Virus record (IMG/VR): IMGVR_UViG_3300025413_001393
Span: 32,001-96,000 of that record
DNA length: 64,000 bases
Source: a virus
Reading direction: 5' to 3' (one strand)
Shown here: positions 1-64,000 of the stretch, in pieces
Numbering within the stretch: position 1 is the first letter of the stretch
Layout: each line of letters starts with the position of its first letter
Position numbers and translations under genes: made by a program
The notes under the pieces: model-generated
The model's database searches: none
The model's input: the letters and a program-made list of their open reading frames with translations, nothing else
What the model was told of the DNA's origin: nothing

Positions 1-2
1 AT

Positions 3-410
3 ACCGCACCCGTTGGTATTGCAAAGGTCGGTTCGGTCGGTGGTCGTTTCCAAATCTACAGAGATACTCGTACAGAAGCTCAGCTCAACAGCCCCGGTAC
101 AAATGATGCCGGTTTCTACGGCACCAACCAAGGTGGCGGTTATGCAACAGCTCGTACAGCTCCTGTCGATTACGCTCTCCTAGGTTATAAGGGTACAGAA
201 TACTACGACAGTGGTATCCTATATTGCCCATATATCCCTGTAATGGTACAGCGTACAATTGGACCAAACGACTTCGCTCCTAGAGTAGGTCTCCTTACAA
301 GATACGGAGTAGTTGATCACATTTTCGGTGCATCACTCTACTACCACCTTGTAATCTGCACCGGTCTTGGAACATCGTTCAAACCAGGTCAAGCTGCAAC
401 TTATCTGTAA
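3..410 (+). CDS. gp23: Major capsid protein, C-terminal fragment (5' end outside window)
   Basis: Frame 3 reads ...LLGYKGTEYYDSGILYCPYIPVMVQRTIGPNDFAPRVGLLTRYGVV..., the typical T4 gp23 C-terminus; TAA at 408-410. Confidence 0.93.
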   Translation, partial: TAPVGIAKVGSVGGRFQIYRDTRTEAQLNSPGTNDAGFYGTNQGGGYATARTAPVDYALLGYKGTEYYDSGILYCPYIPVMVQRTIGPNDFAPRVGLLTRYGVVDHIFGASLYYHLVICTGLGTSFKPGQAATYL

Positions 411-442
411 TCTTACAGAAGTTCACAAGGACTCAAAAGAGA

Positions 443-472
443 CCCCGATCGAAAGATCGGGGTTTTCTTTTT
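443..472 (+). terminator. Rho-independent terminator after capsid gene
   Basis: ccccgatc-gaaa-gatcgggg perfect 8-bp stem followed by a T-rich tract. Confidence 0.9.
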
Positions 473-497
473 ATATAAATGGACATAATTAGAGTAT

Positions 498-632
498 ATG
501 AGTACAGGTGCAGGAAAAGGTCCAAAACAACGTCCAACAGATTTCAAAGCTTACAAAGAAAACTTTCCCAAGACTACCAACAAGGTAGAAGGGTTTGTCC
601 TTAAAAAAGGTAAGCTAACTAAGAAGTACTAA
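498..632 (+). CDS. Small basic hypothetical protein, 44 aa (not in ORF track)
   Basis: Manual translation MSTGAGKGPKQRPTDFKAYKENFPKTTNKVEGFVLKKGKLTKKY*. Confidence 0.6.
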   Translation: MSTGAGKGPKQRPTDFKAYKENFPKTTNKVEGFVLKKGKLTKKY

Positions 633-991
633 GCTACAGATAGCTCTAGTATCTTATTGAAGTAAGAAGAAGATACCTTCTCAGGTATTTTAGGCAATGT
701 CTTTACATTGAGTGACTTCAATCTATAATCAAAATACATAAGACCTTCTTCTTTATGATTCTCTACTCTAAAAGGAATAGGAATTTCAAAGTTCTCTCTC
801 ACGTTCTTATCAGACATTAACGATATCTGAATATAATAATGTATTCTTCTAAAGAGAATTAGTCTTCCTTTTTTAACAACCTTATCTCCGATAGAAAATA
901 CTACTTGCTTTTGCAGACAAGTAAGTAAAAACGGTTCACCAGGTACTTGATCGAAGCTGATAATAGTTGGAGCAAAGATATGAGAGTTCAT
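629..991 (-). CDS. Hypothetical protein
   Basis: 120-aa ORF with 4-nt overlap to upstream gene in a contiguous minus-strand operon. Confidence 0.75.
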   Translation of the reverse strand: MNSHIFAPTIISFDQVPGEPFLLTCLQKQVVFSIGDKVVKKGRLILFRRIHYYIQISLMSDKNVRENFEIPIPFRVENHKEEGLMYFDYRLKSLNVKTLPKIPEKVSSSYFNKILELSVA

Positions 992-1374
992 GTGTTGTTA
1001 AAAGCTGATTTTTGTGCAGAAGACATATTCAATAGTCTTTCGTTAAAGTATTTCCAAAATGGTAACGGATCCGGAGAACATTTAATGACAGCAATAACTT
1101 CTACATCGTCACAATTAATCATTCTCCAGTTTTGTAAAAATATATCCCATGCTACAACTAGGTTCTTTGCTGCAGGTTGATATCTAAGTCTTCCAGTAGG
1201 ATCTTTATAGTTAAGAATGTTTTTACCAGGAGTTGATCGAAGAAGCCCCATATCTTTTGTACAGAGCATTCTTCGATAATCCTTATAACCTGGTTTGTTT
1301 ATGCGTCTACGAAAACGGAGTTCAACAGCATTAGTGCCTAGTAATAGTTCTAATGATGAACGTCCGAGAATCAT
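988..1374 (-). CDS. SH3/Sm-like beta-barrel protein (WYL_2/DUF2693-like)
   Basis: VELRFRRR...RRMLCT...VVAWDIFLQNWRMIN resembles the F.K.DG..R.M.CT...VWD....WRSF pattern. Confidence 0.55.
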   Translation of the reverse strand: MILGRSSLELLLGTNAVELRFRRRINKPGYKDYRRMLCTKDMGLLRSTPGKNILNYKDPTGRLRYQPAAKNLVVAWDIFLQNWRMINCDDVEVIAVIKCSPDPLPFWKYFNERLLNMSSAQKSAFNNT

Positions 1375-1760
1375 TACTTAGAAGGCTTAACGATACCAAA
1401 TATTCTCTGTTCATTAAGGAACACAATAGTCTTTCCGTCCTTTTGAATAGCAATTAGACCTTTATCTCCTGGAAACATTACGCATTGATCTTTCTTAACT
1501 TGTCTACAATCTGGTCCAGCAAGAATAACCTTACCAATACGCCAAGCCTTTTGATCTACTACTTGGTTTGGAAGAATAATACCGTTACGAACAAGTGATT
1601 TGCCATCCTCTGCAACGTCTACATATTCTACCTGAATTACATCTCCAAGAAGTTCTACAACATCATAGTCTTCTGGAAGAGGACAGTTTTTGTAAGCATC
1701 GATGTTAGCAAGACCGTTGTTTTCTCTTGCTGCGTTATATTGGTTTTGTGCAATTGACAT
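1374..1760 (-). CDS. groES: Co-chaperonin GroES (gp31-like)
   Basis: LLGDVIQV...GIILP...GKVILAGP...VKKDQCVMF...FLNEQRIFGIV fits Cpn10. Confidence 0.8.
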   Translation of the reverse strand: MSIAQNQYNAARENNGLANIDAYKNCPLPEDYDVVELLGDVIQVEYVDVAEDGKSLVRNGIILPNQVVDQKAWRIGKVILAGPDCRQVKKDQCVMFPGDKGLIAIQKDGKTIVFLNEQRIFGIVKPSK

Positions 1761-1781
1761 AACAATAACTTATCATACATT

Positions 1782-2135
1782 TTATGTTAGATCAAGCTGT
1801 AAAGACAGTAAATTAGCAATCTCTCTTTTAGATAGCTCGTGATTAATTGCATGCATTCTAAGAGTTTTGTCTTCTTCCGTTTGCTCTTCTTTTATCTTCT
1901 TAATATATTTCATATTAGGCAATGATTTCATTTTAGGAAACATGGCAATCATTGTTTTATAATGAAGCTCTTTGCTTTCAAGAAGTACTTGCATATTTGC
2001 CGAATTCATATAAGCAGCAACATCCGGATTAATAAAACTTAACCACCTTGTAACAAGATAAGGAACGTACTCATCAAGAGATAAGTCTCCTTTCTTTGTA
2101 ATGATTATATCTTTTAGATAATCAAAAATTGTCAT
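1782..2135 (-). CDS. gp62: Probable clamp loader small subunit (ATG at 2135)
   Basis: MTIFDYLKDI...YVPYLVTRWLS...HY......PK......YIKK pattern of gp62-like proteins. Confidence 0.6.
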   Translation of the reverse strand: MTIFDYLKDIIITKKGDLSLDEYVPYLVTRWLSFINPDVAAYMNSANMQVLLESKELHYKTMIAMFPKMKSLPNMKYIKKIKEEQTEEDKTLRMHAINHELSKREIANLLSLQLDLT

Positions 2136-2658
2136 GCTGTGTTTCAACAAAAATAGAATGAGCTAAAAATGTGAAACACTCTACAGCCTTTTGTTTAAAA
2201 CTATCCATCTTTTCTTGATTAAAAGATAATTTATAAAAACCTTCATTATCTCCATCAAGAGAAAATATAAAATGCATAAGCATAGAATCTTTGACTCTAT
2301 TTAAAATACTAATATTTGCTTGTGTATCTCCTTGCACAATAATGTTATTACCATCCACATAACATTCAACTTCAAATGTTTGAGCAAATAATGATCCTAA
2401 TTGAGCTGCATACAAACGTTGAAAACAAACTCCTCCGTAAATGTTGGAATTAGGAATCTCAATTGCAAGTACTAAGGAATTACCAAAATCGAGAGCTCCT
2501 ATTTTTGTAGGATATTCAAACGCAATAATATTGCCAAAAGGAGATATTTTATCTCTAAAAAGATAATACGAAAATCTCTTCTTAACAAGTTCGCAACTAT
2601 AAACAGGAGTCTCTCCCATTATGTGCTTTGTCTGTTCTTCTGTTAGTATCATTTGCAA
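2122..2658 (-). CDS. DUF366-like protein (putative biotin/lipoate-ligase-like fold), divergent
   Basis: KRFSYYLFR..ISPFGNIIAF...EIPN...GGVCFQRLY...VDGNNIIV...NISI resembles phage DUF366 proteins but is shorter. Confidence 0.45.
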   Translation of the reverse strand: MQMILTEEQTKHIMGETPVYSCELVKKRFSYYLFRDKISPFGNIIAFEYPTKIGALDFGNSLVLAIEIPNSNIYGGVCFQRLYAAQLGSLFAQTFEVECYVDGNNIIVQGDTQANISILNRVKDSMLMHFIFSLDGDNEGFYKLSFNQEKMDSFKQKAVECFTFLAHSIFVETQHDNF

Positions 2659-3320
2659 TATGTTTCCTTAAATTTGATGTTCGCTTCTTCCCACTCTTTT
2701 GTCAACATAGAATCTCCAAGTCCATGATGAACGATTCTAATTGGAAGCACGCCACAAGTAACTTTTTTCTCATTTGCTCTCATACAAAAAGCAAGATCAT
2801 AAAAATGAAAATTAAAAGCTTCATCAAAATACAATTCGTTTTCAACTGCGTCTCTTACCTTAACAGCAAGAAACACACCATCTAGTGTAAGAGCTCTTGA
2901 GTTAGTTGGACCAAAGCATGTAGTCCATACATTGCCTTTGCTGCTATGAGCAACTTCCCCAACATAATCTTCTCTCTTAGAGGCAAGATGCCAGGCAAGC
3001 TTGTCGAGGCTGGTATTGAACGTTTTAGCGCCTGCTAGGCCTGTTATAGAATATGGACTATTAAAAAGCTTTTCTACTAAAAAGGCATCTTCTAGTTCCA
3101 CATCATCGTGAACAAACAAAACAACTTTGTCAATGTTTTCAGGATCCTTAAGAATTTCATTATAGCATGTTGAAAGCCCTCTTGTATTATCCTTAAACAA
3201 ATGAAAATTTACATCGTACCTTTCTTCATAATGATGCATAAGGCTCTTATACAAAGGCCTAGTTTCAAAGTCTTCAATAGACTTAGCTTTTGTGCAAGCA
3301 ACGATTAATAATTCACTCAT
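2649..3320 (-). CDS. Glycosyltransferase, GT-A fold (GT2-like)
   Basis: LFVHDDV (DxD-like), GLAG, TLDGVFLA, FDEAFNFHFYDLAFC, IVHHG. Confidence 0.85.
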   Translation of the reverse strand: MSELLIVACTKAKSIEDFETRPLYKSLMHHYEERYDVNFHLFKDNTRGLSTCYNEILKDPENIDKVVLFVHDDVELEDAFLVEKLFNSPYSITGLAGAKTFNTSLDKLAWHLASKREDYVGEVAHSSKGNVWTTCFGPTNSRALTLDGVFLAVKVRDAVENELYFDEAFNFHFYDLAFCMRANEKKVTCGVLPIRIVHHGLGDSMLTKEWEEANIKFKETYCK

Positions 3321-4108
3321 ATTTTGTTATACTTTGTTTTAAGATAGTTGATATTCTTTATAGCTAACTCAGTTTGTTCGTGTGTCAAACGAGTATTAAA
3401 ATAATCGTTAGTTGTTGGAATACGAGTAGTATCTCCACTCTCAAAACTAATACCATTAATTGCTGCAAGCACCGTATAACAACTATCGGAACTACGAATG
3501 TTTGGAATTTTGTTGTTTAGATAAAAATCAAACTCTGTGTGTTCTCCCATTCCAAGTAAATGAACAGACTTCAATAGCCAACCTCTCTTATACAATTCGT
3601 CAACACATTGATTTCTCGAAGAAGCTATTTGTGTATCTCCAGTTGCATTGTTCCAACATTTTGGAACAGCAATCTTACTAAGACCAATAGTACTACAATC
3701 TCCATCCGTTATCATCTTATAATAACAATCCATCCATTCTTGTTTGGTATTGCCTTGTGGACAAGCAAATATCTTAGTATGTTGAAGCAAACCTCTAATG
3801 GACATCTTCATCTTGAATGAATAATAATTCATTAATGTCTGAACTGTATCAAACAAAACATCTGGAGCAATAACTTCATTTGGTTTAAGCTCTTTAACAA
3901 CCTCCATCAGCTGATCTTCTGTTACAAGACTATCCTCTGCAGCTCCGTTATCAAGAGTTATCCAAGCATCTGGTTTAGTTCGTCTTATTTGCTGAAAGAA
4001 CCATCTATACGTTTCATCGTTCAGATAATGGTGACACAATACAAAGTATCTGTCCCCGTGACCAGTTAAAGCCAATTCAGTATTAGGAGGAATGAGATAA
4101 AAATCCAT
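3317..4108 (-). CDS. dpdA: TGT-fold deazaguanine-DNA transglycosylase (DpdA-like)
   Basis: TGT motifs in order: LDNGAAE, IAPDV, PQG, HLLG, RSSDS; queD, queE and folE2 lie in the same window. Confidence 0.8.
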   Translation of the reverse strand: MDFYLIPPNTELALTGHGDRYFVLCHHYLNDETYRWFFQQIRRTKPDAWITLDNGAAEDSLVTEDQLMEVVKELKPNEVIAPDVLFDTVQTLMNYYSFKMKMSIRGLLQHTKIFACPQGNTKQEWMDCYYKMITDGDCSTIGLSKIAVPKCWNNATGDTQIASSRNQCVDELYKRGWLLKSVHLLGMGEHTEFDFYLNNKIPNIRSSDSCYTVLAAINGISFESGDTTRIPTTNDYFNTRLTHEQTELAIKNINYLKTKYNKI

Positions 4109-4122
4109 AGGTATAATTTAGC

Positions 4123-4554
4123 TTACTTTGAATCTTTTTCAAGTATGTATTTCTTCACTTCTAAGATACCAAGATTAATATCTCCCTGCTCTGCATCTTC
4201 AAAAGATTGACTATCTCCTTCTCGAGCTCTTTCATCATATCTACGTTTACGTTCATTTTGAGGACACTCAATCCACAAAACGGTTGCATCAGGAAATGCT
4301 TGCAAAATTTCTTTCTGTCTTACACCAGATACAACAAGTTGCTTTGGATTATTAAACGTAGAAAGTAAACGAAGATGTCCAATAATCTCGTTGAACATAT
4401 GCTTTGAATCTTGAAGCTTTTCTCTATCTACGGTTTTTTTCAAACCTCTTACAATATCTCCAACCTCAACAAAAACACAATCACTAATCTGACTTAGTGT
4501 TTTTGAATACAGAGTTTTACCACTACAAAGTTGACCACAAACAAATGATATCAT
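4123..4554 (-). CDS. P-loop nucleotide kinase (NMP/dNMP kinase-like)
   Basis: Walker A GQLCSGKT at N-terminus; R..R...R.REGD lid-like segment. Confidence 0.75.
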   Translation of the reverse strand: MISFVCGQLCSGKTLYSKTLSQISDCVFVEVGDIVRGLKKTVDREKLQDSKHMFNEIIGHLRLLSTFNNPKQLVVSGVRQKEILQAFPDATVLWIECPQNERKRRYDERAREGDSQSFEDAEQGDINLGILEVKKYILEKDSK

Positions 4555-4560
4555 TTTTAA

Positions 4561-4588
4561 AATATATATTAAAATTAATAAAATTCAA
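4561..4588 (-). promoter_or_regulatory. Sigma70-type promoter for kinase-dpdA-GT-DUF366 operon
   Basis: TTGAAT-N16-TATATT then 6 nt to ATG at 4554. Confidence 0.55.
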
Positions 4589-4590
4589 GA

Positions 4591-5232
4591 CTAATTATCC
4601 CAGCCTAATGCTTCAGAAATACTAGGAAACTCCTTAACAAAAATGTTTTTAATTTCCACAGCCACATCTCTATGCTCCTTTTGCGTCAACTCATCACAAC
4701 GTATTTGCAAATAATGTATCCAAGATCGGACTGTCCCGTGCATAATTACCGTTGTCGATGTATTAAGAGGAAGAATCATCCGAGCGCATTCCTTTGCAAG
4801 ACCAGCGGAAATAAGATCATCGTAAAGAGCAAGTGAGTTTTGTTGTATAAATTCTACCTTCAATTTTAGCTCGGGGCTCAAATCTACTTCAGTATCTCCT
4901 ACCTGTCTATTAGTTTTTCCTTGCAATCTCCATTCGATATCTTCAAGCTCGGTTGCTGTAGAATATCTTTGTGAAAATTCTTGAAACGAAAAACTTCTAT
5001 GTCTAAGAATTTGTGCAGCAATAGCTCGAGATGTTTTAATCTCGAATCCTACGCTGACCATCTCAAATGGCGAAAAGTGTTTATGGGTAATTAGATACTT
5101 TAACAGTTTTGGAGCTGTTTCGGTATTAAATTGGTTCGAAGGATTACTTACTCTTGCACAGTACGTAATCAATTCTTCTGCATTATTAATTCCTTTAACT
5201 AAAGGAGTAGAAATAGATATTAGCTTTACCAT
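4591..5232 (-). CDS. thyX: Flavin-dependent thymidylate synthase
   Basis: HFSPFE and ThyX motif QILRHRSFSFQEFSQRY; ECARMILP. Confidence 0.97.
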   Translation of the reverse strand: MVKLISISTPLVKGINNAEELITYCARVSNPSNQFNTETAPKLLKYLITHKHFSPFEMVSVGFEIKTSRAIAAQILRHRSFSFQEFSQRYSTATELEDIEWRLQGKTNRQVGDTEVDLSPELKLKVEFIQQNSLALYDDLISAGLAKECARMILPLNTSTTVIMHGTVRSWIHYLQIRCDELTQKEHRDVAVEIKNIFVKEFPSISEALGWDN

Positions 5233-5585
5233 TTGTAGTAGACGCGACCTCCATTTTCATTATCTTCGAGAACTTCGACCATATCACATTTGAATAGACC
5301 TCCAATCTGTTGTGCTAACATCTCGCACGACATTGCTCCAAGATTGCCTTGATAATATTGATCCAACCATTTAAGGATCTGCTGTTTAAAATCAATAATT
5401 TCAATGTCACGATCTTGGTGAGTTACTGTCTTTTCGCAAGTAATATGAAAAATATGTCTGTGAGGATACTGAAGGAAATGGACATGAGGCTTATCAGGAA
5501 TAGCCTCTGCTACTCCTGGCCAGTTGTGAAGAGCTTCGTATTGGAGTTTAACGATAATAGTTGTTCGCATATATGCAGTATACAA
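5226..5585 (-). CDS. QueD-paralogous tunnel-fold protein, DpdL-like (putative 7-carboxy-7-deazaguanine decarboxylase)
   Basis: LQYPHRHIF (LxxxHRHxF in place of QueD CxxxHGH), DRDIEIIDFK, SCEMLA, VLEDNENG. Confidence 0.65.
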   Translation of the reverse strand: MYTAYMRTTIIVKLQYEALHNWPGVAEAIPDKPHVHFLQYPHRHIFHITCEKTVTHQDRDIEIIDFKQQILKWLDQYYQGNLGAMSCEMLAQQIGGLFKCDMVEVLEDNENGGRVYYKW

Positions 5586-5625
5586 TAAAAAAGGCCCCTC
5601 ACAACATTAAAGTCGTAAGGGGCCT
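5586..5625 (-). terminator. Rho-independent terminator
   Basis: aggcccct...aggggcct stem, extended by GU pairs, followed on the minus strand by a T6 run. Confidence 0.8.
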
Positions 5626-5640
5626 AAATTAAGCCAATTC

Positions 5641-5868
5641 TTAGGCAGCTACTGCAGCAAAACGGCCCTGCTTGTCGCGAACGTTGTAATAACGAGGACG
5701 AAGAACGACGTCGTTAGTGCGGTCGAGGAATCCGAGGAAGTCGTACTTGCTCTGATTGAGGTTACGAGCAATCATCTTGATCTTAGCTGTCGTGGACAGA
5801 CCAGAGCTGATGTTGTTCTTGCCGGTGATAGCCGTAATTGGCTTAATGTACGTGTTGTTTGTATTCAT
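5641..5868 (-). CDS. Small basic hypothetical protein
   Basis: 75 aa, higher GC at third codon positions, TTGACA upstream and own terminator downstream. Confidence 0.7.
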   Translation of the reverse strand: MNTNNTYIKPITAITGKNNISSGLSTTAKIKMIARNLNQSKYDFLGFLDRTNDVVLRPRYYNVRDKQGRFAAVAA

Positions 5869-5908
5869 CGAGGTACATATTCTTATATATCACTCGATAT
5901 GTCAACAG

Positions 5909-7093
5909 CTAAATTATTGCAGGACGTGAAAATACTTGAATACCAGAAAGATAAGGAACTTGATATGGTACAAATGACGCAAAATGGGACGAAGACGAAA
6001 GATATGGATTATATGTATTGATTTTTACATTCTCAGTAAGAAGACCGTATCCAGCTGGTCCTTCAATAATGACATCAATTAAACCAGGAGTTTGAATCGA
6101 AGGCATTACAAACGTAGTCAAGTTGTCGTTATTTGATTGCCATAGTGAAGGATCAATACGATAAGCAAAGAACGGAGGATAGTCTGCTGAAAGAGAAGGA
6201 ATAGCTGAAAACGGATTTTGAACAGTTGAAGCATAATGTACAGGACCACCGGATACATAAACGTTTTGTATTTTAGTCATTCCTGAACCATAAACATTAA
6301 ATTGTTGCAATTTTCCAACGTTCGTAAAATAAGGCTCAACTATCGAAGGACCTGGAGGAACTCCTTTTACTTGTTTATAGTCTGAATGATCCGTATCGAC
6401 TTGATATGCCGGATCAAGAAGATATTGTGGAGGCATTCCAGTGTATTCTGTAGAATAGTTTGTGTGGATAGTATAGATTGTTCCAATGCTTTCTGTTGGA
6501 GGAGCTTGGAACATCCAGCCTTTGAATGTAAAAGAAAGGTCTGCAACAACTTTAGCTACTTGTGTTGAAGAGATATCCATAGGATAACTCATTGCAACGT
6601 TGCCATCCCAGAATATACTAGAGCGTATTTCAAAATTTGGTCTAGCAGGTGTTGTCCAAGATACTGAAAAATACGGATTAACGTAAGGAATAATATGAGA
6701 TATGATTTGATCCATATCTTTTTGATATCTTGTAGCTACTGTTACTTTAAGATTTAAATCAATAGGAAGAGGAGTCTGCTCGTTTGATACAGAGCCACCT
6801 CCAACACTATTATATGTTCCAAGAAGTTTATTAAAGACTCTATTTGTATCTCTACTAATACCTCCAATATATACAGCAACAACAGGTAGTTGGAGATTCT
6901 GATCTTTATCCAAAAGGTCTGCCATCACTCTTTGCTTTGGAGCATACAGAACTCTTGTCTGTATTTGATCCTGAGCTTGTTTATTTTCGTTAAAACGCTT
7001 TACAACAATGTCCGAAATAGCGTTCAAAAAAACAGTAACCATCGTCTCAACCTCAAAATCATAGGTATAAACTCCTGGTATAATATTACTCAT
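5909..7093 (-). CDS. gp15: Tail sheath stabilizer/terminator with C-terminal extension
   Basis: VLYAPKQR, LPVVAV..GISRD..R, PIDL.L.V.VATRYQKDMDQIISHIIPY.NP; late promoter TAAATA at 7100-7105. Confidence 0.75.
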   Translation of the reverse strand: MSNIIPGVYTYDFEVETMVTVFLNAISDIVVKRFNENKQAQDQIQTRVLYAPKQRVMADLLDKDQNLQLPVVAVYIGGISRDTNRVFNKLLGTYNSVGGGSVSNEQTPLPIDLNLKVTVATRYQKDMDQIISHIIPYVNPYFSVSWTTPARPNFEIRSSIFWDGNVAMSYPMDISSTQVAKVVADLSFTFKGWMFQAPPTESIGTIYTIHTNYSTEYTGMPPQYLLDPAYQVDTDHSDYKQVKGVPPGPSIVEPYFTNVGKLQQFNVYGSGMTKIQNVYVSGGPVHYASTVQNPFSAIPSLSADYPPFFAYRIDPSLWQSNNDNLTTFVMPSIQTPGLIDVIIEGPAGYGLLTENVKINTYNPYLSSSSHFASFVPYQVPYLSGIQVFSRPAII

Positions 7094-7162
7094 ATATTGT
7101 ATTTAATGAAAAAACCCAAGCATTACACTTGGGTCCTTTCTAATTTAAATGTTGTGTTTAGA

Positions 7163-8062
7163 TTAAACACCCCAAGCATCGAGATCTTCTGCGTCGTTTC
7201 CACCTAGTTCTCCGAGATCTTCAGGATTAATTGTTTCAATCTCTCCTGTACCGCCTTTTTCGAAATCTTCTTCGTTTGGTTCAGATGCAACTTTTACTTC
7301 AGGAACGAGAATACCTTTAGAAACAAAACTTGAAAGTATGCCGTCTACTTCTGAATCAGCAATGCCACCTCTCTTTACTAAGCCTCTAAGAGCCATCTTG
7401 AAATCCCGACCAGTATATTCTCCAACGGTACCTACTTCGTCAACTAGCGCATTGTAAGCTTCTTGTTGCGAATCGCTTAAAGAACCTTTAGCGTATTCAG
7501 AAGAAAGAGTGTATTCTTTATTAAGAGAAAATTCTTCAGCGGAAGCTGAACGAGCTGGCTTATGAGCTTTTGTTTCAATTCTTGCTTTTTGTCCCTCAGG
7601 TGTTGCAATTTCAGCAACTTTCTTCTTGAGAGCTGCACTAATTTCCTTCTGTGTAACTGGTTGTTCGTTCTGCATTGCGTTTGCAGCAACTTCAAACGTC
7701 ACACTACCAAGCAGTTCTTTGTTTGTCAAACGATCAGCAAGGAACTTTTGTGCCCATCCGCTCTTTTTCATTTCGGCTTCAATAGCCTTAAGCGTTTCTG
7801 CCTTGAGCTCTTCTTTTGTGTTAATGTAGGGATTGTGAGTATTATTGTTGTCAGGAAGAACACGATGAACAACCTTTCTGACAAAATCTGCCATAGCTGC
7901 TTCATCCCCCATCTTTACAACTGGTGTCCAGTGTCCTTTTCCAGATGCCTTAGCTGTTTGAACTGCCTTTGTTACGATTTCCTCTGGATTTTCATGAGAA
8001 ATAGGAGCTTCGTCTAAACGGCTCAAAACGGACTCGAGTAATGTATCAAAATTCTTTGTCAT
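7163..8062 (-). CDS. Hypothetical late protein with internal-protein-like N-terminus
   Basis: MTKNFDTLLESVLSRLDE; TAAATA upstream; acidic C-terminal tail. Confidence 0.75.
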   Translation of the reverse strand: MTKNFDTLLESVLSRLDEAPISHENPEEIVTKAVQTAKASGKGHWTPVVKMGDEAAMADFVRKVVHRVLPDNNNTHNPYINTKEELKAETLKAIEAEMKKSGWAQKFLADRLTNKELLGSVTFEVAANAMQNEQPVTQKEISAALKKKVAEIATPEGQKARIETKAHKPARSASAEEFSLNKEYTLSSEYAKGSLSDSQQEAYNALVDEVGTVGEYTGRDFKMALRGLVKRGGIADSEVDGILSSFVSKGILVPEVKVASEPNEEDFEKGGTGEIETINPEDLGELGGNDAEDLDAWGV

Positions 8063-8095
8063 ATATTGGTTTATTTATCAAACTACACTATAAAT

Positions 8096-8461
8096 TTAAA
8101 CTTCTTTAGTATGATCTTCAAGAAGCTTGTCATGCCATATTTTAGCATCTTCAACAGAATTGGGGTTGATATTTTTATAATTTCCAAGGTGACCAACTAG
8201 TAAGTGACATATAATGCCGTAGCTGGCGCTTTCACAAAGAGTCATTAGATTAGAAGGCTCGAGTTCAAGTTCTGGATGAAGATGAAATGGCTTAATATGA
8301 TGTACGTTGAGTTGCTTTGTATCTCCGCATATGACACATTTTGGATTATTCTTAAGATGTTCTTTACGAACTTTTGCCCATTGCGGCGAACGTTGAGGTC
8401 CATCTACTGGTGTTTTGCCTTGAGCAATATCGTTGGTGTGTTTTAAGCGGGTGGAAGCCAT
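8096..8461 (-). CDS. Small HNH endonuclease
   Basis: CVIC...VHHIKP...NLMTLCE...CHLLVGH. Confidence 0.85.
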   Translation of the reverse strand: MASTRLKHTNDIAQGKTPVDGPQRSPQWAKVRKEHLKNNPKCVICGDTKQLNVHHIKPFHLHPELELEPSNLMTLCESASYGIICHLLVGHLGNYKNINPNSVEDAKIWHDKLLEDHTKEV

Positions 8462-8497
8462 AGTAATACTTAGTTAAATTAGATAAATAACACTGAT

Positions 8498-11320
8498 ATG
8501 TTAGATTACAGCTTCGAAAACGTTTACAAATTTAATACTCTCTTAGAGCAAAAAGCTGAATCCGAGGGTCCAAAAGCTAAGTTAACGTATGCTGAAGATT
8601 TGATTCTCGAAAGAGGTAAAGATGGTATCAAGTATTTTAACGAACAAATACTCGAATTATTAAAGAACTTTCAAGGTCTGGAAACAGATCAAATGGTTAA
8701 CGCCAAAGTAGATGGTTCTCCAGGTATTCTTTTTGGTGCTGATCCAAGACCTCAATATCAAGGTCAGTTCTTTATAGGAGTCAATCGTGCTATTATTGGA
8801 GCTAAGAATCCTAAAGCTGTTCACGACGAGCACGATCTTAACACATTAATAACAAACGAAGGTTTAAGACACGTTATATCCAACCTTCTTCCGTATCTTA
8901 AGAATCTTTGTGCTGGTACTAATTTTATTTATCAAGCAGATGTATTGTTCTCCAGTCCCGAACAAAAGAAAGAAGAAGTAATTGATGGAGAACAATGTTT
9001 AACGTTTACTCCAAACATGCTAACGTATGCTGTTCCTGTTGAAAGTAGATCACAGCTTTATAAAAAATTAAAGTTTGCAAAGATTGGAATTGTAGTTCAT
9101 GATAAGTGCACAGGAAAGACTGATGAAAGCGGTCAGCAAATTATACCATCCTCAGTCGGTAAACAGTATCCTGAACTGCTAAACGCTGCAGCAAAGTCAA
9201 AAGATGTATTTGTTGATGGCAGTAGACACGAGTCCGTTCAAATGGATATCGATGAACAGAGTATTGCTAATCTAAATGCTAAACTTCAAAAGATAAATTC
9301 CATAGCAAGTTCAATTGGAGACGATTTTAATACTGAGTGGATTACTAACAAGCCAATTCAAAGCAAATATCAAACATTTGTAGGGCGTCATGTAACAAGA
9401 GATGATGGTGGTATTTTTGAGCTTTCAAAACAAAAAGCTAAACCAAACTTTAGTAAGATAGTTGATGAACTCAACAAGCAAGTATTAGAAGAGTACAAAT
9501 CTGCTTCAAAAAAAGAATCAGTCTCTGCTTGGTTAAACATTAATCACGATAATCTCGAAAAAATGTTAGAAGTATTCTTCAATATTAGAAATATTGTAGA
9601 TGATGTTCTTGATCTTCTATATACAATGGAATCTAAGCTTGGTAAAACTTTTGTAAAACTTCCAGATGGTACGTATCAACCAAGTCGTGGAGAAGGTTTT
9701 GTTCTATTCAAGCATCAAAACCACGTTAAGTTTATTGATCGTTTAGACTTCACAAGAAGTGCAAAACTTTATAGCAAATACAATATGCCAGCTAGTGTTG
9801 ATGAGAGTTTAATCTTAGAAAGCCAGCATGTTTTTCACAACTTAAAGCGAATCTTACAAAAAGATGTTAATCCAACTATTCAATGGCTAGAACAACTTAC
9901 AGGTTTGCAATTCGTTGAAACAAACAACATTCTAGGAACAACAGGAAAGAAAGAATCTAGCGGAGATTTGGATCTTGGTATTAATGCAAACGATCATACA
10001 AAGGAAGAGCTCGTCGCAAAGCTTCAAGCTTGGTGTGAAAAGAATAATATACCTCATGATAAAATCTTTAATACAAGAGAAAGAAAAGATAAGAAAACAA
10101 AAGAACCTATTCCTGCATTCAAGGATGGTTGGATTGATAAGACAGGAACAAGTGTACATTTCAAAGCTCCAATCAACGGAGACGTTTCAAACGGATTTGT
10201 TCAAACAGATTTTATGTTCCTTCCTGATTTAGAGTGGTCAAGATTTGCTCTTCAAGGAAGTCCGCATGAAGTTTCAGCTTTTAAAGGAGAAGACAAACAC
10301 GAGCTGCTTAAGAAATTAGCTAAAGTAGCCGATCCAAATTTAGTAATGTCATGGAGTCATCTTAGTGGATTATTAAATTCGGAAACAAGAGAAGTCATAT
10401 CAAATAAACCGGACGAAGTAGCTGAAAAAATTCTTGGAAACGGAGCAAAAGCAAACGATATTACTTCAGTAGAAAATATACTAGCTTTTATTAAAGCCCA
10501 TCATTTGCAACAAAAATTTGCGCCAGCAATAGATGAGTATAAAGCTCAATTCAATAAACAAAACGAAATTGAGGCGTTGCTAAGAGAATCGGCTTTTTCC
10601 TTCAAGCGCTTTTTTGTTGAGCAAGCAAGTGTTGCTGAAATAGGCTTCTTTCCTGGAGCGTTTAAACCTCTTCATACAGGACATATAAAGGCAATAAACG
10701 ATGCAGCTAAACAAGTTAAAGGACCGTTGTTTGTAGTATTATCAAAAAATTCAAGAGAATCAGAAGGAGGTATGGAGTTTACTCTAGAGCAAACTTTAGA
10801 ATTGTTTAAATTATACAAACAATTTTTACCAGAAAAAGTTCATATATCAGTTGCTGATAAAACTCCTCCACTTACAGTCATGCAATGCCTTGTTATTATG
10901 AACAACGAAGGCAAATATGTACTCGGTAAGACTCCAAAAAATTGGGATCCTAATGTACCTTTGCCTGATCCAGAAACACTCGTTGAGCCATCAACAAAAG
11001 AAGTAATGAAATATGTACCACAAGCTTCAAGTTATGTTGTAAAACTCGCTGTTGGAAATACACCAGAAGATCAAAAAAGATATACTGATATTTTCAAAGG
11101 GGATCGTTATCAAGGCAAGGGAGCAAAAGCTGAAGTAATACAAACACTTAAAGGATGGAGTGCTACAATTCTTCGTAATGGCTTAGAAAACCTTAACAAG
11201 GAAGTACTTGAAGAGTACATTCCTTTTAAGAGTAATACAGAAGAATTCAAAAGAGCTCTAACAATACTCTACGGCAACAATCCTAAACTAAAACAAGCTT
11301 TGCAGTTGTTTAACAATTAG
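8498..11320 (+). CDS. 940-aa multidomain protein: ligase-like (KxDG) + Pol-beta-like NTase + HxGH nucleotidyltransferase
   Basis: KVDGSP and GEGFV...VKF; GTTGKKESSGDLDL and VQTDFM; FFPGAFKPLHTGH; TAAATA at 8484-8489. Confidence 0.75.
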   Translation: MLDYSFENVYKFNTLLEQKAESEGPKAKLTYAEDLILERGKDGIKYFNEQILELLKNFQGLETDQMVNAKVDGSPGILFGADPRPQYQGQFFIGVNRAIIGAKNPKAVHDEHDLNTLITNEGLRHVISNLLPYLKNLCAGTNFIYQADVLFSSPEQKKEEVIDGEQCLTFTPNMLTYAVPVESRSQLYKKLKFAKIGIVVHDKCTGKTDESGQQIIPSSVGKQYPELLNAAAKSKDVFVDGSRHESVQMDIDEQSIANLNAKLQKINSIASSIGDDFNTEWITNKPIQSKYQTFVGRHVTRDDGGIFELSKQKAKPNFSKIVDELNKQVLEEYKSASKKESVSAWLNINHDNLEKMLEVFFNIRNIVDDVLDLLYTMESKLGKTFVKLPDGTYQPSRGEGFVLFKHQNHVKFIDRLDFTRSAKLYSKYNMPASVDESLILESQHVFHNLKRILQKDVNPTIQWLEQLTGLQFVETNNILGTTGKKESSGDLDLGINANDHTKEELVAKLQAWCEKNNIPHDKIFNTRERKDKKTKEPIPAFKDGWIDKTGTSVHFKAPINGDVSNGFVQTDFMFLPDLEWSRFALQGSPHEVSAFKGEDKHELLKKLAKVADPNLVMSWSHLSGLLNSETREVISNKPDEVAEKILGNGAKANDITSVENILAFIKAHHLQQKFAPAIDEYKAQFNKQNEIEALLRESAFSFKRFFVEQASVAEIGFFPGAFKPLHTGHIKAINDAAKQVKGPLFVVLSKNSRESEGGMEFTLEQTLELFKLYKQFLPEKVHISVADKTPPLTVMQCLVIMNNEGKYVLGKTPKNWDPNVPLPDPETLVEPSTKEVMKYVPQASSYVVKLAVGNTPEDQKRYTDIFKGDRYQGKGAKAEVIQTLKGWSATILRNGLENLNKEVLEEYIPFKSNTEEFKRALTILYGNNPKLKQALQLFNN

Positions 11321-12861
11321 TTTGTGTAGTTTATATGAGAGGCTCCACCGTGCTCTGAGCCTACTGCCATGTCCAATTCCAGATTAGAAGTTTTGTAGAA
11401 CAAATCAGTCAAATAACTTATTGATTTGTCTTTTACAAACAACGGCATAGCGTTTTTAGTGCTATCGTTTATCGTCAAAAAGTGAGTAAAATTAGCAGCC
11501 TTAGCATATGAATACATACTAACAGCAAACACTAGCGCCTTTAAAGCTCTTTCGTCTTTCTGTAAAAGTTTATTAAAATATAAGTTGTTACTAGCAGTAA
11601 GAACTTCATTAAGACCGTTAGTTATCTCTTGACCGTTTTCTTCATAATTTCTAAACGAAGTTAGAGCTTCAACGGCTTGCTCAATTGTTAAAGAAGGATT
11701 TTCTAAAAAGAAATGTAGAGCTGCATGTTTAAAGCTCAGTGTACCAATGTCTTTGCCACTATAAAACGAGGATTCATGTTTGTTTAAATCAGCAATAGTT
11801 TGCTTAATAATAGCTTTGAATCTATCTACAAACTCACGTAAATTTTTTGTCTCATCTGGTGTTGGTTTGCTGGTGTTTTCGTTTTCTAATTTATAAATGT
11901 AGTTATTGTTTTGGAAAAAACTAATAGCATTCATTCGAGCTTGAGGTAAAACAGCTTGAGATTTTTGAACAAGAAGAGTAGCTACATCTTTAGGATTTTT
12001 TGTATTTAAATCAAACGGAACTAATAACTCATTTAATTTTGTTACATATGAACTTGACAATATAGATTGAACTGGAGTAAGAATTTCTTTTATTCTATCA
12101 ATAAAATCCTTTTCTCTTGCTTGAAGAGAACGCTTAGAGAGCTGACCTCCACCCTTTGTTGCAAGGGTTTGCATCGTTTTAACAGCATTTTCTGCAGCAA
12201 AAGGAGCTTTACCGATACGGCCTCCTGTACCTTTAACCTCAACAAATACCGAATCCCCAAACGTAAGATCCCCAACTTTTGCTTTTTTACCATTAGTAAG
12301 CAAACTCAGAGCAATCTCTCCTCTGCCTATACTAGCAAGGCCGGTTTTAGCATCAGCCCAATTAAACAAATCTTCAAATAACTCGCTTACGCCAGATATC
12401 TGTTTTAAGCTATTAATTGTAGTTTCTTTGATGTTGAAAGGTTTTCCTCCATTCAAAGCCGTTTCTACTGCATTTAATTTTTCTTTATTGCTAACAATAT
12501 AATCAATATCTGTGTTTAATATGCCATGATCAGCAAATTTAACAGCTAGTGCTTCTTGACTTAAATTTGTCCAGCCAGAAGATTTGACTAAATTTTGAAT
12601 ACTAGGACCTAAAGCTTCTGAAGCAATTACACTTTTAACTCTGCGTAATGTTTTTTCATCAGTAATTACACCGAGTGGCTTAAGACCATTATACTTTGGC
12701 TGTCCAGTACCGGTGTTCATATCCATAGCATAAAAACCAGTATTTTCAAGTATAACACTATAAGCTTCGTTTAAGGTTCTTGGCTTAAAGTCTTTCTTTT
12801 CAATTTCTCTGCCTTGAAGCATCTGCTCGTAGAGCTTTTTTAGTCTATAATCTTCACTCAT
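11317..12861 (-). CDS. Putative PD-(D/E)xK restriction-like nuclease
   Basis: GRGEIALSLL...VGDL...VEVKG motif; N-terminus LKKLYEQML...TLNEAY.VILE. Confidence 0.55.
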   Translation of the reverse strand: MSEDYRLKKLYEQMLQGREIEKKDFKPRTLNEAYSVILENTGFYAMDMNTGTGQPKYNGLKPLGVITDEKTLRRVKSVIASEALGPSIQNLVKSSGWTNLSQEALAVKFADHGILNTDIDYIVSNKEKLNAVETALNGGKPFNIKETTINSLKQISGVSELFEDLFNWADAKTGLASIGRGEIALSLLTNGKKAKVGDLTFGDSVFVEVKGTGGRIGKAPFAAENAVKTMQTLATKGGGQLSKRSLQAREKDFIDRIKEILTPVQSILSSSYVTKLNELLVPFDLNTKNPKDVATLLVQKSQAVLPQARMNAISFFQNNNYIYKLENENTSKPTPDETKNLREFVDRFKAIIKQTIADLNKHESSFYSGKDIGTLSFKHAALHFFLENPSLTIEQAVEALTSFRNYEENGQEITNGLNEVLTASNNLYFNKLLQKDERALKALVFAVSMYSYAKAANFTHFLTINDSTKNAMPLFVKDKSISYLTDLFYKTSNLELDMAVGSEHGGASHINYTN

Positions 12862-12875
12862 TGTTGTTTATCTAA

Positions 12876-13139
12876 TTAATCTTCTTTATCATTTTCTCCA
12901 TCTTTAAGTTTGTCATCATCGTCATCATACATAACGATGTCAACTCTAGCTTCAGGTGGAATAGGAATACCCAGAGCCCATAAAAACCTCTGAAAAGTTT
13001 CTAAAAGAACTTCAACAGACGTCTCTTCTCCGTCTATAGATATTTCAATGTTTTGGTGGTGTTCAGGAGAAGTATAGGTAAATTTTACTCTTGCATCTTC
13101 TTCAAACTTAGTTTTAGACAGGTCAAACAATGGACGCAT
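12876..13139 (-). CDS. Small acidic hypothetical protein (probable start MRPLFD at 13139)
   Basis: TAAGTA 5 nt upstream of this ATG; the longer track ORF overlaps the phoH start. Confidence 0.65.
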   Translation of the reverse strand: MRPLFDLSKTKFEEDARVKFTYTSPEHHQNIEISIDGEETSVEVLLETFQRFLWALGIPIPPEARVDIVMYDDDDDKLKDGENDKED

Positions 13140-13217
13140 ATAGATACTTATTGTAATTTGATAAGTAATATATAGATGACAATTCAGGCATCTGCAATTT
13201 TGAATCAGCATTTTAAC

Positions 13218-13249
13218 AAGCAACCTTCGCCGGTTGCTTTTTTTATTTT
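13218..13249 (+). terminator. Terminator-like hairpin immediately before phoH
   Basis: aagcaacc-ttcgcc-ggttgctt followed by a T tract, ending 3 nt before the phoH ATG. Confidence 0.55.
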
Positions 13250-13252
13250 CCC

Positions 13253-14068
13253 ATGAAAAAACCAAAAAAACCTAAAACCTCAAAAACTCCAATTGTAAAT
13301 TTGACAACTCAGGAAGCTCCTCCTGTTGATAATTCTCCTAGAGTTCCTCAAAGAGATAAACTACCATATACTTTGTCAATAAGAGGTCTTGAATGGACTC
13401 CAAAACAAAAAGATTTTATTGAGCTTGCTACTCATAAAGACACAAGAGTTGTGTTTTTAAGTGGTCCAGCAGGTACATCTAAAACAGCTCTTGCAGTATA
13501 TTGTGCTTTAACTCTGATGAATGCAAAGAAAGCAAGTGAGTTAATTTATGTAAGATCAGTAGTAGAAAGTGCTTCTACAAGTCTTGGTTCCTTGCCTGGT
13601 GAAGCTCACGATAAATTTAAACCTTTTGCTATGCCACTAGTTGATAAACTCGAAGAGTTTCTTTGCAGTGGAGACATTAAAAAACTCTTTATTGACGAAA
13701 GAGTAAAGCCTATTCCAATCAATTATCTAAGAGGAGCATCTTATAATGCTAACTGTGTTATTGTAGACGAAGCTCAAAACTTAAACAATAAAGAACTCGT
13801 AACAGCTATTACACGTGTTGGTAAGTTTAGTAAATTCTTTATTCTTGGAGATCCGATGCAGACAGATCTTAAGCATAGTGAACAATCTGGATTTAAACCA
13901 ATGTTTGATATTTTTAACGATGAAGATTCAAGAAAGCAAGGCGTCTTTTGTGTACAATTTGGAAAAGAAGATATTATGAGATCCGAACTTCTTAAGTTTA
14001 TTGTTGAGAAGATAGAAAATTATCAAGAAAAAGAAAAAGAGAAAGCTAAATCTTATAGAAAAGATTGA
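13253..14068 (+). CDS. phoH: PhoH-family ATPase
   Basis: GPAGTSKT, LGSLPG, YLRG, IVDEAQN, GDPMQTD, DIMRS. Confidence 0.95.
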   Translation: MKKPKKPKTSKTPIVNLTTQEAPPVDNSPRVPQRDKLPYTLSIRGLEWTPKQKDFIELATHKDTRVVFLSGPAGTSKTALAVYCALTLMNAKKASELIYVRSVVESASTSLGSLPGEAHDKFKPFAMPLVDKLEEFLCSGDIKKLFIDERVKPIPINYLRGASYNANCVIVDEAQNLNNKELVTAITRVGKFSKFFILGDPMQTDLKHSEQSGFKPMFDIFNDEDSRKQGVFCVQFGKEDIMRSELLKFIVEKIENYQEKEKEKAKSYRKD

Positions 14069-14106
14069 GTCTTGAACTATTCTTAGTTTTATAATAAGAT
14101 ATAGGT

Positions 14107-14640
14107 ATGGACGAAAATACCTATACGCCCGAACTATCTGCCAATATAAGCTCTTTGGAAGAATCAATGCGTAGTACTATTCAAGCAGTACTATCATCTC
14201 TACAAGAAGTGCAAAATAAAGTTGGTCTTCCACCGGATGTTCCTCATCATCCCTATGAGAGGTTAAAACACGAGCATGTAACTTCAAAAGGAAAAGATTT
14301 TTATTCTCACGAAGATATTGAAGTGGATCCATCTGTAGAACCACATCATTTTAATGATCTTATTAAAGAAATAAGCGATTGCAAACACCAAAGAACTTTG
14401 GATCATATGGATTACATTGCAAATTACGGACATCAATCCCATGAACATGCTGGTAATATGTTTGCTAGCGTTTCAGACAATGATATAACATTGGATACTG
14501 AGCATATAGCTTCGCATATTCAATACGTAGAAATGCTTAAAAATATTCCATTATCTGCAATAGATGCAGATCCAAAAGGAATGGCAACTAAAATTCTCTC
14601 AAAATACGTTGAAACGTATCATCCATCACGGTGGAGTTAA
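14107..14640 (+). CDS. His-rich hypothetical protein
   Basis: 177-aa ORF with no recognised family. Confidence 0.7.
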   Translation: MDENTYTPELSANISSLEESMRSTIQAVLSSLQEVQNKVGLPPDVPHHPYERLKHEHVTSKGKDFYSHEDIEVDPSVEPHHFNDLIKEISDCKHQRTLDHMDYIANYGHQSHEHAGNMFASVSDNDITLDTEHIASHIQYVEMLKNIPLSAIDADPKGMATKILSKYVETYHPSRWS

Positions 14641-16361
14641 ACTTTCTTAGATTTAAATACTGAAGGTCCAAGAAGAGCTAGCTGAGCTGCAGCAAAAGCG
14701 TTGCCAACAGTAGATTGGAATGTCAAATTTAAAGCTTCCATTACTCCGACTTGTTTATGCATAGGAGCTGCTTCTTCACATCCTGACTGTTTAGATAGTA
14801 CAGAATCGTGAGTATCGGATGAATAATCCATATCTGGTAGTCTTATACTGTGACTATGTTTCATGTCCGGAAGAGCATGAGTGTGAGGAAAATTATTTAA
14901 AATAATATTTTTTAATACTGTTTGTGTAAGTAAATTAATTGATAATTTACTAAGAGTTATATTTACAGGGCCAGATGCATCTCCAACGCTACCAGTACCT
15001 GTTAGTGAACCTCCTACACCATTAGCTTTAACAACCATTGTTCTTGATGGTAAGATGTATCCAGTACCTTGAGCAAGCGGTTCAACTGGAATAGCATTAT
15101 ATCCAATATTAAAAGCCTTGTCTGACATTCCCTGCGAAAATCTTGGCCCCATCATACCTTGTAAACTAACAGGTTCGGCAGCATTTACAATTGCATGAGC
15201 AATCATATCTTTTGTTGCTGCAGCAATACTCTCAACAGCTGCTCCACCCCAAAAAGCTGGACCTGAATATAAGTCGGAACAGGAAGCTTCATCGGTTGGT
15301 TTTTTTGTTCCAACACAAGAGCCATGTACAAAAGATATACTTTGAGAATGCGTATGTCCTCCAACTCGCAAATTTCCAGTATTGCTGATCGTACCTTTAA
15401 CGAAAAAGTCTCCATCTGATGGAGCTACCTCAATACTCTTTCCGTTAAGCTGTACAAATTCTCCTTCAAGTGTTAGTGTTCCTGTTTGTGTACCAATAGT
15501 TATTTCTGGACTAGAAATTGTTGTAATTCCACCTGAAATTACAATAGGACCTCCAGTTGTGATGTCGACACCTTGTGTTCCTGTAACAACAGAAAATTTA
15601 TTAGAACATTTAATCATGTAATGTCCACCAGGAGATGCGACAGAATTTATACCTTGAACATGATTTGCTGGAGCTCCCTCAGAAAACATTGGAGCACCAT
15701 TCTTTAAGTCTAAACTTCCGTGCGGAACCAATCTTTTGTGTCTAGTTTTTCCTCCTTTAATAACGGTGTGTGAAGGAGCATCATTCATTCCAAGACCTAC
15801 CTCTAATAATTCGTGACCAGCTACAATTGTGTATCTATTACCTCCACCACCTGTTGAAGAACCAAGCTTCTGTTCAAGCTTTGATATTTCAGCAGCTGAA
15901 GCTTTGTGTTTTTCTGCAACTTGTTTTTCTTTAGCTGAACGGTCTGATGGATCTTTAATTGTTTTTTTGCCTCCACAAGCTTTGCAGGGAGTTTTTAAAA
16001 CGCTTGATTTTGATACTGGACTATGATCTTTTAAATAACTAATAACGCCTGTTGGAATTTTAATTGGAACAGCTCGCTGCAAGATGCCACCAATGTGACT
16101 GAGAGTCTTAGAAACTTTTGTTACAAGAATATCTCCTGTGCAATGCGGACAAGGTAATTCTCTTTGACCATCAGATGATGAAGGTGGTGGAGGAGGATTT
16201 GTATTCCCTGAAGAGTTTATTTTAATATCACTACTAGGAATACCTCCTTTATCCGGAATAAATGTATTGTTTGGACCCCATGTACCAGTCTGGCCAGCAG
16301 CATTTATTCCACTGCTTCCAGGTATAAATTGCATTGGACCATTTACTTTTGTTACAGACAT
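14637..16361 (-). CDS. Probable baseplate spike/tip protein (beta-helix, HxH motifs, Zn ribbon)
   Basis: Follows the gp5-like gene; G/T/V/I beta-repeat region; CPHC...CKAC; C-terminal HTH..D..HSH. Confidence 0.55.
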   Translation of the reverse strand: MSVTKVNGPMQFIPGSSGINAAGQTGTWGPNNTFIPDKGGIPSSDIKINSSGNTNPPPPPSSSDGQRELPCPHCTGDILVTKVSKTLSHIGGILQRAVPIKIPTGVISYLKDHSPVSKSSVLKTPCKACGGKKTIKDPSDRSAKEKQVAEKHKASAAEISKLEQKLGSSTGGGGNRYTIVAGHELLEVGLGMNDAPSHTVIKGGKTRHKRLVPHGSLDLKNGAPMFSEGAPANHVQGINSVASPGGHYMIKCSNKFSVVTGTQGVDITTGGPIVISGGITTISSPEITIGTQTGTLTLEGEFVQLNGKSIEVAPSDGDFFVKGTISNTGNLRVGGHTHSQSISFVHGSCVGTKKPTDEASCSDLYSGPAFWGGAAVESIAAATKDMIAHAIVNAAEPVSLQGMMGPRFSQGMSDKAFNIGYNAIPVEPLAQGTGYILPSRTMVVKANGVGGSLTGTGSVGDASGPVNITLSKLSINLLTQTVLKNIILNNFPHTHALPDMKHSHSIRLPDMDYSSDTHDSVLSKQSGCEEAAPMHKQVGVMEALNLTFQSTVGNAFAAAQLALLGPSVFKSKKV

Positions 16362-16396
16362 ATTATTAATTTATACGATTGGTTGTTTAAAAACTA

Positions 16397-18730
16397 CTAG
16401 CTTTGATCAGATAAAGAGGCTTGATTTTCTTTTATAATTTGTTGTATTCTTGTAACAGCGTCTACTGCAGGCTGTGCTACATTACCAACCTTAACATAAA
16501 CATCCCCCATTGTTACGTGATTGTGATCTCCCTGAATCCAATCTTCTTTGAAACCAAGAGTAGTGTTCCATCTATCTCCTTCAACTTGATCTCGTCTATC
16601 AAATTTAGAAAATATTTGATGGTACCCTTTACCCATGAACATATTGGAACCATCATCTCCATAAACCATCATACTCTGCTGACCTTGAGATGGATCATTT
16701 GGATTAATTTCGTAATGAGATCTAAAACCTCCACCAGGCATGTTTAGAGTTGTTCCTACAGATGTAACGGGATTATCGGGTGTAGAACCTGGTTTATAAC
16801 CTTGAGAATCCGAACCAGTTCTATAAACACTAGCCCATTCTTCTTTAGAGTAAGATGCAGCAAAATAAACAGGATATAAAGGATTGCCTTCTCTAAAGAA
16901 AACCCACAACATGGCACCTCCTGCAGGATATGTAAATAACCCTTTAGCCATATTATTAATATTATGAATAGCAGGAGGTCCGTGAGGATTAGGATGATTA
17001 ACAAGTGCTGTAGAAGAAGCTCCAACTTGCTTACCAGCAGTTCCAGCAATTCCAGTCTTGTTTGCAGCATTATCGGTTAACTTTTGAAGTTGAGCTTTTT
17101 GATCAGCAGTTAATTGAGAACCATAATACTGCTGAAGCTGTTCAGGAGTTGGAGGATTTTTAACAGAAAAAGAGGGAATAGAACCGTCAGTTATTGGAGC
17201 TATAGACATTGTTGCACCTGGTGCTAGTGTAGTGCCTTTTAACAGACCTGAAGAACCTTGTACAACACCTCCTCCAGCTGCAATCATAGCAGCTGTAGAA
17301 ATTTCTCCGTGATAACTATTAACACCAGCTGCAGCATTAGTACCAAGCACAGCACCGTTACCACGAGATGTTGATGAATCTGCACCAATACAAACAATCG
17401 GTGGTCCATCGTTAATTTGAACGGCAAAAGGTTTACCAATATCAGCTTTGTTAGCAACAGCAATGTAAGGTACGTTCATCGCATCAATTGATTTACCAGT
17501 TGAGTCAGTCAGCGAAGTGTTTGTATCTCCTGCACCATTTCCACCTTCCAATGCCATCGAATATGGATTTCCGTTTGAGTCATCCGAAATTTCATTAGCG
17601 TTTGAACCGTTAACAACTTGAGTTAGTGTGCTACTTCCCCGAGCTTGGTCTAATGCAGCCTTTGCAGAACTACTAAGATCTCCACCAGAAGCTGCATTAT
17701 TTTCAACTGTTGGATCAGCAGCATTACCTTGTGCTGGATCATCTTCGTCTTGATTGTTGTTTTGAGTAGGATCTGATTGGCTATGAACATTTGCAGCAGC
17801 TGCAGGCTGACCACTCATGCTCGTTCTATCAGCTACTGGAGAGGCTGGAGGAGAACCTGCAGGAGCTATAGTATCTTTTGGATAATATACTGTAAAATTG
17901 CTATAAGGTACTTTACCAGAAGAAGCAAGCACACCATTAGTACCTCCAACAGATGAAGGACTATCAGGATTTTGAGAAAAATTGCTAACCCAATTTGAAC
18001 CAGTCCATACTTGAATGTGACCTTGACCTTTATGACCACCTTGAGCACAAACTGTTGTACCGACTGGAATTTTAGCTGGATCACTTAATGCTCCAGCATC
18101 CATAGCAACTGGAGGTTGAAATTGACCAGAATTTGTAAGATAGTTATTCCCTCCTCCTAAAGCCAACGAGCCAGCTGTGTCGTTGCCACCTGCTCCAATA
18201 CCTTGAGCAAAATACGAATTACCAGTCAGAGCTCCTAAAACTCCTCTAGAACCAATACCACATTTACCTGAGCCTGAAGAATTGCTAGAATATTCGTCAG
18301 GAGATATACCACCGTACTTGGTTGCTTTAGCAAACAAATCTGCATTATTTGTTGGAGTAATTGGATTTGGACTAGATACTGGAGATTGATCGTAAAGAAG
18401 AGAAGATACAGCATTTCCTACTGCTTTAGCTCCTGCAGCAATAGCACTTCCTATACTTGATACAACGTTGCCGGGAGCTGAAGTTCCGCAAATTGGAGAA
18501 GCAGATTCAGCCCAAGGTAGTATTTGAACTAACTTAGCAATCTGATCAGACGTCAAAGCGCTTGGTAAATTATCTCCAACACACGTAAGATTGATGTCTT
18601 GAGCTGTTTCGTTCCAGTTATCATACAACGCTGGCATTATATGAGGAATAAAAACTTGTACTCTTCCTCTTTTTTCGGGATCATCGTTATTAATACAGAT
18701 GCCCAAATACATTGAATTATATTCTTTCAT
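16397..18730 (-). CDS. gp5: gp5-like baseplate hub with inserted CHAP/NlpC-like and DPBB (GH75-like) domains
   Basis: YLGICINNDDPEKRGRVQV...LPWAE and GLFTYPAGGAMLWVFFREGNPLYPVY form the split OB-fold; C-terminal V/IxGD repeats. Confidence 0.75.
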   Translation of the reverse strand: MKEYNSMYLGICINNDDPEKRGRVQVFIPHIMPALYDNWNETAQDINLTCVGDNLPSALTSDQIAKLVQILPWAESASPICGTSAPGNVVSSIGSAIAAGAKAVGNAVSSLLYDQSPVSSPNPITPTNNADLFAKATKYGGISPDEYSSNSSGSGKCGIGSRGVLGALTGNSYFAQGIGAGGNDTAGSLALGGGNNYLTNSGQFQPPVAMDAGALSDPAKIPVGTTVCAQGGHKGQGHIQVWTGSNWVSNFSQNPDSPSSVGGTNGVLASSGKVPYSNFTVYYPKDTIAPAGSPPASPVADRTSMSGQPAAAANVHSQSDPTQNNNQDEDDPAQGNAADPTVENNAASGGDLSSSAKAALDQARGSSTLTQVVNGSNANEISDDSNGNPYSMALEGGNGAGDTNTSLTDSTGKSIDAMNVPYIAVANKADIGKPFAVQINDGPPIVCIGADSSTSRGNGAVLGTNAAAGVNSYHGEISTAAMIAAGGGVVQGSSGLLKGTTLAPGATMSIAPITDGSIPSFSVKNPPTPEQLQQYYGSQLTADQKAQLQKLTDNAANKTGIAGTAGKQVGASSTALVNHPNPHGPPAIHNINNMAKGLFTYPAGGAMLWVFFREGNPLYPVYFAASYSKEEWASVYRTGSDSQGYKPGSTPDNPVTSVGTTLNMPGGGFRSHYEINPNDPSQGQQSMMVYGDDGSNMFMGKGYHQIFSKFDRRDQVEGDRWNTTLGFKEDWIQGDHNHVTMGDVYVKVGNVAQPAVDAVTRIQQIIKENQASLSDQS

Positions 18731-18732
18731 GT

Positions 18733-20301
18733 TTAGGTATTTAAATATTGAGAGGCCTCTAACGAAATATTCTTGTTAGCGTTATAGTTAAAAGGTTGAT
18801 TAGGAGTGTTCAAATTTGCTACTGGAGAAGCAGACGTAGATTTTAGAGGATCACTAGAAGTTAATTGTGGAAGAACAAGAGGAGCTTCTTGAGGTGAACG
18901 TACAACACGCAAACCATGCTGATCTACAGGAAGCTTAGGATTTGTAGGAGCTGGTACAATTGCTGGAGGATGTGAAGCATTGGGGTTGTGTAAAGGCGGT
19001 TTTCCTGTAGAGGTTCCAAGTAAAGGTCCCAATATACCCATTTGCTTAGCATATTGACCGGTAATATTTTGAATTACTCCTCCTTGTATTGATTGCATTG
19101 CTGAACCAAAACTATAACCATGGTTACCGACAAGCCCCAAGCCAGGTATTTTATGAATTTGACCGAGTTGTTTATTAATGCTAGGAGGAACTAGTTTGCT
19201 CATTAAAGCTTGTGGATTTCTTACAGCAGCAAGACCAGTACCAGCTTGAGGAAAAAATGAGGTGGCAAGAGACGCTGGATTGGATAATATTCCACTTCCT
19301 ATTGAAGCAAATTGACCAAGCTGTCCTATTGAATTTGTAACAGAACTTAGACCACTAAAAGAACCTCCAATACTGCCAACCATGCCAGCTACTTCAGTAA
19401 TAGCACTTAAAAAATCCGTCAATTGACCAATTGGAACTAGACTATCTAATAAGCCTTTAGGACCAAAAATTAAATCAAAAATTCCAGAAACAACACTATC
19501 CAACAAACCACTAATTTGCTTAACGATATCCATTAGACCATTGTAAATGTCTGAAGCTATGGAAAATGGAAGAGCTAATAATGCATCAGCCGTTGAAGCT
19601 AAACTTCGTAAACTACCCATCATTTGAGATGGTAAATGTTGTAAGTTGTCTAATTTATATTTTTTTACGGTTGCTTCCAGTCTATCTGTAAATCCTGGGT
19701 TAGTTTTATCTAATTGGTTAGAAATAGATTTACTAAACGATTCAGCTGAACCTAGAGGATCTCTTAAAACATTAGTAAGTGTACCAAGAGTAGATCCTAT
19801 ATGAGATGAAACAGGCTGAAGCGTTTGATTAATGTTGTCTTTAACGCCGCGTATGTCAGCAGCTATATTAACTTGAGCAGAAGATATTCCTTCTCCTAAC
19901 TTAGATGTAGCTTTAGTAACGCTTTTGTGAACAGCTAGCTCTGCAGAAAATAATGTCGTAATTAAATTTCTACTATAACCATCTAAATCGTGCTCGGTAG
20001 GAGCAGCTGCAGTTCCTGCTGATTTAATTCCAAATAAATTTTGTATATAAAGAGGTAATGGATGAGACGAGCCGTATTTCTTTTTAAGATGATTTATTTT
20101 TTCAAGTGTATTTTCATCTGTTACCCAACCAGTACCAACAGGAACAGCCGAAGTACCAGAAGCAGAGTTTATACCTCCTGGAGGATTATAAGAAAATGCT
20201 TGTTTGTTGGCAGACGCAGCGGCAGCAGCGGCGGCAGGTCCAAAAACCTCAGGCCCGTATGTTGTTGTTACGGATGTTCCTCCAATTCCTAAAAAAGACA
20301 T
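18733..20301 (-). CDS. Gly/Ser-rich late protein, probably virion-associated
   Basis: TATAAATA upstream at 20321-20328; co-oriented with gp5; long apolar amphipathic segments. Confidence 0.6.
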   Translation of the reverse strand: MSFLGIGGTSVTTTYGPEVFGPAAAAAAASANKQAFSYNPPGGINSASGTSAVPVGTGWVTDENTLEKINHLKKKYGSSHPLPLYIQNLFGIKSAGTAAAPTEHDLDGYSRNLITTLFSAELAVHKSVTKATSKLGEGISSAQVNIAADIRGVKDNINQTLQPVSSHIGSTLGTLTNVLRDPLGSAESFSKSISNQLDKTNPGFTDRLEATVKKYKLDNLQHLPSQMMGSLRSLASTADALLALPFSIASDIYNGLMDIVKQISGLLDSVVSGIFDLIFGPKGLLDSLVPIGQLTDFLSAITEVAGMVGSIGGSFSGLSSVTNSIGQLGQFASIGSGILSNPASLATSFFPQAGTGLAAVRNPQALMSKLVPPSINKQLGQIHKIPGLGLVGNHGYSFGSAMQSIQGGVIQNITGQYAKQMGILGPLLGTSTGKPPLHNPNASHPPAIVPAPTNPKLPVDQHGLRVVRSPQEAPLVLPQLTSSDPLKSTSASPVANLNTPNQPFNYNANKNISLEASQYLNT

Positions 20302-20356
20302 ATATTTTGTATTCTTACTTTATTTATAACCAAAAGTTAATAATTAAACTTCAGTT

Positions 20357-20533
20357 ATGTCTAGTAAACAACACGAAATTGAAGCTATTGTAGAAGATTT
20401 AATCGAGAACACAATTTTTGAATTATTTGCAGATAGTTTTTCATCAGTTAAAGAATGCGAAATTGCTTTAGAAATACTAAAACACAAGCTAGAAGAAATT
20501 GAACCATCTGCTTTTACCGAATTTTTTAATTAA
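20357..20533 (+). CDS. Small acidic hypothetical protein, 58 aa (not in ORF track)
   Basis: Manual translation MSSKQHEIEAIVEDLIENTIFELFADSFSSVKECEIALEILKHKLEEIEPSAFTEFFN*. Confidence 0.6.
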   Translation: MSSKQHEIEAIVEDLIENTIFELFADSFSSVKECEIALEILKHKLEEIEPSAFTEFFN

Positions 20534-20550
20534 AAGAGATAAATAATAAT

Positions 20551-20964
20551 ATGCAGCTGTTTAAAGACAATTATCTTCTCGAAAAGGCTTATCTCTCTAT
20601 CGCCCAACAAGTACCTTCAGTACCTTCTGACGAAGAAGAAATGGAGCCGGAGTTAGAGCAGAATGACAATACCGAAATAGACGGTAGAATCGGAGATGAA
20701 GTTCCAGGACCTGAAGAGCCTGTTATTGATGACGAGCTTCATTCTCCTGCAGAAGTAGGAATGGAAGAGCCAAGTTTGAATGACGAAGAGCACGAAGAAA
20801 TGGAAGAAGATAGAATGGCTGTTGATAACCTTAATTCCGTTCGTGAAAGTGCAATGAAAATTGCAAATCATTGGTCACAAGGTAGTCGCTTGAGTCCTTG
20901 GCAACAGCAAAAATTAGCTATTGCAATGGAACTTCTTGCTGAAGTAGCAAGAGCTCTTCGCTAA
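20551..20964 (+). CDS. Acidic late protein, possibly head-associated
   Basis: TAAATA-N5-ATG; C-terminal helix LSPWQQQKLAIA. Confidence 0.7.
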   Translation: MQLFKDNYLLEKAYLSIAQQVPSVPSDEEEMEPELEQNDNTEIDGRIGDEVPGPEEPVIDDELHSPAEVGMEEPSLNDEEHEEMEEDRMAVDNLNSVRESAMKIANHWSQGSRLSPWQQQKLAIAMELLAEVARALR

Positions 20965-21377
20965 AACTCGAGTTTAATACACTCGATGTTATTGAAATTA
21001 AATATTTCAAGAGCTTTTTCGTCTCTACAGTAAGTTTCCGAGTAAACAACTTTTTCGATTCCATGTGCAACAATGTTGGTAGCACATGATGTGCAGGGAA
21101 GCAAGTTGCAAGCAATTATACGGCATTCTCCGCGTTTTATGAGCGCTAATAGATTGGCTTCTGCATGCACCACAAATGGACGTCTAGCATCTCTATCTTC
21201 CCAGAAGCCTGCAGGAGCAATTTTTCCTGGAGCTAAACCGTTATAAGCAACTCCTATAACTCGATTATCATAATCAAGTGCACAAGCTCCAACTTTTTTA
21301 TAAGGATCTTCACTTCGTAATGAAGCTACTTGAGCTATCCTCAAAGCATATTCTTCCCACGAAATTCTATTACTCAT
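20961..21377 (-). CDS. dCMP deaminase
   Basis: KVGAC, YNG, HAEAN, PCTSC zinc motifs. Confidence 0.93.
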   Translation of the reverse strand: MSNRISWEEYALRIAQVASLRSEDPYKKVGACALDYDNRVIGVAYNGLAPGKIAPAGFWEDRDARRPFVVHAEANLLALIKRGECRIIACNLLPCTSCATNIVAHGIEKVVYSETYCRDEKALEIFNFNNIECIKLEF

Positions 21378-21778
21378 TATACCAACTTATCGTTCCAGCA
21401 AAATACAACGTTATCGTATTTTTCCAACTTTAATGTTAAATTGTGATGAATAAGATTCTCCCAAATTTTATATTTGTTTATACTTGCACAATCCATTTTA
21501 GTAATATAAAACGTCTTGTCTGGGTTATTTGTAATGAGTCTCTTTAGTCTTATTAATTCTTCAAAAAAGATTGGCGAATATTCTTCTGGCTTGTAAAAAG
21601 AACTATCATCTAAGTCACCAAATTTTTTAGTTGTAAAGCCAAATGTGTGTTCATGGTCTCGTAATAGAGTAGAAAGCTCTGTACCTACGTGTTGAATATT
21701 ATCTGGAAACACAAAGTAGGATTTTGGATTTTTATCCAAAAAATCTGCTGTTATTGCTATTTGTTCGTAACGTGCCAT
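21377..21778 (-). CDS. Hypothetical protein, weak similarity to FVFG[DS]N macro-like phage proteins
   Basis: YFVFPDN...FGFTTKK; TAAGTA upstream. Confidence 0.6.
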   Translation of the reverse strand: MARYEQIAITADFLDKNPKSYFVFPDNIQHVGTELSTLLRDHEHTFGFTTKKFGDLDDSSFYKPEEYSPIFFEELIRLKRLITNNPDKTFYITKMDCASINKYKIWENLIHHNLTLKLEKYDNVVFCWNDKLV

Positions 21779-21796
21779 CCCTGTACTTATGCGGGT

Positions 21797-22510
21797 TTAG
21801 GTCCAAAAATAGTTTCTATTCTCGATAAACCACGTTAATATTTTAGTATCTTTAATTCTAATACTTTCCTCAAGCTCGTTATGCTTTTTGTATCTTTGTT
21901 GATATGACAGCTTACGAGACTTTTTTGTTGCTACAGTAAGAGCGTTGTCCAACTTTTCTTCTAACGCTTTACGAGTAACTTCAATATATTTTACAGCAGC
22001 TTTTAGTTCTTTATAGAAGGTTTTATGCGATGGATCACTATTCCAATTAATAGTGTTTTGACTAACTTCTTCATGCCAAAAATCTAAAATTAAACCAAAA
22101 TTTGAATCTACAACTACACTACTAATATCTTTCCAAACGTGCCTTGGGCAGGAGTTACGCCAACGAGGGTGCAAAGGTTTAATAAAGCGTTTAACGGCGT
22201 ATTTAACGTCCAAATAACGCATATATCTTAGTTTTATAAAGGCGTATGCTGGATTGTCCCAACTTGTTAACCAGTGACGAAAAAACCATTGAATGGGATA
22301 CTTTTGACGAATAAATTTATAAAATAAATCCCATTCGCTTTCCTTAGTTCCAAGGTCGTTGAATTTTATCTGAAGACCAAATGGAATTAAATAAAAGCCA
22401 TTTTTTTCTCGTTGTTCACGGGGAAGAGCTTTGTAATCTTCAGTAGTAGATACTTTATTACACGAATTTATAGGAAGATAAAACTTTGAATTGAGACCTT
22501 TTATGTGCAT
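21797..22510 (-). CDS. Hypothetical protein
   Basis: 237-aa aromatic/basic ORF with no family recognised. Confidence 0.7.
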   Translation of the reverse strand: MHIKGLNSKFYLPINSCNKVSTTEDYKALPREQREKNGFYLIPFGLQIKFNDLGTKESEWDLFYKFIRQKYPIQWFFRHWLTSWDNPAYAFIKLRYMRYLDVKYAVKRFIKPLHPRWRNSCPRHVWKDISSVVVDSNFGLILDFWHEEVSQNTINWNSDPSHKTFYKELKAAVKYIEVTRKALEEKLDNALTVATKKSRKLSYQQRYKKHNELEESIRIKDTKILTWFIENRNYFWT

Positions 22511-22529
22511 ATAAATATGCTCTTATAAA

Positions 22530-22898
22530 TTATTTGAATGTCAAGAAATACTTTAATCTGTCAACAATACCTAATATTTCGTCTCTAATATTAAACAATT
22601 CTGTATCCTTTATTGGATCTAATTGATCTACGGCTCTAGTAGAAAGAAACTCCATCATGTCTTTTATGAAGACTTCGTGATCAACTTCTTCTACGTTTAC
22701 AATCTCAATAGTAGTAAATGGTTTAAGACTAAATCTTTGATACTTACCTTGAAAACATTCAACAAATTTGTCTATCTGTTCATCTAAATCGTTATATGCT
22801 TTATTAAAAGCTTTATGTCTAGCATACGAAAACGTTTGCCAATGCAAAATTCTTATTTGTGTTTGGAACGTTAAAAGCTCAACTATCGTGTTTTCCAT
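22530..22898 (-). CDS. Ferritin/Dps-like four-helix protein (DUF5856-like)
   Basis: LHWQT.SYARHKAF...Y..L...IDKFVE..QG; NIRDEIL......KYFLT. Confidence 0.75.
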   Translation of the reverse strand: MENTIVELLTFQTQIRILHWQTFSYARHKAFNKAYNDLDEQIDKFVECFQGKYQRFSLKPFTTIEIVNVEEVDHEVFIKDMMEFLSTRAVDQLDPIKDTELFNIRDEILGIVDRLKYFLTFK

Positions 22899-22913
22899 TC
22901 CTTTAATTATAAC

Positions 22914-22943
22914 AAAAAAGAGGTGGAGTAAACCACCTCTTTT
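22914..22943. terminator. Bidirectional terminator after tail tube gene
   Basis: aaaagaggtgg-agtaaa-ccacctctttt. Confidence 0.85.
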
Positions 22944-22969
22944 CGTATTTGATATATTTATTTTAAATG

Positions 22970-23557
22970 TTAGCGAATAACGCCTGGATTTGCACCAAAT
23001 GTACCAGGAGTTCCAAGATTACCAGCACTACCGTTGTCTGTCTGCTGAGTAATGCGCCAGAATTGATATGCAATTGTAGCATTTACTGTTGCAATTGTAC
23101 CGTTATCCTTAATGTCAAAAGCAGTGTCAGCAAGAGCTTGTACATATGCACCAAATAGTGTGTACTCTCTTGTTGGCTGATTTTGCTTATCAAGAAGCTG
23201 GAGGATGATATCACTGCCAACTGATGGTGTTGAATAGTTTCCTGTTGAATCAGCATCACTAAATGTGTTGAACAAGCTTTGCTCTAACACATCTCTGATG
23301 TTGTATGCTTGATCGCAACGGAATGTTACATTGTAACCAGCTGATCCTGGATAGGAAGCTGTACCCGGAACGTTGAAAGCAAGACCCATGTAAGGAACTG
23401 GAATATTGTTAATTTGTCTTCCTGGAAGGGAAGCGGTTTCAACATAAATTAGCTCATCGGTCAGATTCAAATTTCCAAACTTTATCAGTTGGAATTGAAA
23501 CAAACGAGCGAAGTCGTGTTGCTGTGCTTGAGAGTAGAAGGTTTGGATGTTTGACAT
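22970..23557 (-). CDS. gp19: Tail tube protein
   Basis: FARLFQF, TASLPGR, VPG, VTF, downstream of sheath gene. Confidence 0.85.
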   Translation of the reverse strand: MSNIQTFYSQAQQHDFARLFQFQLIKFGNLNLTDELIYVETASLPGRQINNIPVPYMGLAFNVPGTASYPGSAGYNVTFRCDQAYNIRDVLEQSLFNTFSDADSTGNYSTPSVGSDIILQLLDKQNQPTREYTLFGAYVQALADTAFDIKDNGTIATVNATIAYQFWRITQQTDNGSAGNLGTPGTFGANPGVIR

Positions 23558-23575
23558 AAGATTATTTATTTAATT

Positions 23576-25873
23576 TTAGATTAATTCTTGGAAGTTCTGA
23601 GCTGTTGTTGTAGCAATGAAGTTAACATTGATGAACTCAGCTGTTCTTACTGGCTTGAGATAGATGTCTACAACAAGCTGATTTTGATCGATAAGACTTG
23701 GTGTATTGTTTCTCTCATCGCAAATAATCAGATAATCATACAGACCGTTTGAGTTCTTTGCATATTCAAAAATAGGCGAAAGAGTGTTTCTGAGACGTGT
23801 ACGAGTGAAGTTTGTATTCGGTTCAAACACATAATATTTTAATGTACGTTGTGTTGAACGCTCGAGTGCTAGGAACAATCTACGAACATTGATTCTATCA
23901 AATGCTGATGGAGTGCCTTGAAGTGTTTTCTCACCGAAGATTGCAAAACCGTTTCCACTGAAGTTGGCAACTGGATTTACAGCAATGTCGTAGAACTTAT
24001 CACGCTGCTTTTGATTTGGATTGAAAGCAATATCAATTGCAACGAATGTACCTCTATTTAAACCAGCAGGAGCATACCATGGCTGAGCGACTGAATCATT
24101 TCTAGCAAATACAGCTGCTGCATAACCTGAGAATGGTACCCAAACATTTCTTCCAGAGAAGAGATCGTTAACCTTTACCCAGTTACCATAGATGGCTGTG
24201 TAGTTAGAGTTAATCGGATTAATCAACGACTGAAGGTTGTTGAAAATATCTACTGTGAAAGTTGAACCTGTTTGGTTGATTACTTTTGAGTCTTTACCAG
24301 AGATAAAGATCTGACGAAGAGGATCAAGGATTGCAACACAATCACGTCTTTGATTTTGAGCAAAGTTGATAAACTCATCAGCAACAGCATTCCAATTTTC
24401 ATTTAGTGATGAAACGGTATCTACATATGTAGTATCGTCATAGTTTGTTGAAGAATTGTTTTGTGTTGTAGCGTAGATTGTTGAAAGACCAGCATCAATA
24501 ACAACGTCGACGGTTGTATTTTCAGTTGAACTAATCAACGAAAGAACCTTACTAAGTTTGTTTGGAACTTCACCAATTGCTTTTGAATTAGCTACATCTG
24601 ATGTGTTTGGTGTATAAACACCAAGAGCGAACAATGATTTCGCTGAAGAATCTACACTAATTTGTGTGCGAGCCTCTGTATTTGTACTTGACCAGAGTGT
24701 ACTTTGAGATGAAGAAGGATTGACAAATACTTCAATTGTTTTTGATTTGCCGTTTACTACATCTTCAACGAAAGCGCTTTGTAGTGCACCACCAGTTGGG
24801 CTATTAACCTTACGAGTTAAATCAAGTGTACCAATATATTTTTCAACATTTGAAATTGCAATAGTTGTACCATCGACTGTAGAGCGGCGAAGTTTGTAAA
24901 CGCCAAGTGAAATTTGATCACTGTATTTAGTAGTGTAGAACCCTGTAAAACCAACGTTCTGAAGAGACTCTGATATACTTGGACTGTAAACAGATGAATC
25001 TTCTATTGAAGATGTAAGGATAGATACGTACGTTGTATTGTTGTTATACAAATTAGGAGAAAGAGAACCAAATCCATCTGCCGATGACAATGTCTGAATA
25101 GAAGTAATTGCATTATAACCACTCGTAGATGGGTCTGTGTTATTTGCTAAACCAATATAGTAGCCTTCCGCGTTTTCATTAATAACTGTTTGGAGATTGT
25201 TGATAATAAAGAAACCAGCTGTTGCAGAGGCACTGTTGAAGCTTGCCGAATCAGCAGATTGTTGAACTTGCGTAACCAAGACATTGCCTGACAGATCAGG
25301 AGCTGATACACTATAAAAATAGTTGCCACTTAAGCCAGGAGTAGGAGCAGATGCTGATCCAGTTGTATAAGTTGTTGTATAACCAGCTGGGTCTGTTGAA
25401 ACCCATGTAATATTACCTTGAACAATTTTATCGTGATCAGCTTGAGAAAGAGTTACATGAGTTGGAGCTCCGATTGTGTAACCAGGTGCAGGTGTTGCTG
25501 AAATAATTACATTTGTTGTATCAGCACTCAAAGTTAGTGTTTGATTTTGATAAAGAGGATAAAAAAGACCACTGTAAGCAGTAGCAAAATCCGAACCAGT
25601 ATCAGAACCGTATGGCAAACGAATTGTTGTAAGAGTACCTGGAGAGTTAAGAACTTCTGCACAACTGTAGTAGAAATAACGCTCAGCTGCTGTAGTTGGT
25701 GTTCCGTATACAGACTGAAGTTCACTTATTGTTGTAATAAGAAGAGGTTCACTCGTTGGGCCTTGAGCTGCAAAACCTGGAACAACGACGTTTGTTCCTG
25801 CTGGAAGGTTTGCTCTGAGACTCAAATCGATTTCGTTAATTTGTACGCCTGGAGATGTAATTGATAATGCCAT
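23576..25873 (-). CDS. gp18: Tail sheath protein
   Basis: SPGVQINEIDLS; WYAPAG.NRG; SAFDRINVRRLF; FEPN; IKP/LKP.RTAEFI..F. Confidence 0.96.
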   Translation of the reverse strand: MALSITSPGVQINEIDLSLRANLPAGTNVVVPGFAAQGPTSEPLLITTISELQSVYGTPTTAAERYFYYSCAEVLNSPGTLTTIRLPYGSDTGSDFATAYSGLFYPLYQNQTLTLSADTTNVIISATPAPGYTIGAPTHVTLSQADHDKIVQGNITWVSTDPAGYTTTYTTGSASAPTPGLSGNYFYSVSAPDLSGNVLVTQVQQSADSASFNSASATAGFFIINNLQTVINENAEGYYIGLANNTDPSTSGYNAITSIQTLSSADGFGSLSPNLYNNNTTYVSILTSSIEDSSVYSPSISESLQNVGFTGFYTTKYSDQISLGVYKLRRSTVDGTTIAISNVEKYIGTLDLTRKVNSPTGGALQSAFVEDVVNGKSKTIEVFVNPSSSQSTLWSSTNTEARTQISVDSSAKSLFALGVYTPNTSDVANSKAIGEVPNKLSKVLSLISSTENTTVDVVIDAGLSTIYATTQNNSSTNYDDTTYVDTVSSLNENWNAVADEFINFAQNQRRDCVAILDPLRQIFISGKDSKVINQTGSTFTVDIFNNLQSLINPINSNYTAIYGNWVKVNDLFSGRNVWVPFSGYAAAVFARNDSVAQPWYAPAGLNRGTFVAIDIAFNPNQKQRDKFYDIAVNPVANFSGNGFAIFGEKTLQGTPSAFDRINVRRLFLALERSTQRTLKYYVFEPNTNFTRTRLRNTLSPIFEYAKNSNGLYDYLIICDERNNTPSLIDQNQLVVDIYLKPVRTAEFINVNFIATTTAQNFQELI

Positions 25874-25906
25874 ATGATTTTATTTATCTAAAAACGGGGT
25901 AATTTT

Positions 25907-26494
25907 TTAACTTGGTTTAATAATATCTAGCTGACTATATTGAAATTCTACTGTGGAGTCAATAATATCTCCATCTCTATAAGAGTAATTAATTCCACCG
26001 AGGTTTGTTATGAAGGCATTGTAATACTTAAACTCTACAACTGCTTTGTCGTATTCATTTAATGCTAAAATAGACAAATTTGTTTGATATTCAGCGTTAT
26101 TACCGTTTTCTAATAAATTTTTTACACTAACTTGGTTGACTGGAGTACCTGTATAGGTGGAGCTTCTTGGATCGTTCAATAAAGCAAGCCACTTCCAGAG
26201 AACATAATAGTTGCTATATTGATTATCTACTAAAAAATTAACATTTAGAGGAGGATAATTTGGTCTTGAATGAGAAGAATAATTTGCACTTTGACCCCCA
26301 TATCTTACTTCGACAGCTGGAACTGAAATAGGAGGTACAACAGAACCATAAACACTTACCTGCAGTTTTTCAATATCTAACGTAGAATCTGTCAAAGACT
26401 GTTTCTTTAAAACATTAGGAAGCTCGAGGACAAGAATAAACTTGTCTTTCGACGCTCTATTTAAAGTTGATTGAGATGAAGGATTAACGGACAT
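25907..26494 (-). CDS. gp3: Tail completion/tube terminator (gp3-like)
   Basis: LNVNFLVDNQYSNY..LWKW; F.Y.NAFITNLGGINY; tube-like fold between terminase and sheath. Confidence 0.65.
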   Translation of the reverse strand: MSVNPSSQSTLNRASKDKFILVLELPNVLKKQSLTDSTLDIEKLQVSVYGSVVPPISVPAVEVRYGGQSANYSSHSRPNYPPLNVNFLVDNQYSNYYVLWKWLALLNDPRSSTYTGTPVNQVSVKNLLENGNNAEYQTNLSILALNEYDKAVVEFKYYNAFITNLGGINYSYRDGDIIDSTVEFQYSQLDIIKPS

Positions 26495-28496
26495 TTGGAG
26501 GTATGAACATGTTGTAACCTTGTTCTATTAAGGATTCCATGTCTAATTCATACTTATGGTCAAAATCCATATTTCTAAAAATGTTATCTGTACTATGAGT
26601 ATAAGATGCATCAATATCAACTCCTGGATTTGGTACAACATTGGGCGAAACGCTAAGATCTCTTAGTTGATAGTCTTCGTTAATTTTTTCCCAATAACCA
26701 TTTGTAGCAATTTTCATCGGTTTGTGTTGAGTATCAAATTGAGCAATAGTAAAATATTGTTCACAAATTTCAGGCTCTAAAATGAAAAGAGCCCACACAA
26801 GAGCCATAATTCTATCGTCGAAGAAATTATCATTACGTTTTTTATAAATTCCGTTTGGTTGTCTTACAAACGTTTCGAATTCTGATATTGTTGTAGGGTC
26901 GTTAATCTTAACTACTTCCAAATGGTTGATCCAATAACGCATGTTTTGTATACCATCAAATTTAATATTAGTATGAGATAGTACACCTAAGTTACGAGTT
27001 CTATTATATTTGTCACTCTCAGAAATTTTATTGTAGCTAGTAATTTTTTCGTATTGGTGTTTGTAATATAAGGCATCAATAACTTGAGCTCCGCAATTAT
27101 TTCTTTCAATTAACATAGGAGCACAACCCCATGAATGACCAATTGTGTTTAATTTATTTGCAAAGTGAAACGGTTCAATTGTTGCTGAACCATATACAGC
27201 CACTTGATGTATTTCTTGCAAATTTGTTACATCTAGTACTTGAGCAACTGAAGCTGCTCTGCCTATACCTTCTCCTACATCTACTCCAATTACGTATAAT
27301 TTATTAGGATCGGGATATTCAAACACAGAGTATTCTTCATCCTCAGAAACCCATATAGCGGGTTTCTTTTCTCGTTTAAAGCGTTCAATGACCGACGCTC
27401 CAACAGCTGCTGCTGCATCATCCAAGAATACATTACCAAACTCTTGTAAGAATTTTTCTTCTGAACCACCAAGAGCAGCAATCATATCTTCTTTCCAAGA
27501 TTCATCTCTACCTGGAACATCGTGCCAGTTCATTCTTTCCGCTACCCAACCCTTAATTGTTTTCTTTTCAGCCCCTGAATATATTTCGTAAAATTTATTG
27601 CCAATACCATTTGGAGTTGACACCATTAAAATTTTAGAAGTTTTACCAGATGAAATTGAAGGTATAACCGAAGCCCAAAATTCATCTAGTAAGTGAGATT
27701 CAATAAACGCAGCCTCATCAATAGCAAGACAGTTTAGAGTATCACCACGAATGGATGTAGCGGTTGTAGTAGAAACGATGATGCTCGAATCGTTATCGAG
27801 TGTCATGCCGGTTTTGCCGTACTCCTTAACACCTGCCTTGATATAGTTAGGCAACTGTTCGTAAGCCATACGAATACGTTTAAAAATATTAATGGCTGTT
27901 GTTTCTTTATTTGCAACAATTGCAGCTCTGTGGTCATTATGAAACAAAGCCATCCATAAAACGAAAATAGTAAGAAGAGTACTCTTACCAGTCTGTCTTG
28001 CAGCCAGTAAAGCTACAAAGCGATTGTCGACCAAAGATCTAAGAATATTTTCTTGAACAGGATGTAATTTGATTAACTGTTTGCCTTTGTCAAGAGTAAC
28101 AACTTGAAAGAAATTTTCAGCAAAATATACAATGTCTTCTTTACATTTTTTGAGATTTAAAACCATCTCCGCTGTGAATTCGTATTGAGCTCCAGCAATA
28201 GGTACGTTTTTAGAACCTCTATAATAATAAGATTCGTCAATAGGATTTTCATTGACAATTTTATCAGTATTATAATTTAAACCTTGCTCGGTTAATTTAG
28301 TATCATCTAAATACGAATCTAACAAAGCATCTTCAGATTTAGATGTAATGTTCTTTACAATTGATACCTCTTCATTAATTTTAGGAGGTCTGCCTCTTGG
28401 CTTTTTCTTAACAGGATTTTTTGGTCTTCCTCTTTTTGGTTTATTTTTACTTCCTTTTGGTCGACCTTTTCTTGACTCGATATCCTCGTCACTCAT
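26484..28496 (-). CDS. gp17: Terminase large subunit with basic AT-hook-like N-terminal extension
   Basis: ARQTGKST (Walker A), LAIDEAAF (Walker B), VSTPNG, FLQEF, GVDVGEG, DDRIMAL. Confidence 0.96.
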   Translation of the reverse strand: MSDEDIESRKGRPKGSKNKPKRGRPKNPVKKKPRGRPPKINEEVSIVKNITSKSEDALLDSYLDDTKLTEQGLNYNTDKIVNENPIDESYYYRGSKNVPIAGAQYEFTAEMVLNLKKCKEDIVYFAENFFQVVTLDKGKQLIKLHPVQENILRSLVDNRFVALLAARQTGKSTLLTIFVLWMALFHNDHRAAIVANKETTAINIFKRIRMAYEQLPNYIKAGVKEYGKTGMTLDNDSSIIVSTTTATSIRGDTLNCLAIDEAAFIESHLLDEFWASVIPSISSGKTSKILMVSTPNGIGNKFYEIYSGAEKKTIKGWVAERMNWHDVPGRDESWKEDMIAALGGSEEKFLQEFGNVFLDDAAAAVGASVIERFKREKKPAIWVSEDEEYSVFEYPDPNKLYVIGVDVGEGIGRAASVAQVLDVTNLQEIHQVAVYGSATIEPFHFANKLNTIGHSWGCAPMLIERNNCGAQVIDALYYKHQYEKITSYNKISESDKYNRTRNLGVLSHTNIKFDGIQNMRYWINHLEVVKINDPTTISEFETFVRQPNGIYKKRNDNFFDDRIMALVWALFILEPEICEQYFTIAQFDTQHKPMKIATNGYWEKINEDYQLRDLSVSPNVVPNPGVDIDASYTHSTDNIFRNMDFDHKYELDMESLIEQGYNMFIPPNVR

Positions 28497-28497
28497 A

Positions 28498-28905
28498 CTA
28501 TGTTCTGTTATTTACTATCTCAATAAGAGTTGAACGCATTAAATCTACTAATGCACTTTCGTCTTTCTCAGACGAAGCATTAAAGATGCAAATCTTTTCA
28601 CCAGTCATAGAAAATCCAACCAACGAAAAGCAACTCAAGTATTCCTGAGTCAGTAAAGCTAAATGATTAAAGTCTTTGTACGTTTGTTTTTTGTGAGTTA
28701 ACAATTCGTGTTTGAACCCTTCTAATGCTTGCGCAAAAACTTGTTCGATGTTGATTTGCTCAACTTTTGACAAAGGCATTAAATCGGAATTAACAGGTGT
28801 TGGAGTAACAACTACGTCCTGTATTTGATCAGGCGTCTTTATCCGTTTTGTTTTCTTAAGTTTTTTTTTGGACGGTTGTTCTTCCGACATTAATCTATTT
28901 AACAA
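28498..28905 (-). CDS. Hypothetical protein
   Basis: 135-aa ORF in operon. Confidence 0.7.
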   Translation of the reverse strand: MLNRLMSEEQPSKKKLKKTKRIKTPDQIQDVVVTPTPVNSDLMPLSKVEQINIEQVFAQALEGFKHELLTHKKQTYKDFNHLALLTQEYLSCFSLVGFSMTGEKICIFNASSEKDESALVDLMRSTLIEIVNNRT

Positions 28906-28919
28906 TAGATCTTACACCG

Positions 28920-29228
28920 TCAAGCTTTTCCGGTACCGCGAATTCCGTATTTTACAAGATGTTCAATTAGAACTTCAAACGAACTCGTTTGCAAGCGAAC
29001 CTTACCAGGAACAAACTGACTACCGTCATACAACTCGAAAAAGCTTTCACCAAGATATGGATCATTAACCCAGCATGTACAAAATACTGAAGACACTCCG
29101 GGCTCAATAACTACTGTCCAAGCACGTGGATCCCCTATAGCATAATCCGTAAAAACTTTATGAGATACGTAACCCGAATCACGAAGTCTCTTTAGAAAGT
29201 AACCAAGAGTTGTAAGTTTGTTTGCCAT
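28920..29228 (-). CDS. Hypothetical protein
   Basis: 102-aa ORF in operon. Confidence 0.7.
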   Translation of the reverse strand: MANKLTTLGYFLKRLRDSGYVSHKVFTDYAIGDPRAWTVVIEPGVSSVFCTCWVNDPYLGESFFELYDGSQFVPGKVRLQTSSFEVLIEHLVKYGIRGTGKA

Positions 29229-29247
29229 ATAGAAGTAATTAGTAAAA

Positions 29248-29964
29248 CTACTTTACAAGTCCAGAAATAATATATTTTGTATGAGGAGTTTCAAACTTAA
29301 AGATTTTAAGCTGATGATTAATGCTAACACAAATTCTATCATCAACAAAACTCATAAGCAAAATGTTTTGTATGTTCAATGGAATTGCCTCCTTTAGAGG
29401 TTCCAGAGTATGAGAAGCTGCAACTTCTATTTTAATCTCGTTTGTATTGCATTTTTGATCGTCTCCAATCTTAGCAAAAACTTTTCCTGCTTCTGTATAA
29501 AAATACAACTTTTCAGCATCAGGAATAATAGAATTGTATTTTAAAATTTCCGACAATTTAGCTTTTGTAATCTCAAAACTCGTGTCGTAAGTTATTTTGT
29601 TTAACTTGTCTTCACTAAAAGCTCTATTATTACTAATATAGTTGTCATCAAGAAGATGATATTTGAATGACAAAGTAGAGCTTTTATATTCAACTATATT
29701 AGAATTAAATTCCAAAAAAACTTCATCTTCTTCAATACCTGAAATTAAACGAAGGAATGTTTTTGTTTCAGGAATGATAATTTTTGCATTTTCACTCACA
29801 TGGGAGCACACAAGAGAAGCAAAAAGAATAATAGAATTATCTGTCGAAGGGACTAAAACTTTTAACTCATCAGTATTAATATCTAAACAAACGTTATCGG
29901 ATAACTTGCTAGAAGGAACTAAAATATTTTCGACAAATATTCTTTTATTAAATTTGATATTCAT
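29248..29964 (-). CDS. gp45: Probable DNA polymerase sliding clamp
   Basis: 238 aa; FL.LISG..E..V.LEF....V.Y.....FKY.L pattern; beta-clamp-like composition. Confidence 0.7.
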   Translation of the reverse strand: MNIKFNKRIFVENILVPSSKLSDNVCLDINTDELKVLVPSTDNSIILFASLVCSHVSENAKIIIPETKTFLRLISGIEEDEVFLEFNSNIVEYKSSTLSFKYHLLDDNYISNNRAFSEDKLNKITYDTSFEITKAKLSEILKYNSIIPDAEKLYFYTEAGKVFAKIGDDQKCNTNEIKIEVAASHTLEPLKEAIPLNIQNILLMSFVDDRICVSINHQLKIFKFETPHTKYIISGLVK

Positions 29965-30476
29965 TCTGCTACAGTCGACTTGGATTTCTTAGAAGGTACG
30001 TTTGCATTTTCTAAAGCATTTGCAATTCTCTCTAAGCTCTTGCTAATCATTTCAATATGCTTAATGACAGAACTAGCTTCGACGTTATTACTATTACCAA
30101 AGAAATCTGCAAACGTAAGTTGATCAGACTCTTCGCGTGTAATAGCAGGAGTTACAGGTTGGTTTAACTGATGTGTAATAACTTGAGGAGTTCTTTGCTG
30201 AACAGGTTGAGGAGGAACAACATATTGAGGCTCAGGCTCTTCTTTTGGATAAGACATTTCTGCTTCTCTCTGAACTGCTTCGAGAATCCTTCTCTCGTCA
30301 TCTCTCAAATTAGCTGATGATCTTTGTCCGTTCGACGACAAAAATTGTTTAGGATTAAGTCTAGTAGCTGGCCCAGACATAGAAGCTTGTTGAGTAGTAT
30401 TTTGATCTACTCTCAACAATTCACTACCAAATATTTGAGCTACCTTTGCTGCTGCTAATTTATCTTCTGTTATCAT
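29961..30476 (-). CDS. Hypothetical protein
   Basis: 171-aa Q/P-rich ORF in operon. Confidence 0.7.
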   Translation of the reverse strand: MITEDKLAAAKVAQIFGSELLRVDQNTTQQASMSGPATRLNPKQFLSSNGQRSSANLRDDERRILEAVQREAEMSYPKEEPEPQYVVPPQPVQQRTPQVITHQLNQPVTPAITREESDQLTFADFFGNSNNVEASSVIKHIEMISKSLERIANALENANVPSKKSKSTVAE

Positions 30477-30477
30477 A

Positions 30478-31479
30478 TTATTTTAAACCGTTTTGTATAC
30501 CTTTGCAAATTACTGCAGTAGCTGACCACGGATGCAAACTCTCCAAATGGTCTGTTACGATACTAAAATCTAAAACTTTACCGTTGCTATACAACTCATC
30601 CAACCCTTCGTATAGAAGGCGAATCGCATCCTCAGTAAAAAGCAAATTAGAACCATTCAATTCAGCAAATGCTTGCTCATCTCTACGCTTGCAAATAATC
30701 ACAACCTCAGTAGGAACTTTTGTTCGAGCCATTTCAATAATGTCTTCAATGTATACAACATTCTTAGGATCAAATTGAATTGTGATCTTAGCAATAGAAC
30801 GTTGACTGTGACCATTTGCTGCCTGTCCTCGCTTGTTAGTTGCATCTTGTGCTAGCTCAAAAGAACAAGGGCATGTTGAACTATAAACATAATCAACAGT
30901 CAAGTAAAACTTGTATTCTGTTCCATGCTTTTGACCTTCAAGAATGCAATTATAATAAATGTAACCTTCAGCCTTTTCGTGACTTAGTTTTACTCCATCA
31001 ACAATTTTAAATACATCGCTATCTGGGGCATTGTCAGGCAACTCCTTACGAGTACGAAGAGCCCTTTGCGTCCACGGATATTTAAACTTCATCTTGCAGT
31101 ATACATCCTTCGACCCTTGCTTGCTTTGAAGCACATCAAGAATATGAGTAATACCTTCAATAGAAACGTGATTAGCAATCTGCTCGTGCATTACAATAGG
31201 AAACCTGCTAAGGTTCAATCCTTTTGCATTTGGATTATCTAAAGATCCATACAGCGAAACGGTAGCAGTTAACTTTTCAATCGAACCATCTCGACGAATA
31301 AAATTAACAGGAAGATCTACACCTGATACACCTACTTTATTGATAGGCACACGAGCTCCAGGAAGAACCGGATCCACTTGAGGATCCGGTAAATCTGCAT
31401 CTTCGGGATAATATGTCTCGTCGTACTTAAAATTCAGACGAGGCATATGAGCTGTATAATCGTTATAATGATAAGACAT
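30478..31479 (-). CDS. folE2: GTP cyclohydrolase type IB (FolE2/MptA family)
   Basis: INKVGVS, KG.NLSRF, SSTCPCS, HSQRS, F.EDAIR, ESLH. Confidence 0.92.
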   Translation of the reverse strand: MSYHYNDYTAHMPRLNFKYDETYYPEDADLPDPQVDPVLPGARVPINKVGVSGVDLPVNFIRRDGSIEKLTATVSLYGSLDNPNAKGLNLSRFPIVMHEQIANHVSIEGITHILDVLQSKQGSKDVYCKMKFKYPWTQRALRTRKELPDNAPDSDVFKIVDGVKLSHEKAEGYIYYNCILEGQKHGTEYKFYLTVDYVYSSTCPCSFELAQDATNKRGQAANGHSQRSIAKITIQFDPKNVVYIEDIIEMARTKVPTEVVIICKRRDEQAFAELNGSNLLFTEDAIRLLYEGLDELYSNGKVLDFSIVTDHLESLHPWSATAVICKGIQNGLK

Positions 31480-31485
31480 AAAAAT

Positions 31486-31514
31486 AATATACTACACTTT
31501 AGAGTCTATGTCAA
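31486..31514 (-). promoter_or_regulatory. Sigma70-type promoter of folE2
   Basis: TTGACA-N17-TATATT then 6 nt to ATG. Confidence 0.75.
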
Positions 31515-31520
31515 TAACTA

Positions 31521-32414
31521 TTACAGATCAGCAAGAAGTTTCTTTAGTTTTTCGTCAGTAGATTCGTTAAGATCAACTTCGTTAGTAGAAGGTTGATAAT
31601 CAGTTTCTGTTTCCGAAGGAACAGATGTTGTGTTGTAAGTAGTTTCCTCTTCGTCCTCTTCTTGAGGAGCAGACGAACCAGTCGTAAGATTAAAGTAATG
31701 CTCGTCGAGCAAACGCTGCATATCAGCAGGCGTAGTACTCTTATCTACAGCAGTTAGATCATGTACGGAGTCATATACTTTTGCAATATCGACATCGATC
31801 TTAGATGGAGACAAGAACTTAGAAGAAGCATACGTAACCATCATCTTAGAACTCTTTGCTCCACCTGCTCGTACCTCACACTTAATGCGAAGAGTGCAAC
31901 CACCCTCGACATCAAACACCTTCTCGACACCAAACTCAGCAGCATCATCTCCCTCAAGAGCACTGTCAATAATCTTGGCAAGCTCCTTACCATAACGAAG
32001 AATCTTAACCTGACCTTCGTTTGCCCGATTAGTAGGATCCTCAATGACGTACACATTAGTCATCCAGGATGTCTTACGAGATAGATCAGCTGATGCCTTC
32101 TTCTCGGACTCAGTACCGGTACGATAAGTCTTCAGATAGTAAGTATCGATCGGGCAAGACTCACCAAATGTACCAGGGCAACGGTGAGATACAAACTTGC
32201 CAGTGGAGTTCGAGGTCCAAGCATGGTTAAAGTACTTGAAGATAGACTCAGTAGGAGCCTTAGGATTAGGAACAATACGAAGAAGGTATGTATTACCTGC
32301 AGTGAACTTAAGGATCTCTTTATAGAGACCGTTACCTCCAGCACTCTTCTCAGAGTTGCTAAGAGATTGCTTGATGGCTTCGAACATGGACTTTGTGTTT
32401 ACGGATGTACTCAT
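31521..32414 (-). CDS. gp32: Single-stranded DNA-binding protein
   Basis: CPGTFGESCPID, TNVYVIEDP.N..NEGQVK..RYGK, Y..SKF, acidic tail. Confidence 0.9.
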   Translation of the reverse strand: MSTSVNTKSMFEAIKQSLSNSEKSAGGNGLYKEILKFTAGNTYLLRIVPNPKAPTESIFKYFNHAWTSNSTGKFVSHRCPGTFGESCPIDTYYLKTYRTGTESEKKASADLSRKTSWMTNVYVIEDPTNRANEGQVKILRYGKELAKIIDSALEGDDAAEFGVEKVFDVEGGCTLRIKCEVRAGGAKSSKMMVTYASSKFLSPSKIDVDIAKVYDSVHDLTAVDKSTTPADMQRLLDEHYFNLTTGSSAPQEEDEEETTYNTTSVPSETETDYQPSTNEVDLNESTDEKLKKLLADL

Positions 32415-32419
32415 ATGTT

Positions 32420-33118
32420 TTATATTACGTTGGGTTGTTGTTTTGTCAACTGTGAATATACAAAATTACTCACAGTTGGTAAAGCTTTTTTAAGAAAAAT
32501 TTTTAATTCAGATGAATTATTGTATTGAAGTTTTAGTTTGTTAAACTGTTCAGCAAAATCACTTACATAAAAGCGACGAACATCTTCAGTAAGACTTTGC
32601 ATAGCAGAAAAGACATCAGGAAATTCCATCATAGCATAAACATTAATTTTGTTTTGCTTGTAGTGAGTCATCCATGTAAACACATCAGATGTTCTGTGTG
32701 TAGAATATTTGTGAAAAGGAATGTTTTGCTCAATACAAAACTTAGCAATAAACTTTAATGATTCTTCTACATGTTTGAGTTGAGAATCTGGATTTTGTAT
32801 AAAAATAAGTTTTTTGTACGTAGTGTATGCTTTAACAGCTCTCATGGAAGAAAAGTATTCCAGGTCAAAATATTCAACATCAGGATACAATTTGTATGGA
32901 GCTTCAAAATAAGAATCCAGATCAATCTCTGGATGCTTCTTTAAGAAGATAGACAAACGTTTTAGAAATTTGTGTTTGTCTGTATTAGCTATAGCGTCAA
33001 ACGATTTTCTAAATTTGAAAGGTTTGTTTTTAACAGAACGAGATACAGCATAATGCTTATTATAAAGCAACTTTTCTAGTTCTGTCAGATGATTTTTTTC
33101 CATTTGCCTTTCTAACAA
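32420..33118 (-). CDS. Hypothetical protein, possibly gp59-like helicase loader (probable start 33103)
   Basis: Basic/aromatic ~230 aa directly upstream of gp32, as T4 gp59 is; sequence match weak. Confidence 0.4.
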   Translation of the reverse strand: MLERQMEKNHLTELEKLLYNKHYAVSRSVKNKPFKFRKSFDAIANTDKHKFLKRLSIFLKKHPEIDLDSYFEAPYKLYPDVEYFDLEYFSSMRAVKAYTTYKKLIFIQNPDSQLKHVEESLKFIAKFCIEQNIPFHKYSTHRTSDVFTWMTHYKQNKINVYAMMEFPDVFSAMQSLTEDVRRFYVSDFAEQFNKLKLQYNNSSELKIFLKKALPTVSNFVYSQLTKQQPNVI

Positions 33119-33398
33119 TAGATTTGGTGAACTTTGATTTTACTAGATTTGGATGAAGATACAACAAAGATAATATAGATTCTTTGAATGAATCTGAAGA
33201 CGTAATTTCGGTAAAAAAATCTTGATAGGTGGTGTCTTCTAAGAGCAACACAAACAAAGTTGTAACATTAATTTTTTTGTTTTCTAAAATTGATATTAGA
33301 GATCCTGCTTTTAATACTCCGTCTATAAATTCTCTCGATTTAATTCTATCAAGAGGATTTGCTGTTGAGTTGTCTAGCTCCAGACCTGGAAAAATCAT
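33060..33398 (-). CDS. Hypothetical protein
   Basis: 112-aa ORF in operon. Confidence 0.65.
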   Translation of the reverse strand: MIFPGLELDNSTANPLDRIKSREFIDGVLKAGSLISILENKKINVTTLFVLLLEDTTYQDFFTEITSSDSFKESILSLLYLHPNLVKSKFTKSIVRKANGKKSSDRTRKVAL

Positions 33399-33416
33399 GT
33401 TAGGAATATTTAATTC

Positions 33417-34289
33417 CTATTCCAAAGGTTTCAACATTTTTGTAAATTCAATAAATTCGTCAGTAAGATTACCTCCAGCTGCTGCTGCATGTCCTCCACC
33501 ATTTGCAATTCGTTGAACAAACTTAGACACATCGACAGTATGGTTTTTAGAATTTCTTCTTACAGCAATACGTTTTTGTTCAACCAATACAGCAATAACA
33601 ACATCAACGTCGTATTTTTTGAAAATGTAGTCACAACATTCAGCAACATAGTTATCACAAAATACAGCACTTACAGTTACAGGTTCTTCTTCAAATACAA
33701 ATTTACCAAAGAAAGGCTTTAGTGTTTTTAAATATTGATCTCTATTTTTCTTGTATATAGAAATAATATTAGTTTTAAACTTATCAAAAGGTTTAAACCC
33801 GTCGTAATAATCTTCAATAAATGATTGTATTTTGTTGTTTGTGTTATGATATACAATATTAAGTTCTTCTGACAAAGGTGTCGCGTTTGTATTAGAATCG
33901 TAATCGTCAGCTAATGTAATAAGAGTTTTTTTGGCTATCGATATATCTTTGTCTTTCAAGTAATTTAAGTAAATTAACTTTGCACACGACGTAAAGTTTA
34001 CAACAGTATTTTTTGCATGTTTGTACGGATAGATATTTGTTTTGTGGTGATCAATAATTGTAACATTTTCTCTATCAATCAACGATCCAACTTTGGATAC
34101 ATCTAAATCTAAAAAGTACATAGGTACATTTTTATCATGAGTTTCCATAATTTTTGCTACATCAGCTTCAAGTTTTTTTGGTGTCGTACCGTATAGTCTA
34201 ACCTTTTTATTCAAAGCCCAGCACATAGCTAGGTAAGAAACTATGCCGTCAAGATCAATATGAGATATAATAATTGGTTCAGGATTCAT
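33417..34289 (-). CDS. DHH-family phosphoesterase
   Basis: H.DLDG, FLD, IIDHH, DHHA1 GGGHAAAAG. Confidence 0.92.
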   Translation of the reverse strand: MNPEPIIISHIDLDGIVSYLAMCWALNKKVRLYGTTPKKLEADVAKIMETHDKNVPMYFLDLDVSKVGSLIDRENVTIIDHHKTNIYPYKHAKNTVVNFTSCAKLIYLNYLKDKDISIAKKTLITLADDYDSNTNATPLSEELNIVYHNTNNKIQSFIEDYYDGFKPFDKFKTNIISIYKKNRDQYLKTLKPFFGKFVFEEEPVTVSAVFCDNYVAECCDYIFKKYDVDVVIAVLVEQKRIAVRRNSKNHTVDVSKFVQRIANGGGHAAAAGGNLTDEFIEFTKMLKPLE

Positions 34290-35655
34290 TGGAAATTGTG
34301 TTTAAAGCGTCTTCAACTCCTCTAACAACGTTGTCGGTAGATGGAGAGTCTTCTTCAAAATAGTCTGGATTAGTTTCTTTTAAAGTCAACGTATGATAGT
34401 TACAACGGAAGGCTCCTGAACCGTAATTCGGACCAAAACGATTCTTTTGCATACCCATATTAATAATACCAAGTTCTCTATCTTCTGGCTCTTGCCATAG
34501 TGAACAAATAACATCACAAGTAGCAGCAAGACCAATACTTTCAGAAATACCTTCCATGCCAGGACTTGCAGTATTAAATGATCCTCGATTGAGTTGAGTT
34601 GCACTTACAACAGGTAATCCATGCTTAAACGATAAAGCTCTTAAATGTTCGCAAATTTCTTTTACTGATTCATACGAATTAAGATTTTTTGCAATCGGAT
34701 GAATAAGATTAACATAATCTATTACAATAATATCTGGAACAAATCCTTTATGTTTGAGCTTAGTTATAAAAGCATCGATCTGTCTTACTGTAACCGTTTT
34801 TGGAGGATACTCTTTAATAATCAACCGACTGTTCAAATTCTTTTTTATGCCTTCCAAACTTTCTTTAAGTTCGTTAGTATACGATTTCAGATCGTTATGA
34901 GGAATTTGAGTAAGCTGAGTGCTAATACGTTTTGCATACATAAACTCAGACATTTCGAGTGTAACAAGCAAGACGTTTTTATTAGCAAGTACCATATTAG
35001 CTGCAACGTTTCCGAGAACAATTGATTTACCAACATTTACTTGTCCAGCAAACACCACAAGAGTTTTAGGAAACAAACCACCTTCGCATTTGTCATCAAA
35101 GAATTTCCAGCCAGTTGGTATAGGCTTATACGTTGCAACTAATTCTTTAACATGTTTCTCAATATCTTCAAAGTACCAATGACCAAGATTTTCAGATAAT
35201 GTAATGTTATAAGCTTGCTCAAATTCTTGAAGAGCATCTTCGATTCTAAAAGAATCTTCAGAAAATTTATCAGCTACATTAAGAATAGTTTTGTAAATAA
35301 ACCGCTCCTTAAGAAACCTTTCTGTATTAATAACTAATTCATCTTTGTTGAATGATGTCTCAAGTTGAGATAATTTGCTCTTAACATCTGCTAAGGCTTT
35401 TCTGTCCTCATCAGAGGTCATACGAGCTTTAATTTCTGTTAGTGTAGGAACTGACCCTCGCTGAGTAAAAAACTGATTTATGCCCGTTATAACGCGTGCA
35501 ATGCTCTTGTCTACAAACAGCGCAGGATCTAGATAATTAACAATAGATGCAAGATATTCTTGATCCGAAAGAGCATTCAGTAGAATAATGTTCTCAAAAT
35601 AATCCAAGTCAAGCTTGGGAAGCGGTGCAGGTTTAGTCATCCGCTTCAGTATCAT
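34279..35655 (-). CDS. gp41: Replicative helicase
   Basis: GQVNVGKS, TLEMSE, IIKEYPP, IVIDYVNL, SATQLNR, SESIGL, KNRFG. Confidence 0.95.
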   Translation of the reverse strand: MILKRMTKPAPLPKLDLDYFENIILLNALSDQEYLASIVNYLDPALFVDKSIARVITGINQFFTQRGSVPTLTEIKARMTSDEDRKALADVKSKLSQLETSFNKDELVINTERFLKERFIYKTILNVADKFSEDSFRIEDALQEFEQAYNITLSENLGHWYFEDIEKHVKELVATYKPIPTGWKFFDDKCEGGLFPKTLVVFAGQVNVGKSIVLGNVAANMVLANKNVLLVTLEMSEFMYAKRISTQLTQIPHNDLKSYTNELKESLEGIKKNLNSRLIIKEYPPKTVTVRQIDAFITKLKHKGFVPDIIVIDYVNLIHPIAKNLNSYESVKEICEHLRALSFKHGLPVVSATQLNRGSFNTASPGMEGISESIGLAATCDVICSLWQEPEDRELGIINMGMQKNRFGPNYGSGAFRCNYHTLTLKETNPDYFEEDSPSTDNVVRGVEDALNTISNES

Positions 35656-36772
35656 CTAACTCCGCATCAACGTCAATGTTAATTTCGTTCTTAAACGAGA
35701 GCTCCGTCTTAAGCTTTTCTTCAAGAGTAGGAAGAATCTTAGCCCAGACTGACTCATCGTCTTTCCAGTCCTTAAAGAAACCAAGTGTCTCTCCATTGAG
35801 AACATAACGATGACCAGCCTTTTCGAGGACTCCGTAACCTTCAGCCATCTCCAGTAGTCCTGAATACTTGTTCAAGCCAGTCTTAAAGTTGAGATACAAC
35901 TCGGTCTCAAGGAAAGGAGCTACAAAACGATTCTTTGTAGTAAGAGTGCGAAGAGTCATTCCATTAATACCTTTTGACAAAAAGGTGGTTTCGGTGTTTG
36001 AATCTTTATTCTTACTATCCTCAGTCTTTTCAGTCTTCTTAGCCATCTGCACAATGACCGAAGCCATGTAAAGAGGACCAGAACCACCTGCTTGCTTCTT
36101 GATAGCCGAAGGATGAAGCTGTGAAGGATCATCGTAAATATGGTTTGTAAAAATTACAGGACAATTAGCTTTTGCTGCAGAATGTGTAATTGCTCTCATC
36201 AAACTCTTAAGAGCTTTAGCTCTGTTACCCATATCAAGAGTATCAGTACCTTCTTCAATCTTCTTCTTTTCTTGTGTAGTAATAAGATTACCAAGCGAAT
36301 CAATTACGATGAGAACCTGACCTTGCAAATTGTTTGCAATGATGGAATTTAAAAATTGAACAATTTCATTCCTGCATTGTTCTGTAATCTCAGATGGAAC
36401 GTGTTTAATCTTTGAAGTGTCACAACCAAGTCGCTTGGCTGTAGCTTCATCTAGTGCACCTTCAGTATCAAAGTATGCAATATACATTCCTTTCTTCTGA
36501 GCGTTGGCCATAATCTTATTAGCCATAAGTGTCTTGCCACACGACTCCGGTCCTACAAAACCAGTCAAACGTCCCATAGGAACACCGCCAAAAAGTGATC
36601 CTGAAATAATTGCATTAAGAGCATACGAGCCCGTATCAATCCAACTTACAACTGATGAAAGACTGTTATCGTTAAGAGATGCTGCTGATGGATTAAGATT
36701 TTCCAAAACCTTAAAAGCATCTGCAATAGAACCTTTAATACCATTTGTCTCGTCGTTTTTTTGTTTAGCCAT
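35633..36772 (-). CDS. uvsX: RecA-like recombinase
   Basis: DTGSYALN, GPESCGKT, FDTE, VIDSLGNL, TNH, GG.GP.Y.AS. Confidence 0.96.
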   Translation of the reverse strand: MAKQKNDETNGIKGSIADAFKVLENLNPSAASLNDNSLSSVVSWIDTGSYALNAIISGSLFGGVPMGRLTGFVGPESCGKTLMANKIMANAQKKGMYIAYFDTEGALDEATAKRLGCDTSKIKHVPSEITEQCRNEIVQFLNSIIANNLQGQVLIVIDSLGNLITTQEKKKIEEGTDTLDMGNRAKALKSLMRAITHSAAKANCPVIFTNHIYDDPSQLHPSAIKKQAGGSGPLYMASVIVQMAKKTEKTEDSKNKDSNTETTFLSKGINGMTLRTLTTKNRFVAPFLETELYLNFKTGLNKYSGLLEMAEGYGVLEKAGHRYVLNGETLGFFKDWKDDESVWAKILPTLEEKLKTELSFKNEINIDVDAELDDTEADD

Positions 36773-36810
36773 ATAGAGTATTATGAGTCAAATATACTTT
36801 TTTACAACAC

Positions 36811-36851
36811 AAAAAAAGCTCCTTGGAAGGTTTAATTCCCAAGGAGCTTTT
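36811..36851. terminator. Bidirectional terminator
   Basis: aaaagctccttgg...ccaaggagctttt inverted repeat. Confidence 0.85.
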
Positions 36852-36864
36852 AGAGTTGTTTATC

Positions 36865-37236
36865 TTAGCTTTCGGAATCGAACAGCTTGACGACTGGAGC
36901 CTCCTCTGCCGTTTCTGCTGGAGCTACGACGGGAGCAAACAACTGGTTGTATTGATTGACAAACTGATCAACAAAAACAATCGAGTCAGCAAATGTAATG
37001 CTGTCCTTCTTGTAATGCCAAACAGTTGCAACATTCCGATCAGCCTGAAACTCTCTGAAAAACAGAGGAAGGATCTGAAGCTGGATCTGACCAGTCTGAA
37101 CGTTTGGTTGTACTGCTACAAGAGCAGGGTTTTCTACAGATACGGTTGTGTCGTCTTGGGTGACGGCCTTTCCGATGATTGTTCTTCCGATTGTGTCAAG
37201 AAAAACTACTAGGTTGGTATTTGTGTTTTCACTCAT
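36865..37236 (-). CDS. Hypothetical protein, Sm-like fold possible (probable start MSENT at 37236)
   Basis: FLD..GRTIIGK...V.VENP..V pattern. Confidence 0.65.
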   Translation of the reverse strand: MSENTNTNLVVFLDTIGRTIIGKAVTQDDTTVSVENPALVAVQPNVQTGQIQLQILPLFFREFQADRNVATVWHYKKDSITFADSIVFVDQFVNQYNQLFAPVVAPAETAEEAPVVKLFDSES

Positions 37237-37243
37237 ATTACAT

Positions 37244-37480
37244 TTATAACTTACGACCTTTTTTTTCGTTTTCAACAGAAAAAAGATAATCAAATAAATA
37301 TTTTTCTCCTTCAGGAGTTAATAACACTCTATCGTTAGATGTGATCCAGGCAACATCGTTCATACACAACGCTATAAGAATATCTCTGTGCAAGTCATTG
37401 TTTGTGAAGTCTTCAACGGTATAATCATCGGACAACAAGGACTTAAGAACTTTAAAGACATCTTTCTTGTATGCTGCCAT
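37244..37480 (-). CDS. Hypothetical protein
   Basis: 78-aa ORF after polymerase. Confidence 0.65.
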   Translation of the reverse strand: MAAYKKDVFKVLKSLLSDDYTVEDFTNNDLHRDILIALCMNDVAWITSNDRVLLTPEGEKYLFDYLFSVENEKKGRKL

Positions 37481-37482
37481 TA

Positions 37483-40032
37483 TTATGCTCCTAGCAACTC
37501 AAACAAATCAGTCTGAACTTCTTTATTGAGATTAGGTGTAATCCAATCAATCGCTTCGTACAGACGTTCAACAGGCTGAGTAACAAGCTTTGCAAACATT
37601 TTATCCCAATCAACTTGTAGATTGAATTCTTCTGGAAAAGCCACAGGATATGAAATTGCATCAAGGCCATAACTATTCTTTTTGCAATACAACTTTTTAA
37701 CCTTTTGACCTGTACGAATTAATTCTAATTTTAAATCTAAGTTGTTTTTCTTAACTAAGATATTATACGCAATTGCTCCCTTAACATGAGATGGTGTTGC
37801 ATTTTGAAACTTAAACAACGAAGCTCCTTCAGCATACTTCTCTAAGTTATTAATAGACGAACGCAAGGCTACATCATCGGGACTGAGTTTACAAAATTCT
37901 TCATAACTGTTACGATAAACTTCATTTGTAGTTTTTGGATTTTTTGTCAGCAAAGCTGTTTTTGTAATATTTTCAATAAACTTTTTTACTTTCTTAGGAG
38001 TTGTCGAACGGACAAGCTCTACACCGACAAATTTGAACTTATCCATCGGAATACCTTTATTGTCAAGAACTCGCAAAATATAACGCTTCTTCTGCAAAAA
38101 GACACCAACATCTGCAATCGCTTCACGCTTGAAAACGTAACGAGGATCAATTGAAAATAATTCATTCTTAGCCCAGTTAAGAATTTCAGTATTAACTTCT
38201 TTGTCTATATCAGAAACGAGACTATAAACAACCGGATTAATCTTATCGCCTTCTAGAAGCTGAATACCTAGTTTGTCGAGCAAAGGCTGAATAGTAATGT
38301 ATACAGAATCGGTGTCTTGATAAATTGTGCAAGACTTACCAGTAATGTCATACTTGGTTTTCAAATATTCGTCGATAATAGACGAACCAGCTTTTGCTAC
38401 GTTTTGACCAGTAATAGTAATTGACATTGCATTGTCGATATCCATCAATGAAGAATGTTTATTAGCAAATGTTCCGTAGATTGAATTCAAATAAATTTTG
38501 AATGTATATTGAAGAGTATCAAGATAAATCATTTTATCTTTTGTTTCCTTCGTAGGTGTTTTTTCTAATTCAAGTACGTGAAGTTGCTTTTGTATCTCAA
38601 CACGCTCTTTGTAAATTTCATTAATAAGATTTGGTATAACTCCCTTTGCTTTTTGAGAATACAAAACACCAGCTTTTGAAAGAGCAATCTTCTCTTGCTT
38701 CATCATTTTCTTAAAATCTTCTACTTGTGTCGTGTGTGATTTACCGTTCACAAGTTTGATCGTAATCTCTTTATCTGTATCAATATCTCCTGTGACAATC
38801 TTACCAATCTTAGTTTCAGGTGAGATGTTCAAAGTAATAATAGTATTAGGATACAGTGAATTTACGTCAAAGCTTGTAATAGCCGTTTGCAACCCACGTA
38901 CAGGCTCTTTAACATAGCCTCCTTCATAAGACTCTCTATCTGCAGACGTACCGAATGTAGGAATAATATAACCTTGTTTGTGAGCTTGAATTGCAACAGC
39001 TCCTGTAACAATAGATACTTTTCCTAGTGCAGCTTCAAAGTTTGTGCAACCACGATACGCTAGCAATCTTACAATCTGCAAATACTTTAATTTGTGTTCT
39101 AGCTTTACGAGTAGATGAACGTCCTGAATGTTATAATCCACAAAGGTCTTCCAATCGGTTGACGCAAGTTCTCCAAGACTCGTTGCATTGTACGCAATCT
39201 TTCCTTCGTTTAATTCAATTTCCGAAATGTAATTCAGCGAATACGACTCACGCTCACCTACGGAAAACGTCTTGTAAATTTCAAGATAATCGATATGATT
39301 CAAACCGCACATAACCCACTTTGTAACTTCTTTACCAAATGTGCTCGTAAAGATTTTTCTGCTTGTTACTCTACCAACAGGCGAAAACTGCTGAATAAAT
39401 TCTTCTCCAAACAACCGAATACAACGATTCATAATATATGGAATATCGAAACCTTCTGTATTCCAACCACTAACAATATCAGGATAGTCTGCTTTCCAAA
39501 AATCTGCAAAGCGAATGAGTAAATCTTCTTCGTCTTTGCAACGATAATATATGCACTTGTCTAATGTGGGTGTGTACTGTTCAGTCAAACCCCAAGTATG
39601 AGTAGTTTGAGTGATAGTATCAAAAATTGTGATCAAATTAATTTGATCCTTTGCTTTTTCGGGAACTGGAAACTCTCCTACAGAGTAGGTTTCAATATCA
39701 ATAAAATATGTCTTGAGAGCAAATTTAGAAAATTCAGAATTGGTGTTGTGATCTTTATAGAGATCAATGAGAAACTGTTGCTCCGGTGATAGGTTATGAA
39801 ATAAGCGCTTGTTAGCAGTATTCTCAGTAAACCTTCTGCGATCAATACTATTCTTAAACGACTTTTTTACAAGCGAGGTTTTAAAAATAGAAGTACCATC
39901 CTTTGCACCTTCTTGCTCAATGTACAAGTATGGCCTAAAAGGAATTTCAGACGAAATTCTATCGCCATCTTCAGTCCACGTACTTAAAAAGATGCTTTCG
40001 TTAAAGGGATTATAATATACACTTCTATACAT
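37483..40032 (-). CDS. gp43: Family B DNA polymerase
   Basis: Exo DIET, GWN..GFD, YNIQD; Pol FDVNSLYP, K..LNS.YG, YQDTDS, KKRY. Confidence 0.98.
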   Translation of the reverse strand: MYRSVYYNPFNESIFLSTWTEDGDRISSEIPFRPYLYIEQEGAKDGTSIFKTSLVKKSFKNSIDRRRFTENTANKRLFHNLSPEQQFLIDLYKDHNTNSEFSKFALKTYFIDIETYSVGEFPVPEKAKDQINLITIFDTITQTTHTWGLTEQYTPTLDKCIYYRCKDEEDLLIRFADFWKADYPDIVSGWNTEGFDIPYIMNRCIRLFGEEFIQQFSPVGRVTSRKIFTSTFGKEVTKWVMCGLNHIDYLEIYKTFSVGERESYSLNYISEIELNEGKIAYNATSLGELASTDWKTFVDYNIQDVHLLVKLEHKLKYLQIVRLLAYRGCTNFEAALGKVSIVTGAVAIQAHKQGYIIPTFGTSADRESYEGGYVKEPVRGLQTAITSFDVNSLYPNTIITLNISPETKIGKIVTGDIDTDKEITIKLVNGKSHTTQVEDFKKMMKQEKIALSKAGVLYSQKAKGVIPNLINEIYKERVEIQKQLHVLELEKTPTKETKDKMIYLDTLQYTFKIYLNSIYGTFANKHSSLMDIDNAMSITITGQNVAKAGSSIIDEYLKTKYDITGKSCTIYQDTDSVYITIQPLLDKLGIQLLEGDKINPVVYSLVSDIDKEVNTEILNWAKNELFSIDPRYVFKREAIADVGVFLQKKRYILRVLDNKGIPMDKFKFVGVELVRSTTPKKVKKFIENITKTALLTKNPKTTNEVYRNSYEEFCKLSPDDVALRSSINNLEKYAEGASLFKFQNATPSHVKGAIAYNILVKKNNLDLKLELIRTGQKVKKLYCKKNSYGLDAISYPVAFPEEFNLQVDWDKMFAKLVTQPVERLYEAIDWITPNLNKEVQTDLFELLGA

Positions 40033-40063
40033 AGAGAAGAGTATAAACCACTCTAGTGGACAA

Positions 40064-41284
40064 TCAAACTAAATATTTTCTGTTCGGATCTCCGTATTTT
40101 GTAAAATACGATTCGTGATGCTTCATTAAATTGGCATCATCATCTAGCCAAAACTTTTCAGCATGAGCACGAGCTTTTTTACAATGTTCCACGTAGTTAT
40201 TTTGATTTTTTGTTACCAACTTTAAACAATCAATAAATTCTGCACCTGTAGAGTATTTTAGGAAAGCATCTTTGTACGTGGGCATATCTGGACACACACA
40301 AGGAAGACCAAGTGCCCCTGCTTCAATAAGTTTAATGTTGGACTTACAACGATTAAAATGGTTGTCCTGAAGAGCTGCAAAAGTTACCTGAGCTCCAGAA
40401 TTAGCCATAGCTTCAGGAAAGTCAGGAAGAGGAGCCCAATTGAAGAATTTCATTTCCCCTCTATCAATAAATGATTTAAGAGGCAAAGGATGAGAGCCAT
40501 AAAAATGCCAATTAAAATCAGTACGGGTTTTAATAATTTCGGGAACAACCTTTTCAAAGTCATCTTGCTGATTTACACGGTTGAGAACGTCGACGTGTGT
40601 ACCAGATGCAAAAATTGCAATGATAGGCTTCTTCTTATTCTTTTCAAACTTCTTTGTGAGATCTCCAAGATTATAGTAACGATCAAACCACCACTTCATT
40701 AGATAGTTAGGCAATGTTGATACGTTTTTGTTACCAGTCTTATCAATCAAATAATCTCTAAAGTAGTCACACGTAACAGTAACTTCATCCATCATAGAAA
40801 TAATATCCATAATGTTTTGTCTAATTTCGGGCGACGTAAATGCTTCTCTGTTTCTGTTATAAAGAGGAATATCTTCACCAAAGACTACGTCATCAATTTC
40901 ATAAATTAATTTAAGCCTTTTATTTTGTTTTGATATCTCTTTGAGGACTTGAACAAATTGCTTTTGCTGAAGTGTTGCTTGTCTTTGGAATTTTACTGCC
41001 TCAACAGTCTCGTAAAAACGAGGATCTAAAATCATAGTCGTTGAGTCCATTACAACAGCTTTATTGTGCAAATTCAAAAGCAAATTAGGTCCAATACCTC
41101 TGTAAAAACCACAACCACCATAGTCGGCCAAATAGCATATTGCTCTCTTAAGATCCTGGCCAGGAATTTCAATTGGTGGAATTACAGGACCTGGTTTAGC
41201 AAAATTATGCGAAGCTAAGCCGTGCGGAAGACCATGTGGAGCTCCGATGATATTTTGTAAGCCAAAATTAGATACCGTATACAT
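40064..41284 (-). CDS. Glycosyltransferase, GT-B-like
   Basis: GCGFYR, FQRQ, YEIDD, VTVT..Y, KSNIKLIEAGALGLP. Confidence 0.75.
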   Translation of the reverse strand: MYTVSNFGLQNIIGAPHGLPHGLASHNFAKPGPVIPPIEIPGQDLKRAICYLADYGGCGFYRGIGPNLLLNLHNKAVVMDSTTMILDPRFYETVEAVKFQRQATLQQKQFVQVLKEISKQNKRLKLIYEIDDVVFGEDIPLYNRNREAFTSPEIRQNIMDIISMMDEVTVTCDYFRDYLIDKTGNKNVSTLPNYLMKWWFDRYYNLGDLTKKFEKNKKKPIIAIFASGTHVDVLNRVNQQDDFEKVVPEIIKTRTDFNWHFYGSHPLPLKSFIDRGEMKFFNWAPLPDFPEAMANSGAQVTFAALQDNHFNRCKSNIKLIEAGALGLPCVCPDMPTYKDAFLKYSTGAEFIDCLKLVTKNQNNYVEHCKKARAHAEKFWLDDDANLMKHHESYFTKYGDPNRKYLV

Positions 41285-41318
41285 ATTATTACCTATTGTG
41301 CTATGTTGTTGTAGTCTA

Positions 41319-43112
41319 CTACTTGATTAATGAAATACCGTTTTGTTTTACTACATGAATAGTATGTTCAGCCTTAGCAGTCACTTCTACACCTCTATGC
41401 GTAATAATATAACACGATTCATTATTTTCGTTATACCTTTCACGCAATGCTTTTAACGTCAAGTATACTCCCTTGTCGTCCAATGAAGAATCGAGCAATT
41501 CATCATAAAACACCGTACTGAAGATAACATCTCCTTGTAAGCGACGAATATCTGCAAATGCAAACAGACAAGCTAAGTCAATACGCTTACGTTCTCCACC
41601 AGAAAAATTAAAATACGACTTAGGCTGAGAACTCTCATCTATAATCTCTTCATCAAAGAATTCATTAAATTGACAAAGACAATTGGCTTCAAGTTTTTTA
41701 AGATAGTATGCAAGTCTAGAATTCAAGACCTTAAGAATCTTTTTTACAATAAACGATTTAATACCTTCTTCGGAAATTACAAATTTTACCGTTTCTAAAA
41801 TATTAAGATCATTATTGAGTTTGTTAACTTTTTCTGTAGATTCTTGAACGCTTGTAGTAAGTGTTGTAATCTTACCTTTCAAATCGTTATTTTGCTCTCT
41901 ACTAATATTTGTAATTTCGGTTTCAGTGTCGACCAAATTAGTCTCTAAATGTGAAATACTCAATTTAGTACTATCGTTTTCAACTTGCTGTTTTGTTAAT
42001 GTTGTTTTCTCCGATCTAAGCAAAACCGTTTTAGCTTTTAGATCGTTGATTGCAATTATTTCAAGTTCTATAAGACCATTAATTTTGTCTATAGCTTTTT
42101 TGTACGCAGCAATATTATTTTCGTGTTGTGATATTAATTCTTTAATATGCTGCACATGCTCTTCGGAATAATCTCTTTTGCAAGTTGGACAGGCATCTTT
42201 TGTAGTTTGAAGTTGTTTAATTTGTTTAGTTTCTAAAGTAACTTCGGCCTCTACTTTATGCAATTTAGACGCAAGACCACTTTTTGTCTGTTCACGTATA
42301 GATATTTCATTTTCAATTTCAACTATTTGATCATCCAAAACTGACACGCTAACAGAATTTAAATCAACTAACTTTAGTTTAAGTGTATTGATATCAATTA
42401 CCAGCTTATCTCTCTTTTCAGTTTGTCTAGCAATACGTTCTTGCTTTGATGATTCATAGTTTTCAAGCTGTTGAGTATTAAATTGCAACTCCTTTTCGAG
42501 ACTTTCAAATTTAACATATTCTACATCGTAATCCTTTTTAAGAATATTATAATCATCTCTCGCTTTTAAGACCATTGCAGTAAAAACCTCGAGTCCGAGA
42601 ACACTTTCGATAAATTTTCTTTTATCGGTCTTAGGCAATGCCATAAAAGGTGTTGCACTATTGACAGACATAATTACAGAATTTTGAAATACAGTAGCAG
42701 GAGTATGTATTAATTCTTGTATATAAGCATTAGTTTTAGCTAAAGTTGACCTCGTTACATTCTCTCCGTTTTTTGTTAAAATGCACTTTGTTGGATTTAA
42801 CTTTCTTGTAATAACGTATGTATCTGTAGCATTGTTGGACGTAATATCCAATGACAACGAAACCTCACACGTTTTTTTAGTTAAAGTATTGCCAATAAAA
42901 TCTTTACCAAGTTCTCTAAGAGTAGTGCCATACAAAGCATAGTACAAAGCATCGCATATAGTACTCTTGCCACAACCGTTTTTTGAGTCTTCTTTGTCTA
43001 GATTAGTTCCAATAATGGCATTTACACCATTTTTAAAATTTACATTAATTGGAGTGTCTCCAAACGACAAAAAGTTTTTTAGTTCAATAGATTTAAAAGT
43101 AATAAACCGCAT
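41319..43112 (-). CDS. gp46: Rad50/SbcC-like recombination ATPase
   Basis: NFLSFG, NGCGKST, coiled coil with CPTC hook, FSGGE, FYDE, ITH. Confidence 0.96.
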   Translation of the reverse strand: MRFITFKSIELKNFLSFGDTPINVNFKNGVNAIIGTNLDKEDSKNGCGKSTICDALYYALYGTTLRELGKDFIGNTLTKKTCEVSLSLDITSNNATDTYVITRKLNPTKCILTKNGENVTRSTLAKTNAYIQELIHTPATVFQNSVIMSVNSATPFMALPKTDKRKFIESVLGLEVFTAMVLKARDDYNILKKDYDVEYVKFESLEKELQFNTQQLENYESSKQERIARQTEKRDKLVIDINTLKLKLVDLNSVSVSVLDDQIVEIENEISIREQTKSGLASKLHKVEAEVTLETKQIKQLQTTKDACPTCKRDYSEEHVQHIKELISQHENNIAAYKKAIDKINGLIELEIIAINDLKAKTVLLRSEKTTLTKQQVENDSTKLSISHLETNLVDTETEITNISREQNNDLKGKITTLTTSVQESTEKVNKLNNDLNILETVKFVISEEGIKSFIVKKILKVLNSRLAYYLKKLEANCLCQFNEFFDEEIIDESSQPKSYFNFSGGERKRIDLACLFAFADIRRLQGDVIFSTVFYDELLDSSLDDKGVYLTLKALRERYNENNESCYIITHRGVEVTAKAEHTIHVVKQNGISLIK

Positions 43113-43144
43113 TACTATAAAGATAGCTCAAACAAAATTAAAAT

Positions 43145-43768
43145 CTACGCTCGATTTAACCATATACTGTCAGACTGTATAGTCTCATTACAAATATACT
43201 CAAAATACACCATTTCGAAGTTGAAAGATTTTAATAAGTGCTCCACATCCAAAAACAATTTTTGGTTTTTCCATATTTCTTTGTGCTCACACTCAATATG
43301 CATTGATCTAATGCTTTTAATTTTATTCTCAAAACTCTCAATAACTTCATATGTTAACCCTTCTACATCAATTTTACACAAATCGATATAATCTAAATTA
43401 ATTTGTTTGAGAAGTTGTTTACCTGTTATTGTATTTACAGTTATTTTTTCGGTTGTTATATTATTATAAAAGCCGTCAACTCTATCCAAAATAGAACTCA
43501 CCCCAATATACTCTTCATCTTTGACGCAGTTAAAACTAAATGAGGAGTTTGTATTAGAAATTGCTGACTCAACTAAATTAAAATGCGGATAAATTTCTTT
43601 AATTTTTTTAATTTGAGACGGATTTGGTTCAACTAACCAAACATTCTCATCAGATATGTTGAAATATTTTTTTAGTGTATTGCTGTCATGTCCATCTCTA
43701 GAACCTATTTCTAATATAGATTTTGGTTTAAGGTTAGCACTTAAAATGGCGTTTATATATTCATTCAT
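43145..43768 (-). CDS. FkbM-family SAM methyltransferase
   Basis: ILEIGSRDG, VEPN, KIDVEG. Confidence 0.88.
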   Translation of the reverse strand: MNEYINAILSANLKPKSILEIGSRDGHDSNTLKKYFNISDENVWLVEPNPSQIKKIKEIYPHFNLVESAISNTNSSFSFNCVKDEEYIGVSSILDRVDGFYNNITTEKITVNTITGKQLLKQINLDYIDLCKIDVEGLTYEVIESFENKIKSIRSMHIECEHKEIWKNQKLFLDVEHLLKSFNFEMVYFEYICNETIQSDSIWLNRA

Positions 43769-44457
43769 TGTTCAAAAAGTTCTTTTAGTTTTTTGACATC
43801 TTTGTCTCGATGCGTTGATCTACATCTTATGTGATATAAATGTTCAGGGGATATATAGTCTACTTCTTCATTACCAATTTGATACAAAGGTTCAACGTCC
43901 GTAAAACTAAGTCTTGTTGCTGTTTCGTTAATAGGAATATCAAAATTTTTCATAAACAGACCAAGAGCTACATCATCAATAAGATTGTGTTCCCACATTG
44001 TTTTATTTTTTACAATTAATTCTACTAAATCTTTTGACAAAAAATATCCACTACCGGAAGCAAATTTTATTAAATTACAAAACGTTCCAATTATTCCACA
44101 ATAAAATTTTGTGGAAGGTTTTGTACTGACAAAGTTTATTAATTTATTTGTATCAACAAAAGAACCCATATTACATCTAAAAATATAATTAAAATTGTAC
44201 ATTTGAAGAGCCCATTCAAATGCCATAATCGTTTTTACACCAATATTATGCATACCATCGTTACACGGAAGTATTAGTTCTTCGTCACTTAAAATAGGGT
44301 AGTTAGATTTGTTGATTTGTTTTTCGTTATCAGTATAAAACAATATTTCTACATCTTTATGCTTTCGAGTGTACCACGTTTGTTTAATTGTGTTGTGCAG
44401 TTCCCTATATTCGGAATTAGATGAACCTAATATAAAAACTAATATTTTTTTAGTCAT
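43765..44457 (-). CDS. Glycosyltransferase, GT31/galactosyltransferase-like
   Basis: IKQTW, KT..AF, FRCN.GSFVD, FASGSGY.LS.DLV, DDVALG. Confidence 0.75.
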   Translation of the reverse strand: MTKKILVFILGSSNSEYRELHNTIKQTWYTRKHKDVEILFYTDNEKQINKSNYPILSDEELILPCNDGMHNIGVKTIMAFEWALQMYNFNYIFRCNMGSFVDTNKLINFVSTKPSTKFYCGIIGTFCNLIKFASGSGYFLSKDLVELIVKNKTMWEHNLIDDVALGLFMKNFDIPINETATRLSFTDVEPLYQIGNEEVDYISPEHLYHIRCRSTHRDKDVKKLKELFEQ

Positions 44458-44459
44458 AG

Positions 44460-45200
44460 TTAGTATAGATACGATACGAGTGTATCAAGTTCATTTTTGT
44501 ACGTGGCATACGGTCTCAACATATGGCAGTCAATGTAGTGCTGAGACTTAATAAGGTGCGGATTGTAATTCCAACAAATTCTATCAATTCTGCAATTAGC
44601 AGGTCCAGTAGGCAACCAACCACGTCCCAGTAACTCAATTGTGTTTGGATTCGTTTGTTTAAATTCGTTTATTTTTTGAAAAAGTATTTTTTGATCCGAA
44701 CTCCAACCAAAATTTAACGAATTTACATACTCTACAAATTCTTTCCAAGTAATATTAATGTTTAATATTTTTCTAAACAAATCAGAATGACCAAAGTTGT
44801 AGCATATTGGATATTCGGAATTTGATAAACATTCTTTATGATCTGAACTAAAAACATAAAATTTATCCATAGACAATTGTTTTATATTTTCAATAAAATA
44901 ATTTTTAGACATTGGAAGCATATCAATATCAGTTAAAAGAATATTACCTTCAAGATGATTCGGTAAAAATAATCTAACAATTTGTGATTGTAATCCGGTA
45001 TTGATACCATCTACACGTTTAAATTTTTTTATTAAACCGTATTCGTCTTCAAAAAAATCAGAGTCTTCATCTCCTATTAAACCAAGCACAGGAGTTATGT
45101 TAAAAACTGTTTTCCAAACTTTTGATACTAAAGGCCAAAAATCAATATACATCGGATTAGTATCAGAACCCATTATTGCATATTCAATTTTAGTGTTCAT
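44460..45200 (-). CDS. Putative glycosyltransferase (GT-A, DxD)
   Basis: YIDFWP..SK.W, LTDIDMLP, W.SDQ, DCH..RP. Confidence 0.65.
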   Translation of the reverse strand: MNTKIEYAIMGSDTNPMYIDFWPLVSKVWKTVFNITPVLGLIGDEDSDFFEDEYGLIKKFKRVDGINTGLQSQIVRLFLPNHLEGNILLTDIDMLPMSKNYFIENIKQLSMDKFYVFSSDHKECLSNSEYPICYNFGHSDLFRKILNINITWKEFVEYVNSLNFGWSSDQKILFQKINEFKQTNPNTIELLGRGWLPTGPANCRIDRICWNYNPHLIKSQHYIDCHMLRPYATYKNELDTLVSYLY

Positions 45201-45832
45201 TGTTCCGGTTGATTGTCAAAATATACTTGGCCCACAAAAGTTGCTCCCTTTTCCAAAGGTTTGTGAGGTGGAAACGGTTTTTTTTCCATAAAAGGATCAT
45301 GAACAACGCTATTATGTCGAATTATAGGATATACAGCGTTTGCAAGAAAATACTGATCACAGCAGTAACTATCGTAATCGTTCCAATGAGATAACAAAGA
45401 GTTCATACTAAACACATTTGCTGTACCACCCCACATTCCTGCTTGTATAGGAAAATTATGATTAGGATGATCTCTCATAATATGAAATTGTTTATCTGAT
45501 GATAACCATTCATCTACAGCAGCACGCTCTCTCCAATTTATTCTTGAATCTAAATCTCTAACTATATACTTGTCAACATTTGAGTCATCGTTAACAAAAA
45601 ATCTCCAATATGCCCCATAGCACTTGCCTCTTTTGTCTAATACTTTTCTGATATCGACGTCGTAAGTTTCATGTATGCTTTTTAAAAACTCTAGTGAAAC
45701 AGTTTCATCTACGTATAAACGAACTTTCCATTCCGGATATATCGTTAATGCAGCTTTTAAATTACCAGCAACGCCGTCTGTATATTTAGGATTGTTACCC
45801 CAAAGACTAAAAGATATTACGTTATTTTTCAT
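45197..45832 (-). CDS. Putative glycosyltransferase (GT-A, DxD)
   Basis: ISFSLWG...KY, WRF, RDLDSR, FHIMRDHP.H, GMWGG, DQ.FL. Confidence 0.65.
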   Translation of the reverse strand: MKNNVISFSLWGNNPKYTDGVAGNLKAALTIYPEWKVRLYVDETVSLEFLKSIHETYDVDIRKVLDKRGKCYGAYWRFFVNDDSNVDKYIVRDLDSRINWRERAAVDEWLSSDKQFHIMRDHPNHNFPIQAGMWGGTANVFSMNSLLSHWNDYDSYCCDQYFLANAVYPIIRHNSVVHDPFMEKKPFPPHKPLEKGATFVGQVYFDNQPEQ

Positions 45833-46672
45833 TTACATTAATTTTATTAATTTTGTTGCCAAAAAATCATCTGATGATGTATATTGTTTAGCCAAATTAA
45901 AATTTTCTTCAACTGCTTTTAATTTTTGTTCGTAAACGCTTCTGGATAATTTTATCTTTAACAAATCTTCATACGAATTAAAGAGTATAAAACCATCAGT
46001 ATTAAAATACTCTTTAATATTCGGAGGCCCCCAGTAAATTGGGATACAACCAGACAACAAACAATCTATTAATTTTTCAGTAAAATAATGAGTCATTTGT
46101 ATATTTTCAATAACAATACTAAACATATAAGTTTTAAAAGCTTCAATTTTGTTTTGTAGAAACCCATTTTGTGTTCCCCACCCATACCCATCAATACCTA
46201 CGCAATTATTGTATATCTGATGTCTTAAAATATGTCCTTTATATTGTTGTTTACCAGATAAAATTATGGAACAATTTTTATTTTTTTCACCCTTGTATAA
46301 GTTGTATTCATCATCTTTAATATATGTGCCACCTGGACTGTTTGGAATAAATTTTTTTGGATTTAATGCAATTAGGTCGTTTCTATATGTTAAAATATAA
46401 TCAAATTTGTGAGCAACCTTATCAATATTATTATGTACCAAAGGCTGTACTGCTGGAGATTCGAGACACCATGCAATTTTTAATTTACTTTTAACTTTAT
46501 CTACTTCTTCTCCAAGAATAAATTCATCTGTAAATAAAGTTATGCCTTCATAGTCATTTTGTCTTTGTACAAACTGAATGTTTTTTGGTTTTTTGTTTGC
46601 TGTTGATGTCCAATAACCATCTTCTCTGAGATGATGTTGACAAGTGTTATCAAATATGTTTACCGTTACCAT
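45833..46672 (-). CDS. GT10-family (fucosyltransferase-like) glycosyltransferase
   Basis: ESP, YMFSIVIEN...YFTEKL.DC...GCIPIYWG. Confidence 0.85.
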   Translation of the reverse strand: MVTVNIFDNTCQHHLREDGYWTSTANKKPKNIQFVQRQNDYEGITLFTDEFILGEEVDKVKSKLKIAWCLESPAVQPLVHNNIDKVAHKFDYILTYRNDLIALNPKKFIPNSPGGTYIKDDEYNLYKGEKNKNCSIILSGKQQYKGHILRHQIYNNCVGIDGYGWGTQNGFLQNKIEAFKTYMFSIVIENIQMTHYFTEKLIDCLLSGCIPIYWGPPNIKEYFNTDGFILFNSYEDLLKIKLSRSVYEQKLKAVEENFNLAKQYTSSDDFLATKLIKLM

Positions 46673-47409
46673 GTTTTAATATAGGATTGAAGTTGATCAA
46701 TTGGCATTAAGTCAATTTTTTGCAATTCGTTTATATTATGACCATTATAGATATTGTGATCATATGTAGTTTCTCCTCTAAAGTGAGTCAAATGAAGTAT
46801 AGGAGAATTAGTTCTATATTTTTTATAACCTAGCTTTGTATATCTAACATTAATTTCATCATCGTCATACCCAACATTTTTTATATGAGGGTTGAACCCA
46901 CCTGCTTCAATAAAACAATCCCTATTAAACATAACACATCCTCCAACTGATCTTTGTGATAATAAATTACAATCCTTTAAATTGATTTCCTTAATTGTGT
47001 TATTTTGTATCTGTTCAACTAGGTTTAGCGGTATATCATAAAAATAACCGTTATAGGGATAAGCAAATCCGTATCCTGTTAATAATTTTTCGGATGCTTC
47101 AAGCAAATTACTCTTAGTTACTAAAACATCTACATCATACAAACAGACAATTTTATTTTTAGAAAAACGTTTAAACAATTCGTTACCAGATAACATTTTA
47201 TTATAAAAATGCTCATCAGTTATATCTTTGCAAATGTATTGGGAATTTAAAAAGGTTACCTTTTGAGTATGTTTGTAATGTTCATTTACAAACACATTTT
47301 TGGCTCCATTACGTTTTAAATAATCAATAGTTATAGTAAGATTTCTTACTCTGTCAGAATGATCTGCGTAGATAGGAATTAAGAAATCTATATCGTCGAG
47401 TGTTATCAT
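46666..47409 (-). CDS. GT2/GT7-C-like glycosyltransferase
   Basis: FLIP, R..NL, YDVDV, GG.N, GYDDDE..R, HL.H. Confidence 0.8.
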   Translation of the reverse strand: MITLDDIDFLIPIYADHSDRVRNLTITIDYLKRNGAKNVFVNEHYKHTQKVTFLNSQYICKDITDEHFYNKMLSGNELFKRFSKNKIVCLYDVDVLVTKSNLLEASEKLLTGYGFAYPYNGYFYDIPLNLVEQIQNNTIKEINLKDCNLLSQRSVGGCVMFNRDCFIEAGGFNPHIKNVGYDDDEINVRYTKLGYKKYRTNSPILHLTHFRGETTYDHNIYNGHNINELQKIDLMPIDQLQSYIKTW

Positions 47410-47410
47410 A

Positions 47411-48247
47411 TTATGGTTTAATAGTTTTAAGAAATTTTATTACTTGCTCTTGAGGTACGTTTATCGTATTGCTTGGATAACAACCATTTTTACGTTTATA
47501 CAATTCTGCATTAGTTTGCACGTTTTGTAACCATTCAGTTGTATTTTTTGATGTTGTACTATTTTGAATGGCATCTTTCTGCGATGAAATATAATTTATA
47601 CTATTATCAATGTCAGCAAACCACCAAAACGGAGGATGATAACCAGCTTTAATAATTCTGTTAGTATGATCTACGTGTTCCCAAGCATTTTTATAATCCT
47701 CGTCGATAAATCCAACCTTATCCAACACTTCTTTAGTAAAAAACGAAAACATACCTGTTATATGCGTATATAAAGCTATTTTGCAATCGTTGTAATCAAA
47801 AATTATTCTTGGATTAGGTTTTGAATTTTCTTTTAATTCGTGTCTGTTATGCAAATCAAAATTTTGAATTGTTTGCTTTCGGTTAAAAGGAGAACCAGGT
47901 CCAAAGTTAAAATGTTGAATACCAGTCTTTTTGCTTACATTGATATACTGTTTAAAAACCGTTTGGTCGAGAATGATCATATCATCTTCAATCAAAAATA
48001 TATAATCACAATCTTGTTCTAACAAATATTTTAATGCTTCATTCTTTGCTTTACCAACTCCAATTTTTCCTGTTGTATGCTTAATAAAATCTACATTAGG
48101 ATGAGTGTGAATTGTTTTTTTAAAACCGTCATCCACTACAACAATTTTATCAATAACTGCAATATTTTTGTCAATGGAGTCTAATAAAGTATTAAGATAA
48201 TCTTCTCGTTCGCACGTAATAATGCCTATACCAATTTTATTATTCAT
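47411..48247 (-). CDS. GT2 glycosyltransferase
   Basis: IVVVDDG, GV..AKN, FLIEDD, VGFIDE, EH.D. Confidence 0.85.
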   Translation of the reverse strand: MNNKIGIGIITCEREDYLNTLLDSIDKNIAVIDKIVVVDDGFKKTIHTHPNVDFIKHTTGKIGVGKAKNEALKYLLEQDCDYIFLIEDDMIILDQTVFKQYINVSKKTGIQHFNFGPGSPFNRKQTIQNFDLHNRHELKENSKPNPRIIFDYNDCKIALYTHITGMFSFFTKEVLDKVGFIDEDYKNAWEHVDHTNRIIKAGYHPPFWWFADIDNSINYISSQKDAIQNSTTSKNTTEWLQNVQTNAELYKRKNGCYPSNTINVPQEQVIKFLKTIKP

Positions 48248-49304
48248 GAGACGTAATGCTTACTTTATATAATTCTAGACACTTATCAAGAACTTCCTTT
48301 TTAGTAGCTCTGGTTTCAACGTGTTCTACAAATTCGTGAAAAGCTGTTTCAATATCAATAGAAAGCTTTTTAACTTCTTTTGTATCAGCTTGTGCATCAT
48401 CTAAAATATTAAATTCAGTTCTAAACTGTAAAGGATTATATTGCGCTAGTTTAGTTGCTAACAAATCTAATGTAAGCGTATCAATTTTTGTATCTACATA
48501 CAAACTAACAATGTTGTTATTAACAATAGATGGAAGATCAGAATATTTCTTAGCTAACAATTCTGATATTTTAATTCTAAAATGTTTTGGAGTTACATTG
48601 TTTTCAATAAACTCTATAGAAAGATCGTCAAAATTAATGATTGATACTCCTTTTTGCTGACCTCTGTCTCCAAAATCCATTTCATAAGGAGAACCAAGAT
48701 AAAGAATATAACTTTTGTTTTCGTATTCTCTAAAATCTCTCATATGAAAATGACCTGTAACAACAGCTTTTGCTTTTTCAAGTAAATCTTCAGATGTTTC
48801 ACCATGATCACAAATTTTGTTAGCAGTCATATGAAAGTTAGCAATTTCAAAATGACCAATTAACATATCTACTGGATCTAATTCTTTTATACTAGTTTTC
48901 CAAGGACAAAATACAATTTTCTTATCGTTTATTTCGAGTGTTGTCTGCTCAACAAACACATGAACATTTTTATTAGCTAATATCTCTACAGAATTAACTT
49001 CAACAGTAGAAGAAAGAAATGCATCGTGATTGCCGGGTATCAGATAAACATTGTATTCAGAAAGCTTGTTAAAAAATTGCTTTGCAATGTGTAATGTGTT
49101 GACACCAATTTCGTGTCTGTTATGAAACACATCCCCAGCAAAAAAGATCGTATCTAGTTTTTGCTCAACCATTACTCCTTTAATCCAATCAGCTAAATTA
49201 AGAGCAATATTATGCCACGTTTGAGAGTCTTGATGAACTCCCAAATGCAAATCAGAAAAAAATAAAACTTTATTCTGTTTAGGATTAATCTTCAAAGTGT
49301 CCAT
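48240..49304 (-). CDS. gp47: Mre11/SbcD-like nuclease (probable start 49304)
   Basis: SDLHLG, GDVFH, GNHD, GHF..., GHFH, YLGSP. Confidence 0.95.
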   Translation of the reverse strand: MDTLKINPKQNKVLFFSDLHLGVHQDSQTWHNIALNLADWIKGVMVEQKLDTIFFAGDVFHNRHEIGVNTLHIAKQFFNKLSEYNVYLIPGNHDAFLSSTVEVNSVEILANKNVHVFVEQTTLEINDKKIVFCPWKTSIKELDPVDMLIGHFEIANFHMTANKICDHGETSEDLLEKAKAVVTGHFHMRDFREYENKSYILYLGSPYEMDFGDRGQQKGVSIINFDDLSIEFIENNVTPKHFRIKISELLAKKYSDLPSIVNNNIVSLYVDTKIDTLTLDLLATKLAQYNPLQFRTEFNILDDAQADTKEVKKLSIDIETAFHEFVEHVETRATKKEVLDKCLELYKVSITSHE

Positions 49305-49773
49305 TAGCTGTATAATCGTCAGATGATTCGTGATGAGTATTTTTTCTTGAAGGGAGTTCACCACTGCATATATGATTCTCGTATACTTCGTCTTGATATC
49401 TCTTTAAAGTTTCGAAATCTTTCTTGTGCTTCTTAATACAATTTTGAAATGCGTGATATGCAACTTTAGTAAAATACGAAAAAGGATTATAACCAACACC
49501 ACACTTGTATCTCTTTCTTCTTAGAGCTGTCATCATCTTAACAATTGCATCTCCTTGCATTTCAGTTTTGAAACTATAGCTATAAAAATTTCGAGCTAAT
49601 CCTAATCTAGTTGCAATCATTTGAATCATTGCAGCAAGCTTTTCTGAAATCTCTTCTCCATCATAATAAGTTACAATTAACGCCTCCATTTCAATAGGAT
49701 CGATATAGACGTCCTTTAATTCTTCCTTTGTACGTCTAACTCTTTTTTGAGTTACTGGCTTAGTTGTTGTCAT
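49285..49773 (-). CDS. gp55: Late-transcription sigma factor
   Basis: YID..E, IA..L....NF.SYS...EM.GDA, NPFSYFT.VAY.AF...IKK.KK. Confidence 0.85.
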   Translation of the reverse strand: MTTTKPVTQKRVRRTKEELKDVYIDPIEMEALIVTYYDGEEISEKLAAMIQMIATRLGLARNFYSYSFKTEMQGDAIVKMMTALRRKRYKCGVGYNPFSYFTKVAYHAFQNCIKKHKKDFETLKRYQDEVYENHICSGELPSRKNTHHESSDDYTANGHFED

Positions 49774-49804
49774 ATAAAATTAGTGTTATTATAATGCATG
49801 TTAG

Positions 49805-51253
49805 TTAACATTCAACAAGAGAACTAACTATAATAGGAATGTTTTCGGTTTCGTACAAGCGTTTTCTTTCTTCGTAATGTTTGAACCCGTAATTTAAACT
49901 TGTATCTGCAATATCAAAAATTGTAGCCATTTCTTTTGTATGATGAAGACGAAGACTTCTACCAATTGATTGAATGATCTTAATTCTAGCTTTGCCAATA
50001 GCAGCAAAAACTATATTGTGAAGATTTTTAATTGAAATACCAGTCGAAAATATTTTTGAAATTGCAACACACACAATACCTGAAGTTTGTTCCATAAGTT
50101 GTCTAATTTTTTCTCGTTCTTCGACTTCAACAGAACCTTGAATAAAGTATATTTGTTTGTTAGTGTGTTGTTTTAAAAACTCTGTCAGCACTTCTCCGTG
50201 ATTTATTCTATCTACGAGCACAAGAGTGTTAGTATCCATCTTATTAACTAACTTAGCTATAACACCGTTTCTATATTCGTTAGTTTGAAGCCATGTAGTT
50301 TCTTCTTCATAACCAATTGTAGGAGCAGCCATTGAAGGAGCAGAAAATATAGGAGGATTTTTATATTCTATCTGTAAAGAAACTACTCTAACTTTTGAAA
50401 TATAGTTTTCGTTTCTCAAGTCAATTGATTTAAGTTGATATAAAACATCTCCAAAAATTCTATTAAGCGACCATACATCAAACTGAGCTTCAGGTAAAGA
50501 ACCAGTCAAACCAAAGATATGTTTACATTTAAATTTTTTAACAAGCTTTGAAATTTTTTCAGCTGATGCAAGTTTGTGACACTCATCAACAATGACAACA
50601 TTAAAGCCTTGCAGAACGCTCGTATCAGTTTTCTCTGATAACAATATTTGACTGTTAGCTACAACAATCTTTGTATTTTGATATTCGTGATTACCAGTCC
50701 ATTTTGATATAAGTGAAGGTTCAATACCGTATTCAAGTAGATCACCTGTAGATTGTTGAACGAGTTGTATGTCAGGAACAAGAATTAAGATTCTGTAATT
50801 TGTTCTTTTAAGAACAGTATTAGCCATCATGCCCATTACAAGCGTCTTTCCAGCAGAAGTAGGAAGAACTATAATGCCTCGTCCCTTTTTTAAAGCAATT
50901 TGTACTGCTTCTAACTGATAGTCTCTAGGTGTTAATGAAAGTTGATCAACTTCTTCTGATAGATGAGTCAATTTCTCACTCATGACATTCAGCATTGATT
51001 GAGTGTAGTTAAACTCTAGAGGAGAAACTATAGTACTAATGTACTTATGTAGTGTAGAAAAAAACGGAAAATCATAACAGCCAGCTTGTGTTATAGCGTA
51101 TTTTCTAACTGGAATGTTTCTGCCTGTACGCCTTCTAATAAAAGCTTGAGCCTTATCTTCTGCTGAAAAATGTTCACGAATGACATCAAAGCAATCACCA
51201 GAAAGTTTTGGCTTTCTAGCAACAGTATCAAAATCAAACGTAATTTTACTCAT
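49805..51253 (-). CDS. uvsW: SF2 DNA helicase
   Basis: RDYQ, PTSAGKT, DECH, GLTGS, FSTGI, QSIGR.LR. Confidence 0.95.
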   Translation of the reverse strand: MSKITFDFDTVARKPKLSGDCFDVIREHFSAEDKAQAFIRRRTGRNIPVRKYAITQAGCYDFPFFSTLHKYISTIVSPLEFNYTQSMLNVMSEKLTHLSEEVDQLSLTPRDYQLEAVQIALKKGRGIIVLPTSAGKTLVMGMMANTVLKRTNYRILILVPDIQLVQQSTGDLLEYGIEPSLISKWTGNHEYQNTKIVVANSQILLSEKTDTSVLQGFNVVIVDECHKLASAEKISKLVKKFKCKHIFGLTGSLPEAQFDVWSLNRIFGDVLYQLKSIDLRNENYISKVRVVSLQIEYKNPPIFSAPSMAAPTIGYEEETTWLQTNEYRNGVIAKLVNKMDTNTLVLVDRINHGEVLTEFLKQHTNKQIYFIQGSVEVEEREKIRQLMEQTSGIVCVAISKIFSTGISIKNLHNIVFAAIGKARIKIIQSIGRSLRLHHTKEMATIFDIADTSLNYGFKHYEERKRLYETENIPIIVSSLVEC

Positions 51254-51666
51254 TAAGTTGTTTCGAGTGTTATAATCTTTGTAAGATTGTTCATACCATA
51301 CTGAGCATCTCTAAGATTGCTTTCTACTTTTGTTAGATACTCTACAAGAAGTTCGTTATTAACAATTTCTTCTTCAATTTTTTGAATAACTTCATGAGAA
51401 GAAACTGAGTCTGCAATTGTTTTAGCTGTTAAGCCTACAGGAGATTCATTCTGAATACGTGTTCTGAGTTTTCGCGACGCTTCATCTTTGAGCTTTTTAA
51501 ACTTGTTAATTTCTTGCTTATGAAACATCAAACGGCCTACCCAGTAATGTCTCACGGACGCCAGGGACAGCTGAGAATCTTTAATATTCATCTCATCAAA
51601 CTTTAAAAACTCTTCAATCTTTTGATGGTATTCTGCAAACAAATCTACCGTAGTTTTCTCACTCAT
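51253..51666 (-). CDS. uvsY: Recombination mediator
   Basis: 137-aa helical protein adjacent to uvsW, matching T4 synteny. Confidence 0.7.
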   Translation of the reverse strand: MSEKTTVDLFAEYHQKIEEFLKFDEMNIKDSQLSLASVRHYWVGRLMFHKQEINKFKKLKDEASRKLRTRIQNESPVGLTAKTIADSVSSHEVIQKIEEEIVNNELLVEYLTKVESNLRDAQYGMNNLTKIITLETT

Positions 51667-51701
51667 CTACAACAATATACAGCAAACACAAAAATTTTCT
51701 A

Positions 51702-51717
51702 CAGATAATATTATCTG
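51702..51717. promoter_or_regulatory. Perfect 16-bp palindrome (operator-like) abutting uvsY promoter
   Basis: cagataatattatctg is its own reverse complement. Confidence 0.65.
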
Positions 51718-51719
51718 AA

Positions 51720-51752
51720 GCCTCTTAAGAGCCCTTTAAAAGCCCCTTAAAG
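51720..51752. repeat. Three imperfect 11-bp tandem repeats
   Basis: gcctcttaaga / gccctttaaaa / gccccttaaag. Confidence 0.7.
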
Positions 51753-51783
51753 ATTGTATTAATTCCGGAAATGTAGATCTTTG

Positions 51784-52063
51784 GGAGGGAGGTCCCCCAT
51801 TGCTGGGGAAACCTCCTTCCTTATTGTAATAACTCCGTTTAAAGCGAGTCTCGGTCGGGTTTAACAAACTTCAGATATCTTCTATCAAGCTCTCTCGGTT
51901 GTCCTATAAAAGCAATTTGTTTGAGTGGTCCTGGCATAAGCCAGACAACGGTCGCGCACATGCGCACATCGAGATGTGTTTTTAATTTCTTGATCGCTGA
52001 CTCCTGTTTGTCTATTCCACTACTGGAACCCGCTATAAAGCATTGGCTGGAACTAACAGCGAT
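51784..52063 (-). ncRNA. Candidate structured non-coding RNA (~280 nt)
   Basis: TTGACA(52093-98)-N16-TTTAAT; predicted +1 opens a 7-bp stem; several nested stems; ends in a ~15-bp GC-rich hairpin. Confidence 0.5.
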
Positions 52064-52119
52064 AAAAACTATTAAACTTTCATTCCTAGAATTGTCAACA
52101 AACTTTATTAAATAACAAT

Positions 52120-52356
52120 ATGGATTTTTGTAAGCTCGTTGAACAAGTTTTAAATGAAGAGATGACGTCTGGAGGGGCTGGTTCAGTGTACGGATCTGGA
52201 GTTACAAGTACTGAAACGCCATTTAGTCCAAAAGCAAAGTATGCTGGAGACGACGCTAGAAATGTTCTTGGAGGGGCTTTTCCTGGAGTTTTAACAAGAA
52301 ACGGTTTAACGGGAAAGAAAAGACGTTCCAAAAAGAAGCCTAAGAAGAAAAAGTAA
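52120..52356 (+). CDS. Small late protein with Lys/Arg-rich tail
   Basis: TAAATA-N5-ATG; MDFCKLVEQVLNEE; ends KKRRSKKKPKKKK. Confidence 0.75.
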   Translation: MDFCKLVEQVLNEEMTSGGAGSVYGSGVTSTETPFSPKAKYAGDDARNVLGGAFPGVLTRNGLTGKKRRSKKKPKKKK

Positions 52357-52358
52357 GT

Positions 52359-52793
52359 ATGGACCTTGGTCACTGGCAACTTTCTGAAGGTTTAGATCCT
52401 AAAGAAGACGCATTTGGTTTCATCTATCTTATTACTTGTACGATCAACGATAGAAAATACATCGGAAAGAAACAATGTGTTTCTAAGGTCAAACGTCCTC
52501 CATTAAAAGGAAAGAAGAAATGTCGCAGGTCGACTAAAGAAAGCGATTGGAAGACATATACCGGCTCTTCAAACGAGCTTAACGCTGACATTGCTAGATA
52601 CGGTAAAGATAAATTTAATTTTACAATTTTAGAGTGGTGTGATTCTAAATTTGCATTAGGATATAGGGAGATTAAAAGACAACTTGCCGAAGACGTCATT
52701 TTAAAAGAAGAATACTACAACGGTATCGTGAATTGTCGTCTTGGCAAAAGTCCAAAAAACTTTTTAATAAATGAGCACCAAAACCTTTCCTAA
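52359..52793 (+). CDS. GIY-YIG (Seg-like) endonuclease-domain protein
   Basis: GFIYLIT...KYIGKK...W..Y.GS...F.ILE. Confidence 0.85.
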   Translation: MDLGHWQLSEGLDPKEDAFGFIYLITCTINDRKYIGKKQCVSKVKRPPLKGKKKCRRSTKESDWKTYTGSSNELNADIARYGKDKFNFTILEWCDSKFALGYREIKRQLAEDVILKEEYYNGIVNCRLGKSPKNFLINEHQNLS

Positions 52794-53211
52794 ATCTCGT
52801 GTTTGTGTTATAGACATATACCCTTTTTTTGAACAAGGGCTTAAGAAGGCTATTGAGTTTTCAAACAAAAATGGTATTCATATGAATACGAGTGATGGTA
52901 AAAAAGTTATAATGGGGTTTTGTCTTGAGTATATTGAAAAAGCTTATAACGAAACACAAAGCCAATATCCTAAAGTATTGTGTATGGGTTCAAAAGCTAA
53001 AAATTCAATACTTCAAGCATTTATTGATAAACATTTTAACACTATAATGAAACACGTACCGTATTCATACTGTGGTAATGTATCTATTCAATCGCCAGAT
53101 CTAGAAGCAGCAGCTCAAAATAGTCTTAAGCAAACAAAGCCTGAACGCAATTATACGGCTTTGAAATTAAAAATGGGAATGAAGAAGCTTATAAAAAAGC
53201 CTACTCAGTAG
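52771..53211 (+). CDS. Hypothetical protein
   Basis: 146-aa ORF overlapping the previous stop. Confidence 0.7.
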   Translation: MSTKTFPKSRVCVIDIYPFFEQGLKKAIEFSNKNGIHMNTSDGKKVIMGFCLEYIEKAYNETQSQYPKVLCMGSKAKNSILQAFIDKHFNTIMKHVPYSYCGNVSIQSPDLEAAAQNSLKQTKPERNYTALKLKMGMKKLIKKPTQ

Positions 53212-53884
53212 TTCTGCTCTGTTGTACAGCAACAAACTCGTCCGTATTAATATCAGAAATTAAACTTCCATCTTGTTCTCCGTAAGCCTTGCCACTTTCC
53301 TTTATGTACAGTTTTAGTTGTGGAAGTCTCAAATCCGGAGGACCTAACAATTCGATAACTGCTGGACAATCATCTACTGGGAAAAAAGCTCCAGATTGTT
53401 TTTCGTAAGAAGATACTAACGCTTTAAAGATGTTATCAATTTCTTCTCTAAAGACTGCATCCGTTTCTCTGTTCTCTCTTTCAGTCAAAGGAATTTCGTC
53501 TCTTGCTGGAACATAAAAAATGATATCATAATAATGAAGAGCTGCTCTTGCAATATCTTTTGATTCTTTGAGAAAGTCTGCATCAAATCCTTCTGTGCCA
53601 TATCCTGCATGCCACAAAGAGTATACGATATTATCAACTACGCATCTATCAAACACGATAAACTCATCGTTTGACGCTGAAGCAAGTTGAGCTTCTTCAA
53701 CAAGAGCACTAAGAATGTTCTTTTGAACGTCTGTTGTGCTCTCTTTGTTTACAAGCAAACCCTGTTCATTAATAATATCTCTATATGTTCTCGACGGCCT
53801 TTTATACATAGGCCATTGCTGAATCATTCCCTCAATGAGGGTACTTTTCCCGACAGCTCCTGCTCCACAAAAGGCCACTCTCAT
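53201..53884 (-). CDS. P-loop NTPase/kinase (AAA_28/NadR-like)
   Basis: GAGAVGKST, FDRCVVD, YDIIFY, R.TD..FR..ID. Confidence 0.85.
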   Translation of the reverse strand: MRVAFCGAGAVGKSTLIEGMIQQWPMYKRPSRTYRDIINEQGLLVNKESTTDVQKNILSALVEEAQLASASNDEFIVFDRCVVDNIVYSLWHAGYGTEGFDADFLKESKDIARAALHYYDIIFYVPARDEIPLTERENRETDAVFREEIDNIFKALVSSYEKQSGAFFPVDDCPAVIELLGPPDLRLPQLKLYIKESGKAYGEQDGSLISDINTDEFVAVQQSRTTE

Positions 53885-54960
53885 ATTTTTTCTCCTTTTG
53901 AAATAAATTTTAATAATCCTTGTTGTTCAAGTTTATATATGTCTGTTTTTGTTAACATTTTAAAATTTTTTTCTGTGTACATTTTATATGTTTTATTAAG
54001 TTGTTTGGCTTTTTCTGTCCCAGCCTTTGCTTTATTTATATTGTTTCCAAAATCAATCAACCGCGATGGTTTAATTTCTATTATTTCTGTTTCGGTAATA
54101 AAATCAGGAAAATAGTTTCTTAATTTGCCTTCAGATGTCATATAGGGAATCATATGTATATCTAATTCTCCTGATTCCCATTCAATGTTATTTTGTTCTA
54201 AATAATTTACTATAAAAGATAATTCCATTAAAGATCTAAAAAAACTTCTCTTATAATATCCTTTATATCCTCTGCCAGAAAATTCGGCAGCAGGTTTTCC
54301 AAATTGTGGATTATCTTTTCCAAATCTTTTTTTTCTTATGACGGTTTTATTAGTTTCTTGCCATTTTTTTTGTATTTTTTGAGCTTTTTCTAATCCAAAC
54401 ACTTCAATATTTGACTTACCAGTTCTATTTTTACTCCACTCGTTTAGTTTGGAGTATCTTGAAGGACAGGACATAATTTCTGCTAGTCTGGATTTAATTT
54501 GTTTAGTTTTTTCTACACCATATATTTCCTCGTATGTTTTTCCTTTATTATACAAATTTCTTTTTCGTAAAATATCACTTTTTATGCACGTTAAACATTC
54601 GAATAAATAATTACTATTGTCTTTTAATTTTTTAAGCATATTACGTTTATGACCATAATAATCTACGTCTGTAATACTTGAACACTTTGAGCATTTTGTC
54701 AATACCCGCTGTGTAGTTATTAATCTACCTTGCTTATTTCTTTTTAGTTCAGACTCTATTTCTGGTCCAAAATATTCAACACGAGAAGGTATTTTGCTTT
54801 TACAATCCCTACAAACCCATTTTAAATTTGAATCAATTCTATTACAAATATTATTATAGAGATGTCGTTGAATTGTCAAACACTTATGACATTGTATTTC
54901 AACTTTTTGCCATTTTAATATATTTCCTGAATTATCTTTTTGTAGTTCGGTCAGTATCAT
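53881..54960 (-). mobile_element. Free-standing homing endonuclease (PD-(D/E)xK/TnsA-N-like nuclease, CxxC pairs, NUMOD3-like repeats)
   Basis: FRSLMEL...YFPDF...IIEIKP; four CxxC; KGKTYEEIYG / GKSNIEVFG / GKDNPQFGK repeats. Confidence 0.75.
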
Positions 54961-54969
54961 TAATACTAC

Positions 54970-55002
54970 TTATGCTCCTGCTCCCATAAATGCAATCTTC
55001 AT
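54970..55002 (-). pseudogene. Orphan 5' stub (MKIAFMGAGA*) of the P-loop gene
   Basis: Matches N-terminus MRVAFCGAGA of 53201-53884; has its own TAAATA at 55009-55014. Confidence 0.7.
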
Positions 55003-55036
55003 GAGAGGTATTTACTGGAGATCGAAATTATATCTA

Positions 55037-55795
55037 CTAAACCTTGAGGGCGCGGTCCCAAACCAAGAGATGTAATCTTGGACTAAAGTTGACATGCATA
55101 GCCTTTGCATATTCAGCAACAGCTGGTGCATTAGCAATATGTTCCTGTCTCGATCCACTACAAGGCATGAACCAAATTCTTTGAAGAGGAACATTAATGC
55201 CGTTATAATCATCAACATATTTTCTCCAAATCTCTTCAATGTCTCTGTCAGAAGTAATAACAAACTTAAATCCAGAATTATGTTCAACGTGCCATTTGAG
55301 AACTTCTGGCTTGTATGTCTTTTCTTCAGGATCTCCGTTTGTCGTAAGCTTTGGAGAAGTCGTAAACGTAGCACAAAACTCTGTTACCCAACGCTCGTCT
55401 GGAATAAGAGTTGCATTAGATTCAAAATCAATACGAGGAGTAAATCCATACTTCTGCACAAATGACTCCATAAACTTCAATAAGGCTTTTTGCTGAAGAA
55501 GTGGTTCACCACCAGTAATTTTCAAAATAGCTCTATTACGAAGATGCTCAACGTAATTGTTGTCTTCCATCAATTTGAAAATCTCATCAAATGTCATCTT
55601 GTTCTTAATAGACCATGAAATAAACGAATCACAACCATTTGGAGAATCCTCTGAAGCAAAGCCTATGCAAGTTAAATTGCACATCGAAAGTCTTAGAAAT
55701 ACAGAAGGCTGACCAACATACTCTCCTTCTCCTTCTAACGTATAAAAACAATAATCGTCGCTAATAAACAGCGTTTCTTTAGAGGTATCAATCAT
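55037..55795 (-). CDS. queE: 7-carboxy-7-deazaguanine synthase (radical SAM)
   Basis: FYTLEGEG..VG.PSVF.RL..CNLTC...CDS; TGGEP; SPKL; KFV; PRLH. Confidence 0.93.
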   Translation of the reverse strand: MIDTSKETLFISDDYCFYTLEGEGEYVGQPSVFLRLSMCNLTCIGFASEDSPNGCDSFISWSIKNKMTFDEIFKLMEDNNYVEHLRNRAILKITGGEPLLQQKALLKFMESFVQKYGFTPRIDFESNATLIPDERWVTEFCATFTTSPKLTTNGDPEEKTYKPEVLKWHVEHNSGFKFVITSDRDIEEIWRKYVDDYNGINVPLQRIWFMPCSGSRQEHIANAPAVAEYAKAMHVNFSPRLHLLVWDRALKV

Positions 55796-55801
55796 GGAAA
55801 T

Positions 55802-55829
55802 ACCTTAAACCTTTTTAACATTATGTCAA
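55802..55829 (-). promoter_or_regulatory. Sigma70-type promoter of queE
   Basis: TTGACA-N16-TAAGGT then 6 nt to ATG. Confidence 0.65.
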
Positions 55830-56564
55830 CTATCTGCCTTCGTATTCTTTAAGCTGCGTATAAATTTTTGCTACGTCTTTAAAAAACTTTTGATATTTTT
55901 CGTGAACATCTTTATCGTTTTTATGTTGAACTAAAAAGTTGATAAAGCGTTCATGACTTGAAAAGAAACTAGGAATGTTGATAGCATTTGAACTTCCAGA
56001 CTTTAAGAAAGATTCTAAAAAAGCTAAAAATCTATCTTTAGCAAGTTTCCAAACTTTAGCTGATCTTTCATCAGAAGCTTGGTCTCGTTTATTGCAAACA
56101 TTTACATAATAACGTTCGATTGCATCAAGAAAATTTGATACATAAACAGGATATTCCGTAGGATGTGTATAATGCTCTTTTTGTTTTTCGTCGGAATACG
56201 GTTCGTAGTTTGCTTCGTCTTTATACTGTTGTTTAGCGTGATACACTTCATGTGAAATCATATTAACAATAGTTTCGAGATTGTATAACCCAGTATTATT
56301 ATAAAAAAGAGTTATTGTCTGTTTCTTTTCGTCATACCATCCACTAGTTTTACTTTTCTTAGGAGATAAAATAACTTTAGCTGTCTTTTTGTTGTTATCA
56401 GCCAAGTCTATAAAACTTATATTGCCAATCACTACATCTTTTGATGGAGCTTTATCTCCGTACTTGGCTATATAATGTTCAGCCAAAGCATTAATCTGAT
56501 TCCTTTCGGAATCAGTTAATACATAACGACCTTCTGTAAAAAACTGCTTAAACGATATCATCAA
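55830..56564 (-). CDS. Putative zincin metallopeptidase with capsid-targeting-like N-terminus
   Basis: ISHEVYHAKQ (HExxH) and downstream P.E; MISFKQFFTE; TAAGTA upstream. Confidence 0.7.
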   Translation of the reverse strand: MMISFKQFFTEGRYVLTDSERNQINALAEHYIAKYGDKAPSKDVVIGNISFIDLADNNKKTAKVILSPKKSKTSGWYDEKKQTITLFYNNTGLYNLETIVNMISHEVYHAKQQYKDEANYEPYSDEKQKEHYTHPTEYPVYVSNFLDAIERYYVNVCNKRDQASDERSAKVWKLAKDRFLAFLESFLKSGSSNAINIPSFFSSHERFINFLVQHKNDKDVHEKYQKFFKDVAKIYTQLKEYEGR

Positions 56565-56569
56565 CCTAC

Positions 56570-57010
56570 TTAAGGTTTTTGATATATTGCAGAGTTGTTT
56601 TCATGTTCAAATACTTCTACTTTTTCTACCCAGCAGCGGTCTCCGTACTTTTCACTAATAAGCTTTTGAGCAGCATTGAAGCACCACTCAGCAGTCTTCT
56701 CAATTCCGACTGACTCCATAATACGAAGCTGGCAGCCACGCTGATTATTAAGTTCTTGCCAAAAAGGAAGAAGAGGATCGTCTTGTGCTACACAAAGCTT
56801 ATGATCAAACTGATCGTTAAGAATTGCTTTGAGCTCTTTAAGCCCAGCAAAATCTACTACCCAGTTCTTTTCATCAAGACTTGAAGCTCCAAAATAGAAC
56901 TTAGCAAGAAGTTGATATCCGTGAATATATTGACAATGACTATGTGTAGCTTTCCATTGACGGAATGCACACGACCCTAGTTCTAATACTTTAGTTGATT
57001 GATAGCTCAT
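56570..57010 (-). CDS. queD: 6-carboxy-5,6,7,8-tetrahydropterin synthase
   Basis: HCQYIHGY, WVVDF, FDH, E..A, V.VFE...N.A. Confidence 0.92.
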   Translation of the reverse strand: MSYQSTKVLELGSCAFRQWKATHSHCQYIHGYQLLAKFYFGASSLDEKNWVVDFAGLKELKAILNDQFDHKLCVAQDDPLLPFWQELNNQRGCQLRIMESVGIEKTAEWCFNAAQKLISEKYGDRCWVEKVEVFEHENNSAIYQKP

Positions 57011-57279
57011 ACGTTTTCAAATGTTGTTACGTTAATATTATCCTTGAAAGACTCTAGTATGTCAACAGACCACACGTCTTCGTAATTTTCTTCTTTAATA
57101 AATTCAATATTTTCAAGCTTAATATCTGGCTTGTGCTGTTTTAGAGTCTTAGCTAAGTTTTTCAAACTTTCTGAAAATACTGGATCGGAATTTCGATATA
57201 CTACGTTAACCGAGCTAGCAAATAAAAGAGCAGAAATAATTTTTCCTAACTCATCTTCTGTTAAATGTATTGGATTCAT
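57007..57279 (-). CDS. Hypothetical protein
   Basis: 90-aa ORF coupled to queD. Confidence 0.7.
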   Translation of the reverse strand: MNPIHLTEDELGKIISALLFASSVNVVYRNSDPVFSESLKNLAKTLKQHKPDIKLENIEFIKEENYEDVWSVDILESFKDNINVTTFENV

Positions 57280-57309
57280 GCAGGAATCTTCCTACACATC
57301 TGGACAAGG

Positions 57310-57927
57310 TCAAGCTTTTATTAACTTCTTTACATCGTCAAACGACAGACCATCATTTGCAGCCTCATCAAATACATTGTACATTTCATTTACAAGTTCG
57401 TTCATACGCTCTTTATACTGTAAAAGCTTTTTGTATTTGTTAATGTCTTCGAGATGCAAAGTTTCGTTTTCTAACAACGAATTTGCTTCCATTAAGTCTA
57501 TTTTTGAACCGAGATACTTCTTCAGACGAATGATAGTTTTAATCATTGGAGAATAAGCGGCTAATTCAGCTTCAGACAGAGGAGCTTTTAATTTGTTTCC
57601 GTTCTCATCTATAATGCCTAGTTTGTAAGCTTGTAGATCTTTGAACTCCTTTTTAAGTTCATTGATAAAAATTTCGTTTTCGAGAAAGCCTTGCACCGAT
57701 TCTTTAAACATACTATTGTAATTTATACCGTGAATGTGCAAATCGCTTGTTGGATTGACATGACAGCCTTTTCCATAATTTGTTGATCCACAATAAGCAC
57801 ATTTTTTAGGATCATCAGGAAAATAGTGAACCCCATAAGGTGCATATCTGCATCCTTTTCCGCGTGTCGTTGAACCACAATAAATACAACGACTCTGCTG
57901 AGGTTTTGGCTGATTAGTGGGTTGCAT
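57310..57927 (-). CDS. Hypothetical protein with two CxxC-x7-C-H repeats (probable start 57927)
   Basis: CIYCGSTTRGKGC...H and CAYCGSTNYGKGC...H; C-terminal AYKLGIIDENG. Confidence 0.7.
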   Translation of the reverse strand: MQPTNQPKPQQSRCIYCGSTTRGKGCRYAPYGVHYFPDDPKKCAYCGSTNYGKGCHVNPTSDLHIHGINYNSMFKESVQGFLENEIFINELKKEFKDLQAYKLGIIDENGNKLKAPLSEAELAAYSPMIKTIIRLKKYLGSKIDLMEANSLLENETLHLEDINKYKKLLQYKERMNELVNEMYNVFDEAANDGLSFDDVKKLIKA

Positions 57928-58264
57928 TTTCTGCTGCGTTATTATAATTTTGCTGCTGCGTTTGTTGACTGTTATGAGTATCAATCTTCTTCAGTACGTC
58001 AGCAAGACCTTGAGGGTTTTTATCAGCAAGATCGTGTAAAGTTTGTAAAACGTCTTCAGGTTTTAGCTGAGCAGTTTGTTGATTAGCCTGAGTTGGTGTA
58101 GGAGTAGGCTGCGGTTGACCACTCGCTGAAGGAGTTGGTTTTTGAGGTGAGGCTGAACTTGTTTGAATTTGATTGCTACCTGTTCCGGTTGTCGCGTTAG
58201 TTGGATTGGAAGGTGTATTTTCGGCTAAGTATTCGTCGCAAAGTTCATCAAAGGTTTTCTTCAT
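57914..58264 (-). CDS. Low-complexity late protein
   Basis: TAAATA-N5-ATG; MKKTFDELCDEYLAE; P/T/Q-rich. Confidence 0.7.
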   Translation of the reverse strand: MKKTFDELCDEYLAENTPSNPTNATTGTGSNQIQTSSASPQKPTPSASGQPQPTPTPTQANQQTAQLKPEDVLQTLHDLADKNPQGLADVLKKIDTHNSQQTQQQNYNNAAENATH

Positions 58265-58317
58265 GCGTATATTTAAGGATTTTACTGAAAAATCTCCACA
58301 AAACGATAATTACTCTA

Positions 58318-59835
58318 ATGATAGATTTAACAAAGATTGTTTCCGAAGAACTTATTAGTGAATTTGGACATATTGGAAACGACTCTAATGATATGGGCGG
58401 AAGTGTGCATGCTTTGTCGTTTGCAGCCAATTCTCCGCATGTTAAAACTACAGCTAGTGTTGCTGGAATGGTTCATAAAGCAGGTCGCAAAGCTTCGAAA
58501 CTTAAAAAGAAGAAGCTCAAGCAAAGACATCTTAAAGAATCTAATTATTTTAACGATTTGGTATCAGAAGAAATAACAGGCACCGGATCTACTGCAAAAG
58601 GAAGCTTTATTGACTTTTATACTGATCCAAATCAACTTAAACTCATAAAAAACAAGTTTAAAACGGTCTTTGGTATAAATTCGTGGCCAAATCCTAATCC
58701 TCTTTTAGCTGAAGTCGACGATCTCAAAGTAAGACAAAACCAAAAAAAGTTTAATGAACATAAAAACGAATTACCTGTAATCGATTTTTGCTTTTATGTA
58801 ATTGAAAATTTATTTTCAAATAGTGCTTCTGAAATTTATAAAACATCAACGCTTGTTACTAAACAAGATATAGATAATATTGAAAAAAAATATTTAGATT
58901 TGTTTGATGCGGAAAATACAAATTTGACATCGGTTTCCGATCCTTCAAATTTTATTGCGGTTAGTATAAAAGGAAGATTTTATCAAGGTCAAGGTACAGG
59001 CGATATAAATTTGGGCAAAAAATTTATTGACGAATCTAAAGCTCTATCAATTATTCAAGTAATCAAAGAATGTCTAAAAAAGCACGTTAGACCAGATAAA
59101 AATGCAAGCGAAAAAAACTATAATAACGTTTTAGGATTAGTTTATAATGCCAATAAAAACAGTAACATACCCGCTGACGTAGAAGCCTATTTTCAAGCTC
59201 TTGATGGAAAAAGTTTACTGCAAATTGGTATTGCTGCAAAACAATATTACGATTACGAAGTTGGCCGTTTAGGTTATAAGATTAAAGACCCAAATGCAGC
59301 ATTTATAGCATTTTTAAATAATAATCCGATAGCAACAATACCCAACACAGACACAAAAACATTTCAATGGAGTAAATTTGTTGTTCTACCTAAAGCTGCT
59401 ACACCACCACCAGCAGCTCCTGAAGTAGTTACTAGCTCGTATCGATTTGACGATGTTTATCAAAGAGCTTTGTTAGGCGAAAGTCCTGATAACAGAACAC
59501 CTGAAGATGTCAATGCAAGAAAAGTACAAACACGAGTAGCAACTTCAAACGCTGCTAGCAAAAGTAGTGGTTTCAATGCGTTTTCGAAAACAGCTACCCC
59601 CACTAACGAAACGAGTATGCCACCAGAAAACGGCTATACCATTGGCAATTTAATAACAGATGCTACAGAAAATAAAGTTCCTTCAGCAAAAACGTTGTAC
59701 GATATGCTTATAAGACTTGCTGGTTACGTTAAAACTAATCAAAAAGGAGATTGGAAAGAAGTAGCAGGAGGACTAGGTCAGGTTGCACAAGGTATATCTT
59801 CTATGGGACCTAAATCTAGCGGACCTTTAATTTAA
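58318..59835 (+). CDS. Large hypothetical late protein (probable start MIDL at 58318)
   Basis: Divergent from 58264; repeated F-x-D-(L/V)...E segments. Confidence 0.75.
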   Translation: MIDLTKIVSEELISEFGHIGNDSNDMGGSVHALSFAANSPHVKTTASVAGMVHKAGRKASKLKKKKLKQRHLKESNYFNDLVSEEITGTGSTAKGSFIDFYTDPNQLKLIKNKFKTVFGINSWPNPNPLLAEVDDLKVRQNQKKFNEHKNELPVIDFCFYVIENLFSNSASEIYKTSTLVTKQDIDNIEKKYLDLFDAENTNLTSVSDPSNFIAVSIKGRFYQGQGTGDINLGKKFIDESKALSIIQVIKECLKKHVRPDKNASEKNYNNVLGLVYNANKNSNIPADVEAYFQALDGKSLLQIGIAAKQYYDYEVGRLGYKIKDPNAAFIAFLNNNPIATIPNTDTKTFQWSKFVVLPKAATPPPAAPEVVTSSYRFDDVYQRALLGESPDNRTPEDVNARKVQTRVATSNAASKSSGFNAFSKTATPTNETSMPPENGYTIGNLITDATENKVPSAKTLYDMLIRLAGYVKTNQKGDWKEVAGGLGQVAQGISSMGPKSSGPLI

Positions 59836-60820
59836 GAAGCTTTTGCTTTAATAAAGCCTCTTGACCCACAGCAGAATTCTTTACTACGAACTGCCAAGGT
59901 ATTTCGTCAATTTCTAAACTGCAGCAGATTTCGTTGAAGTCTTTAAACTTGCTGAATTCTTTAGGCCAGATAAATATACGTTTGTTCTGCTTGATGTGTT
60001 TCTCAATACGTTTAGCAGTCTGCTCATTATTCTTATCGTTGTCAAAGACATAAATCTTTTCATAACCAATAAGATTATTAAGAGTAGTTTCTTGCTTTTC
60101 AGTAGGAGACAAAGAAGCAACAGCAACTCCGTTTTTAACAAACATCGAATCAATAGGCCCTTCAAATATAAACACATGAGGAATCTCAGACGTCACGTTT
60201 GCAATATTAAAAATTTCTTTCTCACCAAACTTTGTGAGATACCTTGGCATTTCTTTTTCTGATAATGATCTCGTTTGATAACATACTACCTTTTTGTTAG
60301 TATCAAAAAACGGAATAATAAGCCTGTTCTTATGAACTTTATCTTCTAAAGATATATAGAACTTTTTACAACTATTAACTGCAGTAAGAAGCCTTCTACT
60401 TCTAATGCATTTTTGAGCTAGCATTACATAGTCGTCATCAAAGAAGTATTTGACTTGGTTATCATCTGTTAGATCAATTGAATTCTCAGGAAGATCTGGA
60501 AGCTCTAAAGGCTTTACTGGTTCCTGAGGAAGTTTAAAAGGTGTTCCTTCTCCCTTTTCATTATTTCTTTTAATGATCTCTGGCATTGTGAGACCAGTAA
60601 CTTCTTTAACCCATTCAAGCAATCTCCAAGACTTACAACAATTGTGGCAATAGAAGTATTCCTTGTTTGGAAAGTAGAATAAACGCCTCGAACGACCTGC
60701 TGACTTGCCTTCCTTGCAAACAGGGCACTCAGCGTTAAAAGTATTCTGATACTTTTTGTGTATAGGTCTCTTGCAGTGAGTATAAAAGAGCTCTATTAAA
60801 AATTCTTGATTTAATTCCAC
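59816..60820 (-). CDS. gp61: DNA primase
   Basis: CPVC...CHNC zinc finger, LIIPFF, FEGPIDSMF, FDND, KDFNE. Confidence 0.95.
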   Translation of the reverse strand: MELNQEFLIELFYTHCKRPIHKKYQNTFNAECPVCKEGKSAGRSRRLFYFPNKEYFYCHNCCKSWRLLEWVKEVTGLTMPEIIKRNNEKGEGTPFKLPQEPVKPLELPDLPENSIDLTDDNQVKYFFDDDYVMLAQKCIRSRRLLTAVNSCKKFYISLEDKVHKNRLIIPFFDTNKKVVCYQTRSLSEKEMPRYLTKFGEKEIFNIANVTSEIPHVFIFEGPIDSMFVKNGVAVASLSPTEKQETTLNNLIGYEKIYVFDNDKNNEQTAKRIEKHIKQNKRIFIWPKEFSKFKDFNEICCSLEIDEIPWQFVVKNSAVGQEALLKQKLLKLKVR

Positions 60821-60856
60821 AGTATAATTTTACTGCAGGTATTAATAAAATCAATA

Positions 60857-61282
60857 CTAGACTTTCGGAGCCCCACCAGCAGCTGACTTCAAGTTATAAT
60901 CAATAAGAACTTGAACAAGATCTCCAAGACCACCAGTTACACGAACGATTGTTGTGGCTGTCTTGCCAGAAATATCAGCATAAGGAGTTCCTGGAACGTC
61001 GAGCTTTTTACAAAGACTGTTTAAACACTCTCCAGAATCGTTGTTAAGACTTTCAGAAAACTCTACAATCTTATTAATGTACTCACTAAGTGTACCAGCG
61101 GAATTACCACCAGTAGGAGTTGGAGCAACGTCTGTGTTTTCACCCTCTGCAGGAACTGAAGGAGGTGTAGGAAGTGGAAGAGGCTCTACATCATCCATAT
61201 CTTCTGGAGATGCAATATTGTTGCGTACTTCTTCGTCCTTTTCAATAACGAATACCTGATTGTAAAAATCTTCAAACTTCAT
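60857..61282 (-). CDS. Hypothetical late protein
   Basis: TAAATA-N6-ATG; MKFEDFYNQVFVIE. Confidence 0.7.
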   Translation of the reverse strand: MKFEDFYNQVFVIEKDEEVRNNIASPEDMDDVEPLPLPTPPSVPAEGENTDVAPTPTGGNSAGTLSEYINKIVEFSESLNNDSGECLNSLCKKLDVPGTPYADISGKTATTIVRVTGGLGDLVQVLIDYNLKSAAGGAPKV

Positions 61283-61311
61283 ATCTATTATTTATGCTAT
61301 TACGTTAACTT

Positions 61312-62109
61312 TTACAGGTCTATGTCCTTCAAAGCAGTCATAATTTTATACTTTTCAAACATTAGCTTAATTTTTGGCTGTATATCTTCGAGTTCAAACA
61401 GTTGATAGTTATTGTTAATAACATTAAACCAAATAATTTTTGTTTTGCTAATCTTTATATTAGTATATTTCTCAATAAAATATTTGTATGTGTTAAGCTG
61501 AATCGTATACTCGTTAATAGAACCTTCAGACATATCCTCAAACGGTTCAAGTAAGTTTCCCCAGCGACTATGTTCAATCTTTTTGTTGGTCTTGAAATCC
61601 CAAATTTCAATTGTTTGGTCTTCTTCTTTTTGAACAAGCATGTCTAGCATTCCACATACTTTAGTGTCTTCTATATCTCCAACAATAAATTCGTTTCTTA
61701 GAGGAGTATAGTGTGAATGATCGCTGTAAAAATTTTGAAAAAACTCAACTAGTTTTGGTAAATTTTCTCTGATCTTTTGCTTTTCTGCAAAGCCTAACTC
61801 GTCAGTACTACCTTCAAAAGGAGCATCGTTTTTGCAATAATAATTTTCAATATATTTGTGAAGCATTGTTCCAAGAGTTGTGGAATACAAATTATTCATT
61901 TTCCATTCAGCTTTTACAGTTTCAACTGTAACACCTCTACGCTTTGCAACTCTTGCTGCAGCATCTTCGACCTGAAACTGCTTTTTAAATAGCTTTAGAA
62001 GTCGAGTAACAGACGGACTTTTAGAATGTTCTCCGTCGATTTGATAACTATGATTTTTTTCTGTAAATTTGATTTTATCAAAGACAGAAAGTTCTTTATC
62101 TAAATTCAT
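61312..62109 (-). CDS. PD-(D/E)xK exonuclease (RecB/Cas4-like fold)
   Basis: SVT.LL, GT.LH..IE, GMLDML, WDFKT, QLN.Y. Confidence 0.85.
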   Translation of the reverse strand: MNLDKELSVFDKIKFTEKNHSYQIDGEHSKSPSVTRLLKLFKKQFQVEDAAARVAKRRGVTVETVKAEWKMNNLYSTTLGTMLHKYIENYYCKNDAPFEGSTDELGFAEKQKIRENLPKLVEFFQNFYSDHSHYTPLRNEFIVGDIEDTKVCGMLDMLVQKEEDQTIEIWDFKTNKKIEHSRWGNLLEPFEDMSEGSINEYTIQLNTYKYFIEKYTNIKISKTKIIWFNVINNNYQLFELEDIQPKIKLMFEKYKIMTALKDIDL

Positions 62110-62321
62110 TTTAACGTCGTAACTCTTTCTATTGCAAACAAGCCGTTATTTGTACCCATTTCTCTGAGAACACCAGAATGTTTTACTCCATCAATTTTCC
62201 ACATTATCCTATCTCCATCTTCATAGTCTATTGACAACTTTATAGAGTTTTCATCTGTGTAATTCTCTGTATCGAAATAATAACGATCCCCTTCCTTGTA
62301 AATATAATCTGCTAGATTCAT
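62106..62321 (-). CDS. Hypothetical protein
   Basis: 71-aa ORF coupled to the exonuclease. Confidence 0.65.
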   Translation of the reverse strand: MNLADYIYKEGDRYYFDTENYTDENSIKLSIDYEDGDRIMWKIDGVKHSGVLREMGTNNGLFAIERVTTLK

Positions 62322-62323
62322 TG

Positions 62324-62767
62324 TTAAAACTTACTAAAATATTTAAAAAAATTGTTCACTAAATACTGCTTTTGTGTTTTTGGATACCCATACTTATATT
62401 TTCCCCATACTTTTGTGTCTACATATTTATACCAGAGTGTACGTGCTATTTTATCTATTCCGTTTTCAATGTTAAATTTTCTCAAAGCTGTAAGATTAGG
62501 TGTTGAAGGATTTGTATGATATGGTAACCATTTTCTATTTTTTACAGCTGTATGATGAGCAAGTTCGTGAAAAAACGTACAAAGCAAATCTTTTTTATCT
62601 TGTTTGGTGTCTATAAAAATATTTTTATTCTTACTATTATATGAGCCGCATACAAATTTTGCTTTGTTGTTAAACGCAACTCTATTTACTCCTAAACTTT
62701 TAGCAACAATACACACTTCTCTTCTTAATTGTTTTCTTGTCAATTTATTATTATTGAACAATTTCAT
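62324..62767 (-). CDS. Putative HExxH metallopeptidase-like protein
   Basis: G.Y......I.I...TFFHELAH...E...D. Confidence 0.65.
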   Translation of the reverse strand: MKLFNNNKLTRKQLRREVCIVAKSLGVNRVAFNNKAKFVCGSYNSKNKNIFIDTKQDKKDLLCTFFHELAHHTAVKNRKWLPYHTNPSTPNLTALRKFNIENGIDKIARTLWYKYVDTKVWGKYKYGYPKTQKQYLVNNFFKYFSKF

Positions 62768-62814
62768 TAGACGTCATTTATTAAAGTATACACAGTATTA
62801 AACTACAAACAACA

Positions 62815-63387
62815 TTAATGTACTAGATATATGTTTTCGTCTCCGTCTTTTTGGACAGAAACATTCTTATTAGTAGATCTTGCATACCTTTTAGCAAGTA
62901 GCAAATACAACGAATTTCTAGATTCATCATTTGCATCAGCAGAAAAACAAATATTATCTGAAGGTTTCAGTTTTTGATCCAAAGCAGAAATTACGGTTTG
63001 AATAATAAGTCTAGCATTTCTCGCAACTTTAGAAGCAATAGAAGCGGTTCTGCTTCCCCATTCATATGATTCGAAGCTAATCCAATAATATGGTTCCTTT
63101 TTGATAGCTTTTGGATATTTCTGCAAAAATCCCTCAAGTGGATTATCTCCCTTTGTAATATCTTGAAGAGTAATAGAATATAAATCGTGGGTTATAAAAT
63201 ATTCGTCCGGAGTACTAGATAAATCTGGATAGTTTTCTATAGCTTTATTTTCAAAGTTATACGAGAAGCCACCAACGAATGTTCCCGGAACGTTAGGAGA
63301 ACTTTGCCAATCAAAATCTATACCTTTTGCTAATGACTTACTTCCTGTAAAGGAAAACCTTTCTTCGAAATATTGTTTGAAACTCAC
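62815..63387 (-). CDS. Hypothetical late protein with capsid-targeting-like N-terminus (GTG start)
   Basis: TATAAATA at 63393-63400; MSFKQYFEE; C-terminal FSA...SR..LY..L.KR. Confidence 0.7.
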   Translation of the reverse strand: MSFKQYFEERFSFTGSKSLAKGIDFDWQSSPNVPGTFVGGFSYNFENKAIENYPDLSSTPDEYFITHDLYSITLQDITKGDNPLEGFLQKYPKAIKKEPYYWISFESYEWGSRTASIASKVARNARLIIQTVISALDQKLKPSDNICFSADANDESRNSLYLLLAKRYARSTNKNVSVQKDGDENIYLVH

Positions 63388-63407
63388 TAGCTTATTTATA
63401 CAAATGA

Positions 63408-63426
63408 GAGGGCCCCAATGGCCCTC
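63408..63426. terminator. GC-rich hairpin after DUF932 gene
   Basis: gagggcc-ccaat-ggccctc; weak T tract. Confidence 0.45.
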
Positions 63427-63441
63427 CCTGTATATGTACTC

Positions 63442-64000
63442 TTAGACTGAAATCTTACCCTTAGTTCCGTCCTTAATCAGAAGCTGCTTGAGAGCAGTAT
63501 CCAGATGATTGCCCTCATGGACCAGAGCTGTCTCTGCTCCCTTCCAGAGCAACTGGTTGACTCGAACGTTGTCTCCATAGCTGCGGATCGGACGATTGAA
63601 TCCCTCAATTCCTTGGATTAGGTTCTCCTGGACTCGGTTATACACCTGCCAAGCTGTATTACCAGCATCAGCATCTCGACGAACTCCAAGAAGCTTCTCG
63701 GTTGTACGACCAAGATCCTTGAAACGCTTAGGCATTTCTGGACGATAATTGAAGCGACCCTTAATTGCGTATTGAGCATAAGCAATCATTTCCTGCTCGT
63801 TCATCTCACGATTCTTGAACTCCTCGATCGTGTTCATAATCTTAGGGAATCGGCCAGAAATCTGTCCAACTTGGTCCATGATCTCCGTAAGACGATCGTT
63901 AGTGAAACGATGCTTAGTACGAATCGTCTCTGCAGGACCAGATGCAATGATCAGTCCATTAGAGCAGACAAAGCGGAAGAAACCAATTGCAAACATAAGA
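63442..64000 (-). CDS. DUF932-like protein, C-terminal part (frame runs off window)
   Basis: GFFRFVCSNGLI; W..YNRVQEN. Confidence 0.75.
   Translation of the reverse strand, partial: LMFAIGFFRFVCSNGLIIASGPAETIRTKHRFTNDRLTEIMDQVGQISGRFPKIMNTIEEFKNREMNEQEMIAYAQYAIKGRFNYRPEMPKRFKDLGRTTEKLLGVRRDADAGNTAWQVYNRVQENLIQGIEGFNRPIRSYGDNVRVNQLLWKGAETALVHEGNHLDTALKQLLIKDGTKGKISV

Follow-up and report, generated by a model that had tools for sequence, protein, structure and literature searches.

The window analysed here, a stretch of 64,000 nucleotides, comes from an uncultured T4-like phage that carries the known gene set for 2'-deoxy-7-deazaguanosine (dDG). The locus of interest comprises four consecutive minus-strand open reading frames, which encode a P-loop kinase-like protein, a DpdA3 homologue, a GT-A glycosyltransferase (GT) and a DUF366-like protein (Table 1). 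Both the order and the identities agree with the original prediction made from this DNA. NCBIfam supplies no name for any of the four proteins.

Table 1. Features of the window discussed in the text
Feature	Coordinates	Strand	Remarks
Two conserved proteins	988-1374 and 629-991	-	Last genes of the block, before the terminator
GroES-like co-chaperonin	1374-1760	-	Cpn10, 4e-4; phrog_3188, 7e-8; conserved downstream block
Small conserved protein o1782	1782-2135	-	Next gene after DUF366 in almost every related locus
Degenerate DUF366 relative	2122-2652	-	176 aa
GT-A glycosyltransferase (PF13712)	2649-3320	-	DxD-type motif H71-D72-D73
DpdA3-family guanine transglycosylase homologue	3317-4108	-	Full-length homology to phiST CGPG_00065
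P-loop kinase-like protein	4123-4554	-	Small, NMP-kinase-like; Walker A GQLCSGKT
Sigma70-like match TTGAAT-16-TATATT	4561-4588	-	9/12 consensus positions
ThyX, flavin-dependent thymidylate synthase	4591-5232	-	PF02511, 1.2e-47
DpdL, predicted CDG decarboxylase, T-fold QueD paralogue	5226-5570	-	True start ATG 5570
Intrinsic terminator hairpin (5625-5592) overlapped by promoter-like TTGTGA-16-TATACT (5604-5577)	5577-5625	-	
FolE2 (GTP cyclohydrolase IB)	30478-31479	-	First step towards CDG; PF02649, 2.9e-52
QueE (CDG synthase)	55037-55795	-	35% identity to MA9V-3 QueE, E 2e-40; Fer4_12 match
QueD (CPH4 synthase)	56570-57010	-	PF01242, 2.9e-16; 43% identity to phiST QueD

Gene junctions and transcription unit

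The sequence shows a 14-nt gap between the stop codon of the kinase gene and the ATG of DpdA3. Further downstream the junctions are overlapping, as had been described: the DpdA3 stop and the GT start share an ATGA at 3317-3320, and the GT stop and the DUF366 start share a second one at 2649-2652. The DUF366-like gene begins at this ATG (2652) and not, as first supposed, at the TTG at 2658; its stop codon is in turn overlapped by the ATG (2135) of the next reading frame.

A sigma70 promoter at 4561-4588 had been proposed to head the string. Matches of this quality (9/12) are not enriched in the same 8.2 kb, where 37 occur, versus 27.5 +/- 6 in shuffled sequences. The site lies within a 36-nt gap between ThyX and the kinase gene that is present only in the window's phage and in the related locus L046, in which the match is partly conserved. 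It represents a weak and at most internal promoter. The transcription unit most likely starts at DpdL and continues through the GroES-like gene to a terminator located by sequence scan at 463-442, beyond the 629-991 gene. This start is favored because the hairpin and the TTGnnn-16/17-TATACT element 5' of DpdL keep their position in seven loci of the window's own clade (clade A, defined below), and because in relatives the kinase gene directly follows DpdL after a gap of 2 nt.

The dDG cassette and the slot upstream of the glycosyltransferase

The DpdA3 homologue is 41% identical to CGPG_00065 of Cellulophaga phage phiST, the founding member of its family, over the full length of the protein (residues 1-262, E 1e-54), and matches phrog_20335 at 7e-59; the family alignment (A3) contains 51 invariant columns. 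The protein has no Pfam match, the TGT model (PF01702) is silent across the genome, and the A3 profile retrieved neither a TGT nor any other match from the PDB. For the phiST protein, the relation to TGT rests on HHpred (98.8%; PMC10516641). DpdL is 32% identical to phiST CGPG_00067 and 38% identical to its counterpart in Chryseobacterium phage MA9V-3, and it contains, as LQYPHRHIF, the LxxxHRHxF motif that defines DpdL in place of the CxxxHGH of QueD (PMC10516641). The kinase-like protein matches AAA_18 (PF13238; 39.2 bits, cut-off 29.4) and, in profile searches of the PDB, the AdkA-like structures 3LW7/3H0K (5e-6) and UMP/CMP kinase (3e-4). This homology, combined with its Walker A motif, points to an NMP kinase-like P-loop protein. 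It is 33% identical to the neighboring protein of MA9V-3 and 25.5% identical to phiST CGPG_00066, and is present in all 16 clade-A loci.

The DpdL-kinase-DpdA3 trio is thus common to the window, phiST and MA9V-3, which bears out the proposed link between the kinase and dpdA; judged from homology and synteny, the kinase completes the cassette as its third conserved gene. Only in the window's phage and L046 does ThyX separate DpdL from the kinase. In phiST and MA9V-3 the genes 3' of the trio are unrelated to those downstream in the window, and neither the GT nor DUF366 was found in either phage.

FolE2, QueD, QueE and DpdL are all encoded in the window's genome. QueC was found neither there nor in the complete clade-A genome G023, and no QueC or CDG-amide route was detected in the window's clade. 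Together with FolE2, QueD and QueE, the cassette would direct the synthesis of 7-carboxy-7-deazaguanine (CDG), its decarboxylation to 7-deazaguanine and the placement of the latter in DNA as dDG. The DNA of phiST is fully (100%) substituted with plain dDG, and the authors of that study did not succeed in rebuilding dDG from DpdL and DpdA alone (PMC10516641).

We compared 80 unique related loci, all from uncultured T4-like phages. DpdL, the kinase and DpdA3 are situated upstream of the GT in 16 of them (clade A), QueC and/or a class-II glutamine amidotransferase (Gat) occur in 43, and 15 contain neither. In the sister clades, the slot upstream of the GT is occupied by QueC (PF06508, 1.8e-53) and by Gat, the N-terminus of which reads MCGI, as in Ntn amidotransferases; the Gat-GT junction is mostly an ATGA overlap. 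The full set of QueC, Gat, GT and DUF366 was observed in 24 of the 59 loci with enough upstream flank. The order GT, DUF366, o1782, GroES-like forms a conserved block across about 80 loci, and this block is older there than the dDG cassette. DpdA3 adjoins the GT in 16/16 clade-A loci and DUF366 is kept in 12/16 (it is missing from L004, L045, L046 and L064); the GT and DUF366 also occur in loci that lack DpdA3. An early reading, based on the lack of DpdA3 in most loci, considered both genes foreign to deazaguanine; it was revised when the genes upstream of the GT were recognized as QueC and Gat.

The genome G002 (210.6 kb, CheckV 99%) contains the GT and a diverged DUF366, and no DpdA3-like, QueE, QueD, QueC or TGT gene was found in it; this one near-complete genome is the evidence for a deazaguanine-free clade C, the remaining records of which are fragments. 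In about 24 loci the GT lies between Gat and DUF366, both of them linked to deazaguanine. The QueC-Gat-GT trio also appears in a distant T4-like group (L108-L119), without the DUF366/GroES block, and there may therefore have been an ancestral functional tie between the GT and the pathway.

We consider it probable that the locus is a mosaic, in which QueC-Gat gave way to a phiST-type dDG cassette, with an unrelated GT and a DUF366 in decay next to it. The ancestor of the lineage would have held QueC and Gat (a split Gat-QueC) in the slot before the GT, followed by DUF366, and in the window's clade the dDG cassette would have taken their place. DUF366, a companion of QueC in cells and phages, would have decayed in the absence of QueC, such that the window's copy is probably a relic, and the GT would be a core enzyme of the phage lineage, with a role that does not depend on deazaguanine. 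The analysis itself shows homology, synteny, the presence or absence of genes and the loss of motifs; the whole of the chemistry and the direction of the cassette replacement are inferred.

DUF366, QueC and the role of the glycosyltransferase

Homologues of the window's DUF366-like protein carry PF04017, and its profile matches PDB 2DDZ at 1e-6. The AF2 model (pLDDT 91) resembles 2DDZ (Foldseek TM 0.75) and, next, lipoate and biotin ligases, in keeping with the class II aaRS/biotin-lipoate ligase fold that had been named for DUF366. The protein itself does not reach the PF04017 gathering threshold, and the model is silent on both the window's record (G000) and G023; by comparison, clade B scores 60-62 bits and Desulfofundulus 253 bits, and the control genome of Methanosarcina acetivorans also gives a hit. 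The family-invariant motifs, MVDxED, GDD, K-x-S-x-S-I-A and the C-terminal A-T-x-K-V, are not preserved in the window's copy. In the clade-A proteins the MVDxED segment is deleted, GDD is altered to GNN (as in the window) or ESC, the invariant Lys of K-x-S-x-S-I-A is replaced by Gln, and the C-terminal Lys is lost; these copies share motifs of their own, GVCFQRLY and ETQRDNF.

Such clade-specific conservation, the retention of the gene in three-quarters of the clade-A loci, its translational coupling within the operon and a model that suggests a folded protein would be consistent with re-purposing of the DUF366 relative within the dDG pathway, where it might, for instance, bind CDG or DG as a non-catalytic partner of DpdL or DpdA3. 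We regard this as unlikely: the gene is the fastest-evolving of the string (32-48% identity, versus 58-76% for the GT and 60-73% for DpdA3), it was lost in four relatives that keep DpdL, the kinase, DpdA3 and the GT, and neither phiST nor MA9V-3 has it.

The association of DUF366 with QueC extends to cellular genomes. A related-loci search of genome contigs, with the single protein P0270 as query, yielded 34 cellular loci from bacteria and archaea, of which 26 have QueC upstream in the same orientation and 11 have QueE directly downstream of DUF366. The gene order in Desulfofundulus is queD-queC-DUF366-queE-folE; the presence of QueD in this operon led us to reject DUF366 as a QueD replacement. 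DUF366 is found beside QueC in at least six bacterial phyla or candidate phyla, in two archaeal phyla and in many phages. Among the T4-like loci, DUF366 identity to L067 is 65-82% in QueC-bearing relatives and 27-31%, or the gene is absent, in QueC-less ones. The corresponding values for QueC-less and QueC-bearing groups are 56-59% versus 58-82% for the GT and 64-67% versus 75-83% for GroES; these two simply track overall divergence, whereas DUF366 tracks QueC. DUF366 does belong with 7-deazaguanine metabolism, and with QueC rather than dpdA. No functional study of DUF366 (PH0223, COG2029, PF04017) was found in the open-access literature.

A more far-reaching possibility, to which we would give slightly less than an even chance, is that 7-deazaguanine (preQ0) biosynthesis includes DUF366 as a functional component that has gone unrecognized. 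With its ligase fold, the protein would use ATP and partner QueC, acting on CDG at the carboxylate or its amide. Its gene is located between queC and queE in bacterial and archaeal genomes and next to QueC in T4-like phages, and the window's copy would be a leftover of a switch by the phage, away from QueC and towards decarboxylation by DpdL. As a corollary, the kinase-like protein would be the missing third factor for dDG synthesis with DpdL and DpdA3.

The GT matches PF13712 (Glyco_tranf_2_5; 31.9 bits, cut-off 27), after which the Atlas clusters that hold it are also named, and its AF2 model (pLDDT 94) shows a GT-A fold. The H71-D72-D73 motif is invariant in 27 sequences, and 24/24 invariant columns are kept across clades A, B, C and L110. 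Its sequence profile gave no match in the PDB, and a tblastn search of 50,697 cultured-phage records with the GT and the DUF366-like protein found nothing. The T4 alpha-gt and beta-gt enzymes possess a GT-B fold and require hmC, produced by a ThyA-like hydroxymethylase. The corresponding family (PF00303, ThyA-like pyrimidine hydroxymethylase) was not found in the window's partial record (G000) or in the complete records G002, G003, G008 and G023. Without a PF00303 gene no known sugar-accepting base would be made, and the GT was consequently rejected as an hmC/hmU glycosyltransferase; both its fold and this absence place it outside the T4 alpha-gt/beta-gt type.

Alternatively, the GT might belong to the replication module and act on DNA or nucleotides, with an acceptor that is not deazaguanine; it would then have been kept because it modifies DNA whichever guanine analogue is present. 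In L114-type phages it is indeed located in the replication module, between UvsX/QueC/Gat and a gp41-like helicase, L110 keeps the same slot without QueC-Gat, and in T4 the beta-glucosyltransferase gene adjoins uvsX. We nevertheless find this quite improbable in view of the missing PF00303 gene in all five records, the GT-A fold, which differs from that of the T4 enzymes, and the nearest structures, whose targets are teichoic acid, glycans or unknown.

The original prediction itself, that the GT and/or DUF366 decorate the inserted base to form a glycosylated deazaguanine or an amidated CDG carboxylate as a new hypermodified base, appears very improbable: the ATGA coupling of DpdA3, GT and DUF366, the invariable DpdA3-GT adjacency in clade A, the clade-B position of the GT between Gat and DUF366, the predicted adenylate-forming ligase fold of DUF366 and the presence of a nucleoside glycosyltransferase, AvpGT with Ara-A (TM 0.57), among the structural neighbors of the GT would fit, but ATGA overlaps are common throughout this packed genome, the GT retains all invariant residues where the deazaguanine pathway is missing, both genes are absent from phiST, with its plain dDG, and from MA9V-3, 7-deazaguanine offers neither a hydroxyl nor an amine side chain for glycosylation, and DUF366, dispensable in four of the 16 relatives, has lost its Lys, GDD and MVDxED motifs in a clade that lacks a CDG-amide route.

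Implications and comparison with known systems

The most likely modification in this phage is dDG, as already known from phiST, rather than a sugar-decorated base. Two leads are useful, the association of DUF366 with QueC and the conservation of the kinase. The DUF366 family has a solved structure but no assigned function, and its steady proximity to QueC makes it a candidate, open to testing, for an additional step or an accessory factor in the well-studied queuosine and archaeosine precursor pathway. In three phage lineages the kinase-like protein accompanies DpdL and DpdA3, and it would be a natural component to add to the failed reconstitution. The swap between two deazaguanine routes, QueC-Gat and DpdL-kinase-DpdA3, in a single genomic slot suggests how the exchange of cassettes lets phages alter the chemistry of their DNA.

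The closest known system is that of phiST, composed of FolE, QueD, QueE, DpdL and DpdA3 (Cui, Hutinet et al., NAR 2023, PMC10516641). Like phiST, the window's phage encodes a DpdL with the LxxxHRHxF motif, a DpdA3 (41% identical) and a small P-loop protein (CGPG_00066 in phiST) between the two, as well as QueD and QueE without QueC, and its predicted product is likewise plain dDG. Unlike phiST, a Cbastvirus, the window's phage is a T4-like myovirus of roughly 210 kb that contains FolE2 in place of FolE; the genes for biosynthesis are spread across 54 kb, the cassette is interrupted by ThyX, DpdL has no MazG/dUTPase-like neighbor, and the GT and the probable DUF366 relic follow downstream.

The sister clades carry QueC, a class-II Gat, QueD, QueE and a DpdA-like gene, the set that would be expected, by analogy with Gat-QueC/preQ0-type systems such as dG+ of Enterobacteria phage 9g (PMC10516641), for preQ0- or G+-type bases. 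In contrast to those systems, QueC and Gat are separate genes in the sister-clade phages, followed by the GT and DUF366, and both have been lost in the window's clade.

PH0223 of Pyrococcus horikoshii (PDB 2DDZ, PF04017) shares the fold of the window's DUF366 relative, with LplA and BirA next. The window's protein differs in that it fails the Pfam model, lacks MVDxED, GDD and K-x-S-x-S-I-A and, unlike the family, does not adjoin QueC.

The arrangement of a phage glycosyltransferase gene beside DNA-modification genes recalls hmC glucosylation in T4. The T4 alpha-gt and beta-gt enzymes are of the GT-B type, however, whereas the window's enzyme is GT-A and is kept in relatives without any modified-base pathway. 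Its best structural match is majastridin (ORF6 of the Rhodobacter blasticus ATPase operon; PDB 2NXV/2QGI), a UDP-bound GT-A protein (TM 0.70); the sequence identity is only 14%, and the match gives no functional transfer.

Gene string around DpdA3

The window spans positions 32001-96000 of a 125-kb IMG/VR virus record (CheckV 59%) of a T4-like myovirus, as judged from a gp15-like tail-sheath stabiliser at 5909-7093. The order kinase, dpdA, GT-A glycosyltransferase (GT) and DUF366-like gene put forward in the original prediction, together with its junctions and all four annotations, was borne out (see table), with ATGA overlaps at both the DpdA3/GT and GT/DUF366 junctions. QueC was sought in the window phage and not found. 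A free-standing HNH endonuclease gene (8096-8461) lies between the tail genes and a large DUF6267/nucleotidyltransferase fusion (8498-11320).

Features of the DpdA3 gene string and of the deazaguanine genes located elsewhere in the window
Feature	Position (nt)	Strand	Remark
Terminator, strong	5625-5592	minus	precedes DpdL string
DpdL	5226-5570	minus	
ThyX	4591-5232	minus	
P-loop protein	4123-4554	minus	143 aa
DpdA3	3317-4108	minus	
GT-A glycosyltransferase	2649-3320	minus	
DUF366 relative	2122-2652	minus	176 aa
Small uncharacterised protein	1782-2135	minus	
GroES-like protein	1374-1760	minus	
Two further uncharacterised proteins		minus	after GroES-like gene
Terminator	463-442	minus	closes gene string
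FolE2	30478-31479		away from DpdA3 string
QueE	55037-55795		away from DpdA3 string
QueD	56570-57010		away from DpdA3 string

The promoter proposed directly ahead of the kinase (4561-4588) is a weak candidate, being a 9/12 match in AT-rich DNA of a kind about as frequent in shuffled sequence. In relatives lacking ThyX, the kinase directly follows DpdL. Seven loci (window 5577-5625 and six relatives, alignment A9) share a hairpin terminator with a TTGnnn-16/17-TATACT element after it, immediately ahead of DpdL, so the transcription unit probably starts at this point. The 3' half of the hairpin and its T-run form the spacer of this promoter-like element. Only two loci, the window and L046 (445-1086), have ThyX between DpdL and the kinase. 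In clade B, ThyX directly adjoins a DpdA-like gene, so ThyX and DpdA tend to occur near each other.

Neighbourhoods of the glycosyltransferase and DUF366

About 115 IMG/VR loci, mostly on fragmentary records, were fetched with GT and DUF366 alignments and reduced to 80 unique loci, in which genes were labelled by tblastn and jackhmmer. Across these, GT, DUF366, the small uncharacterised gene, the GroES-like gene and two unknowns form a conserved block, and the genes ahead of GT vary by clade. In clade A (16 loci, window included), DpdL-kinase-DpdA3 precedes GT. In clade B (43 loci) the place is taken by QueC (PF06508, 1.8e-53) and a class-II glutamine amidotransferase (Gat) of ~210 aa starting MCGI, mostly with an ATGA overlap between Gat and GT; in clade C (15 loci) neither set is present, and GT adjoins a primase-like gene and an ORF on the reverse strand. 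QueC followed by the separate Ntn-type amidotransferase, seen in the clade-B reference locus (L067:8625-10004) and ~24 other clade-B loci, resembles Gat-QueC divided into two genes, and a preQ0-derived base such as dG+ is the probable product in these phages.

Clade B also carries a distantly related DpdA-like gene, flanked by a family-B DNA polymerase and ThyX and placed 27-127 kb away from QueC-Gat-GT-DUF366; UvsX, QueD and QueE are close to it. The DpdA-like proteins of loci L120-L125 (genomes G001, G003-G006 and G008) have 285-303 aa and match the DpdA3 profile with E-values of 1e-9 to 1e-21, with no significant Pfam match. A clade-C genome (G002, 99% complete) keeps GT and a diverged DUF366, and searches of it for DpdA3-like, QueE, QueD, QueC and TGT genes gave no match. 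A distant T4-like group (L108-L119) has the order PolB ... UvsX, QueC, Gat, GT and gp41-like helicase, without the DUF366/GroES block; its relative L110 shows the identical order minus QueC-Gat. In a small group typified by G008, QueC, NADAR and DUF366 follow one another without Gat or GT.

Separate associations of DUF366 and the glycosyltransferase

Relative to L067, DUF366 is among the best-conserved genes in QueC-bearing relatives (65-82% identity) and falls to 27-31% or becomes undetectable in QueC-less ones; at the sequence level, phage DUF366 behaves as a QueC companion. The fold originally named for the family, that of class II aaRS and biotin-lipoate ligases, is correct. The clade-A copies have lost a 14-residue segment holding MVDxED and the C-terminal Lys, GDD has become GNN or ESC, and the invariant Lys of K-x-S-x-S-I-A, a motif that resembles the Lys motif with which LplA and BirA bind the adenylate, is replaced by Gln. 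These copies do not match the Pfam model (PF04017) and form the fastest-evolving gene of the string; 4 of the 16 loci have none. Judged from these changes, DUF366 has clearly decayed in this clade, which lacks QueC.

A literature search found no paper on the function of DUF366 (PF04017); its genomic context is what is new here. One Margulisiibacteriota DUF366 protein retrieved 34 bacterial and archaeal loci (L128-L161), from Desulfofundulus, Bdellovibrionota, Planctomycetota, 'Deltaproteobacteria', WOR-3, Hydrothermarchaeota, Methanobacteriota and others. In 26 of them a same-strand QueC gene precedes DUF366 (within 250 nt in 19), and in 11 QueE follows it directly; Desulfofundulus australicus DSM 11792 has queD-queC-DUF366-queE-folE (L136:6978-9895). 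Between QueC and DUF366, G008-type phages have a gene for a NADAR-domain protein (L025:9463-9990), and Bdellovibrio has one for a ParB-like nuclease (ParBc_2; L145:7345-8016).

The window GT is a genuine GT-A. It matches PF13712, and an alignment covering the three clades (A, B and C) as well as L110 has 24 invariant columns, H71-D72-D73 among them; its AF2 model (pLDDT 94) finds UDP-bound majastridin as top PDB match (TM 0.70). Its identity to the clade-B reference drops in parallel with that of core genes, in phages with and without deazaguanine genes alike. We conclude, with one near-complete deazaguanine-free genome behind this reading, that GT is independent of deazaguanine. A ThyA-like hydroxymethylase, a possible source of a sugar-accepting pyrimidine, is absent from all five relatives' records that were searched, of which four are complete. 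A DNA-related role keeps a small probability, because GT recurs after Gat and inside the replication module of the L114 group. In L114 (1331-12839) and L110 this module reads PolB, UvsX, [QueC, Gat], GT, gp41-like helicase, DHH phosphoesterase and gp32; T4 has beta-gt and gene 42 at roughly the corresponding position.

The DpdL-kinase-DpdA3 cassette

The evidence is comparative throughout. Most likely, an ancestor with QueC-Gat-GT-DUF366 probably made a preQ0- or G+-type base, and in clade A QueC-Gat would have been replaced by a DpdL-kinase-DpdA3 cassette of a kind also present in Cellulophaga and Chryseobacterium phages, a direction inferred from distribution rather than from a rooted tree. 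The pathway would now branch at 7-carboxy-7-deazaguanine, which DpdL would decarboxylate, and DpdA3 and the kinase-like protein would get 7-deazaguanine into DNA. DUF366 would be out of a job, decaying or re-used, and GT would have kept its own function throughout.

The window DpdL bears the published LxxxHRHxF signature, and DpdA3 shares 41% identity with CGPG_00065 of Cellulophaga phage phiST and 42% with a protein of Chryseobacterium phage MA9V-3. In both phages a homologue of the P-loop protein lies upstream of DpdA3 with DpdL one gene before it, and the genes downstream of DpdA3 are unrelated to GT or DUF366. DpdL and the P-loop kinase-like protein, whose profile matches small NMP kinases, are the genes truly belonging with dpdA. 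In phiST DNA every G is replaced by 2'-deoxy-7-deazaguanosine, which was not obtained in E. coli from DpdL and DpdA, and the authors suggested that other enzymes may be needed (PMC10516641). As the replacement is complete, a nucleotide-pool (pre-replicative) route may be considered, in which the kinase would phosphorylate a deazaguanine nucleotide; the kinase may also have a different task. CGPG_00066 was listed there as unknown and without counterpart in other deazaguanine phages (PMC10516641), whereas here its P-loop homologue is common to further deazaguanine phages, occurring in all 16 clade-A loci and always between DpdL and DpdA3.
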